Source: an uncultured Actinomycetes bacterium
GTDB taxonomy: Bacteria > Actinomycetota > UBA4738 > HRBIN12
DNA: 64,000 nt
Assembly (NCBI GenBank): GCA_963704885.1
Contig: CAVPIB010000001.1
Location: 896,001 to 960,000 of the forward strand
Direction of reading: 5' to 3'
Shown here: positions 1-64,000 of the stretch, piece after piece
How the letters are laid out: each line of letters begins with the position of its first letter
Numbering within the stretch: the stretch's first letter is position 1
Notes under the pieces: model-generated
What the model saw: only the letters and a program-made list of their open reading frames with translations
Told to the model about the DNA's origin: nothing
The model's database searches: none
Made by a program: the position numbers and the translations under genes

Positions 1-240
1 GGCCGCGTCTGACCCGGGCACGTCGATCGATCGGATCTCGATCTCGCGGCCGTCCACGCCGCCGTCCAGGTTGGCCAGGTCGGCCGCCAGCAGGACCCCC
101 CGATACTCATCGATCCCGCCGGGGCCTTGGGAGCCCGAGAGTGGGTACACCGCACCCACCTGCAGGGTTCCGGAGCCGCCACCGCCGGAGCACGCCGCTC
201 CCAAGAGCGCGAACGCCAGCACGACCTTCGTGAGCCTCAT
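1..240 (-). CDS. ABC transporter substrate-binding lipoprotein, branched-chain amino acid (LivJ-like) family; runs off the window edge
   Basis: Manual translation MRLTKVVLAFALLGAAC-SGGGGSGTLQVGAVYPLSGSQGPGGIDEYRGVLLAADLANLDGGVDGREIEI. It has a lipobox and the G-x-x-x-P-L-S-G ... N-x-x-G-G-V-x-G pattern. The ATG overlaps the stop of the upstream gene (TGATG). Confidence 0.8.
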   Translation of the reverse strand, partial: MRLTKVVLAFALLGAACSGGGGSGTLQVGAVYPLSGSQGPGGIDEYRGVLLAADLANLDGGVDGREIEIRSIDVPGSDAA

Positions 241-827
241 CACCGCATCGTCACCGCCAGCAGGTTGGCCGCGGCGTGGGTCGCCGCGGGAACGCCCCAT
301 GTTCCCGATGCCCACCGCTGCCACGAGAGCAGCAGGCCGGCCCCCAGGTCCACGGGGAACGCCGCAACGCCGTACAGAGGCACGTGGATCGCGGCGAACA
401 TCAAGGCCGAACCGACGACGGCCACTGCGACCCCGTAGCGTTCCAGCCATCCGTAGGCAGCCCGCCGGAAGAGCGCCTCTTCGGCGACGGCGGCGAACAG
501 GGCGAGTGGGAGAGCGGTCGCGCCGAGAGGGGCGGCGGGGATACGGCCCCCGGCCACCGCGGCCACACCGACGCCCGCCAGGCCGAGTGCCAGGACGGCG
601 GCCGCGTTGAGCCGGACCCGGTCGCGCGCGGCCGGCGCCAGGAGCGAGGCCGCCAGGACCGCGCCGTAGAGCCCCGTCAGCAAGACGATCCGCGTAGCGT
701 CCGGAGTGCGAAGGATCCATGTTCGGAGCAGGAGCACGGTGATGGCAGCGGCGACGAGGAGCGCCGTCCAGATGTCGAGCCGCGACGCGACGCGCATGTC
801 CGCGACACGCGGGCTCGCGACGCTCAC
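240..827 (-). CDS. CPBP (CAAX/Abi) family intramembrane glutamic endopeptidase
   Basis: Multiple transmembrane (TM) segments; motifs EEALFR, FAAIH and ATHAAAN. Confidence 0.85.
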   Translation of the reverse strand: MSVASPRVADMRVASRLDIWTALLVAAAITVLLLRTWILRTPDATRIVLLTGLYGAVLAASLLAPAARDRVRLNAAAVLALGLAGVGVAAVAGGRIPAAPLGATALPLALFAAVAEEALFRRAAYGWLERYGVAVAVVGSALMFAAIHVPLYGVAAFPVDLGAGLLLSWQRWASGTWGVPAATHAAANLLAVTMR

Positions 828-1270
828 GCCTTCACCTCGAACGCCACGGCCACGATTACGCGGGGATCGAACGGCGCATGATCCGTGGCGACGAACTCCA
901 CCTTGAGCAGGTGCTGGCCCGGGGTGAGATTCGCGATGAGTTGTTCGAGCTCACCCGTCATGGTGACGAGCTGCTCGTCCAGGATGACGTGTAGGTGCCC
1001 CTCGTCGGGAACGACGTCCGTGGTGGTGGCGGCGACCACCTTCGCGTCCTTCAGCGACACCTTCAGCTGGACCGTGGTGCCTCGGATCACCTGCCCGTTC
1101 TTCGGGGAGACGATCGCAAGCTTCGCCGTGCTGGCGGGTCGGTCCGCGGCCGCGGTCGGCGCGGGCGAGGTTGGGCTCGGGGATCCGGCGTCACCTGAGC
1201 CGCAGGCGCTCGCCAAGACGACGAGCGACAGGCTGACGATGATCGCTCGTCCGCGGGATCTGCGCCTCAC
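824..1270 (-). CDS. Lipoprotein with GHLH-motif Ig-like domain (DUF4399-like), putative metal binding
   Basis: Lipobox LASAC; motifs GHLHVILD and DHAPFDPRV. GTG start at 1270 follows GGGGAG. Paralog of 3272..3835. Confidence 0.65.
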   Translation of the reverse strand: MRRRSRGRAIIVSLSLVVLASACGSGDAGSPSPTSPAPTAAADRPASTAKLAIVSPKNGQVIRGTTVQLKVSLKDAKVVAATTTDVVPDEGHLHVILDEQLVTMTGELEQLIANLTPGQHLLKVEFVATDHAPFDPRVIVAVAFEVKA

Positions 1271-1283
1271 GTCACACTCCCCT

Positions 1284-3240
1284 TCATATCGATTGCTCGA
1301 AGGATGCCACCAGCACGGCCCCGTCACCCGTCGTTGCTCGCAGGGAGAAGGTCCACAGACCGCTCGAGAGCGTGGTGTCGGATACGAAGTGTCCGGGGGA
1401 GAACCACTGGAGCTGGAGGATCGCCGCCGCGCCGTCGGGAGCGATCGCGATCATCTGAGCGTCTTCCAACTCCAGCTCGTTCCCGGTCGCGTCGAACGCC
1501 GTCAGGTGCAGCTGGCTCGGGCCGGCTACCGCCGGGTCGTTATACGCCTGGATCTGTACGCCACCCGGCAGCGTGATCGTGTAGAGGTCCGGCTGGCCCT
1601 CCGCAGTGGCTACGGAGACGGTCTGCTCCGGGCGCGTCACCAGCGTCAACGGTATCTCGGTTCCGGTCGACGAGGTCTGCACCACAACCGTTATGGTCCA
1701 GACCCCTTGGAGCGAGAGCTGCGTGCCGGTCGCCTGCCACCGCTCGCCCTCGCGCATCAGGTCCAGTGAGCTGGAGCCGACCCCGGCCTGTCCGATGGGC
1801 TCGAACCTGAGGGAGACATCGTTCGCGTCGATAGGCATGCCCGAGTCGAAGTCGGTCACTCGGACGTCGAACGTGTTGGGCCCTGCCGTGCCCGGTGTGA
1901 CGACGAGCCTGACATTCATGGTCGTGGCGAAGTCACTACCGTTCAACGTCGTGCGCTGCTCCACGGCGGGCGAGGCCGCGGCGGGTGGCTGCGGTGGCAG
2001 TCCGGTGAGCGTCCCGGTCAGGGCGAAGACACCCACGGCTCCGATCAGCTCGATCGCCATCACCCGGCGGATCAGGCCGGGACGGTCCTGAAGCCGCGGT
2101 ATGGAGCGATAGCGGTTGAACGCGCCGAGGGCGATGAGCAGGGCGACCACGGCGATCTTGATCGTGAGCGTGGTGCCGTAGGGGGTCTGGAAGAGCGGCA
2201 AGAGCTCGGTGAGGCCGCCTATCTCCTCGAAGGACCTAAGGACACCTGTAACGAGCACGACCGCCAGGGCGTAGCCTGCCAGCCTCGAGTAACGGCGGAT
2301 GTGGCGAGCGGTCTCATCCGCTCCGACCGCGCCGGGCGTCCTCTTCACCCCTTCGGTCGGATCGGATCAGCAGGAGCGCGAGAGCTATGCCGCCGATCCA
2401 CACGCCGATCGCCATGAAGTGGAGCCACTGCAGCGAGATCTGGACCGCCGGGGTGTCCGCGGCGGCGGCGTGGCCTCCCATGGCACGGACGAGCATGGCC
2501 GCCGCCGCGGTCTCCCCGACGACGGCGAGCGATGTGCGGCCGGACCTGCCAGCGGCGATGAGCGCCGCGACGGCTGCCACAGAAGCGGTCACCGACAACA
2601 GGATCGGATCGCGGCCCGTGTTCGATGAGAGCAGTTCGGTAAGCGAAACGTCGAGCGTGGCGCTTTGAGCCAGGACCATCGTCACGGCACCCAGTACCGC
2701 GAGAAGGGCTCCGATACGGAGCACCGTTCGCCGGGCGGGAACCACGCCGCCGAACGCCCATAGGCCCACTACGGCCGAGGCGAAGAGCAGGGCGAGCCCC
2801 GCGTACAGCGCCACCCTGCCCGCGACGCTCGCGAGCGACGGCGGGGGAGTAGCTTGCACCTGCACGCTGGGCTCTATCGCCGACCCAGGCGGCACGCCCA
2901 CGCCGAAGCCGAACGCGCCGGCCGAGGAGTGGCCGTCCGTCTCGGAGACCACGCGCCAGCTGACGGTGTAGACGCCGTCGGGCAGATCCGCGGGCAAGCT
3001 GATCCGGAGCTGATCGTCCGGGCCGGGCACGGCCTCGACTGGACCCGACTCGACGGGTGTGCCGTTCACGTCCAGGACGTGGACGATCGAGAGACGCGGA
3101 TCGGGTGGTTCGGTGAACGTCAGGGTGACCGTCGCCGGCGCGACATCCAGCGCGGCTCCGGACGCCGGGTCGGAGCTGGCCAGGCTGGCGTGCGCGTTGG
3201 CCACTCCGGCGAACGTCAGGGCGGACAGCCCCGCGAGCAA
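1284..3240 (-). CDS. copCD: CopC-CopD fusion copper resistance/uptake protein with C-terminal YtkA/FixH-like domains; frameshift near 2350
   Basis: ANA|HASLASSDP and YTVSWRVVSETDGH (CopC); GHAAA and WLHFMAIGVWIGG (CopD). CopD continues in ORF 1284..2348 (RYSRLA, YGTTLTIK, LGAFNR). The frame changes at the AGGGG run at about 2348-2352. Confidence 0.85.
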
Positions 3241-3271
3241 GAAGACCGCGATCGAGCGCCTGAGCGTGGTG

Positions 3272-3835
3272 TCAAGTGGACGCCCCAGCGGTGAACGCGA
3301 CGGTAGTTACCACCCGCGGGTCGAACGGGCCGTGATCCGCGGCCACGAACTCGGCCCGCAGCGTGTGCGATCCGGGGTCGAGTCCTGTGAGGTCGACCAG
3401 CTGGACCACGCCGTAGGTCATCGATACCAGCTGCCCGTCGAGCGAGAGATGGATGTGGCCGGTATCGGGGGTGAGCGCCGTGCTCGCGCTGTCGATCACG
3501 CGTCCTCCGGTCAGCTCCATCACCACCTCGGCTTGGTCCTCCTCGACATCCTCACCTGCAGTCGGTCTTTGGATCGTCAGCGTGGCAGTGGACGCGGGTC
3601 TCACGCCGCCCGGTGCGACGTTCGCGGGGTTCGGACGCATGAACTGTCGAGGCAGTATGAGCCCCGCGACCACCATCACCACGGCCACGCCCGACAGCAC
3701 CCACGCGGTCGCGAGGGGCAGCCGCGGGAACCCCCGTCCCCGGAGGCGGGACAGTCCCGCCCACCCGACCCACAGGCCCACGACGACGATCAGTAGCGTG
3801 ATCTGCTCGTCGGGGCTTCCTCCGTGCGCCAACAC
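3272..3835 (-). CDS. Membrane-anchored GHIH-motif protein (DUF4399-like), paralog of 824..1270
   Basis: Two TM helices, then GHIHLSLD and DHGPFDPRV. Confidence 0.65.
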   Translation of the reverse strand: MLAHGGSPDEQITLLIVVVGLWVGWAGLSRLRGRGFPRLPLATAWVLSGVAVVMVVAGLILPRQFMRPNPANVAPGGVRPASTATLTIQRPTAGEDVEEDQAEVVMELTGGRVIDSASTALTPDTGHIHLSLDGQLVSMTYGVVQLVDLTGLDPGSHTLRAEFVAADHGPFDPRVVTTVAFTAGAST

Positions 3836-3841
3836 CTGCGG

Positions 3842-4492
3842 CTAGCTCCGCTTCCTGGTGACCAACGCCGCGACACCCACGATCAGGCCGAGCGCGCCGA
3901 GCACGATCCCGAGCATGCCGACGGTCCTGGCGCTCGCGGCCGCGTCGTTCGCGGCGTCGATCTCGCCGGCCGCTATCGCGAGCTCGCCGGCTGTCCTCTC
4001 CGATTCTTTCTCGATGCGCGAGGCCAGATCCGAGTTAGTGGGGTACTGCACCGGCGGGAACGTCGCGGCGGCGATGTCCTGGGCTTCGTCGAACGTCTTG
4101 GGTCCCGACGTGACGGACAGGGCGACCTCGTCGTCGCCGACCGAACCGGCGAGCGTGAACGTGTACGGGCCCGCCTGAGACGGGACGAAGGGCGCCTGGA
4201 ACTGCCCGGGCTCCTCCATCGGCTCGAACACCATCGGATCCGATGTCTGGTCGCCGAACCCGAGCGTGACCGTGAGCGAGTCTCCGACGTCGGTCACGGC
4301 GTGACCATCCCGCCTGAGCGCGAGGAAGACGGCGTTCGGCACGCCCACGAAGACCGGCTCATCGCGGAACCCGATCTCGAGCTCGAGCGGTCCCACTGTC
4401 TCTTCCGTATGTCCGGTCGCGACCTCGGGGACGAACATGACCATCGTTGCCGCCAAGACGGCGGCGGCCGAGAGCTTCGCTGGGATACGCAT
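3842..4492 (-). CDS. Exported, C-terminally anchored protein with N-terminal His after the signal peptide (putative copper binding)
   Basis: ATG at 4492 with SD GGAAGGAG; signal peptide ending VATG|HTEE; C-terminal TM followed by RKRS. Confidence 0.65.
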   Translation of the reverse strand: MRIPAKLSAAAVLAATMVMFVPEVATGHTEETVGPLELEIGFRDEPVFVGVPNAVFLALRRDGHAVTDVGDSLTVTLGFGDQTSDPMVFEPMEEPGQFQAPFVPSQAGPYTFTLAGSVGDDEVALSVTSGPKTFDEAQDIAAATFPPVQYPTNSDLASRIEKESERTAGELAIAAGEIDAANDAAASARTVGMLGIVLGALGLIVGVAALVTRKRS

Positions 4493-4571
4493 AGGTGGTG
4501 CTCCTTCCGTCGTCTGATGTTCGCGCCGGCAGGCGCCAGGGCTCGATCCCTCAGAGAGCGGTCGGAGGACC
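4493..4571 (-). promoter_or_regulatory. Predicted mRNA structure pairing the RGPP codons with the downstream SD
   Basis: On the minus strand GGUCCUCCG (4563-4571) is complementary to CGGAAGGAG (4501-4509) with one bulge. UCUGA (4551-4555) pairs with UCAGA (4513-4517). Two inner hairpins: AGGG/CCCU and GCGCC/GGCGC. Confidence 0.55.
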
Positions 4572-5117
4572 TCGAACGCCGGTCGCGAACAGCTCGCGTC
4601 CGGTCGGGGCGAACGCACCCGTTGGAAGCGCGTACGCCGCCACCTGGCGCTGCGGCGCCTCCGCCCCCGTCGCCAGGGACGCGACTCGGTCGGCGAGGCG
4701 CAGCAGCCAACGGATGGCCGCGGCCGCCAGGGATGCGACCCCGATCTGCGCGGCGATGCCCAGCGGCAAGAGGTGCGCCTGGAACAGTCCGGCGAGCGCT
4801 GCGCCCGTCGCCACACGTTCGAGGACCTCCATCCCCAGGAAGGCGCTCACCTGGAACGCGATCATCCGCTGGGTGACGGACACACCATCGTCTGTGCTCC
4901 GCTTCGTCAACCTGCTCAGGAAGATCGAGGCGAACGCCACGAGCGCCGCCACGAGCGCGATGTCGCTCACGAGATCGAGGTACGAGTGTCCGGTGTCGTG
5001 AAGGATCACCGCGCGCTCGTGGGCACTGGGCGAGACGGCCAGGTAGGTCAGCCAGTGGCCTGCCAGCACGCCGCCTACGGCGACACCCAGCGTCGCCAGG
5101 CGACGTCGAGGACTCAT
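4551..5117 (-). CDS. His-containing membrane protein ending in an RGPP arrest-like motif; candidate leader/sensor of the copper operon
   Basis: Leaderless start (TACAAT-7nt-ATG); about 4 TMs; GHWLTY and HERAVILHDTGHSY; C-terminus GVRGPPTAL. Confidence 0.7.
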   Translation of the reverse strand: MSPRRRLATLGVAVGGVLAGHWLTYLAVSPSAHERAVILHDTGHSYLDLVSDIALVAALVAFASIFLSRLTKRSTDDGVSVTQRMIAFQVSAFLGMEVLERVATGAALAGLFQAHLLPLGIAAQIGVASLAAAAIRWLLRLADRVASLATGAEAPQRQVAAYALPTGAFAPTGRELFATGVRGPPTAL

Positions 5118-5138
5118 GGCCCGGATTGTAGGCTTGCG

Positions 5139-5182
5139 GCCGGACAGAGCCTTGGGGGACGCCGGACAGAGCCTTGGGGGAC
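5139..5182. repeat. Perfect 22-bp tandem direct repeat (GCCGGACAGAGCCTTGGGGGAC x2)
   Basis: Read directly in the divergent intergenic region. Confidence 0.95.
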
Positions 5183-5190
5183 GGAAGACC

Positions 5191-6051
5191 GTGGATCCAC
5201 GAGACGTTCGGCACGTGGGGGTGGTGGGATGCGGCCTGATGGGCTCGGGCATCGTCGAGGTGGTCGCGCGCACAGGGAGCGAGGTGACCTTCGTCGAGGG
5301 GACCGACGAGCTGGTCGCGCGGGGCAGGGCGTCGATCGAACGCTCTGTGGGCAAGGCCGTTGATCGCGGCAAGATCCAGGAGGCCGATGCTCAGGCGCTG
5401 CTCGCGCGGGTGAACGGCGCGACCGACCTAGCCGCCCTCGAGGGATCCGATCTGGTCATCGAGGCTGCGACCGAGGATCTCCAGGCGAAGATCGCGATCT
5501 TCCGGACACTCGGAGAGATCATGCGACCCGAGGTCATCCTGGCGTCCAACACGTCGTCCATCCCGATCGTCGAGCTGGCGATAGCGTCGGGACGACCGGA
5601 CCGCGTGATCGGGATGCACTTCTTCAACCCACCGCCCGTCATGGCGCTCCTGGAGCTGACACCGGCGCTCACGACCTCCGACGAGACGGTGGCGCTCATC
5701 CGCGCCTACGGCACCGATGTGTTGGGCAAGACGTGCGTGCTGGCCAAGGATCAGGCGGGATTCATCGTGAACCGGCTGCTCACCCCCTACCTCTTCGATG
5801 CGGTCCGACTGTTGGAGCAGGGGTTCGCCTCGGCCGAGGACATCGACACCGCCGCGCATCTGGGGCTCGGCCATCCGATGGGACCGCTCGCGCTGCTGGA
5901 TCTGATCGGGCTGGACACCATGTTGAGCGTGGGCGAGGTGCTGTTCGAGGAGTTCCGCGACGAGCGCTACGCGCCGCCGCCGCTCCTGCGTCGGATGGTC
6001 GCCTCGGGGCGGCTGGGCCGCAAGTCAGGCGGCGGCTTCTACGAGGACTGA
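5191..6051 (+). CDS. hbd: 3-hydroxybutyryl-CoA dehydrogenase
   Basis: GCGLMGSGI Rossmann motif, SNTSS, GMHFFNP, GFIVNR, PMGP, GRKSGGGFY. GTG start at 5191. Confidence 0.93.
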   Translation: MDPRDVRHVGVVGCGLMGSGIVEVVARTGSEVTFVEGTDELVARGRASIERSVGKAVDRGKIQEADAQALLARVNGATDLAALEGSDLVIEAATEDLQAKIAIFRTLGEIMRPEVILASNTSSIPIVELAIASGRPDRVIGMHFFNPPPVMALLELTPALTTSDETVALIRAYGTDVLGKTCVLAKDQAGFIVNRLLTPYLFDAVRLLEQGFASAEDIDTAAHLGLGHPMGPLALLDLIGLDTMLSVGEVLFEEFRDERYAPPPLLRRMVASGRLGRKSGGGFYED

Positions 6052-6063
6052 CCCCTGGGCGGC

Positions 6064-6984
6064 CTATCCCTTCGCGCGGTCTATGAGGCCCGCCGTGTAT
6101 CCGGCGAGCTTCGCCGTGTCGATCCATCCCATCAACCCAGGGACGACCAACGTGGCGATCACGCGCTCTCGAGTGTCGGGGAGGCGGCGCCAGGCGCGAC
6201 GCAGCGGTGCGCGCGCGTACGTCACCGCACCCGCCGCCGCGATGACCCCGAGCCAGCGCCGTCGTGAGATCGCAGCGACGCCGAGCCCCGCGTACACACC
6301 GAACCGGAGAGCGTGACGCTCGGGGTACATCCCAGCCCGTGCGTCGCCGCGCGCGTAGCGGAAGTACTGGGTCCACGTGGCGCGCATGGTGGGTCGCAGG
6401 CGCCACGCCACGGTGGCGTCGGGGACGAAGCGCATGTCCAGTTGGAGCTCTCGCCAGCGGTGGTTCACCCACATGTCCTCGCCGATGTCGAGCCACTCGG
6501 GGTAGCCGCCCGCCGACTCGATCGCGCCGCGTCGGAAAGCCACCGAGCGGGCGCTCGGCATGAACGTCGCCGGATCCACCTCCTCGGGGCCTATCGGCAG
6601 GTTCACGGAGGCCAGGCACCCCTGGAGGAACCCGTCGGTGAGCGGCTCGTAGAAGCCCATCGAGACGTCGGCCCCGTCCTCGATCGGAGCCGAGATCCTT
6701 TCCAGCCAGGCCGGGTCGAGCACGCAGTCCGCGTCGCTCACCGCGATCAGGTCGTGGGCGGCGGCGGCGATCGCCAGGTTGCGGCCACGGGCGATGTTCG
6801 CGCCGCGCTCCTCTATCAAGGTGAGGCCCTCGACCCGACCGAGCAGGTCGACGGTCCCGTCGGTCGAGCCTCCGTCGACCACGATCAACTCGTCGGGCGT
6901 CCGCGTCTGCGCCGCGACCGACGCCATGAACTCCTCGATGTGGTCCGCGGCGTCCTTCACGGTGCAGATCAGTGAGACCTTCAC
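6064..6984 (-). CDS. Glycosyltransferase family 2 (in frame with the upstream GT4 as assembled)
   Basis: VSLICTVKD, VDGGSTDGT, GRNLAI, DADC, GEDM. It has its own GGAG-preceded GTG. Confidence 0.85.
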   Translation of the reverse strand: MKVSLICTVKDAADHIEEFMASVAAQTRTPDELIVVDGGSTDGTVDLLGRVEGLTLIEERGANIARGRNLAIAAAAHDLIAVSDADCVLDPAWLERISAPIEDGADVSMGFYEPLTDGFLQGCLASVNLPIGPEEVDPATFMPSARSVAFRRGAIESAGGYPEWLDIGEDMWVNHRWRELQLDMRFVPDATVAWRLRPTMRATWTQYFRYARGDARAGMYPERHALRFGVYAGLGVAAISRRRWLGVIAAAGAVTYARAPLRRAWRRLPDTRERVIATLVVPGLMGWIDTAKLAGYTAGLIDRAKG

Positions 6985-8121
6985 GACTGCTCCCGTCACC
7001 TGTCGGTAGACGCCGAGCGTAGCGCGCGCGGTCTCGGTCCACGAGAACATGGCAGCGCGCTCACGGCCGCGCCGCCGCAGGTCATCCGCCAGCGCGGGAT
7101 CGGTCAGCACGCGCGCGAGCGCGCCTGCGATCCCCCCGACGTCCTCGGGATCGACGAGCAGCGCGGCGTCTCCGGCCACCTCGGGCAGCGACGAGGTGTT
7201 AGAGGTCACGACCGGAGCACCCGCCGACATCGCCTCGAGGACCGGCAGGCCGAACCCCTCGTAGAGCGAGACATAGGCCACCACATCGGCGTCGGCATAG
7301 GCGGTGGCGAGGGTGTTCGCCGACAAACCTCCAGCTCGCACCACGCGGCCGGGCCCTCCCTTGGCGAGCTCGGCCCGGAGCTTATCGGCGCCCCACCCGT
7401 CGTCGCCGATGAGAACGAGCGACTGGGGTAACCCTTGCTCGGCCAGACGGCGATAGGCCTGAACCAGTCGCACCAGGTTCTTCCGGGGCTCGATCGTCCC
7501 CACGGCCAGGATGTATGGCGGCGTGATGCCGTGGTCGGCGAGCTCCTCGCGATCGGCCTCGACGATCTCGGCGGGAACCCACCGCTGCCAGGCTGCGAGC
7601 GGTGTCACGTGGATGCGCTCCGCGTCGACTCGACCGATCAGATCGTCCCGGACGCTCGACGACGGAACCAAGATCGCATCCGCGCGATCGATCGCGGCAC
7701 GCAGGCCTCGGCGGTAAAGAGCCAGCCACCTGCGCGGGAAGAGATCCGGATACCGCTCGAACGCCAGATCGTGGACGGTGACGACCAGTCGCTGGCCCGG
7801 ACGGACCGGAGGCACGGCGGCGTGGTTGGTGGCGTGGACGACGTCGTGATCGGCCAACGCGGACGGCAGGTTCGGCCGTCCAAACCAGTCCCACGCCGGG
7901 TAGAGGGTGCGGATCGACCAAGGCAGCTCAACGTCCGGGTAGCGCCCATCGGTCGTGAGCGGGGCTTGGGAAAGGTGCCGGCGCCTCCACTTCGAGTAGA
8001 ACGGCGTGAGCTCTAGGGCGGGATCTGCGGCGGGCAGGGCCTCCAGCAGCTCCCTGACGTAGGTGCCGATCCCCCCGGGCGCGCTGAACCACAGCTGATC
8101 GACGTGGAACGCGACCTTCAC
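6985..8121 (-). CDS. Glycosyltransferase family 4 (GT-B); no stop before the GT2
   Basis: [36 protein letters not shown] at 8121 overlaps the cupin stop. Confidence 0.9.
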
Positions 8122-8411
8122 CTGGAGGCCTCGACGCAGTCGCACCCTGCGGAACCCACCGTGGCCGAGTGCTCGGTCCCGGGGCCCAGATCCAACCGGT
8201 CGCCGGAGGCGAGCTCCACGTCGCCCTTGCGCGTGTGGAACACGATCGACCCCGACAGGCAGAACAGCACCTTGTGGTATCCGTGGTCGTGCCATCCGTA
8301 CGTGTCGCCGGGGCCGTTGCTCCAGGGGCGTGGCGAGGAGCAGCCCTCGGAGTGGAACGCCGCGAGCGCATCGGCTCGCGTCGCGGCCCCAGGCGTCCTC
8401 GTCGCCGCCAT
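8118..8411 (-). CDS. Small cupin-domain protein
   Basis: WHDHGYHKVL...GSI...L-x-x-GDRLDL...TEHSA cupin motifs. Confidence 0.8.
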   Translation of the reverse strand: MAATRTPGAATRADALAAFHSEGCSSPRPWSNGPGDTYGWHDHGYHKVLFCLSGSIVFHTRKGDVELASGDRLDLGPGTEHSATVGSAGCDCVEASR

Positions 8412-8426
8412 CGGGTCTTGGCCCGG

Positions 8427-8684
8427 CTACCGGACGTCGCCGCGGCCGTGCATCGGCGGCACGCCGCGACGCGCGAACTCCCCCGTCTGCCCGTGCCAAG
8501 GTTCGCGCGCGTAGCGCCGGACCTGGAGCCCGCCCAGCCCGGTCGCGTCGATCCGGCCCTGCAACACCCACGGGGTCGGTTTGGGGCTCTCCTGCATGAA
8601 GTAGCGCTCAAGCGCGGTCAAGATCGCGCGCTCATCCTCGGGAGACAGGCCGTCGGGCAGCTCGAACGTTCGATCGCCGTCCAT
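8427..8684 (-). CDS. Small protein, probable acyl-CoA carboxylase epsilon-like subunit
   Basis: Immediately follows the carboxyltransferase beta gene; SPEDERAILTAL ... PW-x-x-x-GR resembles the AccE/PccE pattern. Confidence 0.55.
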   Translation of the reverse strand: MDGDRTFELPDGLSPEDERAILTALERYFMQESPKPTPWVLQGRIDATGLGGLQVRRYAREPWHGQTGEFARRGVPPMHGRGDVR

Positions 8685-8686
8685 GG

Positions 8687-10291
8687 CTATAGAGGGATGT
8701 TCCCGTGCTTGCGGGCGGGCACGTTCTCGCGCTTGGTCGAGAGCATCCGGAGCGACTGGATCAGTCGCTTGCGCGTCTCGGCCGGTTCGATGACGTCGTC
8801 GATGAAGCCTCGCTCGGCGGCCGCGTACGGCGTGGAGAACTTCGAGCGGTACTCCTCGATCAGCTGGCCGCGTTTGGTGGCGGCATCGGGGGCCCGGTCG
8901 ATCTCCTTGCGGAAGACGATGTTCACTGCGCCCTCGGCTCCCATCACCGCGATCTCGGCCGTCGGCCACGCGAACGCCACATCGGCGCGCAGGTGCTTCG
9001 AGTTCATGACCACGTACGCGCCGCCGTAGGCCTTGCGGGTGATGACCGTCATCCGCGGCACGGTGGCCTCGGCGAACGAGTACAGGAGCTTCGCGCCGTG
9101 GCGGATGATCCCGCCGTACTCCTGCGTCTTGCCTGGCAGGAACCCCGGGACGTCCACGAACGTGAGGAGCGGGATGTTGAACGCGTCGCAGAACCTCACG
9201 AAGCGAGACGCCTTCTCGCTGGCGTCGATGTCCAGCGTGCCGCCCAGCACTTTCGGCTGGTTGGCCACGATGCCGACGGAGCGTCCGTCCAGCCGCGCCA
9301 GCCCGATCACCATGTTCATGGCCCAGAAGGGGAAGATCTCCAGGAACTCGCCGTCGTCCACGACGCGCCGGATCACCTCGTGCATGTCGTATGGCTCTTT
9401 GGCGCGGTCGGGGATGATGTGCGTCAGGCCTTCGTCCAGACGGTCGGGGTCGTCCGTCGTGGCGTAGGCCGGTGGATCCTCCAGGTTGTTCGATGGCAGG
9501 AACGAGAGCAGGTACCGAACGCGCTGTAGCACGTCCTCGTCGTCCTCGCCGATGAACGACGCGACCCCCGAGATGCTGGCATGCGTCATGGCGCCGCCCA
9601 GCTCCTCGAACGTGACCTCCTCGCCCGTGACGGTCTTGATCACGTCCGGGCCGGTGATGAACATGTGCGAAGACTCCTTGACCATGAACGTGAAGTCCGT
9701 GATGGCAGGGGAGTAGACGGCGCCCCCCGCACATGGGCCCATGATCACGCTGATCTGCGGGATCACGCCGGAGGAGCGCACGTTGCGCTCGAAGATGTGG
9801 CCGTAGCCAGCGAGTGAGGCCGCGCCTTCCTGGATCCGCGCGCCTCCCGAGTCGTTGATCTGGATGAACGGCGCGCCCGTCTGCGTGGCCAGGTCCATGA
9901 CCTTGCACACCTTCTGCGCCATGACCTCGCCCATGGATCCGCCGAATACCGTGAAGTCCTGCGAGGCCACGAACACCTTGCGTCCGTCGATCGTGCCGAA
10001 CCCCGTGACGATGCCATCGCCCGGCGGTCGTTTCTTGTCCATGCCGAAGTCGTGGGCGCGGTGCACGGCGAACGGGTCGGTCTCAACGAAGGACCCCTTG
10101 TCCATGAGGATGTCCAGGCGTTCGTGGGCCGTGAGCTTGCCGCGGTCGTGCTGCTTCTTGGCCGCGTCCCGGCCGCCGGGGGTCTTGGCCGCCTTCTTCC
10201 TCCGCCGGAGATCCTCGACGCGTTCCTCGACGGTGGGCGTGCGCTCGGGTTCTTCGTTCGACCCCGATCGAGGTTTGTCGGTGGCGACCAT
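8687..10291 (-). CDS. pccB: Acyl-CoA (propionyl-CoA) carboxylase carboxyltransferase beta subunit
   Basis: [54 protein letters not shown]. Confidence 0.95.
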
Positions 10292-10335
10292 CAGCGCAGT
10301 CTAGCCCCGGCCTAGAAGGTCCACGCGGGATGGCC

Positions 10336-10809
10336 TCAGCAGCCGACGCCCGCCCAGGGCCCCCAGCCGTCCTCGTTCGCCATTCGGATGGTGACGATGG
10401 TGTTGGTACGGCCGTTGAGCGCGCTGCGCTTGAGCTCCCAGTACGGCCTGGTCCACTCGTCGTAACGGTCCGACCAGGCCTCGGCGCTGTGCTGGAACAA
10501 CCCCAGGTATTGACCGGTAGGCGAGCTGGCCCACGGGATCAGGCCGCTCTCCCGCTCTGCGATGCAGATCGCCTTCTCGGCGCCGCCCGGCACGGGCCAC
10601 TTGTGGGTGGCGCACGTGATGATCCGGACGACCAGATCCTGCACGGCCTCACCCTCGAGCCGATCGAGCGCGCACGGTCCGGGAACGCGAGCCGTACCCG
10701 ACTTGCCACCGGCGGGGCTGGCAGCCGCGGGTCCTGAGACGAGCAGCGATACCGCGATCGACGCGCCGATCAGGGCGGCGATCGTGGTCTTGATCCGGTT
10801 CTGCCTCAT
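10336..10809 (-). CDS. Secreted lysozyme-like / Rpf-like lytic transglycosylase
   Basis: Signal peptide; CIAERESG (catalytic Glu), YLGLFQ and GWGPW. Confidence 0.7.
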   Translation of the reverse strand: MRQNRIKTTIAALIGASIAVSLLVSGPAAASPAGGKSGTARVPGPCALDRLEGEAVQDLVVRIITCATHKWPVPGGAEKAICIAERESGLIPWASSPTGQYLGLFQHSAEAWSDRYDEWTRPYWELKRSALNGRTNTIVTIRMANEDGWGPWAGVGC

Positions 10810-10934
10810 GCTCGTTCCCCGGTCTCGAGACAACGCGGTACCAGCCGGTAGGGAAGGGAGGGGCCGCGTCGCGGTCCCACGACCGTAGCATCGGAGGCCC
10901 GGATCCGTCGAACCGGTGACGAACGCCTGTTCGG

Positions 10935-11486
10935 TCAGACCTCCACGCGGCCACCACTCCGCCAGTACTCGCCGTGCTCCCTGTCCAAGAACCCCCCGTC
11001 CACCAAGTACCGACGAAGGGCGGCGTGGTCGTTGAAGAACCGGCCCACGATCGCGTTCACCTCGCGCTCGGGGTAGCGGACGCCGGGCTCGAACTCGAGC
11101 GCGATCCGCTCCAGGACGATCCGACGCTTCGTCTCCTTGGCGGGGATCTCCGTCAGGCGGCCGTCGCGGAAGAACGTCCTCAGAACGGTTTCCTCGTCAT
11201 CGCTGGCCGCGCCCAGCGCCAGACCGGCGTCGCGGGGGGGCCCGACCTGCTCGGCGGCCCATCGGAGCGTCTCGGGGTCAAGGCGGTAGGTGTGCCGATC
11301 GGGCTCCAAGCGGACCACGCCTGTAGAGAGCAGGCGGTTGAGGTGCTTACGCACCCGGGCGACCGTCAGCCCGAGCGCTTCGGCGAGCGTTGCCGCCGTG
11401 TGCACCTGGTGGGCGAGCGCGCCGGCGATCGCCAACCGCTCTGGGTCGGCCAGCGCACGCAGGATCTCGTCGGGGGTCTCGGCCAT
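10935..11486 (-). CDS. ArsR-like HTH plus DUF2087 domain protein
   Basis: LRALADPERLAI HTH; FFRDGRL-x-x-IP-x-K, YPEREVN, DHAALRRYLVD. SD AGGAG. Confidence 0.85.
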   Translation of the reverse strand: MAETPDEILRALADPERLAIAGALAHQVHTAATLAEALGLTVARVRKHLNRLLSTGVVRLEPDRHTYRLDPETLRWAAEQVGPPRDAGLALGAASDDEETVLRTFFRDGRLTEIPAKETKRRIVLERIALEFEPGVRYPEREVNAIVGRFFNDHAALRRYLVDGGFLDREHGEYWRSGGRVEV

Positions 11487-11513
11487 GTCGGCTCCTATCC
11501 CTACCATGCAGGG

Positions 11514-12434
11514 ATGCAGCTCACCGACCCGCAACGGCGGACGCTCGAACAGCTGATCGGCACCGACGCTCGACCCTCTTTCTCCACGGACCTCCCTCAA
11601 CGCCTCCGAGACCGGATCGAGGAGGCGGTCCGCGAGCTCGAACTGCCCGACACGCTCTGGCTGGGCAAGGAGAAGCTCACGGACCACGGGCGCTGCGAGG
11701 GGAAGTTCGCCGCCGCTATATCGGGAGAGGCGCCGCCGTTCGAACACTCCACGAAGAGCGCAGCGGGTGTGCTCTCACACCGCGCTATCGAGGTGGAGGT
11801 AGGTGCACGCGACGAGCTGGACGCCCATTCGATCGCGGCCATCGCCGCGGACCGGCTCGTCGAGCGCGAGGAGCGGTTCGCCGAGTATTGGCGGGGCCTG
11901 GATCCCACGGCGCAGGACGAGGTGCTGATGGAGGTCGTCCGGCGAGTGACGATGTTCCAGGCTTCGTTCCCTCCGCTCAAGGATCTGCGCCGGGAGTTGA
12001 CGCCCGTCCCCGAGCTGTCGGTGAAGGCCGAGCTGCTGGGCGGAGCGCTCATCTTGTCGGGCCGGATCGATCTGGTGCTGGGAGCTCCGGATCGCCTCGA
12101 CCCCGGGCGCGCCACGCGCCTGGTCATCGACCTGAAGACGGGTGGCGCGTACCCCGAGTACCCGGAGGATCTCCGGTACTACGCGCTGCTCATGACGCTG
12201 CGGTTCGGAGTTCCGCCTTATCGCGTGGCGTCGCTGTTCCTCGAGAGCGGGGAGTGGCAGGCAGAGGACATCGCCGAACAGGCACTGCAGCATGCGGCCG
12301 ACCGGGTGATCGCGGCGGCCCGCGCTGCGGCGGCTCTCGGGAACGGCCGCGAGCCCGAGCTCAGCCCGGGCGTCTATTGCGGCTGGTGCCCCCGAGCCGA
12401 GACCTGCCCGGTCGCCCAGATCTCTCCTGCCTAG
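11514..12434 (+). CDS. PD-(D/E)XK nuclease (RecB/AddB/Cas4-like) with a 1+3 Cys Fe-S staple
   Basis: G-x-x-x-H (GVLSH), ELSV, GRIDLV, IDLKTG. One N-terminal Cys (GRCEG) and C-terminal CGWCPRAETC. Leaderless TACCAT-6nt-ATG. Confidence 0.85.
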   Translation: MQLTDPQRRTLEQLIGTDARPSFSTDLPQRLRDRIEEAVRELELPDTLWLGKEKLTDHGRCEGKFAAAISGEAPPFEHSTKSAAGVLSHRAIEVEVGARDELDAHSIAAIAADRLVEREERFAEYWRGLDPTAQDEVLMEVVRRVTMFQASFPPLKDLRRELTPVPELSVKAELLGGALILSGRIDLVLGAPDRLDPGRATRLVIDLKTGGAYPEYPEDLRYYALLMTLRFGVPPYRVASLFLESGEWQAEDIAEQALQHAADRVIAAARAAAALGNGREPELSPGVYCGWCPRAETCPVAQISPA

Positions 12435-12496
12435 CCGACGCTCACGCTTGCTAGGGTTCTTCCGATCGTTCGACGGACCCGAAGGGTGATACCCCC

Positions 12497-13738
12497 ATGA
12501 GCAAGGAACTGTTGAAGATCGGCGAACTGCCGCCGATCGGCGAGGTGCCCGCGAAGATGCACGCGCAGCTGGTGCGGCCCGACCGGTTCGGTGAGCCATC
12601 GACTGCCATCCGGGATGAGGTGATAGACGTCCCCGAGCTCGGTCCGCTTGACGCGCTGGTGATGGTGATGGCCGGTGGTGTGAATTTCAATAACGTCTGG
12701 GCCGCAAGGGGTATGCCGGTCGATGTCACCAAGACCCAGGCGCGCTGGGGCGAGCCGACCGACTTCCATATCGTGGGCTCGGACGCCAGCGGCGTCGTAT
12801 ACGCCGTGGGCTCGGACGTGACGAACGTGGAGGTCGGCGACCGGGTCGTGGTCCACGCCGGCCAGTGGGATCCCGACGACCCGAAGGTGCTCGCCGGAGG
12901 GGACCCGGGCCTCGCCGATTCGTTCCGCGTCTGGGGCTACGACACGTGTTGGGGGTCGTTCGCGCAGTTCTGCAAGGTGCAGGCGCACCAGTGCCTGCCG
13001 AAGGCCGAGCACCTGACGTGGGAGGAGGCCGCCGCGCCCACCCTCACGGGGGCGACCGCCTACCGCATGCTCTTCGGCTGGCCGCCGAACACGGTCCAAC
13101 CCGGCGACGTCGTGCTGGTCTGGGGCGGTTCGGGAGGGCTCGGCTCGCTCGCGATCCAGTTGGTGGCCAACGCGGAGGGCAAGGCGGTTGCGGTGGTGTC
13201 GAGTGAAGAGAAGGGCGAGTTCTGCAAGACGCTCGGCGCGGTCGGCTACATCAACCGGAAGGACTTCACCCACTGGGGCGTGCCCCCGGCGTGGGACTCG
13301 CCGGAGTGGAGGACGTGGTTCGACGGAGCCAAGGCATTCGGCAAGGCGATCTGGGATGTCCTGGGCGAACGCAAGAGCCCACAGATCGTGTTCGAGCACC
13401 CGGCTCAGGACACCGTGCCCACCTCGAACTTCGTGTGCGATCGCGGCGGCATGATCGTGATCTGCGCGGGCACCAGCGGCTACGACACCATGATCGACGT
13501 CCGCTACCTCTGGTTCATGCAGAAGCGCTACCAGGGCTCGCACCTGTTCAACGACGAGCAGGCCGCCGCGTTCAACCAGATGGTGATCGACCGCAAGATC
13601 AAGACGACTCTGGGCGAGACCTACGGGTACGACCAGGTCGCGCACGTCCACCAGCTGATGGGGGACGGCCAGCTGCCGGAGGGCAACGTGGCAGTCCTGG
13701 TCCAGGCTCCCGAACAAGGGTTGACCGACCTGCCCTGA
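12497..13738 (+). CDS. ccr: Crotonyl-CoA carboxylase/reductase
   Basis: GGVNFNNVWA, FHIVGSDASG, WGYDT-x-WGSFAQF, TAYRML, WGGSGGLG, CAGTSGY, QGSH. Confidence 0.9.
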   Translation: MSKELLKIGELPPIGEVPAKMHAQLVRPDRFGEPSTAIRDEVIDVPELGPLDALVMVMAGGVNFNNVWAARGMPVDVTKTQARWGEPTDFHIVGSDASGVVYAVGSDVTNVEVGDRVVVHAGQWDPDDPKVLAGGDPGLADSFRVWGYDTCWGSFAQFCKVQAHQCLPKAEHLTWEEAAAPTLTGATAYRMLFGWPPNTVQPGDVVLVWGGSGGLGSLAIQLVANAEGKAVAVVSSEEKGEFCKTLGAVGYINRKDFTHWGVPPAWDSPEWRTWFDGAKAFGKAIWDVLGERKSPQIVFEHPAQDTVPTSNFVCDRGGMIVICAGTSGYDTMIDVRYLWFMQKRYQGSHLFNDEQAAAFNQMVIDRKIKTTLGETYGYDQVAHVHQLMGDGQLPEGNVAVLVQAPEQGLTDLP

Positions 13739-13780
13739 TCTCCGCGCGGTGCGTCGCCACACGGGGGTGCGAGTCGTTCC

Positions 13781-14188
13781 CTAGGGTTCCTGCACCAGTT
13801 CCACCAGCACGCCGCCCATGCTCTTGGGGTGGACGAATGCGATGAGCGTTCCCCGCGATCCCGGTCGAGGCGCCTCGTCGACCAGGCGCGCGTCGTCCGC
13901 GCGGAGCGCGTCGAGCGCCGCGGCCACATCGTCCACCCGGTAGGCGACGTGGTGCATGCCCGCCCCGCGCGCGGCCACGAACCGCCCGACGGGCGTGTCC
14001 GGCGCCAAGGCACCCAGCAGTTGGATGAACGACTCGCCGACCGGGAACAGCACCTCTTCGACCCCTTGATCCTCCACGCGCTCGCGGTGCGTCGGCTCCA
14101 CGCCGAGCGCGCGGCGGTACAACTCGACCGCCTCGTCCAGATCGTCGACCGCGATCCCGATGTGATCGATCGCCGTGGGGTCGATCAC
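13781..14188 (-). CDS. mce: Methylmalonyl-CoA (possibly ethylmalonyl-CoA) epimerase
   Basis: IDHIGIAV, GMHHVAY, FVHPKSMGGVLVELVQ. Confidence 0.9.
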   Translation of the reverse strand: MIDPTAIDHIGIAVDDLDEAVELYRRALGVEPTHRERVEDQGVEEVLFPVGESFIQLLGALAPDTPVGRFVAARGAGMHHVAYRVDDVAAALDALRADDARLVDEAPRPGSRGTLIAFVHPKSMGGVLVELVQEP

Positions 14189-14571
14189 ATCCGGCCTCCG
14201 TGATCAGGCTGCATCCGCGCGACCAGATCCATCGCTTCGGTCAGGTGGTAGGCGGGGAGCGTCAATGCCCGCGTCACGGCGGCGACGCCGAGCGCGCGGA
14301 GGTCTTCTTCGGCTTTCGAGCCGGGGGCGTCCGCGACCGGTGCCTCCAGCACGTAGAACTCGATCAATTCAAGGAACTGGGGGAGCGAGGGGACCAGGCC
14401 GCCACCCCCGCGTTCGTAGGCGTAGATGGTCTGACGCGATGCTGGGCATCGCTCCACCGCGGCGGCCGATTCCGCAGATCGGTAGCCGGCCGCGCGCCGC
14501 ACATCGCGCAGCAACCCACCGATGACCTCACGGTCCCGGTCGCTGATGGGCGGGTGTTTCTTGCGGGCCAC
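14185..14571 (-). CDS. XRE-like helix-turn-helix protein coupled to mce
   Basis: IGGLLRDVRRAAGY ... SRQTIYAYERG ... PSL; stop overlaps the mce start. Confidence 0.65.
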   Translation of the reverse strand: MARKKHPPISDRDREVIGGLLRDVRRAAGYRSAESAAAVERCPASRQTIYAYERGGGGLVPSLPQFLELIEFYVLEAPVADAPGSKAEEDLRALGVAAVTRALTLPAYHLTEAMDLVARMQPDHGGRM

Positions 14572-14776
14572 GGCACCTCTGTCCCGGTCGACGGCTCGGA
14601 CACCCTAGCGGCTCCCGGATGCGGCCGGTATCCCTTCGCCAGCGAGCCTGGTCCATCTGCCGCCCACCCTTCGGTCCCCCGTTCGGGGCCGAAGGGCCGA
14701 TTACGGGGGATGGACCTTCGTTGTAGCTTGACCGGGTGCCTCGGCAGAGGTAGCTCCCCGGCCGGAAGCGGGATCC

Positions 14777-16609
14777 TTGGACGAGAAGCATCACGCGAGC
14801 GTCGCGACGCACCTAGAGGGCTCTGCTCTGCACGCCCGGGGACGCGCCGACGTCTTCCGCCAGCGTGAACGGACCAGACGCAAGAAGGTCCTTCGCGCCC
14901 TCGTGGTGGTTGCGCTCCTGGATGGCTACCTCTGGTACCGGCTGGCCACGAACAACCCGATCCGACTGCCGGGCCTCCCGGGCGATCCGCTGATCTTCTT
15001 CCTCCCGCTGATCTTGATCCTGGCGATCGGTGCCATGGTCGCTATGCCGTTCCTGAACGGGCGCTCCCCTCACATCACGGTTCACCCCGAGCAGGTCGAG
15101 GTTGGGCTCAGCGATATCAAGGGTCTGGACGGCCAGGTCGACGAGGTCATGCGAACGCTCGACGTCTTCTTGGGGTACGCGACCTTCCGCGACGAGCTCG
15201 GTGGCACGCCGCGCCGCGGGATCCTGTTCGAGGGTCCGCCCGGCACCGGCAAGACGTATCTGGCGAAGGCCATGGCGAAGCAGGCCGGCGTTCCGTTCAT
15301 GTTCATCTCCGCGCCCGCGTTCCAATCCATGTGGTTCGGGGCGACGGCGTCGAAGATCCGTTCGTTCTTCAAGGCCCTCAGGAAGGCCGCGCGCAAGGAA
15401 GGGGGCGCGATCGGTTTCATCGAGGAGTTCGACGCGATCGGAGGATCGCGCGACACGATGGGCATGTCGCCCGCGCCGGCCGATCTCTCGCCAGGGGGGC
15501 TGTCGCGCACGGTCTCGCACATGATCTCCGGTGGGAACGGTGGCTTCGTTAACGAGCTGCTGATCCAGATGCAGTCGTTCGATCAGCCACCGTGGCGAGA
15601 CCGGGTGCGCGGGCGCATGGTCGCGTGGGTCAACACCTATCTGCCCGCGGAGCGTCAGCTCAAGAACGGGAAGCCCGCCTACAACAACATCCTGCTGATC
15701 GCGGCCACCAACCGCGGGGATTCGCTCGATCCCGCGCTGCTCCGCCCGGGACGCTTCGACCGGCGCCTGTATTTCGACCTGCCCTCCAAGCAGGAGCGGG
15801 AGGATCTGATCGATTTCTTCATGGATCGCAAGGCGCACGTCCCGGAGATGGATGAGCGATCGGCGCGCTCGCGTCTGGCGCACGATACGTTCGGCTACAC
15901 GCCGGTGATGCTGGAGCACCTCTTCGATGAGTCCCTCCTGATCTCGCTGCGCGAGGGGCGCAAGAAGATGACGCTCGACGACGTGTACGAGGCCAAGCTC
16001 ACGGACGAGATCGGCATGAAGCAGCCGGTCGTCTACACCGAAACCGATCGCGAGGCCGTGGCCACCCACGAAGCCGGGCACGCCACCGTCGCGTACTTCT
16101 TGGGGCGGGGCCGCCGCCTGGAGGTCCTATCGATCGTCAAGCGGAGAGGCTCGCTCGGGCTGCTCGCGCACGGCGACGAAGAGGAGCGCTTCACGCGGAA
16201 CAAGACCGAGGTGGAGGCGGGGATCGCGATCGCTCTGGGCGGCCTGGTCGCCGAGGAGCTCTGTCTGGGGGAGAGCGGGACGGGTCCGGCCTCGGACCTG
16301 GCGGCTGCTACCGGGTTGGCGGCACAGATGGTCGGGTCGTTCGGCATGGCGGGTTCGCTGATCAGCTACGACGCGATCGCCCAAGGCGCCGTGAGCCAGA
16401 CGAACCTGGTCGCGAAGGTTCTGGGGGATGGCGACGGGAAGCAGCGGGTGGAAGACATCCTGGAAGCTCAGCGGGCTCGTGTCCGCGAGGTGCTCGAGGA
16501 GAACCAGGACGTGCACGCGGCGCTTCGCGACGCGCTGATCGCACGCGACGAGCTGGTCCGCGACGACATCCTCGAGGTCATCGAGAAGGCCCTCGCCAAC
16601 CGCAACTGA
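14777..16609 (+). CDS. FtsH-like membrane AAA+ zinc metalloprotease (peptidase M41)
   Basis: Two N-terminal TMs; GPPGTGKT; IEEFD Walker B variant; ATNR-x-x-x-LDPALLRPGRFDR; HEAGH; ALGG-x-x-AEE; GPASDL. Confidence 0.88.
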   Translation: MDEKHHASVATHLEGSALHARGRADVFRQRERTRRKKVLRALVVVALLDGYLWYRLATNNPIRLPGLPGDPLIFFLPLILILAIGAMVAMPFLNGRSPHITVHPEQVEVGLSDIKGLDGQVDEVMRTLDVFLGYATFRDELGGTPRRGILFEGPPGTGKTYLAKAMAKQAGVPFMFISAPAFQSMWFGATASKIRSFFKALRKAARKEGGAIGFIEEFDAIGGSRDTMGMSPAPADLSPGGLSRTVSHMISGGNGGFVNELLIQMQSFDQPPWRDRVRGRMVAWVNTYLPAERQLKNGKPAYNNILLIAATNRGDSLDPALLRPGRFDRRLYFDLPSKQEREDLIDFFMDRKAHVPEMDERSARSRLAHDTFGYTPVMLEHLFDESLLISLREGRKKMTLDDVYEAKLTDEIGMKQPVVYTETDREAVATHEAGHATVAYFLGRGRRLEVLSIVKRRGSLGLLAHGDEEERFTRNKTEVEAGIAIALGGLVAEELCLGESGTGPASDLAAATGLAAQMVGSFGMAGSLISYDAIAQGAVSQTNLVAKVLGDGDGKQRVEDILEAQRARVREVLEENQDVHAALRDALIARDELVRDDILEVIEKALANRN

Positions 16610-16652
16610 AGCTGGCTCAGGCCGCCAGGTGGCGCGACGGTAGACTCGGTCC

Positions 16653-17837
16653 ATGACGCGGTCGGTCATCGTCGCGGGCGCCCGGACCCCGATCGGGAAG
16701 TTCCGGGGAGCGCTCGCGGGCTTCGCAGCCGTCGATCTCGGTGCTTTCGCCATCCGCGCGGCGCTCGAACGCTCCGGCGTGGCTCCCGAGCAGGTCGAGT
16801 ACGTGATCATGGGCCACGTGATCCAGGCTGGAACCGGCCAGATCACGGCACGCCAGGCCGCCGTGGGCGCGGGCATCCCGAAGGAGGTCCCAGCGATCAC
16901 CGTGAACAAGGTCTGCCTCTCGGGCCTGTCGGCGATCGCCATCGCCGATCAGATGATCCGCGCGGGCGAGCTGGAGATCGCGGTCGCGGGGGGGATGGAG
17001 TCCATGACCAATGCTCCGTTCCTGATCCCGAAGGCCCGGGATGGCTCGCGCCTGGGAGACACCCCGATGCTCGACTCCATGCTCCACGACGGCCTGTGGT
17101 CCAGCTTCCACGACCACCACATGGGTGAGGGCACCGATCTCGTGAGCGACGAGCTCAAGCTCGGTCGCGAGGAGCAAGACGTCTGGTCCGAGCGCTCGCA
17201 TCTGCGAGCGTCGGACGCGTGGGACGCCGGCCGTCTGGCCGAGGAGGTAGTGCCGGTCGAGGTCCCCCAGCGCAAGGGTGACCCGGTCGTGTTCGATCGG
17301 GACGAGGGGATCAGGCCGGACACGACGCTGGCGGCGCTCGCGGCGCTCAAGCCCGCCTTCAGCGATCAGGGCACGGTCACGGCCGGCAACGCGTCGCAGA
17401 TCTCCGACGGAGCAGCCGCGTGGTCGTCAGCCAGCGAGGAGGCCGCCGAGCGCCTCGGCCTCCATCCGATCGCGCAGATCTCGGGATACGGTATGTCGGC
17501 CGACCGGTACCCATCGCTGCAAACGGTGCCGGCGCTCGCGATCCAGGCGGCGCTCAAACGCGCGGATCTGGACGTCTCCGATCTGGGCTTGGTGGAGATC
17601 AACGAGGCGTTCGCGGCGGTCGCGGTGCACGCGTCGAGGATGCTCGGGTTGGACGAGGACATCGTGAACGTGAACGGCGGCGCGATCGCGTTGGGCCATC
17701 CGATCGGCGCGAGCGGCGCCCGGCTGGTCCTGACCCTGGCCCACGAGATGCGCCGGCGCGAGGTGGATCTGGGCGCGGCCGCACTCTGCGGCGGCGGGGG
17801 ACAGGGCGACGCGCTGATCATCCGGCGAGTAGTCTGA
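16653..17837 (+). CDS. Acetyl-CoA C-acetyltransferase (thiolase)
   Basis: RTPIG, NKVCLSG, GGMESM, EINEAFA, GHPIGASG, LCGGGGQG. Confidence 0.95.
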   Translation: MTRSVIVAGARTPIGKFRGALAGFAAVDLGAFAIRAALERSGVAPEQVEYVIMGHVIQAGTGQITARQAAVGAGIPKEVPAITVNKVCLSGLSAIAIADQMIRAGELEIAVAGGMESMTNAPFLIPKARDGSRLGDTPMLDSMLHDGLWSSFHDHHMGEGTDLVSDELKLGREEQDVWSERSHLRASDAWDAGRLAEEVVPVEVPQRKGDPVVFDRDEGIRPDTTLAALAALKPAFSDQGTVTAGNASQISDGAAAWSSASEEAAERLGLHPIAQISGYGMSADRYPSLQTVPALAIQAALKRADLDVSDLGLVEINEAFAAVAVHASRMLGLDEDIVNVNGGAIALGHPIGASGARLVLTLAHEMRRREVDLGAAALCGGGGQGDALIIRRVV

Positions 17838-17846
17838 GGCGGACTA

Positions 17847-19007
17847 GTGGCGGACGACCGACGATACGAGCTACCGGAGGAGCTGGAGGAGTTCCGTGCG
17901 CTCGTGCGGCAGATCGCGGAAGACAAGATCGCGCCGCGTGCCGCTGAGATCGACGAGACGGATGAATGGCCCGAGGACATCTACGACGTCCTGGTGAAGA
18001 ACGACCTGATGGGCGTGGGCTACCCAGAGGCCGACGGCGGATCGGGCGGGGGAGCGCTGGCGTTCGGCGTCTTGATCGAGGAGCTGTCCAGGGTCTCGGC
18101 CGGCGTGGCGCTCACGCCGATCGTGTCGAAGCTCGGCGCGATCCCGCTGATGCTGGCGGGGACCGAGGAGCAGCGTCGGTCCATGATCGGCGCCATCTGT
18201 CGCGGCGAGGTCCTGATGTCCTACGCGCTGACCGAGGCCGGCGCCGGCTCGGATGCGGCGGCCATGCTCACCCGCTACGAGCGCAGCGACGACGGCTTCG
18301 TCCTGAACGGGACCAAGCGGTTCATAACCGGGGCGGGTGTGTCGCACGCCTACGTGGTGTTCGCCACGAGCGATCCGTCGCTGCGGAGCAAGGGCATCTC
18401 GGCGTTCCTGGTGATGCGCGACGACCCCGGCGTCTCGTTCGGCAAGCCCGAGAAGAAGATGGGTATCAAGGGCTCGCCGACTCGCGAGGTGATCCTGGAG
18501 GATTGCCGGATCCCGGCGGACCGGCTGATCGGAGCCGAGGGCGAGGGGTTCTCGATCGCCATGCGAACGCTCGATCACTCGCGTCCCGTGATCGCGGCGC
18601 AGGCGGTGGGGATCGCGCAGGGAGCGTTGGATCTGGCGGTCGCCTACGGCAGCGAGCGCAAGCAGTTCGGCGAGCGGATCGTCGACTTCGAGGGGATCAA
18701 GTTCATGTTGGCGGACATGGCCATGAAGCTTGAGGCGTCGCGCGTGCTGACGTACCGGGCGCTCACGGCGATCGACGCCGGCGACCCGCGCTCGAGCTAT
18801 CACTCCAGCATCGCTAAGTGCTTCGCGTCGGACGCCGCCATGGCCATCACCACCGACGCCGTGCAGATCCTGGGCGGCTACGGTTACGTGAAGGAGTACC
18901 CGGCCGAGCGGTTCATGCGGGACGCCAAGATCACCCAGATCTACGAGGGAACGAACCAGATCCAACGTCTGGTGATCGCGCGGGAGCTGTTGAAGCTACT
19001 GGACTAG
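17847..19007 (+). CDS. Acyl-CoA dehydrogenase (short-chain type)
   Basis: ALTEAGAGSDA, NGTKRFIT, KMGIKGS, RKQFG, GGYGY, IYEGTNQIQR. Confidence 0.95.
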   Translation: MADDRRYELPEELEEFRALVRQIAEDKIAPRAAEIDETDEWPEDIYDVLVKNDLMGVGYPEADGGSGGGALAFGVLIEELSRVSAGVALTPIVSKLGAIPLMLAGTEEQRRSMIGAICRGEVLMSYALTEAGAGSDAAAMLTRYERSDDGFVLNGTKRFITGAGVSHAYVVFATSDPSLRSKGISAFLVMRDDPGVSFGKPEKKMGIKGSPTREVILEDCRIPADRLIGAEGEGFSIAMRTLDHSRPVIAAQAVGIAQGALDLAVAYGSERKQFGERIVDFEGIKFMLADMAMKLEASRVLTYRALTAIDAGDPRSSYHSSIAKCFASDAAMAITTDAVQILGGYGYVKEYPAERFMRDAKITQIYEGTNQIQRLVIARELLKLLD

Positions 19008-19009
19008 CG

Positions 19010-19791
19010 TCATTGCTTTACCGATCCCCGATCACGATCCCGGGGTCCCTCCTTCCTGTTGGGTTGCTTGAAGGAGGAGCGTCGCAGCCTGGATGTCCTC
19101 CCGGAAGATCTCCAGGTCGGCAGGCAATGGCGAATCACGCCCATGCTCAACCCATCCCGTGATGGCGACATCCAAACTGGGTCGGTCCACGTCGTTGGGT
19201 TGTTTGTGGCGTACGCGTAGAGGTTGTAGCCGACCGTGCCGGCTCCTCCCGGTCTAACCGAGTCGGACTGCAGGAACCGAGCGGTCGCTGGGTCGAGCGT
19301 ACGCGCCCTCAGGTAGACGAGTCCGGTCGCGTCGGAGGGCTCTCGGGTGAACCCGAAGGCGGCAGAGGAGCCGGTCTGAGAGCGGACCGCTCCGGACACC
19401 TCGTACGACGAGGTCGCCGTAACCGTGCCCGCCGAAGAGGTGACCGAACGGACCGAGCCGAGAGCGTCCAGCAGCGGGAACGAGTTCGATGTGCTGGATC
19501 GTTCGATCAGACCGCCGGCTTGCAGATAGGCGGCCTCGCCGTCGTCAACGACGGTCGGCAGTCCGGACTCCCTGTCACCAGGAGCTCGCTGGATGAGCTG
19601 TCGACATCGGCCCCGACGCGGACGCCGTCGCCATCGTAGGCGTACTCGGCATCGTGGCCACTCACCGAGGCCGTGACCAAGCGATTCCCGTAGTCGTAGG
19701 TGAACCCGTCGGAACCCGCCTCGATCAGGTCGTCCCCGTCGTCATAGGTTGAAATGCAGGGGGGAAAGCTCCGTTTGGGGGAATCCGCCAA
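19010..19791 (-). pseudogene. Orphan/degenerate Rhs core fragment lacking a recognisable toxin tip
   Basis: 19179..19749 is a diverged copy of 20717..21288 (YLRARTLDPATARFLQ, YNLYAYATNNP-x-x-x-TDP), with a 1-bp shift near 19577. Homology ends at the DP of the cleavage motif. Confidence 0.8.
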
Positions 19792-19817
19792 CCTGACGCG
19801 GCTAGTTGTTCCAGCGG

Positions 19818-20060
19818 CTACGTTTCTTGGCGGCGGCTGTCTATGAGTGATGCCAAGAACAGATTATGGATGTCGTCGATGTCTATGGTCATTCGAGCTC
19901 TGAGTTTGCGCTCCTCATCCTCCGTAAGCCAAGCTGGGTGATCCGTCACCACCTTCAACTCCGGGAACATCTGCTCAATCTGGTCCGCAGACTCCGCCAT
20001 GAGGTACGCCCAGACCCCTCCCTTCCGATAGTCATAGAGAACGAGGAACTCTTTTCTCAT
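19818..20060 (-). CDS. Putative immunity protein of the Rhs toxin
   Basis: 80-aa ORF (MRKEFLVLYDYRKGGVWAYL...) starting 14 nt after the toxin stop, with SD AAGGGG; lower GC than the flanks. Confidence 0.7.
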   Translation of the reverse strand: MRKEFLVLYDYRKGGVWAYLMAESADQIEQMFPELKVVTDHPAWLTEDEERKLRARMTIDIDDIHNLFLASLIDSRRQET

Positions 20061-20074
20061 GGGCTGATCCCCTT

Positions 20075-23000
20075 TCATGGGTCGATAGGCACCCAGTGAA
20101 GACCGGATGCGTCGATTGGCTTGGTGGTCCAGTACTCGCTTCCGCCGCCATTGTTGGAGCCCGGAGGCCAGGGATCTGCTGGAGCTGGCCCGCACAAGTC
20201 CTGCAGCGCCGTTACGGGAACCTCGAAGTACCCCGTGGGCCGCGTGGACATAGCCAAGCCAGTCTGAGCCTCAGCCCCGGTCACGTAGGCCTCGGAAGTG
20301 AGGAAGATTGCGCCCTCGCCTGACACGACAATCTGCCCTGATAGCGTGATGCCTGCCCACCCGTTCTGGTCGGTGTAGTGCCAAGCGCGTCCGCCGAACC
20401 GTCCCCCGGAGGATCGCAGTCCGTTGTGCCCACCCCGCCCGGGCCGTTCCCTGGCGGAATAGGGGGCACTGGGGTCCCAGGGTAGGTGGTTGGCGCATCA
20501 GTGGGGTCATCCGGGAGCGGCTGCTGCGTGTCCCCCGCCGATCCGTTCTCGTCTATCGTGTCCATCCAGCCGAAGAGCAACTCCCGGCACGTGGTGCTCA
20601 GTACGCAGGCAACAGCCAGGAACACGACCACGATCACGAACACAGGGTGGGTGAAGAACGCGAGTGCTATTCGCGCAAGGGTCCACTCCGCAGGCGAAGG
20701 CACGAAGTGTCCGGACGGGTCGGTCAACGTCGTTGGGTCGTTCGTGGCGTACGCGTAGAGGTTGTAGCCAACCGTGCCAGATCCCCCGGGTCTGACCGAG
20801 TCCACCTGCAGGAACCGGGCGGTCGCTGGGTCGAGCGTCCGCGCCCTCAGGTACACGAGTCCGGTCGCGTCCGTCGGCTCTCCCGTGAATCCGAAGGCTG
20901 AAGCGCTGCCCGTCTGAGAGCGGATCGCCCCGAACGCTTCGTACGCGGCACTCGCCGTGACCGCACCTGAGGCGTCGGTGACCGAGCGGACCGAGCCGAT
21001 AGCATCCAGCAGCGGGAACGAGGCCGAGGTGCCGGATCGTTCGATCAGGCCGTCGGCTTGCAGGTAGGCGGCGTCGCCGTCGTCAACGATGGTTGGCAGT
21101 CCGGACTCCCGATCTACCAGGAGCTCGCTCGGGGAGCCGTCCACGTCTGCCGCGACGCGCACGCCGTCGCCGTCGTAGGTGTAGGTGGCGTCGTGGGCGC
21201 CGACCGAGGCCGTGACAAGGCGGTTGGCGTAGTCGTATGTAAACCCGTCGGAACCGGCCTCGACCAGGTTGCCCGCGTCGTCATAGGTGTAGGTGGTCGA
21301 GCCGACCTGGGTGAGCCGGCTGGCGTCGTCGTAGGAATACGAGGTGGTGACGTTGTCCCGGGTCTCCGTGAGGCGGTTGCCGGCGTCGTCGTAGGTGTAG
21401 GAGACGTCCTGGCCGTCGGCGTACTCCACCGAGACCAATTGACCCAGGTCGTCGTGGACGTAGGTCTCGGTCCCCGCGGCGGTCGTGACGCTCGTGCGGC
21501 GTCCGGCGTCGTCATAGGAGTACGAGAACGCCGCGATGGTGCCGCCGGTCCCGGCGTGGGTGATCGAGGTGATGCGCCCGGCGTCGTCGTAGACGTAGGT
21601 GGAGTCCACGTCGTTCGGCCGCTGGATCGCCGTGCGCTGACCATCCTCGTCGTAGCCGAACGCGATCTGGTCATCGGAGGGGTCCACCATCGAGGTCAGC
21701 CGACCAGCCAGGTCGTACCCGTAGCCGATCTCCCGCCCACCCGGAAGCGTCATCGACGCCCGGCGGCCGGCATCGTCGTACCCGTAGCCGATCGTGCCGG
21801 CGGGAGCCTCGGTGGCCGTGACCCGCCCGGCGTCGTCGAACGCCCAGGTGGTCGTCCCGGTGGCATCCGTCATCGACGTGCGGCGCCCGGAGTCGTCGTA
21901 TCCGTAGCTGATCGAACCCCCGGGGAAGGAGACCCCCTCCGGGAGTCCCCGCTCGTCGTAGGCCCAATCGGTCTCGACGCCTCGGGCGTCCGTCCGTGTC
22001 ACCAGCTGGCCTCGGGCGTCGTAGACGAGCTCGGTGACGTTCGCGAGCGGATCGGTGACCGAGGCCCGGTTGCCCAGCTCGTCGTACGTATAGGTCCACG
22101 ACTGCCCGAGGGGATCGGTGAGGGTGGTGAGCTGACCGGCGCCGTCGTAGCCGAACGACACGACCCCGCCGAGCGCGTCGGTGATCGAGGTCATCCGGCC
22201 GGCGTCGTCGTAGGCGTAGGCGGTGTCGTTGCCCAGCGGATCGGTCTCGGTCACCAGGCGCCCAGCGTCGTCGTAGACGTCAAGGGTCACGTTGCCCAGC
22301 GGATCGGTCGTGCTCGTGCGAGCACCGAGCGCGTCGTAGGCATACAGGGTCTCCGCGCCCGACGGCATGAGGAGCGACACCAGGCGTCCGACGTCGTCGT
22401 AGGCGTAGGTGGTCTCGTTTCCGAGCCCATCCTGCGAGACCACGAGCTGACCAGCCAGATCGAAGGTCTGCGTGGTAGAGCGCCCGCTTGCGTCCGTGAG
22501 CTCGATCGTGCGACCGGCATCGTCCAGCGTGTACTGAGTGATGTTGTCCAAGGGGTCGGTGACCGCGGTCATCCGGCCGGCGTCGTCGAACGTGTATGCG
22601 GTCTGGCTCCCGAGCGGATCGGTTTCTGACACCAGTCGACCGGCGTCGTCGTAGGCGTAGGTCGTCTGGTTGCTCAGCGGGTCGGTGACGCTCGCGAGCT
22701 GGTTGGCCTCGTCGTAGGCCCGAACGGTCACGTTCTGCAGGGCGTCGGTCACCTGGGTGAGGTTGCCCACCTCGTCGTAGGCGTAGCCGACCACCGCGTC
22801 GTTCGGGAATCCCGTCTCCAGGAGCCTGCCGGCTGCGTCGTAGGCGTAGGTCGTTACGCGCGCGAGCGGATCCGTCTCTGACACGAGCCGCCCCGCGTCG
22901 TCGTAGGCGTAGGTGGTCTCGTTGGCGAACGGATCGGTCACCGACACGAGCCGTCCCGCGTCGTCGTAGGCGTAGGTCGTCTCGTTGGCGAGCGGATCGG

Positions 23001-26000
23001 TCACCGACGTCATCCGTCCGTTGTCGTCGTAGGTGTAAGTCGTCGTGTCGCCGTTCGCGTTGGTCTTGGCCTCGACCAGACCGCGCTCGTCGTAGTCCCA
23101 GAGCGTCTCGGCACCTTCGGCGTCGGTCACGCGGATCAGGTGGCCGACAGCGTCGAACAGGAACTCCGTGTCGCGGTCCAGGGGATCGCGGATCAGGATC
23201 AGGCGGCCCAGCAGGTCGTAGAAGTACGTCGTGGTCGCGCCGAGCGGGTCCACCTCCGTCTTCAACCGACCTGCGGCGTCGTAGGTGTAGGTCGTGACGT
23301 TGTCCAGCGGGTCGGTCTCCGACGTCTTGTTCCCGTCGGCGTCGTAGGTGTAGTTCCAGGCGTTGGCGAGGGGATCCGTGCGGCTGGTCATGTTGCCGGC
23401 GGTGTCGTAGGTGAACGTCGTCTCGCGGTCGAGCGGGTCGGTCTGAGACGTCAGGTTCCCGTCGGTGTCGTAGGCGAGCGTCGTGGAGTTCCCGCGACCG
23501 TCGGTCACCGTGGTCGGCAGATGCTTGGCGTTGTACGTGAAAGAGACGGGGTTGGCCAGAGGATCGAGCGCCTCGAGCAGGTCCCCGTCGTCGTCGAAGT
23601 CGAAGTCCCACTCGTTGTTCTCGGGATCGACGATCGCGTCCAGGTTGCCGACGCTGTCGTAGATGTAGGAGATCACATGGTCCGTGGGGTCCACGGCGGC
23701 CGCGGTCCGGTGATAGCCGTCGAAGTAGAACGTTGACTCACCGCCCTCGGGATCGGTGATCAGCGTCGCGCCCTTGCCGGGGGTGTCGTAGGTGACCCCG
23801 ATGGTTTGGCTGGCGGCATCCGTCTGGGACAGGACCCGGCCGAAGTCGTCGTAGGTGTTCTCCACGACCTGGTTCAGCTCCTGGTCCGTGACCGTGACGA
23901 GCCGGTGGTGGTCGTAGGTGTAGGTGCGCTCCCCATCCTCAGGGTCGGTCACCGACACCAGATCGCCGCCTGAGTCGTATGCGTATGAGAAGACCGCGCC
24001 GAGCGGATCGGTGACGGTGGAGAGCCGACCAGATTGGTAGGCGAGCTCCAGCGTTCGGTCGCCAGGTGCGGTCACCGTGCTCAGCCGTCCCTGTCCGTCG
24101 TAGGCGAGCTCGATGGCGTTGCCGTTCAGGTCCTCGATCTCGGTGAGGACCCCTGCGGCGGCGAACCGGTAGAGCAGGTTCTCCTTCGTCGTGAGCGTGA
24201 AGGTCCCGTCGGTCTCCTTCACCAGCGCGGAGTGCACGCGCGGATCGGCCACGCGGTAAGTTCCGTTCGTCTGATGGAGGAACCCGTCCTCCCGGCCCTG
24301 GCCGAAGACCACCGCGACGTCGCTCCCTGAGAACTCCAGATGCGTGTCGTAGGTGTGGGACCAGCGGTAGCCGAGCGTTCCGAGACGATCGGAATGGGCG
24401 TTGTAGTAACGGCTGAAGGTAAGCGGCATCGCTCCGGGGAGCGTGAGGTCCTGCTCGGCGAAGGCGACCGCGCCGGTGGTCGTGTCGATCCCCATCCCGA
24501 CCTTGCTGGAGAAGGGTTCGGACAGCTGCTGGCGCGCCACGTTGTCGCCCAACGAGTAGATCCGTCCGAGACCGGGGAAGCTGATGGAGAAGCGCCCGCG
24601 ATCCCCCATGAAGTCATGGATCGGCAGTCGGGCCGTCACGTACCCGGTCGGATCGTTCGACGCCGTCGAGAGAACGATCCAGCTCTGCGACTGGTCGTTC
24701 GCCCAGGTGACCGACAGGTTGGTCCCCGCCCCTGCCCCGATGTCGTAGGCGAGCGTGTACCAACGGGTCTGGGTTGAGGTCGTGTCGATGATCCCGGGGG
24801 TGATCCAGCTCGAGCGGATGTATGACTGGTTGTCGATCGGCGTCGTGACGTAGCTGCCGTACGCGTCTTCGCCCACCGCGATCCCTCGATCGTCCGTGAC
24901 AGCCCAACCTGGCAGCACGGAGGTGACCAGGCCGGCATCGTCGACGTTCAGGCCCGGACCGGACCACGGTCGGATACGCAGCTTCACCGGGTTCCCGGCG
25001 TGAGTCCCGACGCCGTATGTGAGGGTCGTCCACGTCGAACCGACGGACGTGTACGCGAGCTGATCCACGGTCGCGAAGCTCGCCCCCGTCAGCAGCTCGA
25101 CGAAGAAATAGTCCAGCGCGCTCGTCTTGGAACGTACACGGAGGGAGATGTTCTGCGCGTTGGCGGCGACGTCAACCGCGCTCGAGATGAGGGTGCCGGT
25201 CGTCGTCACGTAGTTACCGCCGGCGCCATCATCCGTGCGTCGAGCGGAGTCGGGTACCGACCAGTCAGGGACCTCTACGAGTTGGGTCCCGATGTCGTCC
25301 GCATGGATCGTGCCGGTGATCGGCGTCACCCTCACCTTGATGTCCTCCCCGACATAAGGTGAGAGATCGAACCTCACATCTTCCCAAGCAGATGTGGAGG
25401 CGTAACCGATCTTTGCATCCGTGTAAGTCGAGTAGCTTGGCCCGACGGCAACTTTGATCCGGTACTGAGGGCTGTTACCCGTGCCCTTGATCTGCACGGT
25501 GCCCTGTTGGGCCGCCTCATCGACCGCGAAGGCGTCGGTCGTGACGGCGACCGAGGAAGATGCGATGCTCACGTAGTGGTCACCCTGACCGTCCACGTCG
25601 CGGCGGAAGTTCCCGACGAGGGTGTGACCGGGGAAGACCTCCTGGATCGAGACATCGTCGACCCCAACGACCCCCCCGTATCGAGAGAACTTGAGCTTGA
25701 TCTGTTGGCCCTGGTACCCGCTGACGTCCACATACGTGGTCGACCAGTACCCGCACTGGTAGCAGCTGTCTGTCATGAGCAACGTCGAGGTCGCGAAATC
25801 GGTGCCGGACAGCACGTAGACTCTGACCGAGCTGTAGCTCGTCGTGGTCACGTAGTTCACGTTGTAGACGATCGCCTGGGCGTCCGAGGAGATGTCGAGG
25901 GCGGAGCTCGTCATCGTGTCGCTCGACCCAAGCTGGGCCCAGTCGTCTCCGTTGTCGGTGGCGATCGACGGGTCGCTCGTCGTGGTCCAACCGCTGAAGG

Positions 26001-26376
26001 TCCCCGTTTCGAAGTCCGCGTTGGTGGGCGTCGCAAGGGTGACGGGGTCATCCTCGAGGTCGACGTTCTCAGGGGGAGTGCCCACCTCCTCGGAGGCGGA
26101 CTCGAAATCGGCGTTCGCCGCCGAATCGAGCGCCTCAGTTTTCCCGTCGAACGTGTGGTTCAGTGGGTATGCGGGGTCGGCGTCTGACAAGGTTGGTGGG
26201 TCCGCTTTGGCCTCCGGCGTGAGACCTGGCAGGAGCGAGCCTCGCGGAACGACTTCGAGCACAAGGGCAACCGCTGTAAGACACAGCACGATGGCGATGC
26301 GACGCTGCCTCGGCTTGTGCGCCCTTCGGTGGGTCCGTCTGTCTCGATCGGTGGGGCCAGACCCAAGGCCGGTCAC
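20075..26376 (-). CDS. Secreted Rhs/YD-repeat polymorphic toxin with C-terminal HYT-motif ADP-ribosyltransferase-like domain (frameshift at about 20403-20407)
   Basis: GTG at 26376 with SD GGAGG; signal peptide ending AKA|D; four ~120-aa beta-sandwich repeats; DUF6531-like FSRYYN...LGYRWSHTY; dozens of YDDAGRL-x-x-x-TDP repeats; core YAYATNDPTTLTDPSG. One added G restores WHYTDQNGWAGITLSGQI...IFLT...GGGSEY. Confidence 0.88.
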
Positions 26377-26576
26377 GGTCGCATCCTCCAGCGGGGAAGC
26401 CCGATGATGTGAAGCGGACGATAGTCCTGGTTTCACAAGGTGTGCAGACTCACTGGTCACGTATGGTTAAGAGCGACGACTCTGCCATTTCTGCGACCAC
26501 GTTGCACCGCCTTTGTCAGCGAATCGCCCTCCAGCGTGAGCATCGTCACAGACATGCGCTTAGCTTGAGCGTAGAG

Positions 26577-26592
26577 TCGAACATATGTTCGA
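26577..26592. promoter_or_regulatory. Actinobacterial LexA (SOS) box
   Basis: Perfect palindrome TCGAACATATGTTCGA, matching TCGAAC-N4-GTTCGA, 9 nt upstream of the HNH gene ATG. Confidence 0.9.
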
Positions 26593-26601
26593 GGTCCTGG
26601 G

Positions 26602-27789
26602 ATGAGCGAGCTCCGCTCAGCGGTCGATTCGCTGCGCGTCGAGGTGCTTCCGGAACTGCCGGATGCACGGATCGAGGAGGACTTCAGCGAGCTCCAGCGG
26701 GTCTCCGAGCTCCTTGAGATAGAACGGCTTCGGCGCCTGGCCGAGCTCGATCGGCGCCGCCTCTACGAACGCGACGGCCATCTGTCTGCGGCCTCGTGGC
26801 TCGCCACTGCTCACAGGGTGTCCTGGGGTGCGGCGCGGGATCAGATACGGGTGGCTCGAGCGTTGGACGAGATGCCGCAGACGCGCCGCGCGCTCGAGGC
26901 CGGCGACGTATCGATGTCGGTGGTGCGGTTGCTCGTCGACGCCAGTGACGCCGATCCCGAGGCCTTCTCGCGGTCGGAAGCTCAACTGGTGGACGCCGCC
27001 AGGATCCACTCCGTGCATGACCTGCAGAAGGTGGCGGCGTACTGGCGCCAAGGCGTCGAGCGCGAACGTGCCAAGGACGGTGAGGACACTCTGCGCGAGC
27101 GTCGGAGGCTCCACGCATCGGTCTCGTTCGCTGGCATGGTTCGCGTGGACGGTGACCTGGATCCCGAGACAGGCGAGACGCTCCTCACGGCGCTTTCCGC
27201 TGTGCTCGACTCCGAGTCCCGCTCCCGCACCGACGACGACGTCAGAACGCCCGCCCAACTGCGGGCAGACGCCCTTGGCGAGATCTGCCGGCAATGGCTC
27301 GACCGCAGTGACAGGCCGAGCGTCGCGGGCGAGCGTCCGCACGTAACCGTGACGGTGGGTGCCGAGGCGCTTCGAGGCGACCTGGGCATGAGTAACGAGC
27401 TCGATTACGTCGGCCCCGTTGATCCGGAGACTGCGCGGCGGCTCGCGTGTGACGCCTCGATCATGCGAGTGGTGCTCTCAGGGCGTTCCGAACCCCTCGA
27501 TGTCGGGCGTAGGACCTCGGTCATCCCTGCTGCCATGCGCAGGGCAGTGATCGTGCGTGATCGTCACTGCCGGTTCCCTGGGTGCGACCGTCCTCATACA
27601 TGGTGCGATGCCCACCACGTCGTGCACTGGGCCGACGGAGGACCCACGGCGGTTCCCAACCTGCTCTTGTTATGCCGACGCCATCATCGGTTGGTGCACC
27701 AGGGCCGGTTCGGACTGACGCTTGAGGACGGACGGCCGTTGTTCAGACGACCCGATGCATCGCCGCTGGAGGATCGAGCACCGCCGTAG
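26602..27789 (+). CDS. DUF222 (13E12-repeat-like) HNH endonuclease
   Basis: RTPAQLRADAL, RRLACDA, PLDVGR, RDRHCRFPGC, CDAHHVVHWADGGPT-x-x-x-NL-x-LLCRRHH; ends in RAPP. Confidence 0.92.
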   Translation: MSELRSAVDSLRVEVLPELPDARIEEDFSELQRVSELLEIERLRRLAELDRRRLYERDGHLSAASWLATAHRVSWGAARDQIRVARALDEMPQTRRALEAGDVSMSVVRLLVDASDADPEAFSRSEAQLVDAARIHSVHDLQKVAAYWRQGVERERAKDGEDTLRERRRLHASVSFAGMVRVDGDLDPETGETLLTALSAVLDSESRSRTDDDVRTPAQLRADALGEICRQWLDRSDRPSVAGERPHVTVTVGAEALRGDLGMSNELDYVGPVDPETARRLACDASIMRVVLSGRSEPLDVGRRTSVIPAAMRRAVIVRDRHCRFPGCDRPHTWCDAHHVVHWADGGPTAVPNLLLLCRRHHRLVHQGRFGLTLEDGRPLFRRPDASPLEDRAPP

Positions 27790-27823
27790 GAGCGAGTGTG
27801 AGGGCACGACTGCGCGCCGGCGA

Positions 27824-30800
27824 TCAGTCTTCGGCGTGCAGGCGGTGCAGCTCCTGAACCAGGAGCTGCTCCTCGGACTCGCCCCAGTTCTCGCCCTGTG
27901 CGGCCTCACCTGCGGGCGGCTCGGCCACGACGATCTGCAGCGTGCCTCCGGAGGGGGCCTCTTGACCGGAGCCCGCCTCTTCGCCGTCGGCCGGAGGCGC
28001 AACAGGCGCCTCGCCACCTGGGCCGCCGTCGGGCAGGAAGACACGGAACGCCGATCCGCCGCCGTCGCGGCTCTCGATCCGGGTCCAGCCGCCCTTGCAT
28101 CTCCACGAACCGTTCCACGACGGGACTGAGCGATCCGTCAGACGAGGGCTCGGGGTCTTCGACCGAGATCAGAGCGCCTCCATCGAGGTGAGCCAGGCGA
28201 ACGGTGATGCCCTTGCCCGGGGGCGTGCGGTCGCCGCTCGCCCGCAGCAGGCCCGCCAAGACCTGCTCCGCGCGCAGCGCGTCCACGGCCACGATCAGCG
28301 ACTCGCTATCGATACGGACGTCGTGGTCGGTGCCGACGCCGGACTCCTCCACGACACGCTTGACCAACGCCTCCAGGTCGGTGCGCTTGATCGTCAGATC
28401 GACGACGCCGTGCGCCAACGCGTCGGCGTCGGCCAGGTCGGCCACCGTATGGCCCAGTCGGCGTGCCGCAGCGGTCAGCTGCTTGATCAACTGTGCCTGC
28501 TCCTTGGAGTCCTTCTTGAACTTCATGATCTGCGTGAGGCCCAGGATGTGGGAGAGCGTCTTGTTCGCGTCGAGCGACAGCTCCTTGGTGAACGGTGAGG
28601 CAGCGCGGCGATCCTCGAGAGGCTCGCCGGCTTCGGCATCAGCTCCGGCAGCGGCCGCCGGTTCCGACGAGGTCTGCAGGTCGTGCAGCGCCTTCTCCAT
28701 CTGGAGGTGTCGCAGCTCGGCCTCGACCTCTTCCAGTCGCACGATCGTCTCCGCGAACTGCCGCTCAGCGGAGTGCGCGCGCTCTTCGACCTCGATGAGC
28801 TTCTCGGTCTGGCTGGCCAGACGCTCCTGGCTCGCTCGCAGCACCTGCTCCGTGTCCGGGTCCGGCAGGGTCTGAGCGGCAGCGGCGGCCAGCTCGGCGG
28901 CGTGTCGGGCCTCCGACTCGGCCACCGTGCGGGACAACTCATCACGTTCGACGGTGATGCGCCCCAGGTCCCCGGTCGCTTGGGCGGCCTCCTCGCGCGC
29001 GGTTCGGAGTTCTTGCTCGACGCGGTCGGCCCGCTCGGTCAGCTCCACGCCGCGACCGAGCTCTGTTTGGATCTCCGCGTTGGCAGCAGCCAGCTCCAGG
29101 CGGATCTCCTCGCGTTCGCGTGCCGCGAGCTCCTGCTCGCGCTCCGCCTGTTCCCGCAGACGGCTCGCGTCCGCCAGCTCTCGCTGGAGGGTTTCGATCT
29201 CGGTCCGCGAACGCATCAGCTCTTCGTTCGCCTTCGCGACCTGTTCGTTCCGCGACGAACCGTGTTGGGTGGCGGCTGCGATCTCGTCGCGCGAGGCCTG
29301 CAGGTCCGCGAGCGCCTTCTCGAGTTGCGATCGCGTCTCGCGCAGCTCGACGTTCGCGCTGTCGGAGGCCGCCGTCACCTCGGCGATCCGGCGAGTCAGC
29401 TCTTCATCGCGCTGGCTCAACCGCAGCTCGAGCGAGGATGCCTGTTGCGCCATCTCCTCCTGAAGCGTGGCCTCGCGCTCGGCCAGACGATGCTGGAGCT
29501 CGGCCTCGCGCTCGGCCGCCTCGGCCGTGAGCGTCGCTGCACTTTGTGCTGCCTCCGCCGTCAGCGCGGCTTCGCGATTCGCGGCTTCCTTGGCGAGCGC
29601 TTCTTCGCGCTCGGCCAGCTGGCGCTTCGCCTGCGTTTCCATCTCCACGATCTGCGTCTGGAACTCCTCGCGGGTCCGACGCACCTGTTCCTCTAGATCG
29701 GCCTCGCGCTCCACCAGGTCCGCGCGGTGCGACGCCTTCACGCTGTCGAGCTCCGCACGGGTCGCCCGGAGCTCCTCGCCCAAGACAGTCGCCTTCTGTT
29801 CCTCGGCGCGGAGCACGCGCATCTCGTTGCGCACGTCCTCCAGCTCGGTGTTGGCTCGTGCCAGCTCTGCCTGTGCCGATTCCAAGGACTCCCGCGTGTG
29901 CAGCGCTTCGACGTGAGCGGCGTCCAGATCCTCGTGCATCTCCTGCGCGCGCGCGGCCTGGGACTTGAGCGTGTCGAGCTCCCGGCGGGTCACGGAGAGC
30001 TCGGTGTGAGCCCCCTCGAGCTCGGCCCGCAGGCCGATCGCCTCTTGTTCGACCTGGCGGGCCCGGTGGTCGAGCGCCGGATCCGGCCTGTTCTTGGCCT
30101 GCTCGGCGATGTGGCGAGCGAGCTTGTCACGCTCGGTCCCCATGGCCTTCAGCTGGCCCTCCAGAAGCCGGACGTGACCTTCGGCCTTCAGGAGGCGTCC
30201 CTCCAGCTCGGGATCGAGCGCGCCGGGCTGCGGCCGCTCGTGCACCGACTTCTGCGTGACATGCAACTGCTCCAGGGTCTTGCGGTACTGCTCCTGGATC
30301 ACGGAAAGGCGTTGCTCGGCCGTCTCGGCCCGTTCCTCCGCCTTGCGTCGCGCGTCGCCCTCTTCGCGCAGGCCGGGGGACGGCAGCTCGATCGGACGCT
30401 GCACCGGAGGCATGGCCGCAGCCGCCGCGGCGGCTCGGGCGCTCGAGGGGACGAAGTTGGCCATAGCCACCGCCGAGGCGGAGAGGCGCATCACCTTGTA
30501 CAGGAAGACGAACGCGACGACGGCACTGATAGCCATGAAGATGGCGGCGAACTGCCAGGGCCGGCCGGCCGCGGCGATGGGGCCGTCGGGTCGCGCGAGT
30601 TGGACGGCGGCCGCGATGGGCGCGTCCGACCGAAGATGCAGTGGCACGAGCACGGAGAAGGAGCCGTCGCGCTGGTCCCAGGACACGGTGCCGCGCGTTG
30701 TGGCGTCGGTGACGGCACTTCGAGCTTCATCTGGCCGTTGTCCGATGAGTGCCCGGTCCGTGGCGTAGACGATGGTGCCGTCCGTCGACCAGATGGCGAC

Positions 30801-31079
30801 ATCGTCGTAGGGCGTGGGGTCCAACACGACCGGCGTGATCTTGACCGTGATCTGGTCGGCCTCCGTGGAGCTCGCCGTGGAGTTCACGTCGGACGGCGAC
30901 AGTACGAGTGGCAGGGAGTTCTCGACGATGGAGCGCGCCTGGTCAACCGCGTTCGTCTTCGCCTGGTTGATGGCATTAACGCTCAGCAGGATCGAGGCGA
31001 TCGCGCCCACGGCTAGGAGCGCTGCCAATACAAGCAGCATCGTCCGAGCGATGCGATAAACGCTCCTCGTGCCGGCCAT
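27824..31079 (-). CDS. Membrane sensor-like protein with ~600-aa coiled coil and a degenerate (pseudo) histidine kinase module; frameshift at about 28092
   Basis: TM, Cache-like domain (IWSTDGTIVYATD), TM, then E/A/R/Q heptads. H-box reads SLDANKTL (no His), N-box QVLAGLLRAS, G1 VEDPEPS. Removing one G restores GGWTRIESRDGGGSAFRVFLP, ending at TGA 27824. Confidence 0.75.
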
Positions 31080-31246
31080 CGTTCCCCTTGCGACGTATGG
31101 ACCCAGCTCAGGTATCGGCTCGCTTAGGGGGGAGCCGTAGTCGGTCAGAGGTGGGATATGGTCGGAGCCAGGTAGGTCCTAGGGTGTACCCCGCCCAGGG
31201 CTCGGCGGGCGCCGAAGGTCGCGGAAGGCCTCGGACGTCGCCGGGG

Positions 31247-33784
31247 CTACGCCGCCGGGCCGGCTCCCGAGCGGACGATCGTGTCGCCGGTGACCTCGTG
31301 CTTGTCCAAGACGATCAGGTCTTCGATCGCCTCGCGCATCTCCGCCACGTGACTCACCAGCACGACCAAGCGCCGATCGTCGGCGGAGACCAGGCGGCCG
31401 ATGCCCTCCATGGCGCGGTCCAGATGATCGGGATCGAGGCTGCCGAACCCCTCATCCAGGAAGAAGGAATCTAGGCGTCCGCCGCCGCGCGCGACCATCT
31501 CCGCCAGCGCGAGCGCGAGTGCGAGGGAGGCCAGGAATGTCTCGCCACCCGAAAGGCTGTCGGCCTTCCGCTTGGTGCCGGCGGCGTTCAGGTCCAAGAT
31601 CTCGAACCGGTCGTCGTCGGTGAACCTGTATGCGCTGTCGGTCAGCTGCTCGAAGTGTTCGCTTCCCAGCTCCGCCAGCTCCGAGCGCTCCTCCTCTAAG
31701 AGGAATCCCAGGAAGCGGGAGGGCTGCAGGTCGTCGGCCAGGCGCTTCGCGACCCCTCTGCGCGACTCGGTCTCCAAGACCCTTCGCTCCAGGTCGCTCG
31801 CCGCCGCGATCCGCTCTTCCAGCTCGGTCACCAGCGCAGCCGCCGTGCCGTGCGCCACCCCCGCGTCGGCCAGCGCCCGTCGGAAGTCGTCTGTGGGAGC
31901 CAGGCCGAGCGACTCGAGCAGCGCGCCGCGGGCCGCGATGCCCTCCTGCACCCGGACCGCGGCTTCGTCCCGCTCCTCTGACGATCGCTCGTGCCGGGCG
32001 ACGATCGCCTCACGCACGTCGGCGAACGCGGTCTCGATCGTGGCCGGCTCGGCAGGTACGTCGCGATCCTCGTCGAGCCGGCCCCAGATGCCGGACAGTC
32101 GGTTCGCGAGCTTGGCGATCATCGCGCCGGCATCCTCGGCCCGCCGAACCGACTCCTCGTGGGCCGAACGCGCGCGCTCGACCGCGGTCCGCGCCTGGTC
32201 CACCGCGAGCTCCGCGGCGGCGAGCTCCGCCTGCCGGGCTTCGAAGAGCGAGCGGACGTCTCCCTCCTCGCCCAGCCACTCGACCAGCTGGCTCTTGGTG
32301 GCGTCGAGCGCGGAGTCGGCCGCCGTCGTGGCCGCGGTGGCGCGCTCGAGGACGGCCTCCGCCCTGGCGATGCCGGTGCTCGCCTCGCCGACGGCTGTTC
32401 GCGCCGACGCGTCGTCGGCTGCGCACCGCTCCTTCTCGATTCGCGCGCGCGCCTCGTCCCGCTCGGCCTTGGCCAGGGCCTTCTCGGCGGCCGCGACCTT
32501 CGGGGCGGCCCCGGCCTTTGGGATCGTGTGCACGTCCTGTCTGCAGACGGGACAGGGCTCACCGGCCTCGAGCGTCCCGCGGAGTTCGTGGGCCATCTCG
32601 GCATGCTTCGCGTCCATGAGGGAAACGCGCGCGGTCTCGACGACCTGGAGCACGGCGGTAAGCGCGCGATCGGCGGCGGCGAGAGCGTCGGTCGCCTCCA
32701 CCGCAGAGGTCTCTCGCTCCTCGGCCAGGGACCGCTGGGTCGCGAGCTCCACGTCGGCGCGATCGGCCTCGGCGCGCGCGGAACGCAGTTCGTCGATCTG
32801 GCGTTCGTGCGCTTGCACCAGGTGTTCGAACGAGCGGAACTGCTCGCGGTCTCCATGCCGAGAGGCCACGTCCGCCAGCTCGGCCTCCCGTTCCTTGCGG
32901 AGCTGCTCGACCTGTTCACGCGCGGCCTTCGCGTCCGCGACGCGCGCTTCAGCGTCACGCGCGGCAGCGATCGCGATCTCCACGTCGGGTGCGGAGGGCA
33001 GTGCCGCCACGATCTCCTCAAGAGCAGCGATCCGCGCTGTCGCGGCCTCGGCGTCGCCCGCCGCCGCGTCCCGCTCCTTCTCCAGGCGCTCGATCTCGGG
33101 TCCGGCCTTGTCCAGGGCCGCCAACCGAGCCTGCGAGGCCCCGGCTGTCGCCCTCGCCTGATCCAGCCTGCCCCGGGCCTCGGAGACACGCTCGCGTTCC
33201 TTCTCGAAAGAGGCCAGCTCCATCTCCACGCGGTCCAGCCGGGACTTCGCCACGCGCAGGGCGTCGTCGAGCCGTTCGAACCCGAACACGCCCTTCAGAA
33301 CAGCGTCGCGCTGGGCGGGCGTCGCCTTCAGGAACTCCGCGAAGCGATTCTGCGCCAACAGCACCGAACGGCAGAACGTCTTGAAGTCCATCCCCAGGAG
33401 CTGCTCGATACGCGCGTTCATATCGCGTTCGAGGGTCACGGTCTCCACGATGTCCGCGTCCGGCTCGTCGGCGGCCAGCAGCTCGAGCTGGTGACCCGAC
33501 GCACCCTTTCGGCGGAGCGAGCGGACCGCTCGCCACACCTGTCCGTTCACCTGGAACCGCAGCTCCACGTGCGACTGGTCCGCGAGCTGGTGGATCAGCG
33601 TCTTGGTGGCGCCCTCCACCTGTGGCGTCTTGCCGTACAGCGCGAACGAGATCGCGTCGAGGATCGAGGACTTGCCCGAGCCGATCGGGCCGACGATCCC
33701 CACCAGTCGCCGATCGCGCCAGTCGAACGTGGCACGGCCGCGGTAGGAACGGAAGCCCTCAACGGTCAGCTCAAGCGGTCGCAT
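31247..33784 (-). CDS. sbcC: SbcC/Rad50 SMC-family ATPase
   Basis: GPIGSGKSS, LLAQNRF Q-loop, CPVC zinc hook, LSGGE signature, FLDEGFGSLD, VSH. Confidence 0.95.
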   Translation of the reverse strand: MRPLELTVEGFRSYRGRATFDWRDRRLVGIVGPIGSGKSSILDAISFALYGKTPQVEGATKTLIHQLADQSHVELRFQVNGQVWRAVRSLRRKGASGHQLELLAADEPDADIVETVTLERDMNARIEQLLGMDFKTFCRSVLLAQNRFAEFLKATPAQRDAVLKGVFGFERLDDALRVAKSRLDRVEMELASFEKERERVSEARGRLDQARATAGASQARLAALDKAGPEIERLEKERDAAAGDAEAATARIAALEEIVAALPSAPDVEIAIAAARDAEARVADAKAAREQVEQLRKEREAELADVASRHGDREQFRSFEHLVQAHERQIDELRSARAEADRADVELATQRSLAEERETSAVEATDALAAADRALTAVLQVVETARVSLMDAKHAEMAHELRGTLEAGEPCPVCRQDVHTIPKAGAAPKVAAAEKALAKAERDEARARIEKERCAADDASARTAVGEASTGIARAEAVLERATAATTAADSALDATKSQLVEWLGEEGDVRSLFEARQAELAAAELAVDQARTAVERARSAHEESVRRAEDAGAMIAKLANRLSGIWGRLDEDRDVPAEPATIETAFADVREAIVARHERSSEERDEAAVRVQEGIAARGALLESLGLAPTDDFRRALADAGVAHGTAAALVTELEERIAAASDLERRVLETESRRGVAKRLADDLQPSRFLGFLLEEERSELAELGSEHFEQLTDSAYRFTDDDRFEILDLNAAGTKRKADSLSGGETFLASLALALALAEMVARGGGRLDSFFLDEGFGSLDPDHLDRAMEGIGRLVSADDRRLVVLVSHVAEMREAIEDLIVLDKHEVTGDTIVRSGAGPAA

Positions 33785-34937
33785 CGGCCTCCTCCAGCAC
33801 GTCGCGAAAGAGTGCGAGCAGTTCGTCCGGCGCTTCTTCTTCGTGCTCGCGACGGAAGTACTCGGCGTAGAGGTCCTCCCACGAGCGGTGGCCCTTCGCC
33901 AGCCGAGCGCGCTGGGCGCCGGCGGGACGCTGGGCCCTCACGTTCACCAGGAACCCGAACGCCTGGTGAGCGCGCTCGGAGAGCGACACGTCGGTGCCGC
34001 TGGCCTTCACGGTCAGATCCAGGAACGCGTCGGCCAGCTCCTCGGCCCGCGCCTCGATCGCGTCCCACGTGTCGGTCACGCGGACGAGACGCCGGCCGCC
34101 GGTGATCGGAACCGTCTCGGCCACGGCCAGCCGGCCGGGCTCGGCATCTACGATCACGACCCGCTTGTGCTCGCCCGCCTCGCCGAAGTCGAGTGCCAGC
34201 AGCGAGCCGGCGTACTCGGCCGGGACGGGCGTGCCGGGGACCGTCTGCGGCGCGTGGATATGGCCCATCGCCACGTACTGCGGGCCGGGCGGTATCGCCT
34301 GCGCCGTGGCGGCGTAGGCATCGCCCATGTGGAGTTCCCGCTCGCCGCGCGCACCGTCGCGCCCCACGCGCACACCGTTAACCAGGAAGTGGGCCACCAG
34401 GATCGGGACCAGGTCGGCGCCGGCGAGTTCCACGAGCGCCTGGTTGTAACGGCCGGTGATCGCCGCCACCCGGTCCGCGTAGCCGCGGTACCACTCGCCG
34501 GCGTCCTTCATGAAGTCCACGACCTTCCCCTCCCGCAGGAACGGGAAACAGGCCACTACCGCGGGTAGGCCGCCGAGCTGGTCCGGGCCGATCACCCCCC
34601 CCTGATCCGGGCGCTTGATGCCGCCCACCAGGTGGACGCCCTGAGGACCGAGCAGCGGCGCGAGCGCCTCGAAGAGATCGGGGGAGTCGTGGTTGCCGGC
34701 CACCGCGATCACCGGTCGGCGCTCGGCGAGGCGCCGGAGCGTCTGCAGGCCGAGAGCAAGCGCGTCCATCTGCGGGATCGGCCGGTCCCAGACGTCGCCC
34801 GAGACGATCACGAGGTCGACGGCGCGTTCGTCGGCGATCCGTTCGACCTCCGCCAGGACGTCGCGGAACTCGTCCATGCGGTCGTGGCGGCCGAGCCGTT
34901 TGCCGATGTGCCAGTCCGATGTATGGAGGATCCGCAT
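33771..34937 (-). CDS. sbcD: SbcD/Mre11 nuclease
   Basis: HTSDWHIG, SGDVWD, AGNHDS, AH, MGHIH, YAGS. Confidence 0.95.
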   Translation of the reverse strand: MRILHTSDWHIGKRLGRHDRMDEFRDVLAEVERIADERAVDLVIVSGDVWDRPIPQMDALALGLQTLRRLAERRPVIAVAGNHDSPDLFEALAPLLGPQGVHLVGGIKRPDQGGVIGPDQLGGLPAVVACFPFLREGKVVDFMKDAGEWYRGYADRVAAITGRYNQALVELAGADLVPILVAHFLVNGVRVGRDGARGERELHMGDAYAATAQAIPPGPQYVAMGHIHAPQTVPGTPVPAEYAGSLLALDFGEAGEHKRVVIVDAEPGRLAVAETVPITGGRRLVRVTDTWDAIEARAEELADAFLDLTVKASGTDVSLSERAHQAFGFLVNVRAQRPAGAQRARLAKGHRSWEDLYAEYFRREHEEEAPDELLALFRDVLEEADATA

Positions 34938-34960
34938 GTTCCGGGAGGAGGCGTGCCGGG

Positions 34961-36697
34961 CTAGAGGCCCGCGAACGGGTCGCCGTCGGCGTCGGTCGCC
35001 ACTTCCTCCTTCCTTGTGGCCCAGGGCGGGAAGGGGAACGTCACGACGAGCGGCACCGGGATGGCCGGCTGCGACACGACCATGGTGCCGGGCTTGAGCA
35101 GGCGCGCCCTCGCGCGTGTAGACGGCAGCATCCAGCCGTATTCAGCGCGCTCGGCCTCGGCGGCGTCCAGGCGTCCGCTCACGCGGATCGCGGCATTCTC
35201 CAGGACCTCTTGCGCGACCCGCGAGGCCGTCTGCTGCGCGCCGACGAGCAGCACGCCCAGCGACCGTCCGCGTTGCGCGATGTCGACGAGCATGTCCTTC
35301 AAGGGCCCGGTGCCTTCGCGGGGCGCGTACTTGTTGAGCTCATCGAGCACGAGCACCGAAAGGGGCAGCCGCTGTCCCGACTCCTCCTTCTCGCGGAACG
35401 TCTCGTTCAGGAGCGCGCCGACCACGAACCGCTGCGCCTGGTCGTGCAGCGACTGGATCGCCACGACCGTGACGCTCGCCTTCGAACGATCGATGCGGCG
35501 GCTCTCCCCGGCCTTCACCAGCTGGCCCATGCGCGCGGCGCCGGCGTGGAGTCGCCGCATGAACGCCGAGACGGTTCCGCCCATCACCCGGCCGCTCCAT
35601 GCCCAGTCCGGCTCGGAGCCGTCAAGCGGCTCCAGGAACTCGCCGAGCGCGTCGACCAGCGAGGGGATGTCCGTCACCGTTCGCTCACCAGGTTGCGCCT
35701 TGACCTGCTGGCCGCGCCAGTTGCCGTCAGGCGCGTCGCGCGGATCGCGGAGCACGACCGCGCCCGGCATCCCTGCCACATCGACCGCGAAGCGTTTCAG
35801 CTGGGCCTGCACGCGTTCGCGGATGAACGGGATCTGGTTGCGCTGGTCGTTCGCATCGGTCAGTAGGAACTGCAGCAGCTCCTCGTCCACGAACTCGCGC
35901 GGCGTCCAGCTGAAGACGTCCACGCCCTCTTGGCGACCGCCCGTGTCGGGGACCACGACGTCGCCCGAGCGCGGGCGGGGCGGCGCCCAGAACCTGACCG
36001 AGGGGAACGGCCCGGGCTCCACGCCGAGCTTGGCCCAGCCGGCCGCGGCGTCCTCGTCGAAGAACCGGTTCGGCTTGTCCATCCAAAGGAGGTCTTCGCC
36101 CTTCACGTTGAAGACGAGCACGCGCAGGTTCGCGGCGCCCTCGCCCAGCAAGGCCGGGTTCCCGGTGAGCATCCTCAGGAAGAACAACGCGAACGACGTC
36201 TTGGTCGCCACGCCGCTGATCCCGCTGATCGACATGTGCCCGCCCTTACGCCCATCGAAGAAGTCCAGGTCCACGCTCACCGGCTCGCCGTCACGCCCGA
36301 TGCCGATCGGCAGCGGCCGGCCCATCTCGTCCAGGTAGAGCGCCTTCGCGCGCTCGTCGCCGGTCGCGCGCTGCACGACCTCGCCTGGATCGGGCGAGAC
36401 CCACACCTCCGGGTCCACACGTGTGACTGCGACGCGCGCGGAGCGGACCTTGGCCGCCGGCATGATCCCGAGCTCGGCGACGCGGTGGGTGTCGGACTCG
36501 TACGAGGCTCCTTCGTAGACCGCCTCGGCCTCGGTGACCACGCCGTAGGTCCGGATCTCGCCCGCCTTGGGCACCTGCGTTCGGACGACCACCAGATCGT
36601 CCAGCTGGAGGAAGTCGTCGTCGTCCAGGACCACGCGGAACTCGGCCGTGGAGGCGTGCTCGGAGCCCAGGACGCGGCCGACGCCGTCGCCGGTCAC
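34961..36697 (-). CDS. herA: HerA-family helicase/ATPase
   Basis: N-terminal HAS-barrel-like region; HMSISGISGVATKTS (variant Walker A), FNVKGEDL, LDELNKYAP, RGRSLG, GAQQ. Confidence 0.88.
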   Translation of the reverse strand: MTGDGVGRVLGSEHASTAEFRVVLDDDDFLQLDDLVVVRTQVPKAGEIRTYGVVTEAEAVYEGASYESDTHRVAELGIMPAAKVRSARVAVTRVDPEVWVSPDPGEVVQRATGDERAKALYLDEMGRPLPIGIGRDGEPVSVDLDFFDGRKGGHMSISGISGVATKTSFALFFLRMLTGNPALLGEGAANLRVLVFNVKGEDLLWMDKPNRFFDEDAAAGWAKLGVEPGPFPSVRFWAPPRPRSGDVVVPDTGGRQEGVDVFSWTPREFVDEELLQFLLTDANDQRNQIPFIRERVQAQLKRFAVDVAGMPGAVVLRDPRDAPDGNWRGQQVKAQPGERTVTDIPSLVDALGEFLEPLDGSEPDWAWSGRVMGGTVSAFMRRLHAGAARMGQLVKAGESRRIDRSKASVTVVAIQSLHDQAQRFVVGALLNETFREKEESGQRLPLSVLVLDELNKYAPREGTGPLKDMLVDIAQRGRSLGVLLVGAQQTASRVAQEVLENAAIRVSGRLDAAEAERAEYGWMLPSTRARARLLKPGTMVVSQPAIPVPLVVTFPFPPWATRKEEVATDADGDPFAGL

Positions 36698-36723
36698 GAG
36701 GTCTCTGCGGCCGACGCTGTCAT
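36694..36723 (-). other. Leaderless 9-codon mini-ORF (MTASAAETS*) whose stop overlaps the herA GTG
   Basis: TACGAT (36731-36736)-7nt-ATG; GTGA overlap with herA. Could instead be a frameshifted herA N-terminus. Confidence 0.4.
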
Positions 36724-36831
36724 GACGCGTATCGTAGCCGCGCCTTCCGATGGCGGGGGAGTTTCGAGCCGGCGGGAGCTTGGTCGCCTCAGCCGCCGAG
36801 GCTCGCGCATCTTCGCTCGTCAGACAACCAT

Positions 36832-36868
36832 GGGTCGGATGGCCCCACTTGATAGGGCCGGCGAACCC
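36832..36868. promoter_or_regulatory. Tandem DosR-like boxes upstream of DUF1918
   Basis: GGGTCGGATGGCCC (36832) and GGGCCGGCGAACCC (36855) resemble GGGAC-N4-G(T/G)CCC. Confidence 0.5.
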
Positions 36869-36919
36869 TCACGGACGCCTTCGGGTATCCCTACGTTGGG
36901 TTCCGGGAGGTGTCTAGAG

Positions 36920-37123
36920 ATGAAAGCAAGCGTTGGAGATCGGATAGTCGTTCGCGGGCACCACGTTGGCGAATCCGAGCGGGACGGCGAGATCCTGGAG
37001 GTGCGCGGCCCTGATGGCGGCCCTCCCTACCTCGTCAAGTGGTCGGCGGACGGACATGTCGGGTTCGTGTTCCCAGGTCCAGACGTGACGATCGAGCACT
37101 TCGAGAGCCACCTGTCCCGGTGA
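36920..37123 (+). CDS. DUF1918 domain protein
   Basis: MKASVGDRIVV, GEILEVRGPDGGPPYLVKW, GH-x-x-x-VFPGPD; SD GGAGG. Confidence 0.9.
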   Translation: MKASVGDRIVVRGHHVGESERDGEILEVRGPDGGPPYLVKWSADGHVGFVFPGPDVTIEHFESHLSR

Positions 37124-37140
37124 TCGCGGTTACGCCGTGG

Positions 37141-38070
37141 CTATGAGGCTTCCGGCTGGCTGACGGCTTGCCGCAGGGCCCGGTAGACGAGGCCGGGGTC
37201 GCCCATGCGATGTCGGAGTTGGCGTTCGAGTGCACCGATGGGCACCAGGTTCTGCGGCGCGCGGGGATCCATGTGGGCCTCCGAGGCGACGACGGGCAGC
37301 ACCGCGGCCGTCCGGTCGGCGATCACGCGCACCTCCTCCTTGGGGAGCTGGCCCGACGCCTCGCAGCGGACGATGCCGGTCCATGAATGGCCGCCTTGGA
37401 GCATGGCCAGACGCACGTACCAGGAGTAGCGCCGGTATCCCGCGATCGTGAACAGCGGCGTGCGCTGCCCGGGAGCGAGTTCGGCGATCACGGCGTTCTG
37501 CTCGGGTGGCAGGTAGGTGACGCGATGGCTCTTGATGTAGCCGACGACCGGCTTGGCCTCCAGCTCGTTCAGCGGCCCGTCGGCGATCACGAACGCATCG
37601 GCCGCGAGCACTGAGGCCGCCTCGCCTTCGGCCCGCCTCATCCGGGTGTGGAGCTCCTTCACCAGGTGGCCGGGGTCATCCGATGCCGTCGTGGTCGTCA
37701 GGTAAGGCGGCTCTAGGTCGACCACAGGCAGCTGCTCGGGTCGACCGCCCGCCAGAACGGCCCACCGCTCGACACGAACGTTCACGACTTCGGACCAGCG
37801 CTCCTCGCGGTCCCAGAGCGCCGCGCCCACGGCGAACGTTCCGCAGATCCCCGGGATCGGGCCGGCGATCGGATCGTCCAGGAGCAGGCGCGCATCGACG
37901 CGCCTCACACCATCAACGAACGCGATCCGGTTCGTGCCGTCGTCGGCGCCCTCGAGCGGCTCCCAATCCGTTACCTCGACCGTCGCGTCGATCGTCCCCT
38001 CGGCCGGGGCGAGCTGCTCGTCGAGCTCGAGGGGCGCGCCGTACTCGGGAGCCCATCCCTCGACGAACAT
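37141..38070 (-). CDS. nurA: NurA-family nuclease (bacterial type)
   Basis: FVDGVRR, IADGPL, GYIKSH, SWYVRL, DPRAPQNL-x-PI-x-ALE; context next to herA-sbcD-sbcC. Confidence 0.8.
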   Translation of the reverse strand: MFVEGWAPEYGAPLELDEQLAPAEGTIDATVEVTDWEPLEGADDGTNRIAFVDGVRRVDARLLLDDPIAGPIPGICGTFAVGAALWDREERWSEVVNVRVERWAVLAGGRPEQLPVVDLEPPYLTTTTASDDPGHLVKELHTRMRRAEGEAASVLAADAFVIADGPLNELEAKPVVGYIKSHRVTYLPPEQNAVIAELAPGQRTPLFTIAGYRRYSWYVRLAMLQGGHSWTGIVRCEASGQLPKEEVRVIADRTAAVLPVVASEAHMDPRAPQNLVPIGALERQLRHRMGDPGLVYRALRQAVSQPEAS

Positions 38071-38077
38071 CCGCGCC

Positions 38078-38671
38078 TCACCAGCCGAGGACGTCTTCGT
38101 CTCCCTCGAGCTGCACGCCTAGACCGTCGGCGAGTCGGTTCACGTAGGCGAAGTAGCAGGTGATCATGTTCGCATCCAGGATCTCGCGGTCCGTCAGACC
38201 CGCCCCTCGCATCGGAGCCAGGTCGGACTCGACCATGTTCCACGGCTCACGCGTGAGCTTGTCCGCGTAGTCGCAGATCGCCCGCTCGCGCGGTGTCAGC
38301 GGTGCCGTCCGATGATCTGCCTCGAGCGCCGCCGCGAATCCCGGCCGGCGCCGATCCGTCATGCGGGCCAGACCGGCCGCGTGATGGCGTAGTCAGTAGT
38401 GGCACGCGTTCACCGCAGAGACGACGACGCCGATCATCTCCCGTTCGGGCCGGCTGAGATCGCCCTTGCCGTGCATCAGCGTCCGATAGAGGCGGGAGTG
38501 ATCGCGCATCGTCTCCGGATGGAGACTGTGGATGGCCAGGATGTGATCCACGGTGCCGGTCTTGGCCGTTCGCATCTCGTCGTACAGCTCGGCGAGCTCC
38601 CCTTCGGCTTCCGCCTCGGGGATCACTTCGATCCAGGCCGGCCGATGCTCGGGCGAGGGGTCCTCGTTCAT
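38078..38671 (-). CDS. AhpD/CMD-family peroxidase-related protein with in-frame UGA (CHY-U): probable selenoprotein
   Basis: LSRPEREMIGVVVSAVNACHY-TGA-LRHHAAGL continues in frame into ICDYADKLT, GLTDREI, YFAYVNRLADGLG. The TGA at 38393-38395 takes the place of the second Cys of CxxC. Confidence 0.88.
38356..38387 (-). promoter_or_regulatory. Bacterial SECIS element
   Basis: CCAUCACGCGGCC-GGUCU-GGCCCGCAUGACGG hairpin. GGU CUG are codons +7/+8 after the UGA, the same loop and spacing as E. coli fdhF. Confidence 0.8.
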
Positions 38672-38697
38672 CGGGCGCCATCCTCGCACACCCTTCT

Positions 38698-39439
38698 TCA
38701 GACGGGCTCTTCGATCGACGAGACCACCTTCCAACCCGACGACCCTTCGAAGACGAGGACTGAGATCCTGGTTGCGCTCGGACAGCAATGGGCATCCCCT
38801 TCCGCGAATACGGCTTCACGGATCTCCAGACCGATCGGGTCGGTGGACAGGTCGATCGTCGTGTCGCAGGTCTTCTTCTTGAAGACGGTCGCGTTCGCCG
38901 CAAGATCGATCACGCGCCACCTGCCGCACGCCCCGGAACCTCCCGGTGTCCTCGAACGTCAGTGCATCAGGCGATCCATCCCCGGTCGCGTCGCCGATGA
39001 TCGCACGGATCTGGATGACCCCGCGCTGCGGCGGGTCGCGCAGTCCGAACAGGGGACGCCACGGCGATGACTCTCCGGGGAAGCGTCGCCATACGACGAG
39101 GCCGTGCTCCCGTCGGAACGGGTCGGTGCCAGGGTCCACCCAGGCGACCAAGATCGACGACCCTGCCGACGTCTCCGCGAACCAGACGTCCGTCACCGAC
39201 GTACCCCGTGGCACCAACGCCTCGGGCGGGACCTCGGAGGCCTCGACGTCTCGGTCGTAGGACGAGGGCGTGCCCGCCGTCACGCCGACCGGTTCAACCG
39301 CCGGGCTCGGCGACGAAGAGGAGGTTGGTGTCAACGGTGTCGGCGTCGGGGAGACGAGCACCGATGGGGACGGCTCGGCCTCCCCGCTGCACGCGGCGGC
39401 CAGCACGACGAGCGCGGTCGCCCATATCACCCTCCGCAT
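38698..39439 (-). CDS. Lipoprotein (LppP/LprE-like, DAHCCPS motif); frameshift at about 38941
   Basis: Lipobox LAAAC; removing one G joins FEDTGGSGACGRWRVIDL...DAHCCPS; leaderless TAGGCT-6nt-ATG. Confidence 0.65.
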
Positions 39440-39476
39440 CGCCGCAGCCTAACGACGCCGACGTAGGATGCCCGCG

Positions 39477-39992
39477 ATGACCGCGCCCGCCCTCACACCG
39501 AAACCCGCGTCCCAGTCCCGGGTGACGCTCACACAGATGATGGAGGTCACCGACGCCAACGTGGCCGGCAACGTCCATGGTGGCGTGATCATGAGGCTCG
39601 TCGACACGGCAGCGGCCCTGGCCGCGATCCGTCACGCCGGCGGGTTGGCGGTTACGGTGTCCCTCGACGAGATGTCATTCCGGGAGCCCGTCCACATCGG
39701 TGACGTCGTGACGCTGCACGCCTCAGTGAACGACGTTGGAACGACCTCTATGGAGTGCGGTGTCCGCGTGGAGGCCGAGAACCCCATCAGCGGCCGTCGC
39801 GTGCATGCGGCGAGCGCGTTCCTGGTCTTCGTGGCGATCGACGGGGAAGGCCATCCGCGGCCCGTTCCGCCCCTGCTGGCCGAGAGCGAGACCGAGAAGC
39901 GTCGCCAGCGCGAGGCGAAGCTCCGCCGCCAGACACGCATGGCCCACAAGGAAACACTGAAAGCCGCGCGCGCCGCCGAACGCTCTGAGTGA
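39477..39992 (+). CDS. Acyl-CoA thioesterase (hot-dog fold, YciA-like)
   Basis: DANVAGNVHGG-x-IM-x-x-x-D, F-x-x-PV-x-IGD, VG-x-TSME, FVAID. Confidence 0.92.
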   Translation: MTAPALTPKPASQSRVTLTQMMEVTDANVAGNVHGGVIMRLVDTAAALAAIRHAGGLAVTVSLDEMSFREPVHIGDVVTLHASVNDVGTTSMECGVRVEAENPISGRRVHAASAFLVFVAIDGEGHPRPVPPLLAESETEKRRQREAKLRRQTRMAHKETLKAARAAERSE

Positions 39993-40004
39993 CCCGCGGC
40001 GACC

Positions 40005-40036
40005 GGGACCGAAGACCCATGCGGGAGTGCTCTCCC
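40005..40036. promoter_or_regulatory. Tandem DosR-like boxes upstream of the 2TM gene and acnA
   Basis: GGGACCGAAGACCC and GGGAGTGCTCTCCC. Confidence 0.55.
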
Positions 40037-40058
40037 ACTGCCAGCGTGACTCTGGGAG

Positions 40059-40352
40059 GTGACGACGGTGGATGAGATCACGACCGATGGCGAGGAGCTC
40101 CGTCGCCTGGCGATCGAGCGGATCCGCAAGCGCTCGGAGTTCAAGGTGCATCTGCTCGCATACTTCTTGGTGAACTCGTTCCTTGTGGCGATCTGGGCCT
40201 TGAACGACGCGAGCTTCTTCTGGCCGATCTTCCCGATCCTCGGCTGGGGGATCGGTGTGGTGTTCAACGCCTGGGACGTGTACAAGCGGCCGTTCCCGAC
40301 CGAAGGTCAGATCCAGCACGAGATCGACGCGCTCCGCGAGCCACACCGCTGA
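40059..40352 (+). CDS. 2TM-domain protein
   Basis: FKVHLLAYFLVN, FFWPIFPILGWGIG; SD GGAG. Confidence 0.8.
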   Translation: MTTVDEITTDGEELRRLAIERIRKRSEFKVHLLAYFLVNSFLVAIWALNDASFFWPIFPILGWGIGVVFNAWDVYKRPFPTEGQIQHEIDALREPHR

Positions 40353-40431
40353 GAACGGGTTCCCGCCCGTAGCTGGGCGCGTTGGCACGCGTGGGAGGAT
40401 GGAGGTCCGAACCTGAAAGGGATCGATCTCC

Positions 40432-43143
40432 ATGACAGAGGGACCTTCCGAGGCGGGCCGTGCGCTCGAGACCGCCGATGGCTCCGTCAACATCTATGGA
40501 CTAGACGCGGTCGCGGCCACCGACCATCTCCCCAAGACCATCAAGATCCTCCTCGAGAACCTGCTTCGGCGTGCCGGGACGCGCGACGTGTCCGACGGCG
40601 ACGTCCGGGCGCTCGCCGCCTGGCCCGAACCCGCGCGCGATATCGCGTTCATGCCCTCGCGGGTCTTGATGCAGGATCTGACCGGCGTCCCGGCGGTCGT
40701 CGATCTGGCGGCCATGCGCTCCGCCATCGCGCGCTACGGCGGCGACCCCTCCAAGGTGGATCCGCTGGTGCCCGCCGACCTTGTGATCGACCACTCGGTT
40801 CAGGTCGACATGTTCCGAACCGAAGGGGCCTACGCCGCCAACATCGAGTGGGAGTACAAGCGCAACACCGAGCGTTACACGCTGCTCCGCTGGGCGCAGC
40901 AGGCGTTCGACGGCCTTCGCGTGGTGCCGCCCGGCGCCGGGATCTGCCACCAGGTGAACCTGGAGCACCTGGGACAGGTCGTGACCGTGCGCGACGGGGT
41001 CGCGTTCCCCGACACGGTGATCGGGACCGATTCGCACACGACCATGATCAACGGCTTGGGCATCCTGGGGTGGGGGGTCGGTGGGATCGAAGCCGAGGCG
41101 GCGATGCTCGGCCAACCCACGTTCCTGCCGCAGCCGATCGTAACCGGTGTGCGGATCACCGGCGCGCTGCCGCCAGGCACCACGGCCACCGACCTGGTCC
41201 TCACGCTTACCGAGATGCTGCGTATTCACGGCGTCGTAGGCCGGTTCGTCGAGTTCTTCGGCGACGGCGTTTCTTCGCTCTCGATCGCCGACCGCGCCAC
41301 GCTCTCCAACATGTGCCCCGAGTACGGCGCCACCTCGTCGTACTTCCCGATCGACGCCGAGACGCTCCGGTACCTCGCGTTCACCGGCCGGGGCGATCGC
41401 GTCGACCTCGTGGAGCGCTACGCCAAGGAACAGGGGCTGTTCCGCTCCGAGGGCGACCCCGATCCGGTGTTCAGCGAGACGCTCGAACTCGACCTATCCG
41501 CGATCGAACCCTCCGTCGCCGGTCCGAAGCGCCCACAGGATCGCGTCCCTCTGGCGGGCGTGTGGGACTCGTTCGTCGGCGCGTTCCGCGATCGCCAGGA
41601 ACCCGACCCGACGGCGGTGGAGATAGGCCAGTTCATGGCCGAGGGTGGTCCCACTCGCCTCGACCGTCTGCCGGGCGGCGCCGACCCGCTCGATGTCGCG
41701 GCGATTCCTGGCGACGACGCGGCGGTCCGCCACGGCTCCGTCGTGATCGCGGCCATCACCAGCTGCACCAACACCTCGAACCCCTCGGTGATGCTCGCCG
41801 CCGGCCTGCTCGCGAAGAAGGCCGTAGAGGCTGGGCTGCAGACGAAGCCGTGGGTGAAGACCAGCCTGGCGCCCGGTTCCCGAGTGGTGACCGAGTACCT
41901 GAACCGCGCCGGCCTCACGCCCTACCTCGACAAGCTCGGGTTCAGCCTCGTGGGCTACGGCTGTACGACGTGCATCGGGAACTCGGGGCCGCTGCCCGAG
42001 GCGGTCGCGCAGGCGGTCGACGAAGGCGATCTGAACGTGGTCGCGGTGCTCTCGGGCAATCGCAACTTCGAGGGGCGGATCCATCCGCAGGTGCGTGCGA
42101 GCTACCTGGCGTCGCCGCCGCTCTGTGTCGCGTACGCGCTGGCAGGGACCGTGCGGGTCGACCTCACGACGGAACCGATCGGGCAGGGCGCCGGCGGACC
42201 GGTCTACCTCAGCGACATCTGGCCGAGCCCCGAAGAGGTCCGCGATGCCATCGCGTCATCGCTCGAACCAGAGCAGTTCGAACGCGAGTACTCCCGCATC
42301 TGGGACGGCGACGACCGATGGAACGCGCTGCCGGCGCCCACGGGTCCGATGTACGAGTGGGACGAGGCGTCCACCTACGTCCAGGAGCCGCCGTTCTTCG
42401 AGGGGCTCGACGCCGCAGAGGTCGCCGCCGGCGACATCGAGGGAGCGCGCGTCCTGGTCAACGTGGGCGACTCGATCACCACCGACCACATCTCGCCTGC
42501 GGGCGCGATCAAGGCCAACTCGCCGGCGGGAGAGTTCCTACGCGAGCGAGGCGTCGAGCCACCTGCTTTCAACAGCTACGGCGCACGGCGCGGGAACCAC
42601 CAGGTGATGATGCGCGGCACGTTCGCCAACATCAGGCTGCGCAACGAGATGGCACCCGGTACGGAGGGTCCATGGACCACGCACCTGCCCAGCGGCGAGC
42701 GGATGACGGTGTTCGCGGCGGCCGAGCGGTACCGGGCACAGGGCGTGCCGCTCGCGGTGCTAGCCGGCAAGGAGTACGGAAGCGGCTCCAGCCGCGACTG
42801 GGCCGCGAAGGGCCCTTCGCTACTTGGTGTGCGGTTCGCGATCGCCGAGAGCTACGAGCGGATCCATCGGAGCAACCTCGTGGGGATGGGAGTCCTGCCG
42901 CTGCAGTACGCGGAGGGCGACTCCGCGGCGACGCTCGGCCTGTCCGGCCGTGAGACGTTCGCGGTTCGCGGCCTGGACGGCGGCCTGACGCCGGGCATGG
43001 AGGTCACCGTCGAGGCGACTCCCGACGACGGCTCCACCGTAACGTTCCCGGCGACCGTGAGGATCGACGGAGCCGCGGAGGTCGAGTACTTCGCGAACGG
43101 CGGTCTCCTGCGGATGGTTCTTCGCGACACGCTGGCGGGCTGA
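40432..43143 (+). CDS. acnA: Aconitate hydratase A
   Basis: RVLMQD-x-TGVP, DHSVQVD, GICHQVNLE, GTDSHT, AITSCTNTSNP, GCTTCIGNSG, TTDHISPAG, GSGSSRDWAAKG. Confidence 0.97.
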   Translation: MTEGPSEAGRALETADGSVNIYGLDAVAATDHLPKTIKILLENLLRRAGTRDVSDGDVRALAAWPEPARDIAFMPSRVLMQDLTGVPAVVDLAAMRSAIARYGGDPSKVDPLVPADLVIDHSVQVDMFRTEGAYAANIEWEYKRNTERYTLLRWAQQAFDGLRVVPPGAGICHQVNLEHLGQVVTVRDGVAFPDTVIGTDSHTTMINGLGILGWGVGGIEAEAAMLGQPTFLPQPIVTGVRITGALPPGTTATDLVLTLTEMLRIHGVVGRFVEFFGDGVSSLSIADRATLSNMCPEYGATSSYFPIDAETLRYLAFTGRGDRVDLVERYAKEQGLFRSEGDPDPVFSETLELDLSAIEPSVAGPKRPQDRVPLAGVWDSFVGAFRDRQEPDPTAVEIGQFMAEGGPTRLDRLPGGADPLDVAAIPGDDAAVRHGSVVIAAITSCTNTSNPSVMLAAGLLAKKAVEAGLQTKPWVKTSLAPGSRVVTEYLNRAGLTPYLDKLGFSLVGYGCTTCIGNSGPLPEAVAQAVDEGDLNVVAVLSGNRNFEGRIHPQVRASYLASPPLCVAYALAGTVRVDLTTEPIGQGAGGPVYLSDIWPSPEEVRDAIASSLEPEQFEREYSRIWDGDDRWNALPAPTGPMYEWDEASTYVQEPPFFEGLDAAEVAAGDIEGARVLVNVGDSITTDHISPAGAIKANSPAGEFLRERGVEPPAFNSYGARRGNHQVMMRGTFANIRLRNEMAPGTEGPWTTHLPSGERMTVFAAAERYRAQGVPLAVLAGKEYGSGSSRDWAAKGPSLLGVRFAIAESYERIHRSNLVGMGVLPLQYAEGDSAATLGLSGRETFAVRGLDGGLTPGMEVTVEATPDDGSTVTFPATVRIDGAAEVEYFANGGLLRMVLRDTLAG

Positions 43144-43159
43144 TCGGGTCGCGCAACGC

Positions 43160-43187
43160 AAGAGCGGGGGCCGTGGCCCCCGCTCTT
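43160..43187. terminator. Bidirectional hairpin terminator between convergent acnA and the DoxX gene
   Basis: Perfect inverted repeat AAGAGCGGGGGCC-GT-GGCCCCCGCTCTT. Confidence 0.8.
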
Positions 43188-43204
43188 CGGCCCGTCCGGT
43201 CGTG

Positions 43205-43825
43205 TCAGACCAGGATCGGGTGCCTCTTGACCAGCTCGGTCCGCTGCCAGGCCTTTCCGAGCCCGTAGTAGCGGCCCGCGTTCGCCAGGATGATCCCGAC
43301 GAGCACGATCGCGTAGACGATGTGGTCGTCCATGAACGGGTTGTTCTCCGGCCAGATCGCGGTGCCCAGGTAGAACGCCGCCATCCAGAGGATCCCGCCC
43401 AAACTGGCGAGCTTGACGCCGATCCCGAGGATCAGGCCCAGTCCGATCAGCAGCATCGACACCATGTACACCGCGTCGAACCACCCGGCCACCTGCGGCC
43501 CGGTCGCCGTCATCTGGAAGCCGGTGATCGTCTGGAACACATCGGTGAACGGCCCGTGAACCGCGAACCCAACCGCGCCTACGGTCGGGGAGCCGCCTGC
43601 GAACCAGGCGACGTCCTTCGCGAAGAAGTCGATCGTGCCGTCCTCGAGTCGTCCGGTGTGGAACCCCAGCGCGAACGCCTTGTCGATGAACGCCCACAGG
43701 AACGTCCAGCCAAGCGCTACGCGGAGCAGGCCGAAGACACGCTGCAGGCCCCTGGTGTGGATGGGCTCGAGCGCCTCCATCTCGGGGATGTCCACCCCGG
43801 CAGTCCTGTCGTATGTCGTTGCCAT
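43205..43825 (-). CDS. DoxX-family membrane protein (thiosulfate dehydrogenase large-subunit-like)
   Basis: LRVALGWTFLWAFIDK, GGSPT, NNPFMDDH, AGRYYGLG. Confidence 0.85.
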   Translation of the reverse strand: MATTYDRTAGVDIPEMEALEPIHTRGLQRVFGLLRVALGWTFLWAFIDKAFALGFHTGRLEDGTIDFFAKDVAWFAGGSPTVGAVGFAVHGPFTDVFQTITGFQMTATGPQVAGWFDAVYMVSMLLIGLGLILGIGVKLASLGGILWMAAFYLGTAIWPENNPFMDDHIVYAIVLVGIILANAGRYYGLGKAWQRTELVKRHPILV

Positions 43826-43940
43826 GTGTCCACCTCCCTCCGTCTGGGCACAGAATCCCCCCCGGTCCGAGTGTCCGCATCGGCCGGGAGACCCGGCGTG
43901 GGTGGGACCTTCAGGTCCGCGAGGGCGTGGTCCCCGCGAG

Positions 43941-44606
43941 CTACTCGACGCTGCCGGGGGTGGTGGTGTGGCGGGCCAGGTAGGCGGCGGCCTCCGCTCG
44001 ACGCGCGACCTCCAGCTTGGACAGGATGCTGGAGACGTAGTTCTTGACGGTCTTCTCGGCCAGGTTCAGCTCATCGCCGATCTCGCGATTCGTGCGTCCG
44101 CCGGCCACCAACGTGAGGATCCTCTCTTCTTGCGGTGACAGGCGGGCCAGCTTCTCGTCCTTCATCAGGTGCTTCCCTTTGCGGAGACGATCGAGCACCG
44201 CGCTCGTGACCGCCGGGTCCAGCAGGCTCTCGCCGGCGCCCACGGCACGGATCGCGCGAAGGAGATCGTCGGATCGCACCTGCTTCAAGACGTAACCCGA
44301 TGCGCCGGCCATGATCGAGGCGAACAACGCCTCGTCATCGGCGAACGACGTCAGCATGAGCACCTGCGTCTTGGGATGTTTCGCGCGGATCTCACGCGTC
44401 GCCTCGATGCCGCTCCCGTCGATCAGCCGGACGTCCATCACGACGACGTCGGGGCGGGTGCGGTCGGCCTCGTCGATCGCCTCTTGCACCGAGCCTGCCT
44501 CGGCGGTCACGACCACGTCGTCCTGCGGCTGGAGCATGGCCCGGATGCCATCGCGCACGATCTGGTGGTCATCGACGAGCATGACGCGGAGCGGCGGCTG
44601 GGCCAT
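43941..44606 (-). CDS. NarL-family response regulator, DosR/DevR-like
   Basis: LVDDH, MDVRL-x-DGSG, LTSFADDEAL, GASGYVLKQ, TNREI...LAEKTVKNYVSSILSKL. Confidence 0.9.
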   Translation of the reverse strand: MAQPPLRVMLVDDHQIVRDGIRAMLQPQDDVVVTAEAGSVQEAIDEADRTRPDVVVMDVRLIDGSGIEATREIRAKHPKTQVLMLTSFADDEALFASIMAGASGYVLKQVRSDDLLRAIRAVGAGESLLDPAVTSAVLDRLRKGKHLMKDEKLARLSPQEERILTLVAGGRTNREIGDELNLAEKTVKNYVSSILSKLEVARRAEAAAYLARHTTTPGSVE

Positions 44607-44615
44607 CCACGGATG

Positions 44616-45104
44616 CTACTCGTCTGAAACGGAGATGCTCCGATCGGCGGACGCCTCCGCCATCAGCGCCTCGCCGACCCCATCCAGGAAGTCCTTCAGG
44701 GTCGCCTCGGCCACGCGGAACATGATCGCTCGGTCTATCACCCGGCCGAGCGAGCCCAACGGCGGCACGTAGCGGGCGCTCATGGCCAGCTGGGTCCGGT
44801 GGGGGCCGAGCGGCGCCACCTCGAGATCTGCCTCCAGGGACGGGAACAAGCCCGCCGCGCCGGTCGCCGTCCACTTCAAGGGTACGACGGTCTTGGCGGT
44901 CATCCGCACGGGGGATCCGAACTCGATCGCCACCTGGCGGGCCACTCGAACGTCGTCGCCGAACCCCACCTGGGCCAGGAGCGCGTCTCCTCTTCGATTG
45001 GCGGCGCTGGCCAGACCCGGAACCCAGTCCTGCGGCGCCGACGTCAGGGCGCGTTCGACCTGGGCAGGCTCCATAGGCAGTTCCACGAAGTACCTGGCGA
45101 ACAT
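44616..45104 (-). CDS. Hypothetical protein co-transcribed with the regulator
   Basis: Host-like codon use, SD GGAG, 9 nt gap to the regulator. Fold uncertain (possibly START/SRPBCC-like). Confidence 0.6.
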   Translation of the reverse strand: MFARYFVELPMEPAQVERALTSAPQDWVPGLASAANRRGDALLAQVGFGDDVRVARQVAIEFGSPVRMTAKTVVPLKWTATGAAGLFPSLEADLEVAPLGPHRTQLAMSARYVPPLGSLGRVIDRAIMFRVAEATLKDFLDGVGEALMAEASADRSISVSDE

Positions 45105-45162
45105 AGTTGAAGTGTCTCCATCTAGGCCTAGGGTCCAGAGGGGCGGGGGGCCCGAAGGACAA

Positions 45163-45176
45163 GGGACCTACGGCAC
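45163..45176. promoter_or_regulatory. DosR-like box between the regulator operon and the laccase
   Basis: GGGACCTACGGCAC. Confidence 0.5.
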
Positions 45177-45251
45177 CCTGGGCAGGATCCGGCGCCCCAC
45201 ACACTCGGGCCCATGTGCTCGTCATGTTCTTTCATCGGAAGGGGTAGAGGC

Positions 45252-46646
45252 ATGATGCAAGGTCATATCCGCAAGGGGGCGGTGATCGCTGCATTGAGCG
45301 CCGCAGCGCTGGTTGCAACGGCTTGCACCGGCGGCGACGGCGCGAGCGGCGGCGCCAGCGATCAGGCCGCCGTGGCTCCTGCCACGGTCGAGGTCATGCT
45401 TGCAGACTTCACGATCACCCCGGTCGCGATCTCGGTGCCGGCGGACCAGCCGGTTCAGTTCGCGATCATGAACCACGGTCTGGCCCCGCACACGTTCGCG
45501 GTGGTGGTGGGTGATCAGACCTACGAATCCGATCTGATCGATCCGAGCGGGCAGGGGACGTTGGATGTGCCTGCGCTCGAAACTGGCGCCTACGAGGCGT
45601 ACTGCACGGTGGCAGGGCACAAGGACCTCGGCATGGTGGGCACCGTCAACGCCGGGGTGGAGGCGAACGGGGACGGGACCGACGCGACCGATGGCGGGAC
45701 CATGTCGTCGGCCGGGATGACCGCTCAAGAGATGGCCGACATGCACGAGGTCGGCGTCCAGGCGTTCCTGGCTGGCAAAGAGACCTCCACACGGGGCAAC
45801 CAACCTCTCGAACCGGTGATGGATGGCACCACGAAGGTGTTCGACATGACGGCGCAGAGCATCCAGTGGGAAGTATCGAAGGGCGAGTTCGTTGACGCCA
45901 TGGCGTTCAACGGACAGGTCCCCGGACCGGAGATCTCGGTCGGCTACGGTGACCACATCCGGATCGTGCTGCAGAACCAGCTGGATCAACCAACCACGTT
46001 GCACTTCCACGGGATGACCGTGCCGAACGCCCAGGACGGCGTCCCTTACGTCACGCAGGACGCCATCATGCCGGGGGAGTCATGGACGTATGAGTTCACC
46101 GTCAAGGATCCGCCCGGCATGTACGTCTATCACTCGCACTTCAACTCCACCGAGCAGGTTGGGGGCGGGCTCTACGGCGCGCTCATGGTGCAGCCCGAAG
46201 GGGGGGCGTGGCCCTACCGCGGCGCGACGATCGACGATAGGACCGGCGCCATGACGTTCGGTGCTCCCGTCGCCGTCGACCTCGAGGAGACACTCTTCGT
46301 GGGTGACGGACCGCTCGGGTACGTCTTGAACGGCAAATCGTTCCCGGCCACGACGCCCATCGTCGCGAAGCGGGGCGACTGGGTCCTGATCCACATGGCC
46401 AACGACGGCGCCATGCTGCACCCGATGCACCTGCACGGCTATCACTTCCAGGTCGTCGCGCAAGACGGGTTCCCACTGGAGAATCCTTACATGGCGGACA
46501 CCCTGGTGATCGCCCCGGGCCAGCGGTTCGACGCGCTGGTTCATGCCGTCTACCCGGGTGCCTGGGCGTTCCACTGCCACATCCTGCCCCACGTCGAGGG
46601 TCCGGATGGGATGTTCGGGATGGTGACGGCATTGGTCGTGCAGTGA
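45252..46646 (+). CDS. Lipoprotein: cupredoxin domain fused to a two-domain multicopper oxidase
   Basis: Lipobox ATAC; cupredoxin HTF...YCTVAGHKDLGM; multicopper oxidase motifs LHFHG, YHSH, HPMHLHG, FHCHILPH-x-x-x-x-x-GM. Confidence 0.9.
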   Translation: MMQGHIRKGAVIAALSAAALVATACTGGDGASGGASDQAAVAPATVEVMLADFTITPVAISVPADQPVQFAIMNHGLAPHTFAVVVGDQTYESDLIDPSGQGTLDVPALETGAYEAYCTVAGHKDLGMVGTVNAGVEANGDGTDATDGGTMSSAGMTAQEMADMHEVGVQAFLAGKETSTRGNQPLEPVMDGTTKVFDMTAQSIQWEVSKGEFVDAMAFNGQVPGPEISVGYGDHIRIVLQNQLDQPTTLHFHGMTVPNAQDGVPYVTQDAIMPGESWTYEFTVKDPPGMYVYHSHFNSTEQVGGGLYGALMVQPEGGAWPYRGATIDDRTGAMTFGAPVAVDLEETLFVGDGPLGYVLNGKSFPATTPIVAKRGDWVLIHMANDGAMLHPMHLHGYHFQVVAQDGFPLENPYMADTLVIAPGQRFDALVHAVYPGAWAFHCHILPHVEGPDGMFGMVTALVVQ

Positions 46647-46674
46647 TCTAGTCTGAGACAGACTAGTACAGCGC

Positions 46675-47817
46675 CTATAACGGGAGGAGCGCTCGGACGG
46701 CGGTGCCTTCGCCTGATCGGCTCTGGATCTCGAAGGATCCGCCGAGCGTCTCGACGCGATCGGCGAGGTTGGGCAGGCCCATGCCGGTGGACACCCCTCC
46801 CGGTTCGAAGCCACGACCATCGTCATCGATCTCAAGTACGGCTCCGTCGGAGCGGCGACGTAGCGACACCCGACATGTGGTGGCTTCGGCGTGACGCCCG
46901 ACGTTGGACAGGGCCTCGCGTGTCAGCTGCACCACGTCCGATGCCATCGAGGACAGCTCAGCCGCCACCGTCGGGTCGATCTCGACCACGGTGATCACAC
47001 CGGAGCGACTCTCGAACTCCGCTCCCAGCTGACGAAGAGCCTGGTCCAGCTGACGGTCGGCCAGGATCCCCGGCCGCAGTCCGAAGATGTAGTTGCGGAG
47101 ATCACGGATGGCTCTGTCGATATCGTCGACGGCGCCCTCGATCCGAGAGGCCACTCCATCGTCGGCTGCCGCAGCCGCGACCCCTTGTAGGTTCATGCCG
47201 ACGGCGAATAGCGACTGGATCACGCCGTCGTGGAGCTCCTTCGCGATCCTCTCGCGTTCGTCTAGGACCTCCAGGCGGCGGAGCTCGCTCTGTGCGTGCT
47301 GGGTCTCCTCGTAGAGCCGGGCGTTCTCGATCGCAACGCCCGCCTGGGTCGCGAGCACCTCGAGCGTCTGCTGGTCCTCGTCGGTGAACGCCGTCGCAGC
47401 TCGCTTCTCGGTCAGGTACAGATTGCCGAAGATCTTGCCGCGGGCGATCAGCGGGGCACCCAGCAGGGAGCGCATCGGTGGGTGGTTGGGTGGGAAGCCG
47501 ACCGCGCGACGGTCCGCGGCTATGTCGTCGATCCGAAGCGTCCGTCCCTCGGCGACCAGCAGGCCCAGCAGCCCGTGACCTGTCGGGGGGTCTCCGATCG
47601 CCGCGCGCTCCTGCGGCGTAACCCCTTCGGTGATGAAACGCTCGATCCGGCCGTCGTCGCCCAAGACACTGAGCGCCGCGTATCGAGCGTCCGTTATCTC
47701 AACCGCGAGCTCCACGATCCGCGCCAAGACGGAGTCGAGGGACAGCTCCGAGGTGAGCGCCAGACCGGCCTGGATGAGGAGATCGGCGCGGTCTCGATCG
47801 ACGACAGGCTCGGGCAC
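46675..47817 (-). CDS. GAF-domain sensor histidine kinase, DosS/DevS-like (HisKA_3)
   Basis: GFPPNHPPMRSLLG, GNLYLTEK, ERERIAKELHDGVIQ, EALSNV-x-RH, DDGRG, GMGL. Confidence 0.9.
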   Translation of the reverse strand: MPEPVVDRDRADLLIQAGLALTSELSLDSVLARIVELAVEITDARYAALSVLGDDGRIERFITEGVTPQERAAIGDPPTGHGLLGLLVAEGRTLRIDDIAADRRAVGFPPNHPPMRSLLGAPLIARGKIFGNLYLTEKRAATAFTDEDQQTLEVLATQAGVAIENARLYEETQHAQSELRRLEVLDERERIAKELHDGVIQSLFAVGMNLQGVAAAAADDGVASRIEGAVDDIDRAIRDLRNYIFGLRPGILADRQLDQALRQLGAEFESRSGVITVVEIDPTVAAELSSMASDVVQLTREALSNVGRHAEATTCRVSLRRRSDGAVLEIDDDGRGFEPGGVSTGMGLPNLADRVETLGGSFEIQSRSGEGTAVRALLPL

Positions 47818-47907
47818 ACCCAGAGCCTAACGCGACGAGGGCAGGGGTCTCGCTCCCGATAGCGTCGCGTTCCTCTCACCTTATGGGGTGCGGGTGCTCC
47901 GGGGCCA

Positions 47908-47944
47908 GGGCCGTTGGTCCGGCAGGCATCGGGACCCCGGTGCC
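47908..47944. promoter_or_regulatory. DosR-like boxes upstream of hsp20
   Basis: GGGCCGTTGGTCCG and GGGACCCCGGTGCC. Confidence 0.5.
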
Positions 47945-48006
47945 GTGAAGCGGCCGAGTGGAGGCGTACGGTGAAGGTGCCATCACCGCGAGGGGAGGTG
48001 ACCACG

Positions 48007-48465
48007 ATGGTCGGCTACTGGGACGAGATGTTCGCGTTGGAGCGCCGCGTCGATGAGTTGATGCGGTCCTTCCTTGGTGCCCGGATATCCCCGACCCTCA
48101 AGACGTTCAGGCCCACGACGGACGTGTTCGATCGCGAGGGCGATCTGGTGATCCGGGTCGAGCTGCCGGGGGTCGATGCGACCAAGGACGTGAAGGTGAG
48201 CGTCGAGGAAGGTGCCCTGGTTATCGCCGGAGAGAGGCGTCAGCACGGCGAGATCCGGGATGATGCCTACTACCGGATGGAAACGTCTTACGGCACATTC
48301 ACCCGGCGGGTTCCACTGCCGGAGGGTGTCGACGAAGACACGATCACGGCCGAGTACAAGGACGGCGTGCTCGAGGTCGTCGTGCCGAAGGCGGCAGCGC
48401 GGATCGAGGCTCCTGAGATGAAGGAGATCCCGGTCCGCACCGCGAAGGCTGTCAAGGCAGCCTAG
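48007..48465 (+). CDS. Hsp20/alpha-crystallin small heat-shock protein
   Basis: ELPGVD, YGTFTRRVPLP, AEYKDGVLEV-x-VPK; SD GGAGG. Confidence 0.93.
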   Translation: MVGYWDEMFALERRVDELMRSFLGARISPTLKTFRPTTDVFDREGDLVIRVELPGVDATKDVKVSVEEGALVIAGERRQHGEIRDDAYYRMETSYGTFTRRVPLPEGVDEDTITAEYKDGVLEVVVPKAAARIEAPEMKEIPVRTAKAVKAA

Positions 48466-48542
48466 GAACGCCTCGCATCGTGCGGCCCGGCTCGCCGGTG
48501 GCGGCCGGACCGCACGACCGGCGTGAGAGGGAGGTGCGGGAG

Positions 48543-49223
48543 ATGTCACGGACGGTCGGAGACCTGATGACCAAGAGCGTGGTGACGGTCCGCGAGGACT
48601 CCACCTTCCGCGAGTTGGTCGAGTTGATGCACAAGTGCCGAGTGAGCGCGCTACCGGTGGTTGATGCCAGCGGGGCGGTCCTGGGCGTCGTCTCCGAAGC
48701 CGATCTTCTGGTGAAGGAGGACCCCGACGTATTGGTCCCGCGCTTCTTCGACCGCCGGGTCCGCCGGATCGAGCGCGGGAAAGCGACCGCCGTCATGGCT
48801 CGCGACCTCATGACCGCGCCTGCGGTCACGGTGCCCGAGGATGCAAGCGTGCCCGATGCTGCACACATGATGCGCAGACGGGGAGTCAAGCGGCTCTTCG
48901 TGACCGACGCGGCCGGAAAGGTCGTGGGCGTGGTGTCGCGCGCCGATCTGTTGCTCGCCTTCCTGCGTCCCGACGCGGATATCGCCGGCGACGTGGAGGA
49001 GCTCCTGCGTCACGACGCGTCTGTCGTTCCGGGGACCTTCAAGGTCTACGTCGAAGACGGCGTCGTGCACGTCGAGGGGAAGGTCGAGCAGCGCACAGCC
49101 GAGGCCGAGCTCGCGGCCGAGATCCGCGCGATCGAGGGCGTCGTTAGCGTCGACGCTCACGTGACCTGGGATCTGGACGACACCGTCGGAGCCGGCTTCG
49201 GGCCGGGGTGGATGGGAGTCTGA
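48543..49223 (+). CDS. CBS-pair plus BON domain protein
   Basis: VGDLMT, SALPVVD, GVVSEADLL, ARDLMT, GVVSRADLL; C-terminal BON-like VEDGVVHVEG...GVVSV. Confidence 0.88.
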   Translation: MSRTVGDLMTKSVVTVREDSTFRELVELMHKCRVSALPVVDASGAVLGVVSEADLLVKEDPDVLVPRFFDRRVRRIERGKATAVMARDLMTAPAVTVPEDASVPDAAHMMRRRGVKRLFVTDAAGKVVGVVSRADLLLAFLRPDADIAGDVEELLRHDASVVPGTFKVYVEDGVVHVEGKVEQRTAEAELAAEIRAIEGVVSVDAHVTWDLDDTVGAGFGPGWMGV

Positions 49224-49825
49224 GAGCCCGTCAGCCCACCGGCGCGCTGGACCGACGGAGATGACTCCGGTTCCTTCGTGCCTTCCGCGCGCTCCGGTCT
49301 GGGCGGGCGGTACCCGAACGTGAGGCCTCGAACTATCACCAGGAACAACGTGATGAGTCCCGTCACCACGTAGACGGCGAACATCCACGGACTCGACGAG
49401 TCGGAGCCGGCGAAGACCCCGTGGGCGAGCGCCAGGGTGAAGGTCGGGACGGACAGCAGGTGGATCGCGCGCCAGGCCTTGGTACCCAACCGTTTACGAG
49501 CCCACGAGGACGCGAGGATCACGACCATGCCGTACATCGCCGCGATCCCCAGGGCGACGGCGAAGGGTCGATAGCTGGTGCGCATCGGCACCAAGAGGTC
49601 GATCGCGCCGAACGGCATGAACGTGTCGACGAGCAGGCCGCCCAGGTGGATCAGGAGCAGGGCCAGCCCGGCGCTCGCCACCACGCCGTGAAACAGCGTC
49701 GAGGTCACCTTGGATACCCGCTTCGTGACCAGCGACGTCGAGGCGATCAGCCCCCACGTCACCGCGAGCCACAGCGCTACGTACGAGCCGATGCCCGCGG
49801 CTCGGAGGAGGACCCAGTTCGTCAA
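49157..49825 (-). CDS. Ferric reductase-like transmembrane (heme b) protein
   Basis: W-x-x-x-RAAG; four TM His residues (FHG, IHL, WRAIHLLS, AHG). TTG overlaps the ApbE stop. The C-terminal tail may be extended by an indel. Confidence 0.8.
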   Translation of the reverse strand: MTNWVLLRAAGIGSYVALWLAVTWGLIASTSLVTKRVSKVTSTLFHGVVASAGLALLLIHLGGLLVDTFMPFGAIDLLVPMRTSYRPFAVALGIAAMYGMVVILASSWARKRLGTKAWRAIHLLSVPTFTLALAHGVFAGSDSSSPWMFAVYVVTGLITLFLVIVRGLTFGYRPPRPERAEGTKEPESSPSVQRAGGLTGSQTPIHPGPKPAPTVSSRSQVT

Positions 49826-50703
49826 GCTGCCTCCACCGAGAAGTTCGTCCTGAGCTCGCCGTCGGCCGTCGCTATCGCGCCGGTGATCGTCGCGAGCGCC
49901 GAAGGCCCGGTCAGCAGTGCCCATTTGGCCCAGACCTCGGCCTCAGCGCAGGTGGGCGCCCATACCGTGGCCTGCAGCACGTGAGCATCCGAGGGGAGCC
50001 CCGTTCGAGGATCGATCAGGTGATGTAGATCCGGGCCCCATGCCCTCTTCGTGATCGACGACGACGCGAGAGCCCCTGCCCGCAGGAGGACGCGAGCGAC
50101 CTCGACCTCGCGGTTGACCGGATCCTCGATGACCACTTCGCCCCCCGGCGCGTCACCGGCCATCCGGAGGTCGCCTCCTGCGCTGATGAACGTCCAGGGG
50201 AGCCCAGTCCGCAGCGCGGCGTCCACCGCCAGATCCACCGTCCATCCCTTCGCCACACCTCCGAGGTCCAGGCCGACACCGGCCGGCAGCCGCAGCGCTC
50301 CGGGGCGGACCTCGATCTCGGCCCATCGACCGCACGGACGCGGAGGTCGCAGCGCTCCGCGGGCACCGGCCAGCACCTCGTCGAGGTCCCGGTCGTATCC
50401 TGCGGCGACCACCGCGTCCAACGCCGCGGGATCGAACAACCCCCCGGTTCGCTCCGCTTGTTCGAGAGCGAACCGCACCAGACCCTCGAACCCGTGGGAG
50501 ACCGCGGTCCATCGGCCCGCCGCCGCGTTCACCGATGAGATCTCGCTGTCGCCGCGGAACCGCGAGAAACGTCGCTCCTGCGAGTGGAAGACCGAGCGGA
50601 TCTGCGACAGGGCATCCACCCGCTGGCGGAGGTCGGACGTCGAGGGCGTGATGACGAGCACCTCCGTGCCCATGGCCCGGAACCGATGGTGTAGGCCTTC
50701 CAT
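49822..50703 (-). CDS. apbE: FAD:protein FMN transferase
   Basis: FRAMGT, FSRFRGDSE, TGGLFDP, LDLGGVAKG, SAGGDL, ASSS, HHLIDPRTG. Confidence 0.92.
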   Translation of the reverse strand: MEGLHHRFRAMGTEVLVITPSTSDLRQRVDALSQIRSVFHSQERRFSRFRGDSEISSVNAAAGRWTAVSHGFEGLVRFALEQAERTGGLFDPAALDAVVAAGYDRDLDEVLAGARGALRPPRPCGRWAEIEVRPGALRLPAGVGLDLGGVAKGWTVDLAVDAALRTGLPWTFISAGGDLRMAGDAPGGEVVIEDPVNREVEVARVLLRAGALASSSITKRAWGPDLHHLIDPRTGLPSDAHVLQATVWAPTCAEAEVWAKWALLTGPSALATITGAIATADGELRTNFSVEAA

Positions 50704-51023
50704 CACGAGCCGCCGGTGGTGGGCGGAGGCGGGGGAGCGGGCGCCGGGCCGCCCGTTGGGGGAGCCGAGGCCGCACCTCCGGTCGATATCACCTGCACGG
50801 GAGCCGGCCCGGCCGGATCCACGATCACGACCTTCTTGATGATGCGCCGGACGATGATCTTCTGGCGGACCGGCCGGTCCGCGGTGCCTCGGGTGGCCGC
50901 CGCCGGCGTGGGAGCGGCGCCGATGGCACCGATCGCCGATATGAACGCCGCACCGGCCGTCGTCCAAGCCGCGGTTCGAACGAGACGCTTCGACCACCGG
51001 CGCTTGGGTGAACGATCAGTCAT
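50703..51023 (-). CDS. Small exported Pro/Ala-rich protein ending TTGGS; candidate flavinylation substrate
   Basis: Basic N-terminus plus hydrophobic helix; stop overlaps the apbE start. Confidence 0.55.
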   Translation of the reverse strand: MTDRSPKRRWSKRLVRTAAWTTAGAAFISAIGAIGAAPTPAAATRGTADRPVRQKIIVRRIIKKVVIVDPAGPAPVQVISTGGAASAPPTGGPAPAPPPPPTTGGS

Positions 51024-51411
51024 CTTCGCTCTCGTGCTGCTCCTCGTCGTGGTCGTCCTGCTCCTCGTGATCGTCACCCTCCTGCCCCTCGTTCTCGTGA
51101 TCTTCGCCCTCGTCGTCGTCGTACATGCCGTCGTCAGAGCCGCTCTGCTCCGCGGCGGAAGGAACACCGGACGACGACGATGTGCTTGGTGCCTGCGAGT
51201 ACACGATCCGCGGGGCGAGGGCGGGGGCCTGCCGGTGCACGACCACCCTCTTGGTGTGGGTGCGGACGATGGGCTCGGGCCGCGAGGCCCGCTCGCCCGC
51301 GTTCGCCACACTCACGCCGGGTCCGGTGAGACCACGCGAGTACGCGAACCCTCCTAGGGCGAGCACCGCCACCAGTCCCGCCGCAACGACCGCTGCCGAG
51401 CGCTTGTTCAT
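51016..51411 (-). CDS. Small exported protein with acidic/His-rich tail
   Basis: SD GGAGGAGG; signal-like N-terminus; tail DDDEGEDHENEGQEGDDHEEQDDHDEEQHESEDD. Confidence 0.7.
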   Translation of the reverse strand: MNKRSAAVVAAGLVAVLALGGFAYSRGLTGPGVSVANAGERASRPEPIVRTHTKRVVVHRQAPALAPRIVYSQAPSTSSSSGVPSAAEQSGSDDGMYDDDEGEDHENEGQEGDDHEEQDDHDEEQHESEDD

Positions 51412-51563
51412 GGCCTTCCTCCTCCTGGTTGGTTCATGGGGACACCGTAGGAGGGTCTCGGCCAGCGGTCGGGCAAAGCTCGCTTAAGGTACGGATAAGC
51501 CTGATCGGAGCGGCCCGCCGGCTCTATGCTTGGCCCCGCCATCCCGGCGAGGAGTTCAACACG

Positions 51564-51977
51564 ATGTTCCAACGGATCCTGGTTGCGGTCGACGGTTCCC
51601 CGCACAGCAGCAAGACCATCCCTGTTGCCGCCGATCTGGCGGCACGCTACGGCGCCACCGTGACGGTGGTGCACGTCCGTGAGCACGAGCGCTACGAGGG
51701 GCAGGACGTCGACCTGGGCCCCCCGCAGGACGCGGAGTCCCTGGTCGAGGCCACCCTGCAGCGCTTCCGTGACGCGGGCGTCTCGGTGGCCGGTGAGATC
51801 CGCCGCGTCACTCCGGGCAACACGCCCAAGGAGATCGTCGAGGTGGCGAACGATACCGGCGCCGAGCTCATCGTGATGGGGACACGGGGGATGACCGAGT
51901 GGAAGAGCCTGGTGCTGGGGGGCGTCGCGAACAAGGTCGTGCAGCACGCCGGCTGCCCCGTCCTGCTGGTCCGCTGA
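51564..51977 (+). CDS. Universal stress protein
   Basis: ILVAVDGS, LIVMGTRG, LGGVANKV, CPVLLVR. Confidence 0.93.
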   Translation: MFQRILVAVDGSPHSSKTIPVAADLAARYGATVTVVHVREHERYEGQDVDLGPPQDAESLVEATLQRFRDAGVSVAGEIRRVTPGNTPKEIVEVANDTGAELIVMGTRGMTEWKSLVLGGVANKVVQHAGCPVLLVR

Positions 51978-51996
51978 GTTCCGCGCTATCCGAACG

Positions 51997-52842
51997 TCAT
52001 GAGCCGGCGGATCGCTCTGGCGCGACCTGCGCCGCCAGGCGGCGATCGGCGGTCGAGAGGATCTGCTCCAGGTCGCTCGGGTGCTCGGGGTCGTACAAGG
52101 CGCTCCCCACCGATAGCGAGAGAGAGCGCGGGTGATCCGATCGCGCGTCGTGCACGGCGATCGCCTCCACCAGGCGGGAGAGAACCGTAGCCTCGGCGCC
52201 GCGCGCCTCTCCGGTGAGCAGCACGCAGAACGTTCCGGGCGTGATCCGCGCCGGCACGTCCGCGTCGCGAACGGCCTCCAGGAGCACGGAGGCGGCGTCG
52301 CGCGCGACGTCCGCGGCATCCCCGGTCGGTGCCGCCTGGTCGAGACCTTCCAGCCGCACGAACAGGAACACGACCGGGGTCTTCGCTCGCTCGGCCATCC
52401 GGAGGTGATGCTCGGCGATCGGCGCGAAGCCGCGGAGGTTGGGCAGGCCGGTTTCGTCGTCCTGCGTCGCCAGCTCCCGCCGGAGTCGACGGAGTCCCAC
52501 GGCGTACCGGATGGCACGGGGCAGCAGGCCGTGAGGGATGGCGCCTCGCACCAGGTGGTCGTCGGCGCCGGCGTGCAACGCCACGGTCCCGTCGGTGGCG
52601 TTCGCCAGGTCCGTGATCACGATCACCGCCGCGTCGGGTGCGTGGGCGCGGAGACCTCCAAGCGTCTCGAGCGGGGAGTCGCCGGTGAGCGACAGGACCA
52701 CGGCGTCGACGTCGGCCGAGAGGATCTCGTCGCCGAGCCGCTCCGCGCGATCCACGGTGAACCCCTCCTCCTGAGCGAGCTCAAGGCGTAGGTCCTCGTC
52801 GCCGTCGCCCACCAGCAGGATCCAGATCGGGTCGTTGGCCAT
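51997..52842 (-). CDS. Receiver-like plus degenerate GGDEF domain protein
   Basis: ALHAGADDHL; D-x-x-TGLPN-x-RGF; the active-site position reads ARITPGTF instead of R-x-GGDEF; LS-x-G; AD. Confidence 0.75.
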   Translation of the reverse strand: MANDPIWILLVGDGDEDLRLELAQEEGFTVDRAERLGDEILSADVDAVVLSLTGDSPLETLGGLRAHAPDAAVIVITDLANATDGTVALHAGADDHLVRGAIPHGLLPRAIRYAVGLRRLRRELATQDDETGLPNLRGFAPIAEHHLRMAERAKTPVVFLFVRLEGLDQAAPTGDAADVARDAASVLLEAVRDADVPARITPGTFCVLLTGEARGAEATVLSRLVEAIAVHDARSDHPRSLSLSVGSALYDPEHPSDLEQILSTADRRLAAQVAPERSAGS

Positions 52843-52969
52843 CCATTCCTCCGGTGCGGTCCGTCCGGTCAGCGGCTCATCCTATCGGCCGAGGTGACCG
52901 ACCCCCGTCACAGGAACGCCATGCGCGAGGGCGGGCGAGGGCCGATACCTCGCCGGTACGCTGGACCGG

Positions 52970-54385
52970 ATGGCATCCGATCCCCAACCCACCGAAGCCG
53001 TGAGGCCGCACCGTCGTGCTGTCCGGACGCTGATCGGAGTGTCGGCGAGCATCGCGCTCGTGGTGTCGGCTGCTTCGGCATCCTCATTCGTGGCCTACGT
53101 ACTGGCTGACCGCGAGATCGGGATCATCCCCCAACCGAGGGGCGGCGGACAGCAGCACGACTTCGGGCCCTGCGCGAACGACGTGTGCAACTACCTGATC
53201 CTTGGCAGCGACTCGCGCTCGGGGCTCTCGGAGCAGGAGCAGGATCAGTTCGGCACCGATCAGGACATCGGCGGTTCGACCCGATCCGACGTGATCATGC
53301 TGGTCCACACCGATCCCGCCCTGGAGAAGGCGATCATCCTGTCCTTCCCCCGCGATCTGTGGGTGAACATCCCGGGTCGAGGCGAGGACAAGATCAACGC
53401 GGCCTTCGAGGGCGGCCTCGAGCACGGCGGGGCGCAACTAGTCGCGAAGACCGTGCAGCAGCTGACCGACCTCAAGATCCACCACGTCCTCTACGTGGAC
53501 CTTGCTGGCTTCCAGGGGATCGTCCGCACCCTAGGCGGCGTCACGATGTGCATACCGGCCGATCTGGCCGATCCATCGACCGGCAGGGTCCAAGATCCGC
53601 TCACCGGATTGGACGTCGCCCCTGGTTGTCAGGAGCTGGATGCCAAGCAGTCACTCGCCTACGTCCGCACGCGCCATCTGCGGTGCGACCTGATCCCCGA
53701 CTTCTCTCGGATCGGCCGACAGCAGCAGTTCCTGCGCGCCGTCTTGAACCGCCTCCTCTCGCCGAGTGAGATAGCGAAGGCGCCATCGCTGATCCGACCC
53801 ATCGCCCACAACCTGGTCGCCGACGAGTCTCTGGATCTGGCCGACATCATCTACCTGGTGAAGCAACTGGAGGGCATCTCAACCGGTGCGGTCGAATTCC
53901 GCGCAGTGCCCGGCACCCCAGGGTTCGAGGGGAGCCTCTCGGTGGTCAAGATGGACCCGGTTGCCGGGGAGATCTTCGCCCGGATCGGCCAGGGCGAGCC
54001 CCTCGGCACCCTGGGGACTCAGTTGACGTCCACACCGACGTCAGAGGCCAACATCGCCGTGCCGGTGGTGGACAACGGATCGGGAGGGACGGCGCTCGAG
54101 GTCGAGCAGGTGCTGGCCGATGCGGGGTTCGACATCACGCCCGGGGTGGTCGACTATGGCGCCTACGGCGCCGCGATCGAGGGGTCCGCGATCGTGTACA
54201 AGCCGGGCCATCTTACGGAGGCGGAGGTCGTGCAGAAGTATTTCCCAAACCTTCGACTGGCAGAGGCTCCCGCCGGCGCGTTGAAGGGCAGCCCGGTCGC
54301 GGTCTTCGTGTCCGGCTCCTTCCGGCTCCAGCCAGTGGGCACAGGTGGTGGCGACACTTCGGACTGCGTCACGGCGGGGGCCTGA
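52970..54385 (+). CDS. LCP (LytR-CpsA-Psr) family glycopolymer transferase with LytR C-terminal domain
   Basis: LILGSDSR, RSDVIML, SFPRDL, KINAAF, YVRTRH, DFSRIGRQQQFL. Confidence 0.92.
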   Translation: MASDPQPTEAVRPHRRAVRTLIGVSASIALVVSAASASSFVAYVLADREIGIIPQPRGGGQQHDFGPCANDVCNYLILGSDSRSGLSEQEQDQFGTDQDIGGSTRSDVIMLVHTDPALEKAIILSFPRDLWVNIPGRGEDKINAAFEGGLEHGGAQLVAKTVQQLTDLKIHHVLYVDLAGFQGIVRTLGGVTMCIPADLADPSTGRVQDPLTGLDVAPGCQELDAKQSLAYVRTRHLRCDLIPDFSRIGRQQQFLRAVLNRLLSPSEIAKAPSLIRPIAHNLVADESLDLADIIYLVKQLEGISTGAVEFRAVPGTPGFEGSLSVVKMDPVAGEIFARIGQGEPLGTLGTQLTSTPTSEANIAVPVVDNGSGGTALEVEQVLADAGFDITPGVVDYGAYGAAIEGSAIVYKPGHLTEAEVVQKYFPNLRLAEAPAGALKGSPVAVFVSGSFRLQPVGTGGGDTSDCVTAGA

Positions 54386-54386
54386 T

Positions 54387-55445
54387 GTGCGGGCCCTGAT
54401 CCTGGCCGGTGGCGAGGGGTCGAGGTTGCGCCCGCTGACCCACACGAACGCCAAGCAGTTGATCCCCGTTGCGGGCGAACCGATCCTGTTCCACGCTTTG
54501 GGGGCGATCCGCGATGCGGGCATAGCCGAGGTCGGGATCGTGATCGGACAGACCGGCGACGAGATCCGTGCCGCGGTCGGTGACGGCTCTGCCTGGGGTC
54601 TGGCCGTCACCTACATCACGCAACCTCAGCCTCTCGGTCTGGCGCACGCGGTCCTCGTGGCCCGCGACTTCGTCGCGGGCCAGCCCTTCCTCATGTACCT
54701 GGGCGACAACGTCCTGCTCGAGGGGCTCGCGCGCTTCGTGGACGAGTTCGAGCGCACGCGTCCCGACGCTCAGATCTTCCTGGCGCGCGTCCCCGAGCCC
54801 GAACGGTTCGGCGTGGCCGTGCTCGAAGGCGACCGCGTGGTGCGGCTGGTCGAGAAACCGACGACCCCCGTGAGCGACCTGGCGCTCGTCGGCGTCTACC
54901 TGTTCGACGATTCGATCATCGAAGCTGCCGACACGTTGGAGCCGTCGGCTCGCGGCGAGTACGAGATCACGGAGGCGATCCAGTGGTTGATCGACCAAGG
55001 GAGAACGGTAAGGGCCGAGATGGTCGAGGGGTGGTGGAAGGACACGGGTCGTCCCTCGGATCTATTGGAGGCCAACCGAGTCATGCTCTCGGTGCTGGAT
55101 CCGGGGATCGACGGCGAGATCGACGGGTCGTCCACCCTCACCGGCGCCGTCCGGCTGGCCCGCGGAGCGAAGGTGGTCCGATCCCAGATCCTGGGCCCGG
55201 TGGCGATCGGAGCCGACACCGTGATCGAGGACTCGATCATCGGTCCGAACGTGTCGATCGAGCGGGATGGCCATGTCGAGCGGAGCACCGTGGAGGACTC
55301 CATCGTCATGGCGGGATGCCAGATACTCGACGTGCACTCGTTGTCCGGCTCGATCCTGGGACGCAACGTCGAGGTGCGTCATTCGGGCAGCGGCGGCGTG
55401 TATCGGTTGGTGGTGGGCGACCAGAGCCGTGTCGAGGTCGACTGA
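54387..55445 (+). CDS. rmlA: Glucose-1-phosphate thymidylyltransferase (long form)
   Basis: LAGGEGSRLRPLT, KQLIPVA, LGLAHAV, YLGDN, VEKP, WKDTG. Confidence 0.9.
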   Translation: MRALILAGGEGSRLRPLTHTNAKQLIPVAGEPILFHALGAIRDAGIAEVGIVIGQTGDEIRAAVGDGSAWGLAVTYITQPQPLGLAHAVLVARDFVAGQPFLMYLGDNVLLEGLARFVDEFERTRPDAQIFLARVPEPERFGVAVLEGDRVVRLVEKPTTPVSDLALVGVYLFDDSIIEAADTLEPSARGEYEITEAIQWLIDQGRTVRAEMVEGWWKDTGRPSDLLEANRVMLSVLDPGIDGEIDGSSTLTGAVRLARGAKVVRSQILGPVAIGADTVIEDSIIGPNVSIERDGHVERSTVEDSIVMAGCQILDVHSLSGSILGRNVEVRHSGSGGVYRLVVGDQSRVEVD

Positions 55446-55466
55446 GTCTCGACTAGCCTTTCCGGC

Positions 55467-56627
55467 GTGCGAGTCGCGATCGATGCCCGCCCGGCGCTAG
55501 ACCCTCGGCGGACCGGCGTGGGGCAGTATGCGCATCGGCTGATCCGTCACCTCCCGCACGCCGATCCCCAGAACGAGTACGTCGCCTGGTACCTCCACGC
55601 GCGCGGGCTGTTCCGCCCACGCTCGTTCTTCGCCGACGCCAAGGCGCCGAACCTGGTCGAGAAGGCGTCGCGGTTCCCCGCGCGGATCTTCCAGCCCATG
55701 TCGTGGCGCCTCGGGGTGCCCAGGGTCGAGTGGTTGGTGGACTTCGACCTGTTCGTGGCCACGAACTTCCTGGCCCCCGCCACGGGACATCCCGGACGGG
55801 TCGTGCCGATGGTGCACGACCTGGCGTTCCGCCACTTTCCGGAGACCGCTCCGCACATCGACGCGCGATGGCGCCGCCGCTTCGCGGCGGCGCTGCAGGA
55901 AGCGCCCGCGATCATGGTCCCCTCGGAGTCGGTGGCACGCGATCTCCGGGAGGCCTACGGCATCGGCGAGGAACGGATCCATGTCATCCACCACGGCGTC
56001 GACGCCGACGTGTTCGCTCCGGCGCCGCAGGGCGCGATCGCCGCGGTCCGCGAACGGTTCGGTATCGACGGTCCCTACGTCTTGTTCCTGGGCGGCATCG
56101 AGCCTCGCAAGAACCTCGAGACGCTCGTCCGAGCGTTCGCTCGTGCCGACGCGCGCGACGTCTTCTTGGTTGTCGCCGGTGGACCCGTCCGCTGGTTCCC
56201 TCAAGCGCTCGAGCGGCTGAACGCGTCGATCGCCCTCCTGCCCGAAGCGGTCCGTGACCGGATCGTGATGACGGGATACGTGAGCGAACGCGACAAGCTT
56301 GCCTTGCTCTCAGGTGCTACGGCGCTCGCGTATCCGTCGCTGTACGAGGGGTTCGGGTTCCCGGTGCTGGAGGCATTCGCGGCGGGCGTTCCGGTCCTGA
56401 CGTCGAACGTGTCCTCGTTGCCCGAGGTCGCCGGCGACGCCGCGGTCCTGGTCGACCCCGGGGACGTCGACGCCGTAGCTGCCGCCCTCACCGAGCTGGT
56501 CGCCGATGAGGATCTGCGGGCCGTGCTGTCCGCAGCCGGCGTGTCAAGGGCCGCACGCTTCACGTGGGAGGCGACGGCGCGGGCCACGGCGTCCGTCATC
56601 CACCAGGCAGCGATGAGCGACGAGTAG
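55467..56627 (+). CDS. Glycosyltransferase family 4
   Basis: TGVGQY, VHDLAF, GGIEPRKN, PSLYEGFGFPVLEA. Confidence 0.92.
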   Translation: MRVAIDARPALDPRRTGVGQYAHRLIRHLPHADPQNEYVAWYLHARGLFRPRSFFADAKAPNLVEKASRFPARIFQPMSWRLGVPRVEWLVDFDLFVATNFLAPATGHPGRVVPMVHDLAFRHFPETAPHIDARWRRRFAAALQEAPAIMVPSESVARDLREAYGIGEERIHVIHHGVDADVFAPAPQGAIAAVRERFGIDGPYVLFLGGIEPRKNLETLVRAFARADARDVFLVVAGGPVRWFPQALERLNASIALLPEAVRDRIVMTGYVSERDKLALLSGATALAYPSLYEGFGFPVLEAFAAGVPVLTSNVSSLPEVAGDAAVLVDPGDVDAVAAALTELVADEDLRAVLSAAGVSRAARFTWEATARATASVIHQAAMSDE

Positions 56628-56662
56628 ACTCGCGACATCCGCTCGCCTCGCCGGGAGCTCCC

Positions 56663-64000: not shown

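What the first reader, a model, noticed from the sequence alone, without database searches (positions are those of the whole stretch)
38078..38671. Hidden selenoprotein: AhpD-like peroxidase with CHY-UGA and an fdhF-like SECIS, sitting 7 bp upstream of nurA
Seen: the ORF track splits this gene in two, but both halves share a frame and are separated only by TGA (38393-38395) and ten sense codons: SAVNACHY*LRHHAAGLARMTD. The TGA is where AhpD/CMD proteins have the second Cys of CxxC. Seen: the next codons fold into CCAUCA-C-GCG-GCC[GGUCU]GGC-C-CGC-A-UGACGG, with GGU CUG at codons +7/+8. Established: E. coli fdhF has UGA CAC GGC CCA UCG GUU GCA GGU CUG, the same loop and spacing, and AhpD-like CxxU selenoproteins have been reported. 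Inference: this organism inserts Sec, which is uncommon in Actinomycetota. The stop lies 7 nt before nurA, suggesting a selenium redox enzyme co-expressed with, and possibly translationally gating, a DNA-break repair nuclease. An indel error would not create an in-frame TGA together with a correctly spaced hairpin.
Basis: partly seen in the sequence, partly recalled or inferred. Interest (0 to 1): 0.85.

Follow-up and report, generated by a model that had tools for sequence, protein, structure and literature searches.

The report
AhpD-like selenoprotein gene beside nurA
The two short reading frames are one gene for a selenocysteine-containing AhpD-like antioxidant enzyme of a family known since 2005, and its position just upstream of the DNA-repair gene nurA is peculiar to this one genome.

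Summary
On the minus strand, 38671..38078 is a single 197-residue gene. It has an in-frame TGA at 38395..38393 (codon 93, motif C-H-Y-U) and a hairpin with a GGUCU loop 18 nt downstream.

It is a real selenoprotein:
- One NCBIfam model, TIGR01926, spans the TGA.
- The TGA sits in the same column in 41 of 45 homologues found in 294 related genomes.
- A Chitinophagales homologue and the solved structures 3c1l and 6k40 have Cys in that column.
- The genome carries tRNA-Sec, selA, selB and selD.
- The genome's FdhA-like gene has the same loop at the same spacing after its own Sec codon.

It is not new. AhpD-like CxxU selenoproteins (COG2128/TIGR01926) were described in 2005 and are listed in a 2026 review. 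Sec use is not rare in this lineage: selA was found in 271 of 294 genomes.

The link to nurA is not conserved:
- None of 35 homologue loci with at least 300 nt of downstream sequence has nurA there.
- None of 11 same-genus nurA loci has this gene upstream.
- In those relatives nurA has its own conserved promoter-like element and an extra first ATG. Here both are replaced by the 3' end of the AhpD-like gene.

Co-transcription with nurA is therefore likely in this genome only. Selenium "gating" of nurA remains speculation.

The parts
38078..38671 (-). AhpD-like (TIGR01926, CMD superfamily) selenoprotein gene: 197 residues plus a TGA stop, start ATG at 38671
   Evidence: Translation. TIGR01926 scores 142.9 bits (cut-off 81.8) over residues 12-187 = profile 1-174/178. 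PF02627. PDB 3c1l and 6k40 at E about 1e-27.
38393..38395 (-). Sec codon UGA (residue 93), second position of the C90-H-Y-U93 motif
   Evidence: Same column carries TGA in 35 of 38 homologue loci. Cys is there in L067, 3c1l and 6k40. A 91%-identical contig from another study keeps it.
38356..38387 (-). SECIS hairpin. The upper stem-loop is 38363..38380 and the GGUCU loop is 38370..38374 (nt 22-26 from the U of UGA). The lower stem CCAUCA/UGACGG is shared only with the same-genus homologue.
   Evidence: Fold. Same loop and spacing in the genome's FdhA-like gene and in E. coli fdhF. Hairpins at this place in all homologue clades. The pattern occurs at 18 of 67,717 TGAs in the genome.
38078..38080 (-). 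True stop codon (TGA) of the selenoprotein gene
   Evidence: Homologues end at the same ...LGW with TAG (L025, L038) or TGA.
38071..38083 (-). Junction. GGUGAGG is a Shine-Dalgarno-like run overlapping the stop, followed by the 7-nt spacer GGCGCGG before the nurA ATG. Synteny with relatives breaks exactly here.
   Evidence: Sequence. Homology to 11 same-genus nurA loci begins at GGCGCGG-ATG. The same-genus homologue of the AhpD-like gene has GGCGCGCGGAT after its stop.
37141..38070 (-). nurA (309 aa)
   Evidence: PDB 7f6d_H NurA at E 2.8e-23 and 1zup at 6.7e-10. No Pfam or NCBIfam hit.
36920..37123 (+). DUF1918 gene on the opposite strand, between nurA and herA
   Evidence: PF08940 at E 4.9e-29.
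34961..36697 (-). herA (578 aa)
   Evidence: PDB 7f6d_B HerA at E 1.4e-118.
38698..39439 (-). Two overlapping upstream ORFs on the same strand (207 aa, possibly a lipoprotein, and 71 aa), function unknown. In two relatives they lie directly upstream of nurA.
   Evidence: ORF list. No family hits. Synteny in L078 and L079.

Best explanation
38671..38078 (-) encodes one AhpD-like thiol/selenol oxidoreductase of the TIGR01926 'peroxidase-related enzyme' group. Its UGA codon 93 is decoded as selenocysteine. SelB carrying Sec-tRNA(Sec) binds the hairpin that starts about 13 nt after the UGA (loop GGUCU at nt 22-26) and delivers Sec to the ribosome.

The product carries the AhpD signature E78-x11-C90-x2-U93-x3-H97. 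By analogy with CxxC AhpD enzymes, the selenolate of U93 attacks a peroxide or an oxidised partner, and C90 resolves the intermediate as a selenenylsulfide. The physiological reductant and substrate are unknown.

Shown: gene unity, conservation of the UGA, Cys/Sec alternation, the decoding machinery, and a SECIS of the same type as the genome's FdhA. Inferred: actual Se insertion, catalytic roles of the residues, and peroxide defence.

The gene was joined to nurA by a rearrangement specific to this genome. It removed nurA's own promoter-like element, so the two genes are probably co-transcribed here. This is not a conserved functional module.
For: - One model across the TGA: TIGR01926 at 142.9 bits against a cut-off of 81.8, profile 1-174 of 178.
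- TGA in the same column in 41 of 45 matches from 294 related genomes (31 of 35 without unpublished genomes), at 40-82% identity, with E-x11-C-x2-U-x3-H in 35 of 38 loci.
- Deltaproteobacteria and SAR324 MAG homologues also have CHY-U. A Chitinophagales MAG has CHY-C. Solved homologues 3c1l and 6k40 have Cys aligned to both C90 and U93.
- tRNA-Sec scores 70.9 bits in Rfam and ARAGORN calls it SeC(tca). selA scores 493 bits and the adjacent selB 321 bits over its full length. selD scores 373 bits.
- The same genome's FdhA-like gene (SCNRT-U-HAPSVVGL) has GUGGUC-GGUCU-GGCCAC with the loop at nt 22-26, as here. That pattern occurs at 18 of 67,717 TGA trinucleotides.
- Each homologue clade keeps a hairpin at this place with a different stem sequence. 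Clade B has CCGGCGC-GGUCU-GCGCCGG, and two stem pairs are swapped on both sides relative to the window.
- The post-UGA window is more stable than the gene mean, with mean z -1.2 over 28 loci.
- Synonymous codon identity in clade B is 0.79 in the SECIS codons against 0.59 elsewhere.
- A 91%-identical contig keeps the TGA, differs mostly at third codon positions on both sides, and has no change in 38355-38389.
- The terminal TGA aligns with TAG stops in homologues.
Against: - No direct evidence of Se insertion or of expression.
- The hairpin is thermodynamically unremarkable in this G+C-rich gene: z -0.72, and 36 of 176 other windows in the gene are as stable.
- The 66-nt fold prefers a competing pairing.
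- Synonymous conservation in the window's own clade is only 0.586 against 0.511, rank 23 of 74 windows.
- RNAalifold found no common structure, because the stems sit in registers shifted by one base between clades.
- No Rfam match.
- Contigs at 99% or more identity did not cover the TGA itself.
- The hairpin pattern used was defined after seeing the two genes.
Confidence: 0.93

Rival explanations
1. Selenium-gated nurA. Ribosome transit through UGA93 controls translation, or Rho-sensitive transcription, of the nurA gene 7 nt downstream, coupling a DNA-break nuclease to selenium or redox status.
For: The 7-nt spacer with an SD-like GGUGAGG overlapping the stop. nurA here lacks the promoter-like element and the first ATG present in 11 of 11 same-genus relatives (10 of 10 published), so it probably depends on upstream transcription. 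ATG 38070 is the first possible start of that ORF.
Against: The adjacency was found in no other genome: 0 of 35 homologue loci with at least 300 nt downstream, and 0 of 11 same-genus nurA loci. G006 has both genes on different contigs. nurA has its own SD-like site, so it can initiate independently. No expression data.
Confidence: 0.08
2. Broken gene: a nonsense mutation or pseudogene, or a sequencing or assembly error at 38393-38395.
For: The ORF track shows two pieces. Contigs at 99% or more identity did not cover the site.
Against: The same TGA column in 41 of 45 homologues from many genera and in another phylum. Third-position substitution pattern on both sides, and the TGA kept in an independent contig. 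Correctly placed SECIS and complete machinery.
Confidence: 0.01
3. UGA is read through or recoded by something other than Sec (near-cognate Trp or Cys insertion, or an alternative genetic code), or the locus makes two separate small proteins.
For: None specific. The second ORF has its own ATG at 38362.
Against: The gene's own terminal TGA aligns with TAG stops in homologues, so TGA is a normal stop here. The ten bridge codons are conserved (..RHHA.GL..). The family is a single domain spanning both pieces. tRNA-Sec and selB are present.
Confidence: 0.03
4. The AhpD-like/nurA junction is a chimeric join made by metagenome assembly or binning.
For: The genome is a MAG of 20 contigs with 4.5% contamination. 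It holds two 98.6%-identical selD contigs. The junction is unique and sits on a 9-10 nt microhomology.
Against: A 151-nt contig from an independent assembly of a public run covers 38050-38200 with no differences. That is 28 nt on the nurA side, just short of the tool's 31-nt rule for bridging. Upstream genes (lipoprotein ORF, orf71, thioesterase) are the same as those next to nurA in G007 and G012, so both flanks belong to one syntenic region.
Confidence: 0.07

Closest known systems
AhpD-like selenoprotein family (COG2128 / TIGR01926, CxxU), first reported from the Sargasso Sea metagenome in 2005
   Same: Same NCBIfam model above its cut-off, same CxxU motif with Sec at the second position, and a SECIS directly downstream. 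The papers list 27 sequences in the Sargasso set (PMC1088965) and 299 in GOS as 'AhpD-like 1, COG2128, CxxU' (PMC2398784). A 2026 review table lists 'AhpD-like protein, TIGR01926, CxxU' (PMC13188914). Only passages were read.
   Different: This member is from an Actinomycetota MAG of sediment type. Whether members from this lineage are already catalogued (e.g. in BSepDB) could not be checked, because supplements and the database were not available.
Deinococcus radiodurans DR1765 AhpD-like protein (PDB 6k40) and Mlr4105 (PDB 3c1l)
   Same: E 6e-27 and 4e-27 over nearly the full length. The motif E-x11-C-x2-C-x3-H aligns with E78, C90, U93 and H97. According to the review PMC8945050 (passages), the DR1765 knock-out is H2O2-sensitive and complementation needs the CxxC cysteines.
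   Different: Those proteins use Cys where this one has Sec. No biochemical data exist for the Sec form.
E. coli fdhF SECIS and the FdhA-like selenoprotein of the same genome
   Same: GGUCU at nt 22-26 after the U of UGA, and codons +7/+8 GGU CUG, in all three.
   Different: Stem sequences differ. From the sequence, the E. coli element appears to close its loop one base earlier (six-base loop AGGUCU); the bulged U on its 5' side is recalled from the literature. The window's hairpin has a bulged C on the 3' side and only 4+2 upper pairs.
Mycobacterium tuberculosis AhpD (the AhpC reductase)
   Same: CMD/AhpD core domain (TIGR00778 at 35.9 bits, PF02627) and the E...CxxC...H signature. The signature, and the role of the second Cys as the nucleophile, are recalled from the literature and were not checked here.
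   Different: Only distant similarity. No ahpC or Prx neighbour in the region examined (36.5-41 kb), and no evidence for a lipoamide-dependent partner.

Membership tests
TIGR01926 peroxidase-related enzyme (AhpD-like, COG2128 group) | Full-length match to the family model above its curated cut-off | tested here: met
   142.9 bits against 81.8; residues 12-187 on profile 1-174 of 178, spanning the TGA
TIGR01926 peroxidase-related enzyme (AhpD-like, COG2128 group) | Active-site signature E-x11-C-x2-(C/U)-x3-H | tested here: met
   E78, C90, U93, H97. The same string is in 35 of 38 homologue loci (29 of 32 published). It aligns to CxxC in 3c1l and 6k40.
TIGR01926 peroxidase-related enzyme (AhpD-like, COG2128 group) | All-alpha AhpD/CMD fold | not tested
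   No structure was predicted. Sequence similarity to five solved family members at E 3e-19 to 4e-27 makes it very likely.
TIGR01926 peroxidase-related enzyme (AhpD-like, COG2128 group) | Hydroperoxidase or disulfide-reductase activity | not testable with these tools
   Needs an enzyme assay.
Bacterial selenoprotein (SelB/SECIS-dependent UGA decoding) | In-frame UGA aligned with Cys in homologues, with sequence conservation on both sides | tested here: met
Bacterial selenoprotein (SelB/SECIS-dependent UGA decoding) | Stem-loop immediately 3' of the UGA with G (GU) in the apical loop at the usual distance | tested here: met
   GGUCU loop at nt 22-26, identical in place to the genome's FdhA-like gene and to E. 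coli fdhF. A hairpin is kept in all clades. Energy alone is not significant. The general bSECIS criteria are recalled, not taken from a call.
Bacterial selenoprotein (SelB/SECIS-dependent UGA decoding) | selA, selB, selC (tRNA-Sec) and selD in the same genome | tested here: met
   all above the curated cut-offs
Bacterial selenoprotein (SelB/SECIS-dependent UGA decoding) | Selenium actually incorporated at the UGA | not testable with these tools
   Needs 75Se labelling or mass spectrometry.
NF041238 AhpD_rel_CFYUT alkylhydroperoxidase-related (seleno)protein | Score above the curated cut-off (175 bits) and a 357-position architecture | tested here: not met
   54.7 bits, matching only profile positions 146-337. 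Not a member.
   0 of 35 homologue loci with at least 300 nt downstream have NurA. 0 of 11 same-genus nurA loci have the gene upstream.

The most novel reading that the evidence does not exclude
In this one genome, a microhomology-mediated rearrangement (GGCGCGGAT) replaced nurA's own promoter-like element and first ATG with the 3' end of a selenoprotein gene. NurA synthesis would then depend on transcription through the AhpD-like gene. It might also depend on ribosomes getting past UGA93, either through termination-reinitiation at the 7-nt junction or by avoiding Rho polarity over the 315 untranslated nt when Sec insertion fails. Selenium or redox status would then tune a DNA-end-resection nuclease.
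Probability: 0.08. Interest if true: 0.5.

Novelty: new member of a known kind. Interest (0 to 1): 0.27.

Why it matters
The practical point is annotation. Gene callers split this gene into two fragments, and the same will happen to its relatives (41 TGA-containing copies in 294 related genomes), so selenoproteomes of these sediment Actinomycetota are under-counted. The same SECIS loop and spacing occur in this gene, in the genome's FdhA-like gene and in E. coli fdhF, which suggests the element could be tested in E. coli. The family itself and its Sec form are already known, so nothing about selenium biology changes. The nurA junction is a small, genome-specific example of a repair gene losing its own promoter to an upstream gene.

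Tried and rejected
- Rfam scan of 38000-38750 at E up to 10 gave only four chance-level hits and no SECIS family.
- RNAalifold on 16 ungapped post-UGA segments gave no consensus structure, because the stems are in registers shifted by one base. I therefore read pairs directly from that alignment and did not run a column-wise covariation count or build a covariance model.
- My first DNA alignment contained three mis-cut sequences (L064-L066, my coordinate errors) and was not used.
- Pfam and NCBIfam gave nothing for NurA or HerA. A PDB sequence search identified them.
- The genome-wide scan for the hairpin pattern among TGAs with open frames on both sides found 4, against 3.3 expected by chance, so it is not a selenoprotein finder on its own. 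The two extra hits look like wrong-frame Arg/Pro-rich translations and were not followed.
- Sequencing runs: no RNA holder was listed, and the best holder had 0.24 of the words. The contigs laid left 38206-38495 uncovered by the near-identical runs, so raw-read support at the TGA of this strain was not obtained.
- The promoter and terminator scan of 36600-39600 gave 0 promoters and 1 terminator-like site inside the DUF1918 gene, which is uninformative.
- The 'GC3' figures printed were computed on the wrong codon position and are not used. Overall G+C is 66.3% for this gene, 69.9% for nurA and 68% for the window.
- A look-up of earlier findings for this genome returned nothing.
- A phylum-wide selA census was not run.

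Full report
**1. What is in the sequence**

The feature lies on the minus strand. The mechanical ORF list shows two pieces, 38393..38788 (-) and 38078..38362 (-). Reading 38671..38078 in one frame gives 197 residues. There is a single internal TGA at 38395..38393 (codon 93, context SAVNACHY-TGA-LRHHAAGLARMTD) and a terminal TGA at 38080..38078.

The ATG at 38671 is preceded by a GAGGA run. It matches where homologues and the family model begin (residues 5-12).

Seven bases (GGCGCGG) separate the stop from the ATG at 38070 of a 309-aa ORF.

**2. It is one gene**

NCBIfam TIGR01926 ('peroxidase-related enzyme') matches residues 12-187 on profile positions 1-174 of 178. The score is 142.9 bits against a cut-off of 81.8, straight across the TGA. 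Pfam gives CMD, PF02627.

Five solved structures of this group match at E 3e-19 to 4e-27. In 3c1l and 6k40, Cys residues align with both C90 and the TGA position. The AhpD signature E-x11-C-x2-(C/U)-x3-H is present as E78, C90, U93, H97.

**3. The TGA is conserved, not an accident**

A six-frame search of 294 related genomes found matches in 37 of them at E <= 1e-20. All 294 are listed as the same order. Of the 45 matches, 41 carry exactly one in-frame TGA and 4 carry none. Ten of the 41 come from unpublished genomes (G059, G062, G063, G078, G082, G285, G292). Without them the count is 31 of 35.

In my extraction of 38 loci:
- The TGA sits in the same column in 35. Of these, 31 have C-(H/Q)-Y-U and 4 are from a 30%-identical paralogue group with C-x-F-U.
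- Three divergent copies have T-P-H-C and lack the Glu and His.

Homologues in Deltaproteobacteria and SAR324 MAGs (53-54% identity) also read CHY-U. A Chitinophagales MAG (44%) reads CHY-C with the full E...C..C...H signature.

The gene's terminal TGA aligns with TAG stops in homologues, so TGA is an ordinary stop in this organism.

A contig from another study, about 91% identical, covers 38110-38498. It keeps the TGA, differs mostly at third codon positions in the same frame on both sides, and has no change in 38355-38389. Contigs at 99% or more identity did not cover the TGA itself.

**4. Decoding machinery**

The genome is 3.0 Mb in 20 contigs and 97% complete. It holds:
- tRNA-Sec (Rfam 70.9 bits; ARAGORN SeC, anticodon tca);
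- selA (493 bits) next to a full-length selB (321 bits, profile 2-579 of 581);
- selD (373 bits).

All are above their curated cut-offs.

**5. The SECIS**

Energy is not convincing in this G+C-rich DNA:
- z is -0.72 for the 44-nt fold.
- A 66-nt fold prefers another pairing.
- 36 of 176 other windows in the gene are as stable.

The comparative evidence is better.

(a) The genome's FdhA-like gene has the canonical Sec site SCNRT-U-H. Its hairpin is GUGGUC-GGUCU-GGCCAC, with the loop at the same nt 22-26 and the same GGU CUG codons +7/+8.

(b) E. coli fdhF, read from NC_000913, has GGUCU at the same position.

(c) A pattern of TGA, then 17-20 nt, then a G(G/A)U(C/U)U loop closed by at least 4 pairs, occurs at 18 of 67,717 TGA trinucleotides in the genome. 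The two homology-defined Sec codons both have it. The pattern was defined after the fact.

(d) Every homologue clade keeps a hairpin here with different stems. The window's clade has GCGG(C/U)C with loop (G/A)GU(C/U)U(G). Clade B has a perfect CCGGCGC-GGUCU-GCGCCGG. Clade D has GACCUC-CGUGAA-GAGGUC, shifted 6 nt. Clade C has a longer, less clear hairpin. Between the window and clade B, two stem pairs are exchanged on both sides (G-C/C-G), while the encoded residues change from AA..AR to RR..RR.

(e) Over 28 non-redundant published loci, the post-UGA window is more stable than the gene average, with mean z -1.2. Eleven of the 28 are in the top 10%.

(f) Synonymous codon identity in clade B is 0.79 in codons +1..+11 against 0.59 elsewhere. 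In the window's clade it is only 0.586 against 0.511.

Only the upper stem-loop is conserved. The lower CCAUCA/UGACGG stem is shared only with the same-genus homologue.

**6. Mechanism**

SelB with Sec-tRNA(Sec) recognises the upper stem-loop and inserts Sec at codon 93. This is inferred from points 3 to 5.

The enzyme is a CxxU member of the AhpD/CMD oxidoreductases. By analogy, U93 is the attacking selenolate, C90 the resolving residue, and H97 and E78 the proton relay. The assignment of roles is recalled from work on M. tuberculosis AhpD and was not checked here.

The nearest studied relative is D. radiodurans DR1765 (PDB 6k40). According to the review PMC8945050 (passages), it protects against H2O2 and needs its CxxC cysteines. 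The substrate and reductant of the Sec form are unknown.

**7. Comparison with what is known**

AhpD-like CxxU selenoproteins (COG2128) were introduced as a new family from the Sargasso Sea data, with 27 sequences (PMC1088965, passages). They rank fourth by number of selenoproteins in the GOS table, where 'AhpD-like 1' has 299 Sec and 902 Cys forms (PMC2398784, passages). A 2026 review table lists 'AhpD-like protein, TIGR01926, CxxU' (PMC13188914, passages). BSepDB uses the family as its browsing example (PMC13326102, passages).

This is therefore a new member of a known kind. The match to NF041238 is below its cut-off (54.7 against 175 bits), so it is not that family.

**8. 'Uncommon in Actinomycetota'**

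selA is present in 271 of 294 related genomes and in 106 of 109 good-quality ones. The tally includes 23 unpublished genomes. Zhang et al. 2006 count Actinobacteria among three selenoprotein-family-rich phyla (PMC1794560, passages). Sec decoding is the rule in this lineage.

The AhpD-like gene itself is patchy. It is in 10 of 222 other genomes of the family and in 1 of 12 others of the genus at E <= 1e-20.

Its tree disagrees with taxonomy (published loci only):
- The window's copy pairs with one from another genus (82% identity; support 83/62).
- The same-genus copy (69% identity) sits with a third genus (96/90).
- Clade B groups with the deltaproteobacterial and SAR324 copies (98/96).

This fits transfer or differential loss.

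**9. The nurA neighbourhood**

The downstream ORF is NurA (PDB 7f6d_H, E 2.8e-23). ORF 34961..36697 is HerA (7f6d_B, E 1.4e-118). A DUF1918 gene on the opposite strand (36920..37123) separates them.

The adjacency is not conserved. tblastn with NurA and HerA hit none of the 43 other AhpD-homologue loci. Of the 37 loci from the genome search, 35 have at least 300 nt downstream.

nurA was found in 18 of 25 relatives. None of the 11 same-genus nurA loci has the AhpD-like gene upstream. G007 and G012 have the same thioesterase, lipoprotein ORF and orf71 as the window, followed by nurA with a non-coding gap and no AhpD-like gene between them. The gap is 144 nt in G007.

All 11 same-genus loci (10 published, plus G008) share an element just upstream of nurA: a TAC(G/C)AT-like hexamer 7 nt before an extra in-frame ATG (M-A-R-M-F-V...). 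It looks like a -10 box of a leaderless transcript. That reading is my inference.

In the window, homology begins only at GGCGCGG-ATG, immediately after the AhpD-like stop. The same-genus AhpD-like homologue has GGCGCGCGGAT after its own stop. The join therefore sits on a 9-10 nt microhomology.

nurA has thus lost its own start region and probably rides on the upstream transcript, using the SD-like GGUGAGG that overlaps the stop. That supports 'co-expressed' for this genome only. It gives no support to an evolved selenium gate.

A 151-nt contig from an independent assembly covers 38050-38200 without differences. That is 28 nt on the nurA side, just under the tool's bridging rule. An assembly chimera is therefore unlikely but not excluded.

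**10. Verdict**

This is a genuine, mis-split selenoprotein gene with a canonical SECIS. The family is known, the lineage is Sec-proficient, and the nurA link is a one-off rearrangement. Interest is low to moderate.

Noticed in passing
G000:C4, about 59,077 (locus L084, nt 1729): An FdhA-like molybdopterin oxidoreductase with an in-frame TGA (SCNRT-U-HAPSVVGL) and a 6-bp hairpin with a GGUCU loop at nt 22-26. It is the genome's second recognisable selenoprotein and was used here as an internal SECIS control.
   Followed up: partly
Loci L069-L079 (same-genus nurA loci), about 45 nt upstream of nurA: A conserved element (gtcgcgtc, then about 12 nt, then TAC(G/C)AT, then 7 nt, then ATG-GCG-CGG-ATG) is present in 11 of 11 relatives and missing in the window. 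It looks like a promoter with a leaderless start, possibly with a regulator site.
   Followed up: partly
Loci L032-L035 (G007, G031, G026, G017): A second, 30%-identical AhpD-like paralogue group also carries an in-frame TGA, in a C-(E/V)-F-U-T-G-(A/S)-H motif, with its own hairpin. It is not present in the window's genome at E <= 1e-10.
   Followed up: no
Loci L029-L031 and a second copy in G281: Divergent copies have T-P-H-C in place of C-H-Y-U and lack the conserved Glu and His. They are a different active-site variant, not simple Cys orthologues.
   Followed up: no
G000:C20:5731-6654 and G000:C14:8433-9356 (L010, L011): Two selD copies lie on small contigs that are 98.6% identical over 3.16 kb. 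This is probably strain redundancy in the MAG and not a true duplication.
   Followed up: partly
Window 36920-37123 (+): A DUF1918 gene sits on the opposite strand between nurA and herA. In some relatives (e.g. L069) nurA and herA abut directly, and in others DUF1918 is present as here.
   Followed up: partly
Window 38698-39439 (-): A 207-aa ORF with a lipoprotein-like N-terminus overlaps a 71-aa ORF in another frame. Both are conserved in G007 and G012, and in G007 the match to the 207-aa ORF changes frame at residue 166. The true gene structure, or a frameshift, is unclear.
   Followed up: no
Locus L079 (G012 nurA): The nurA match is broken into several frames with one TGA, and herA is likewise fragmented. 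This is either a decayed nurA-herA pair or a poor assembly.
   Followed up: no
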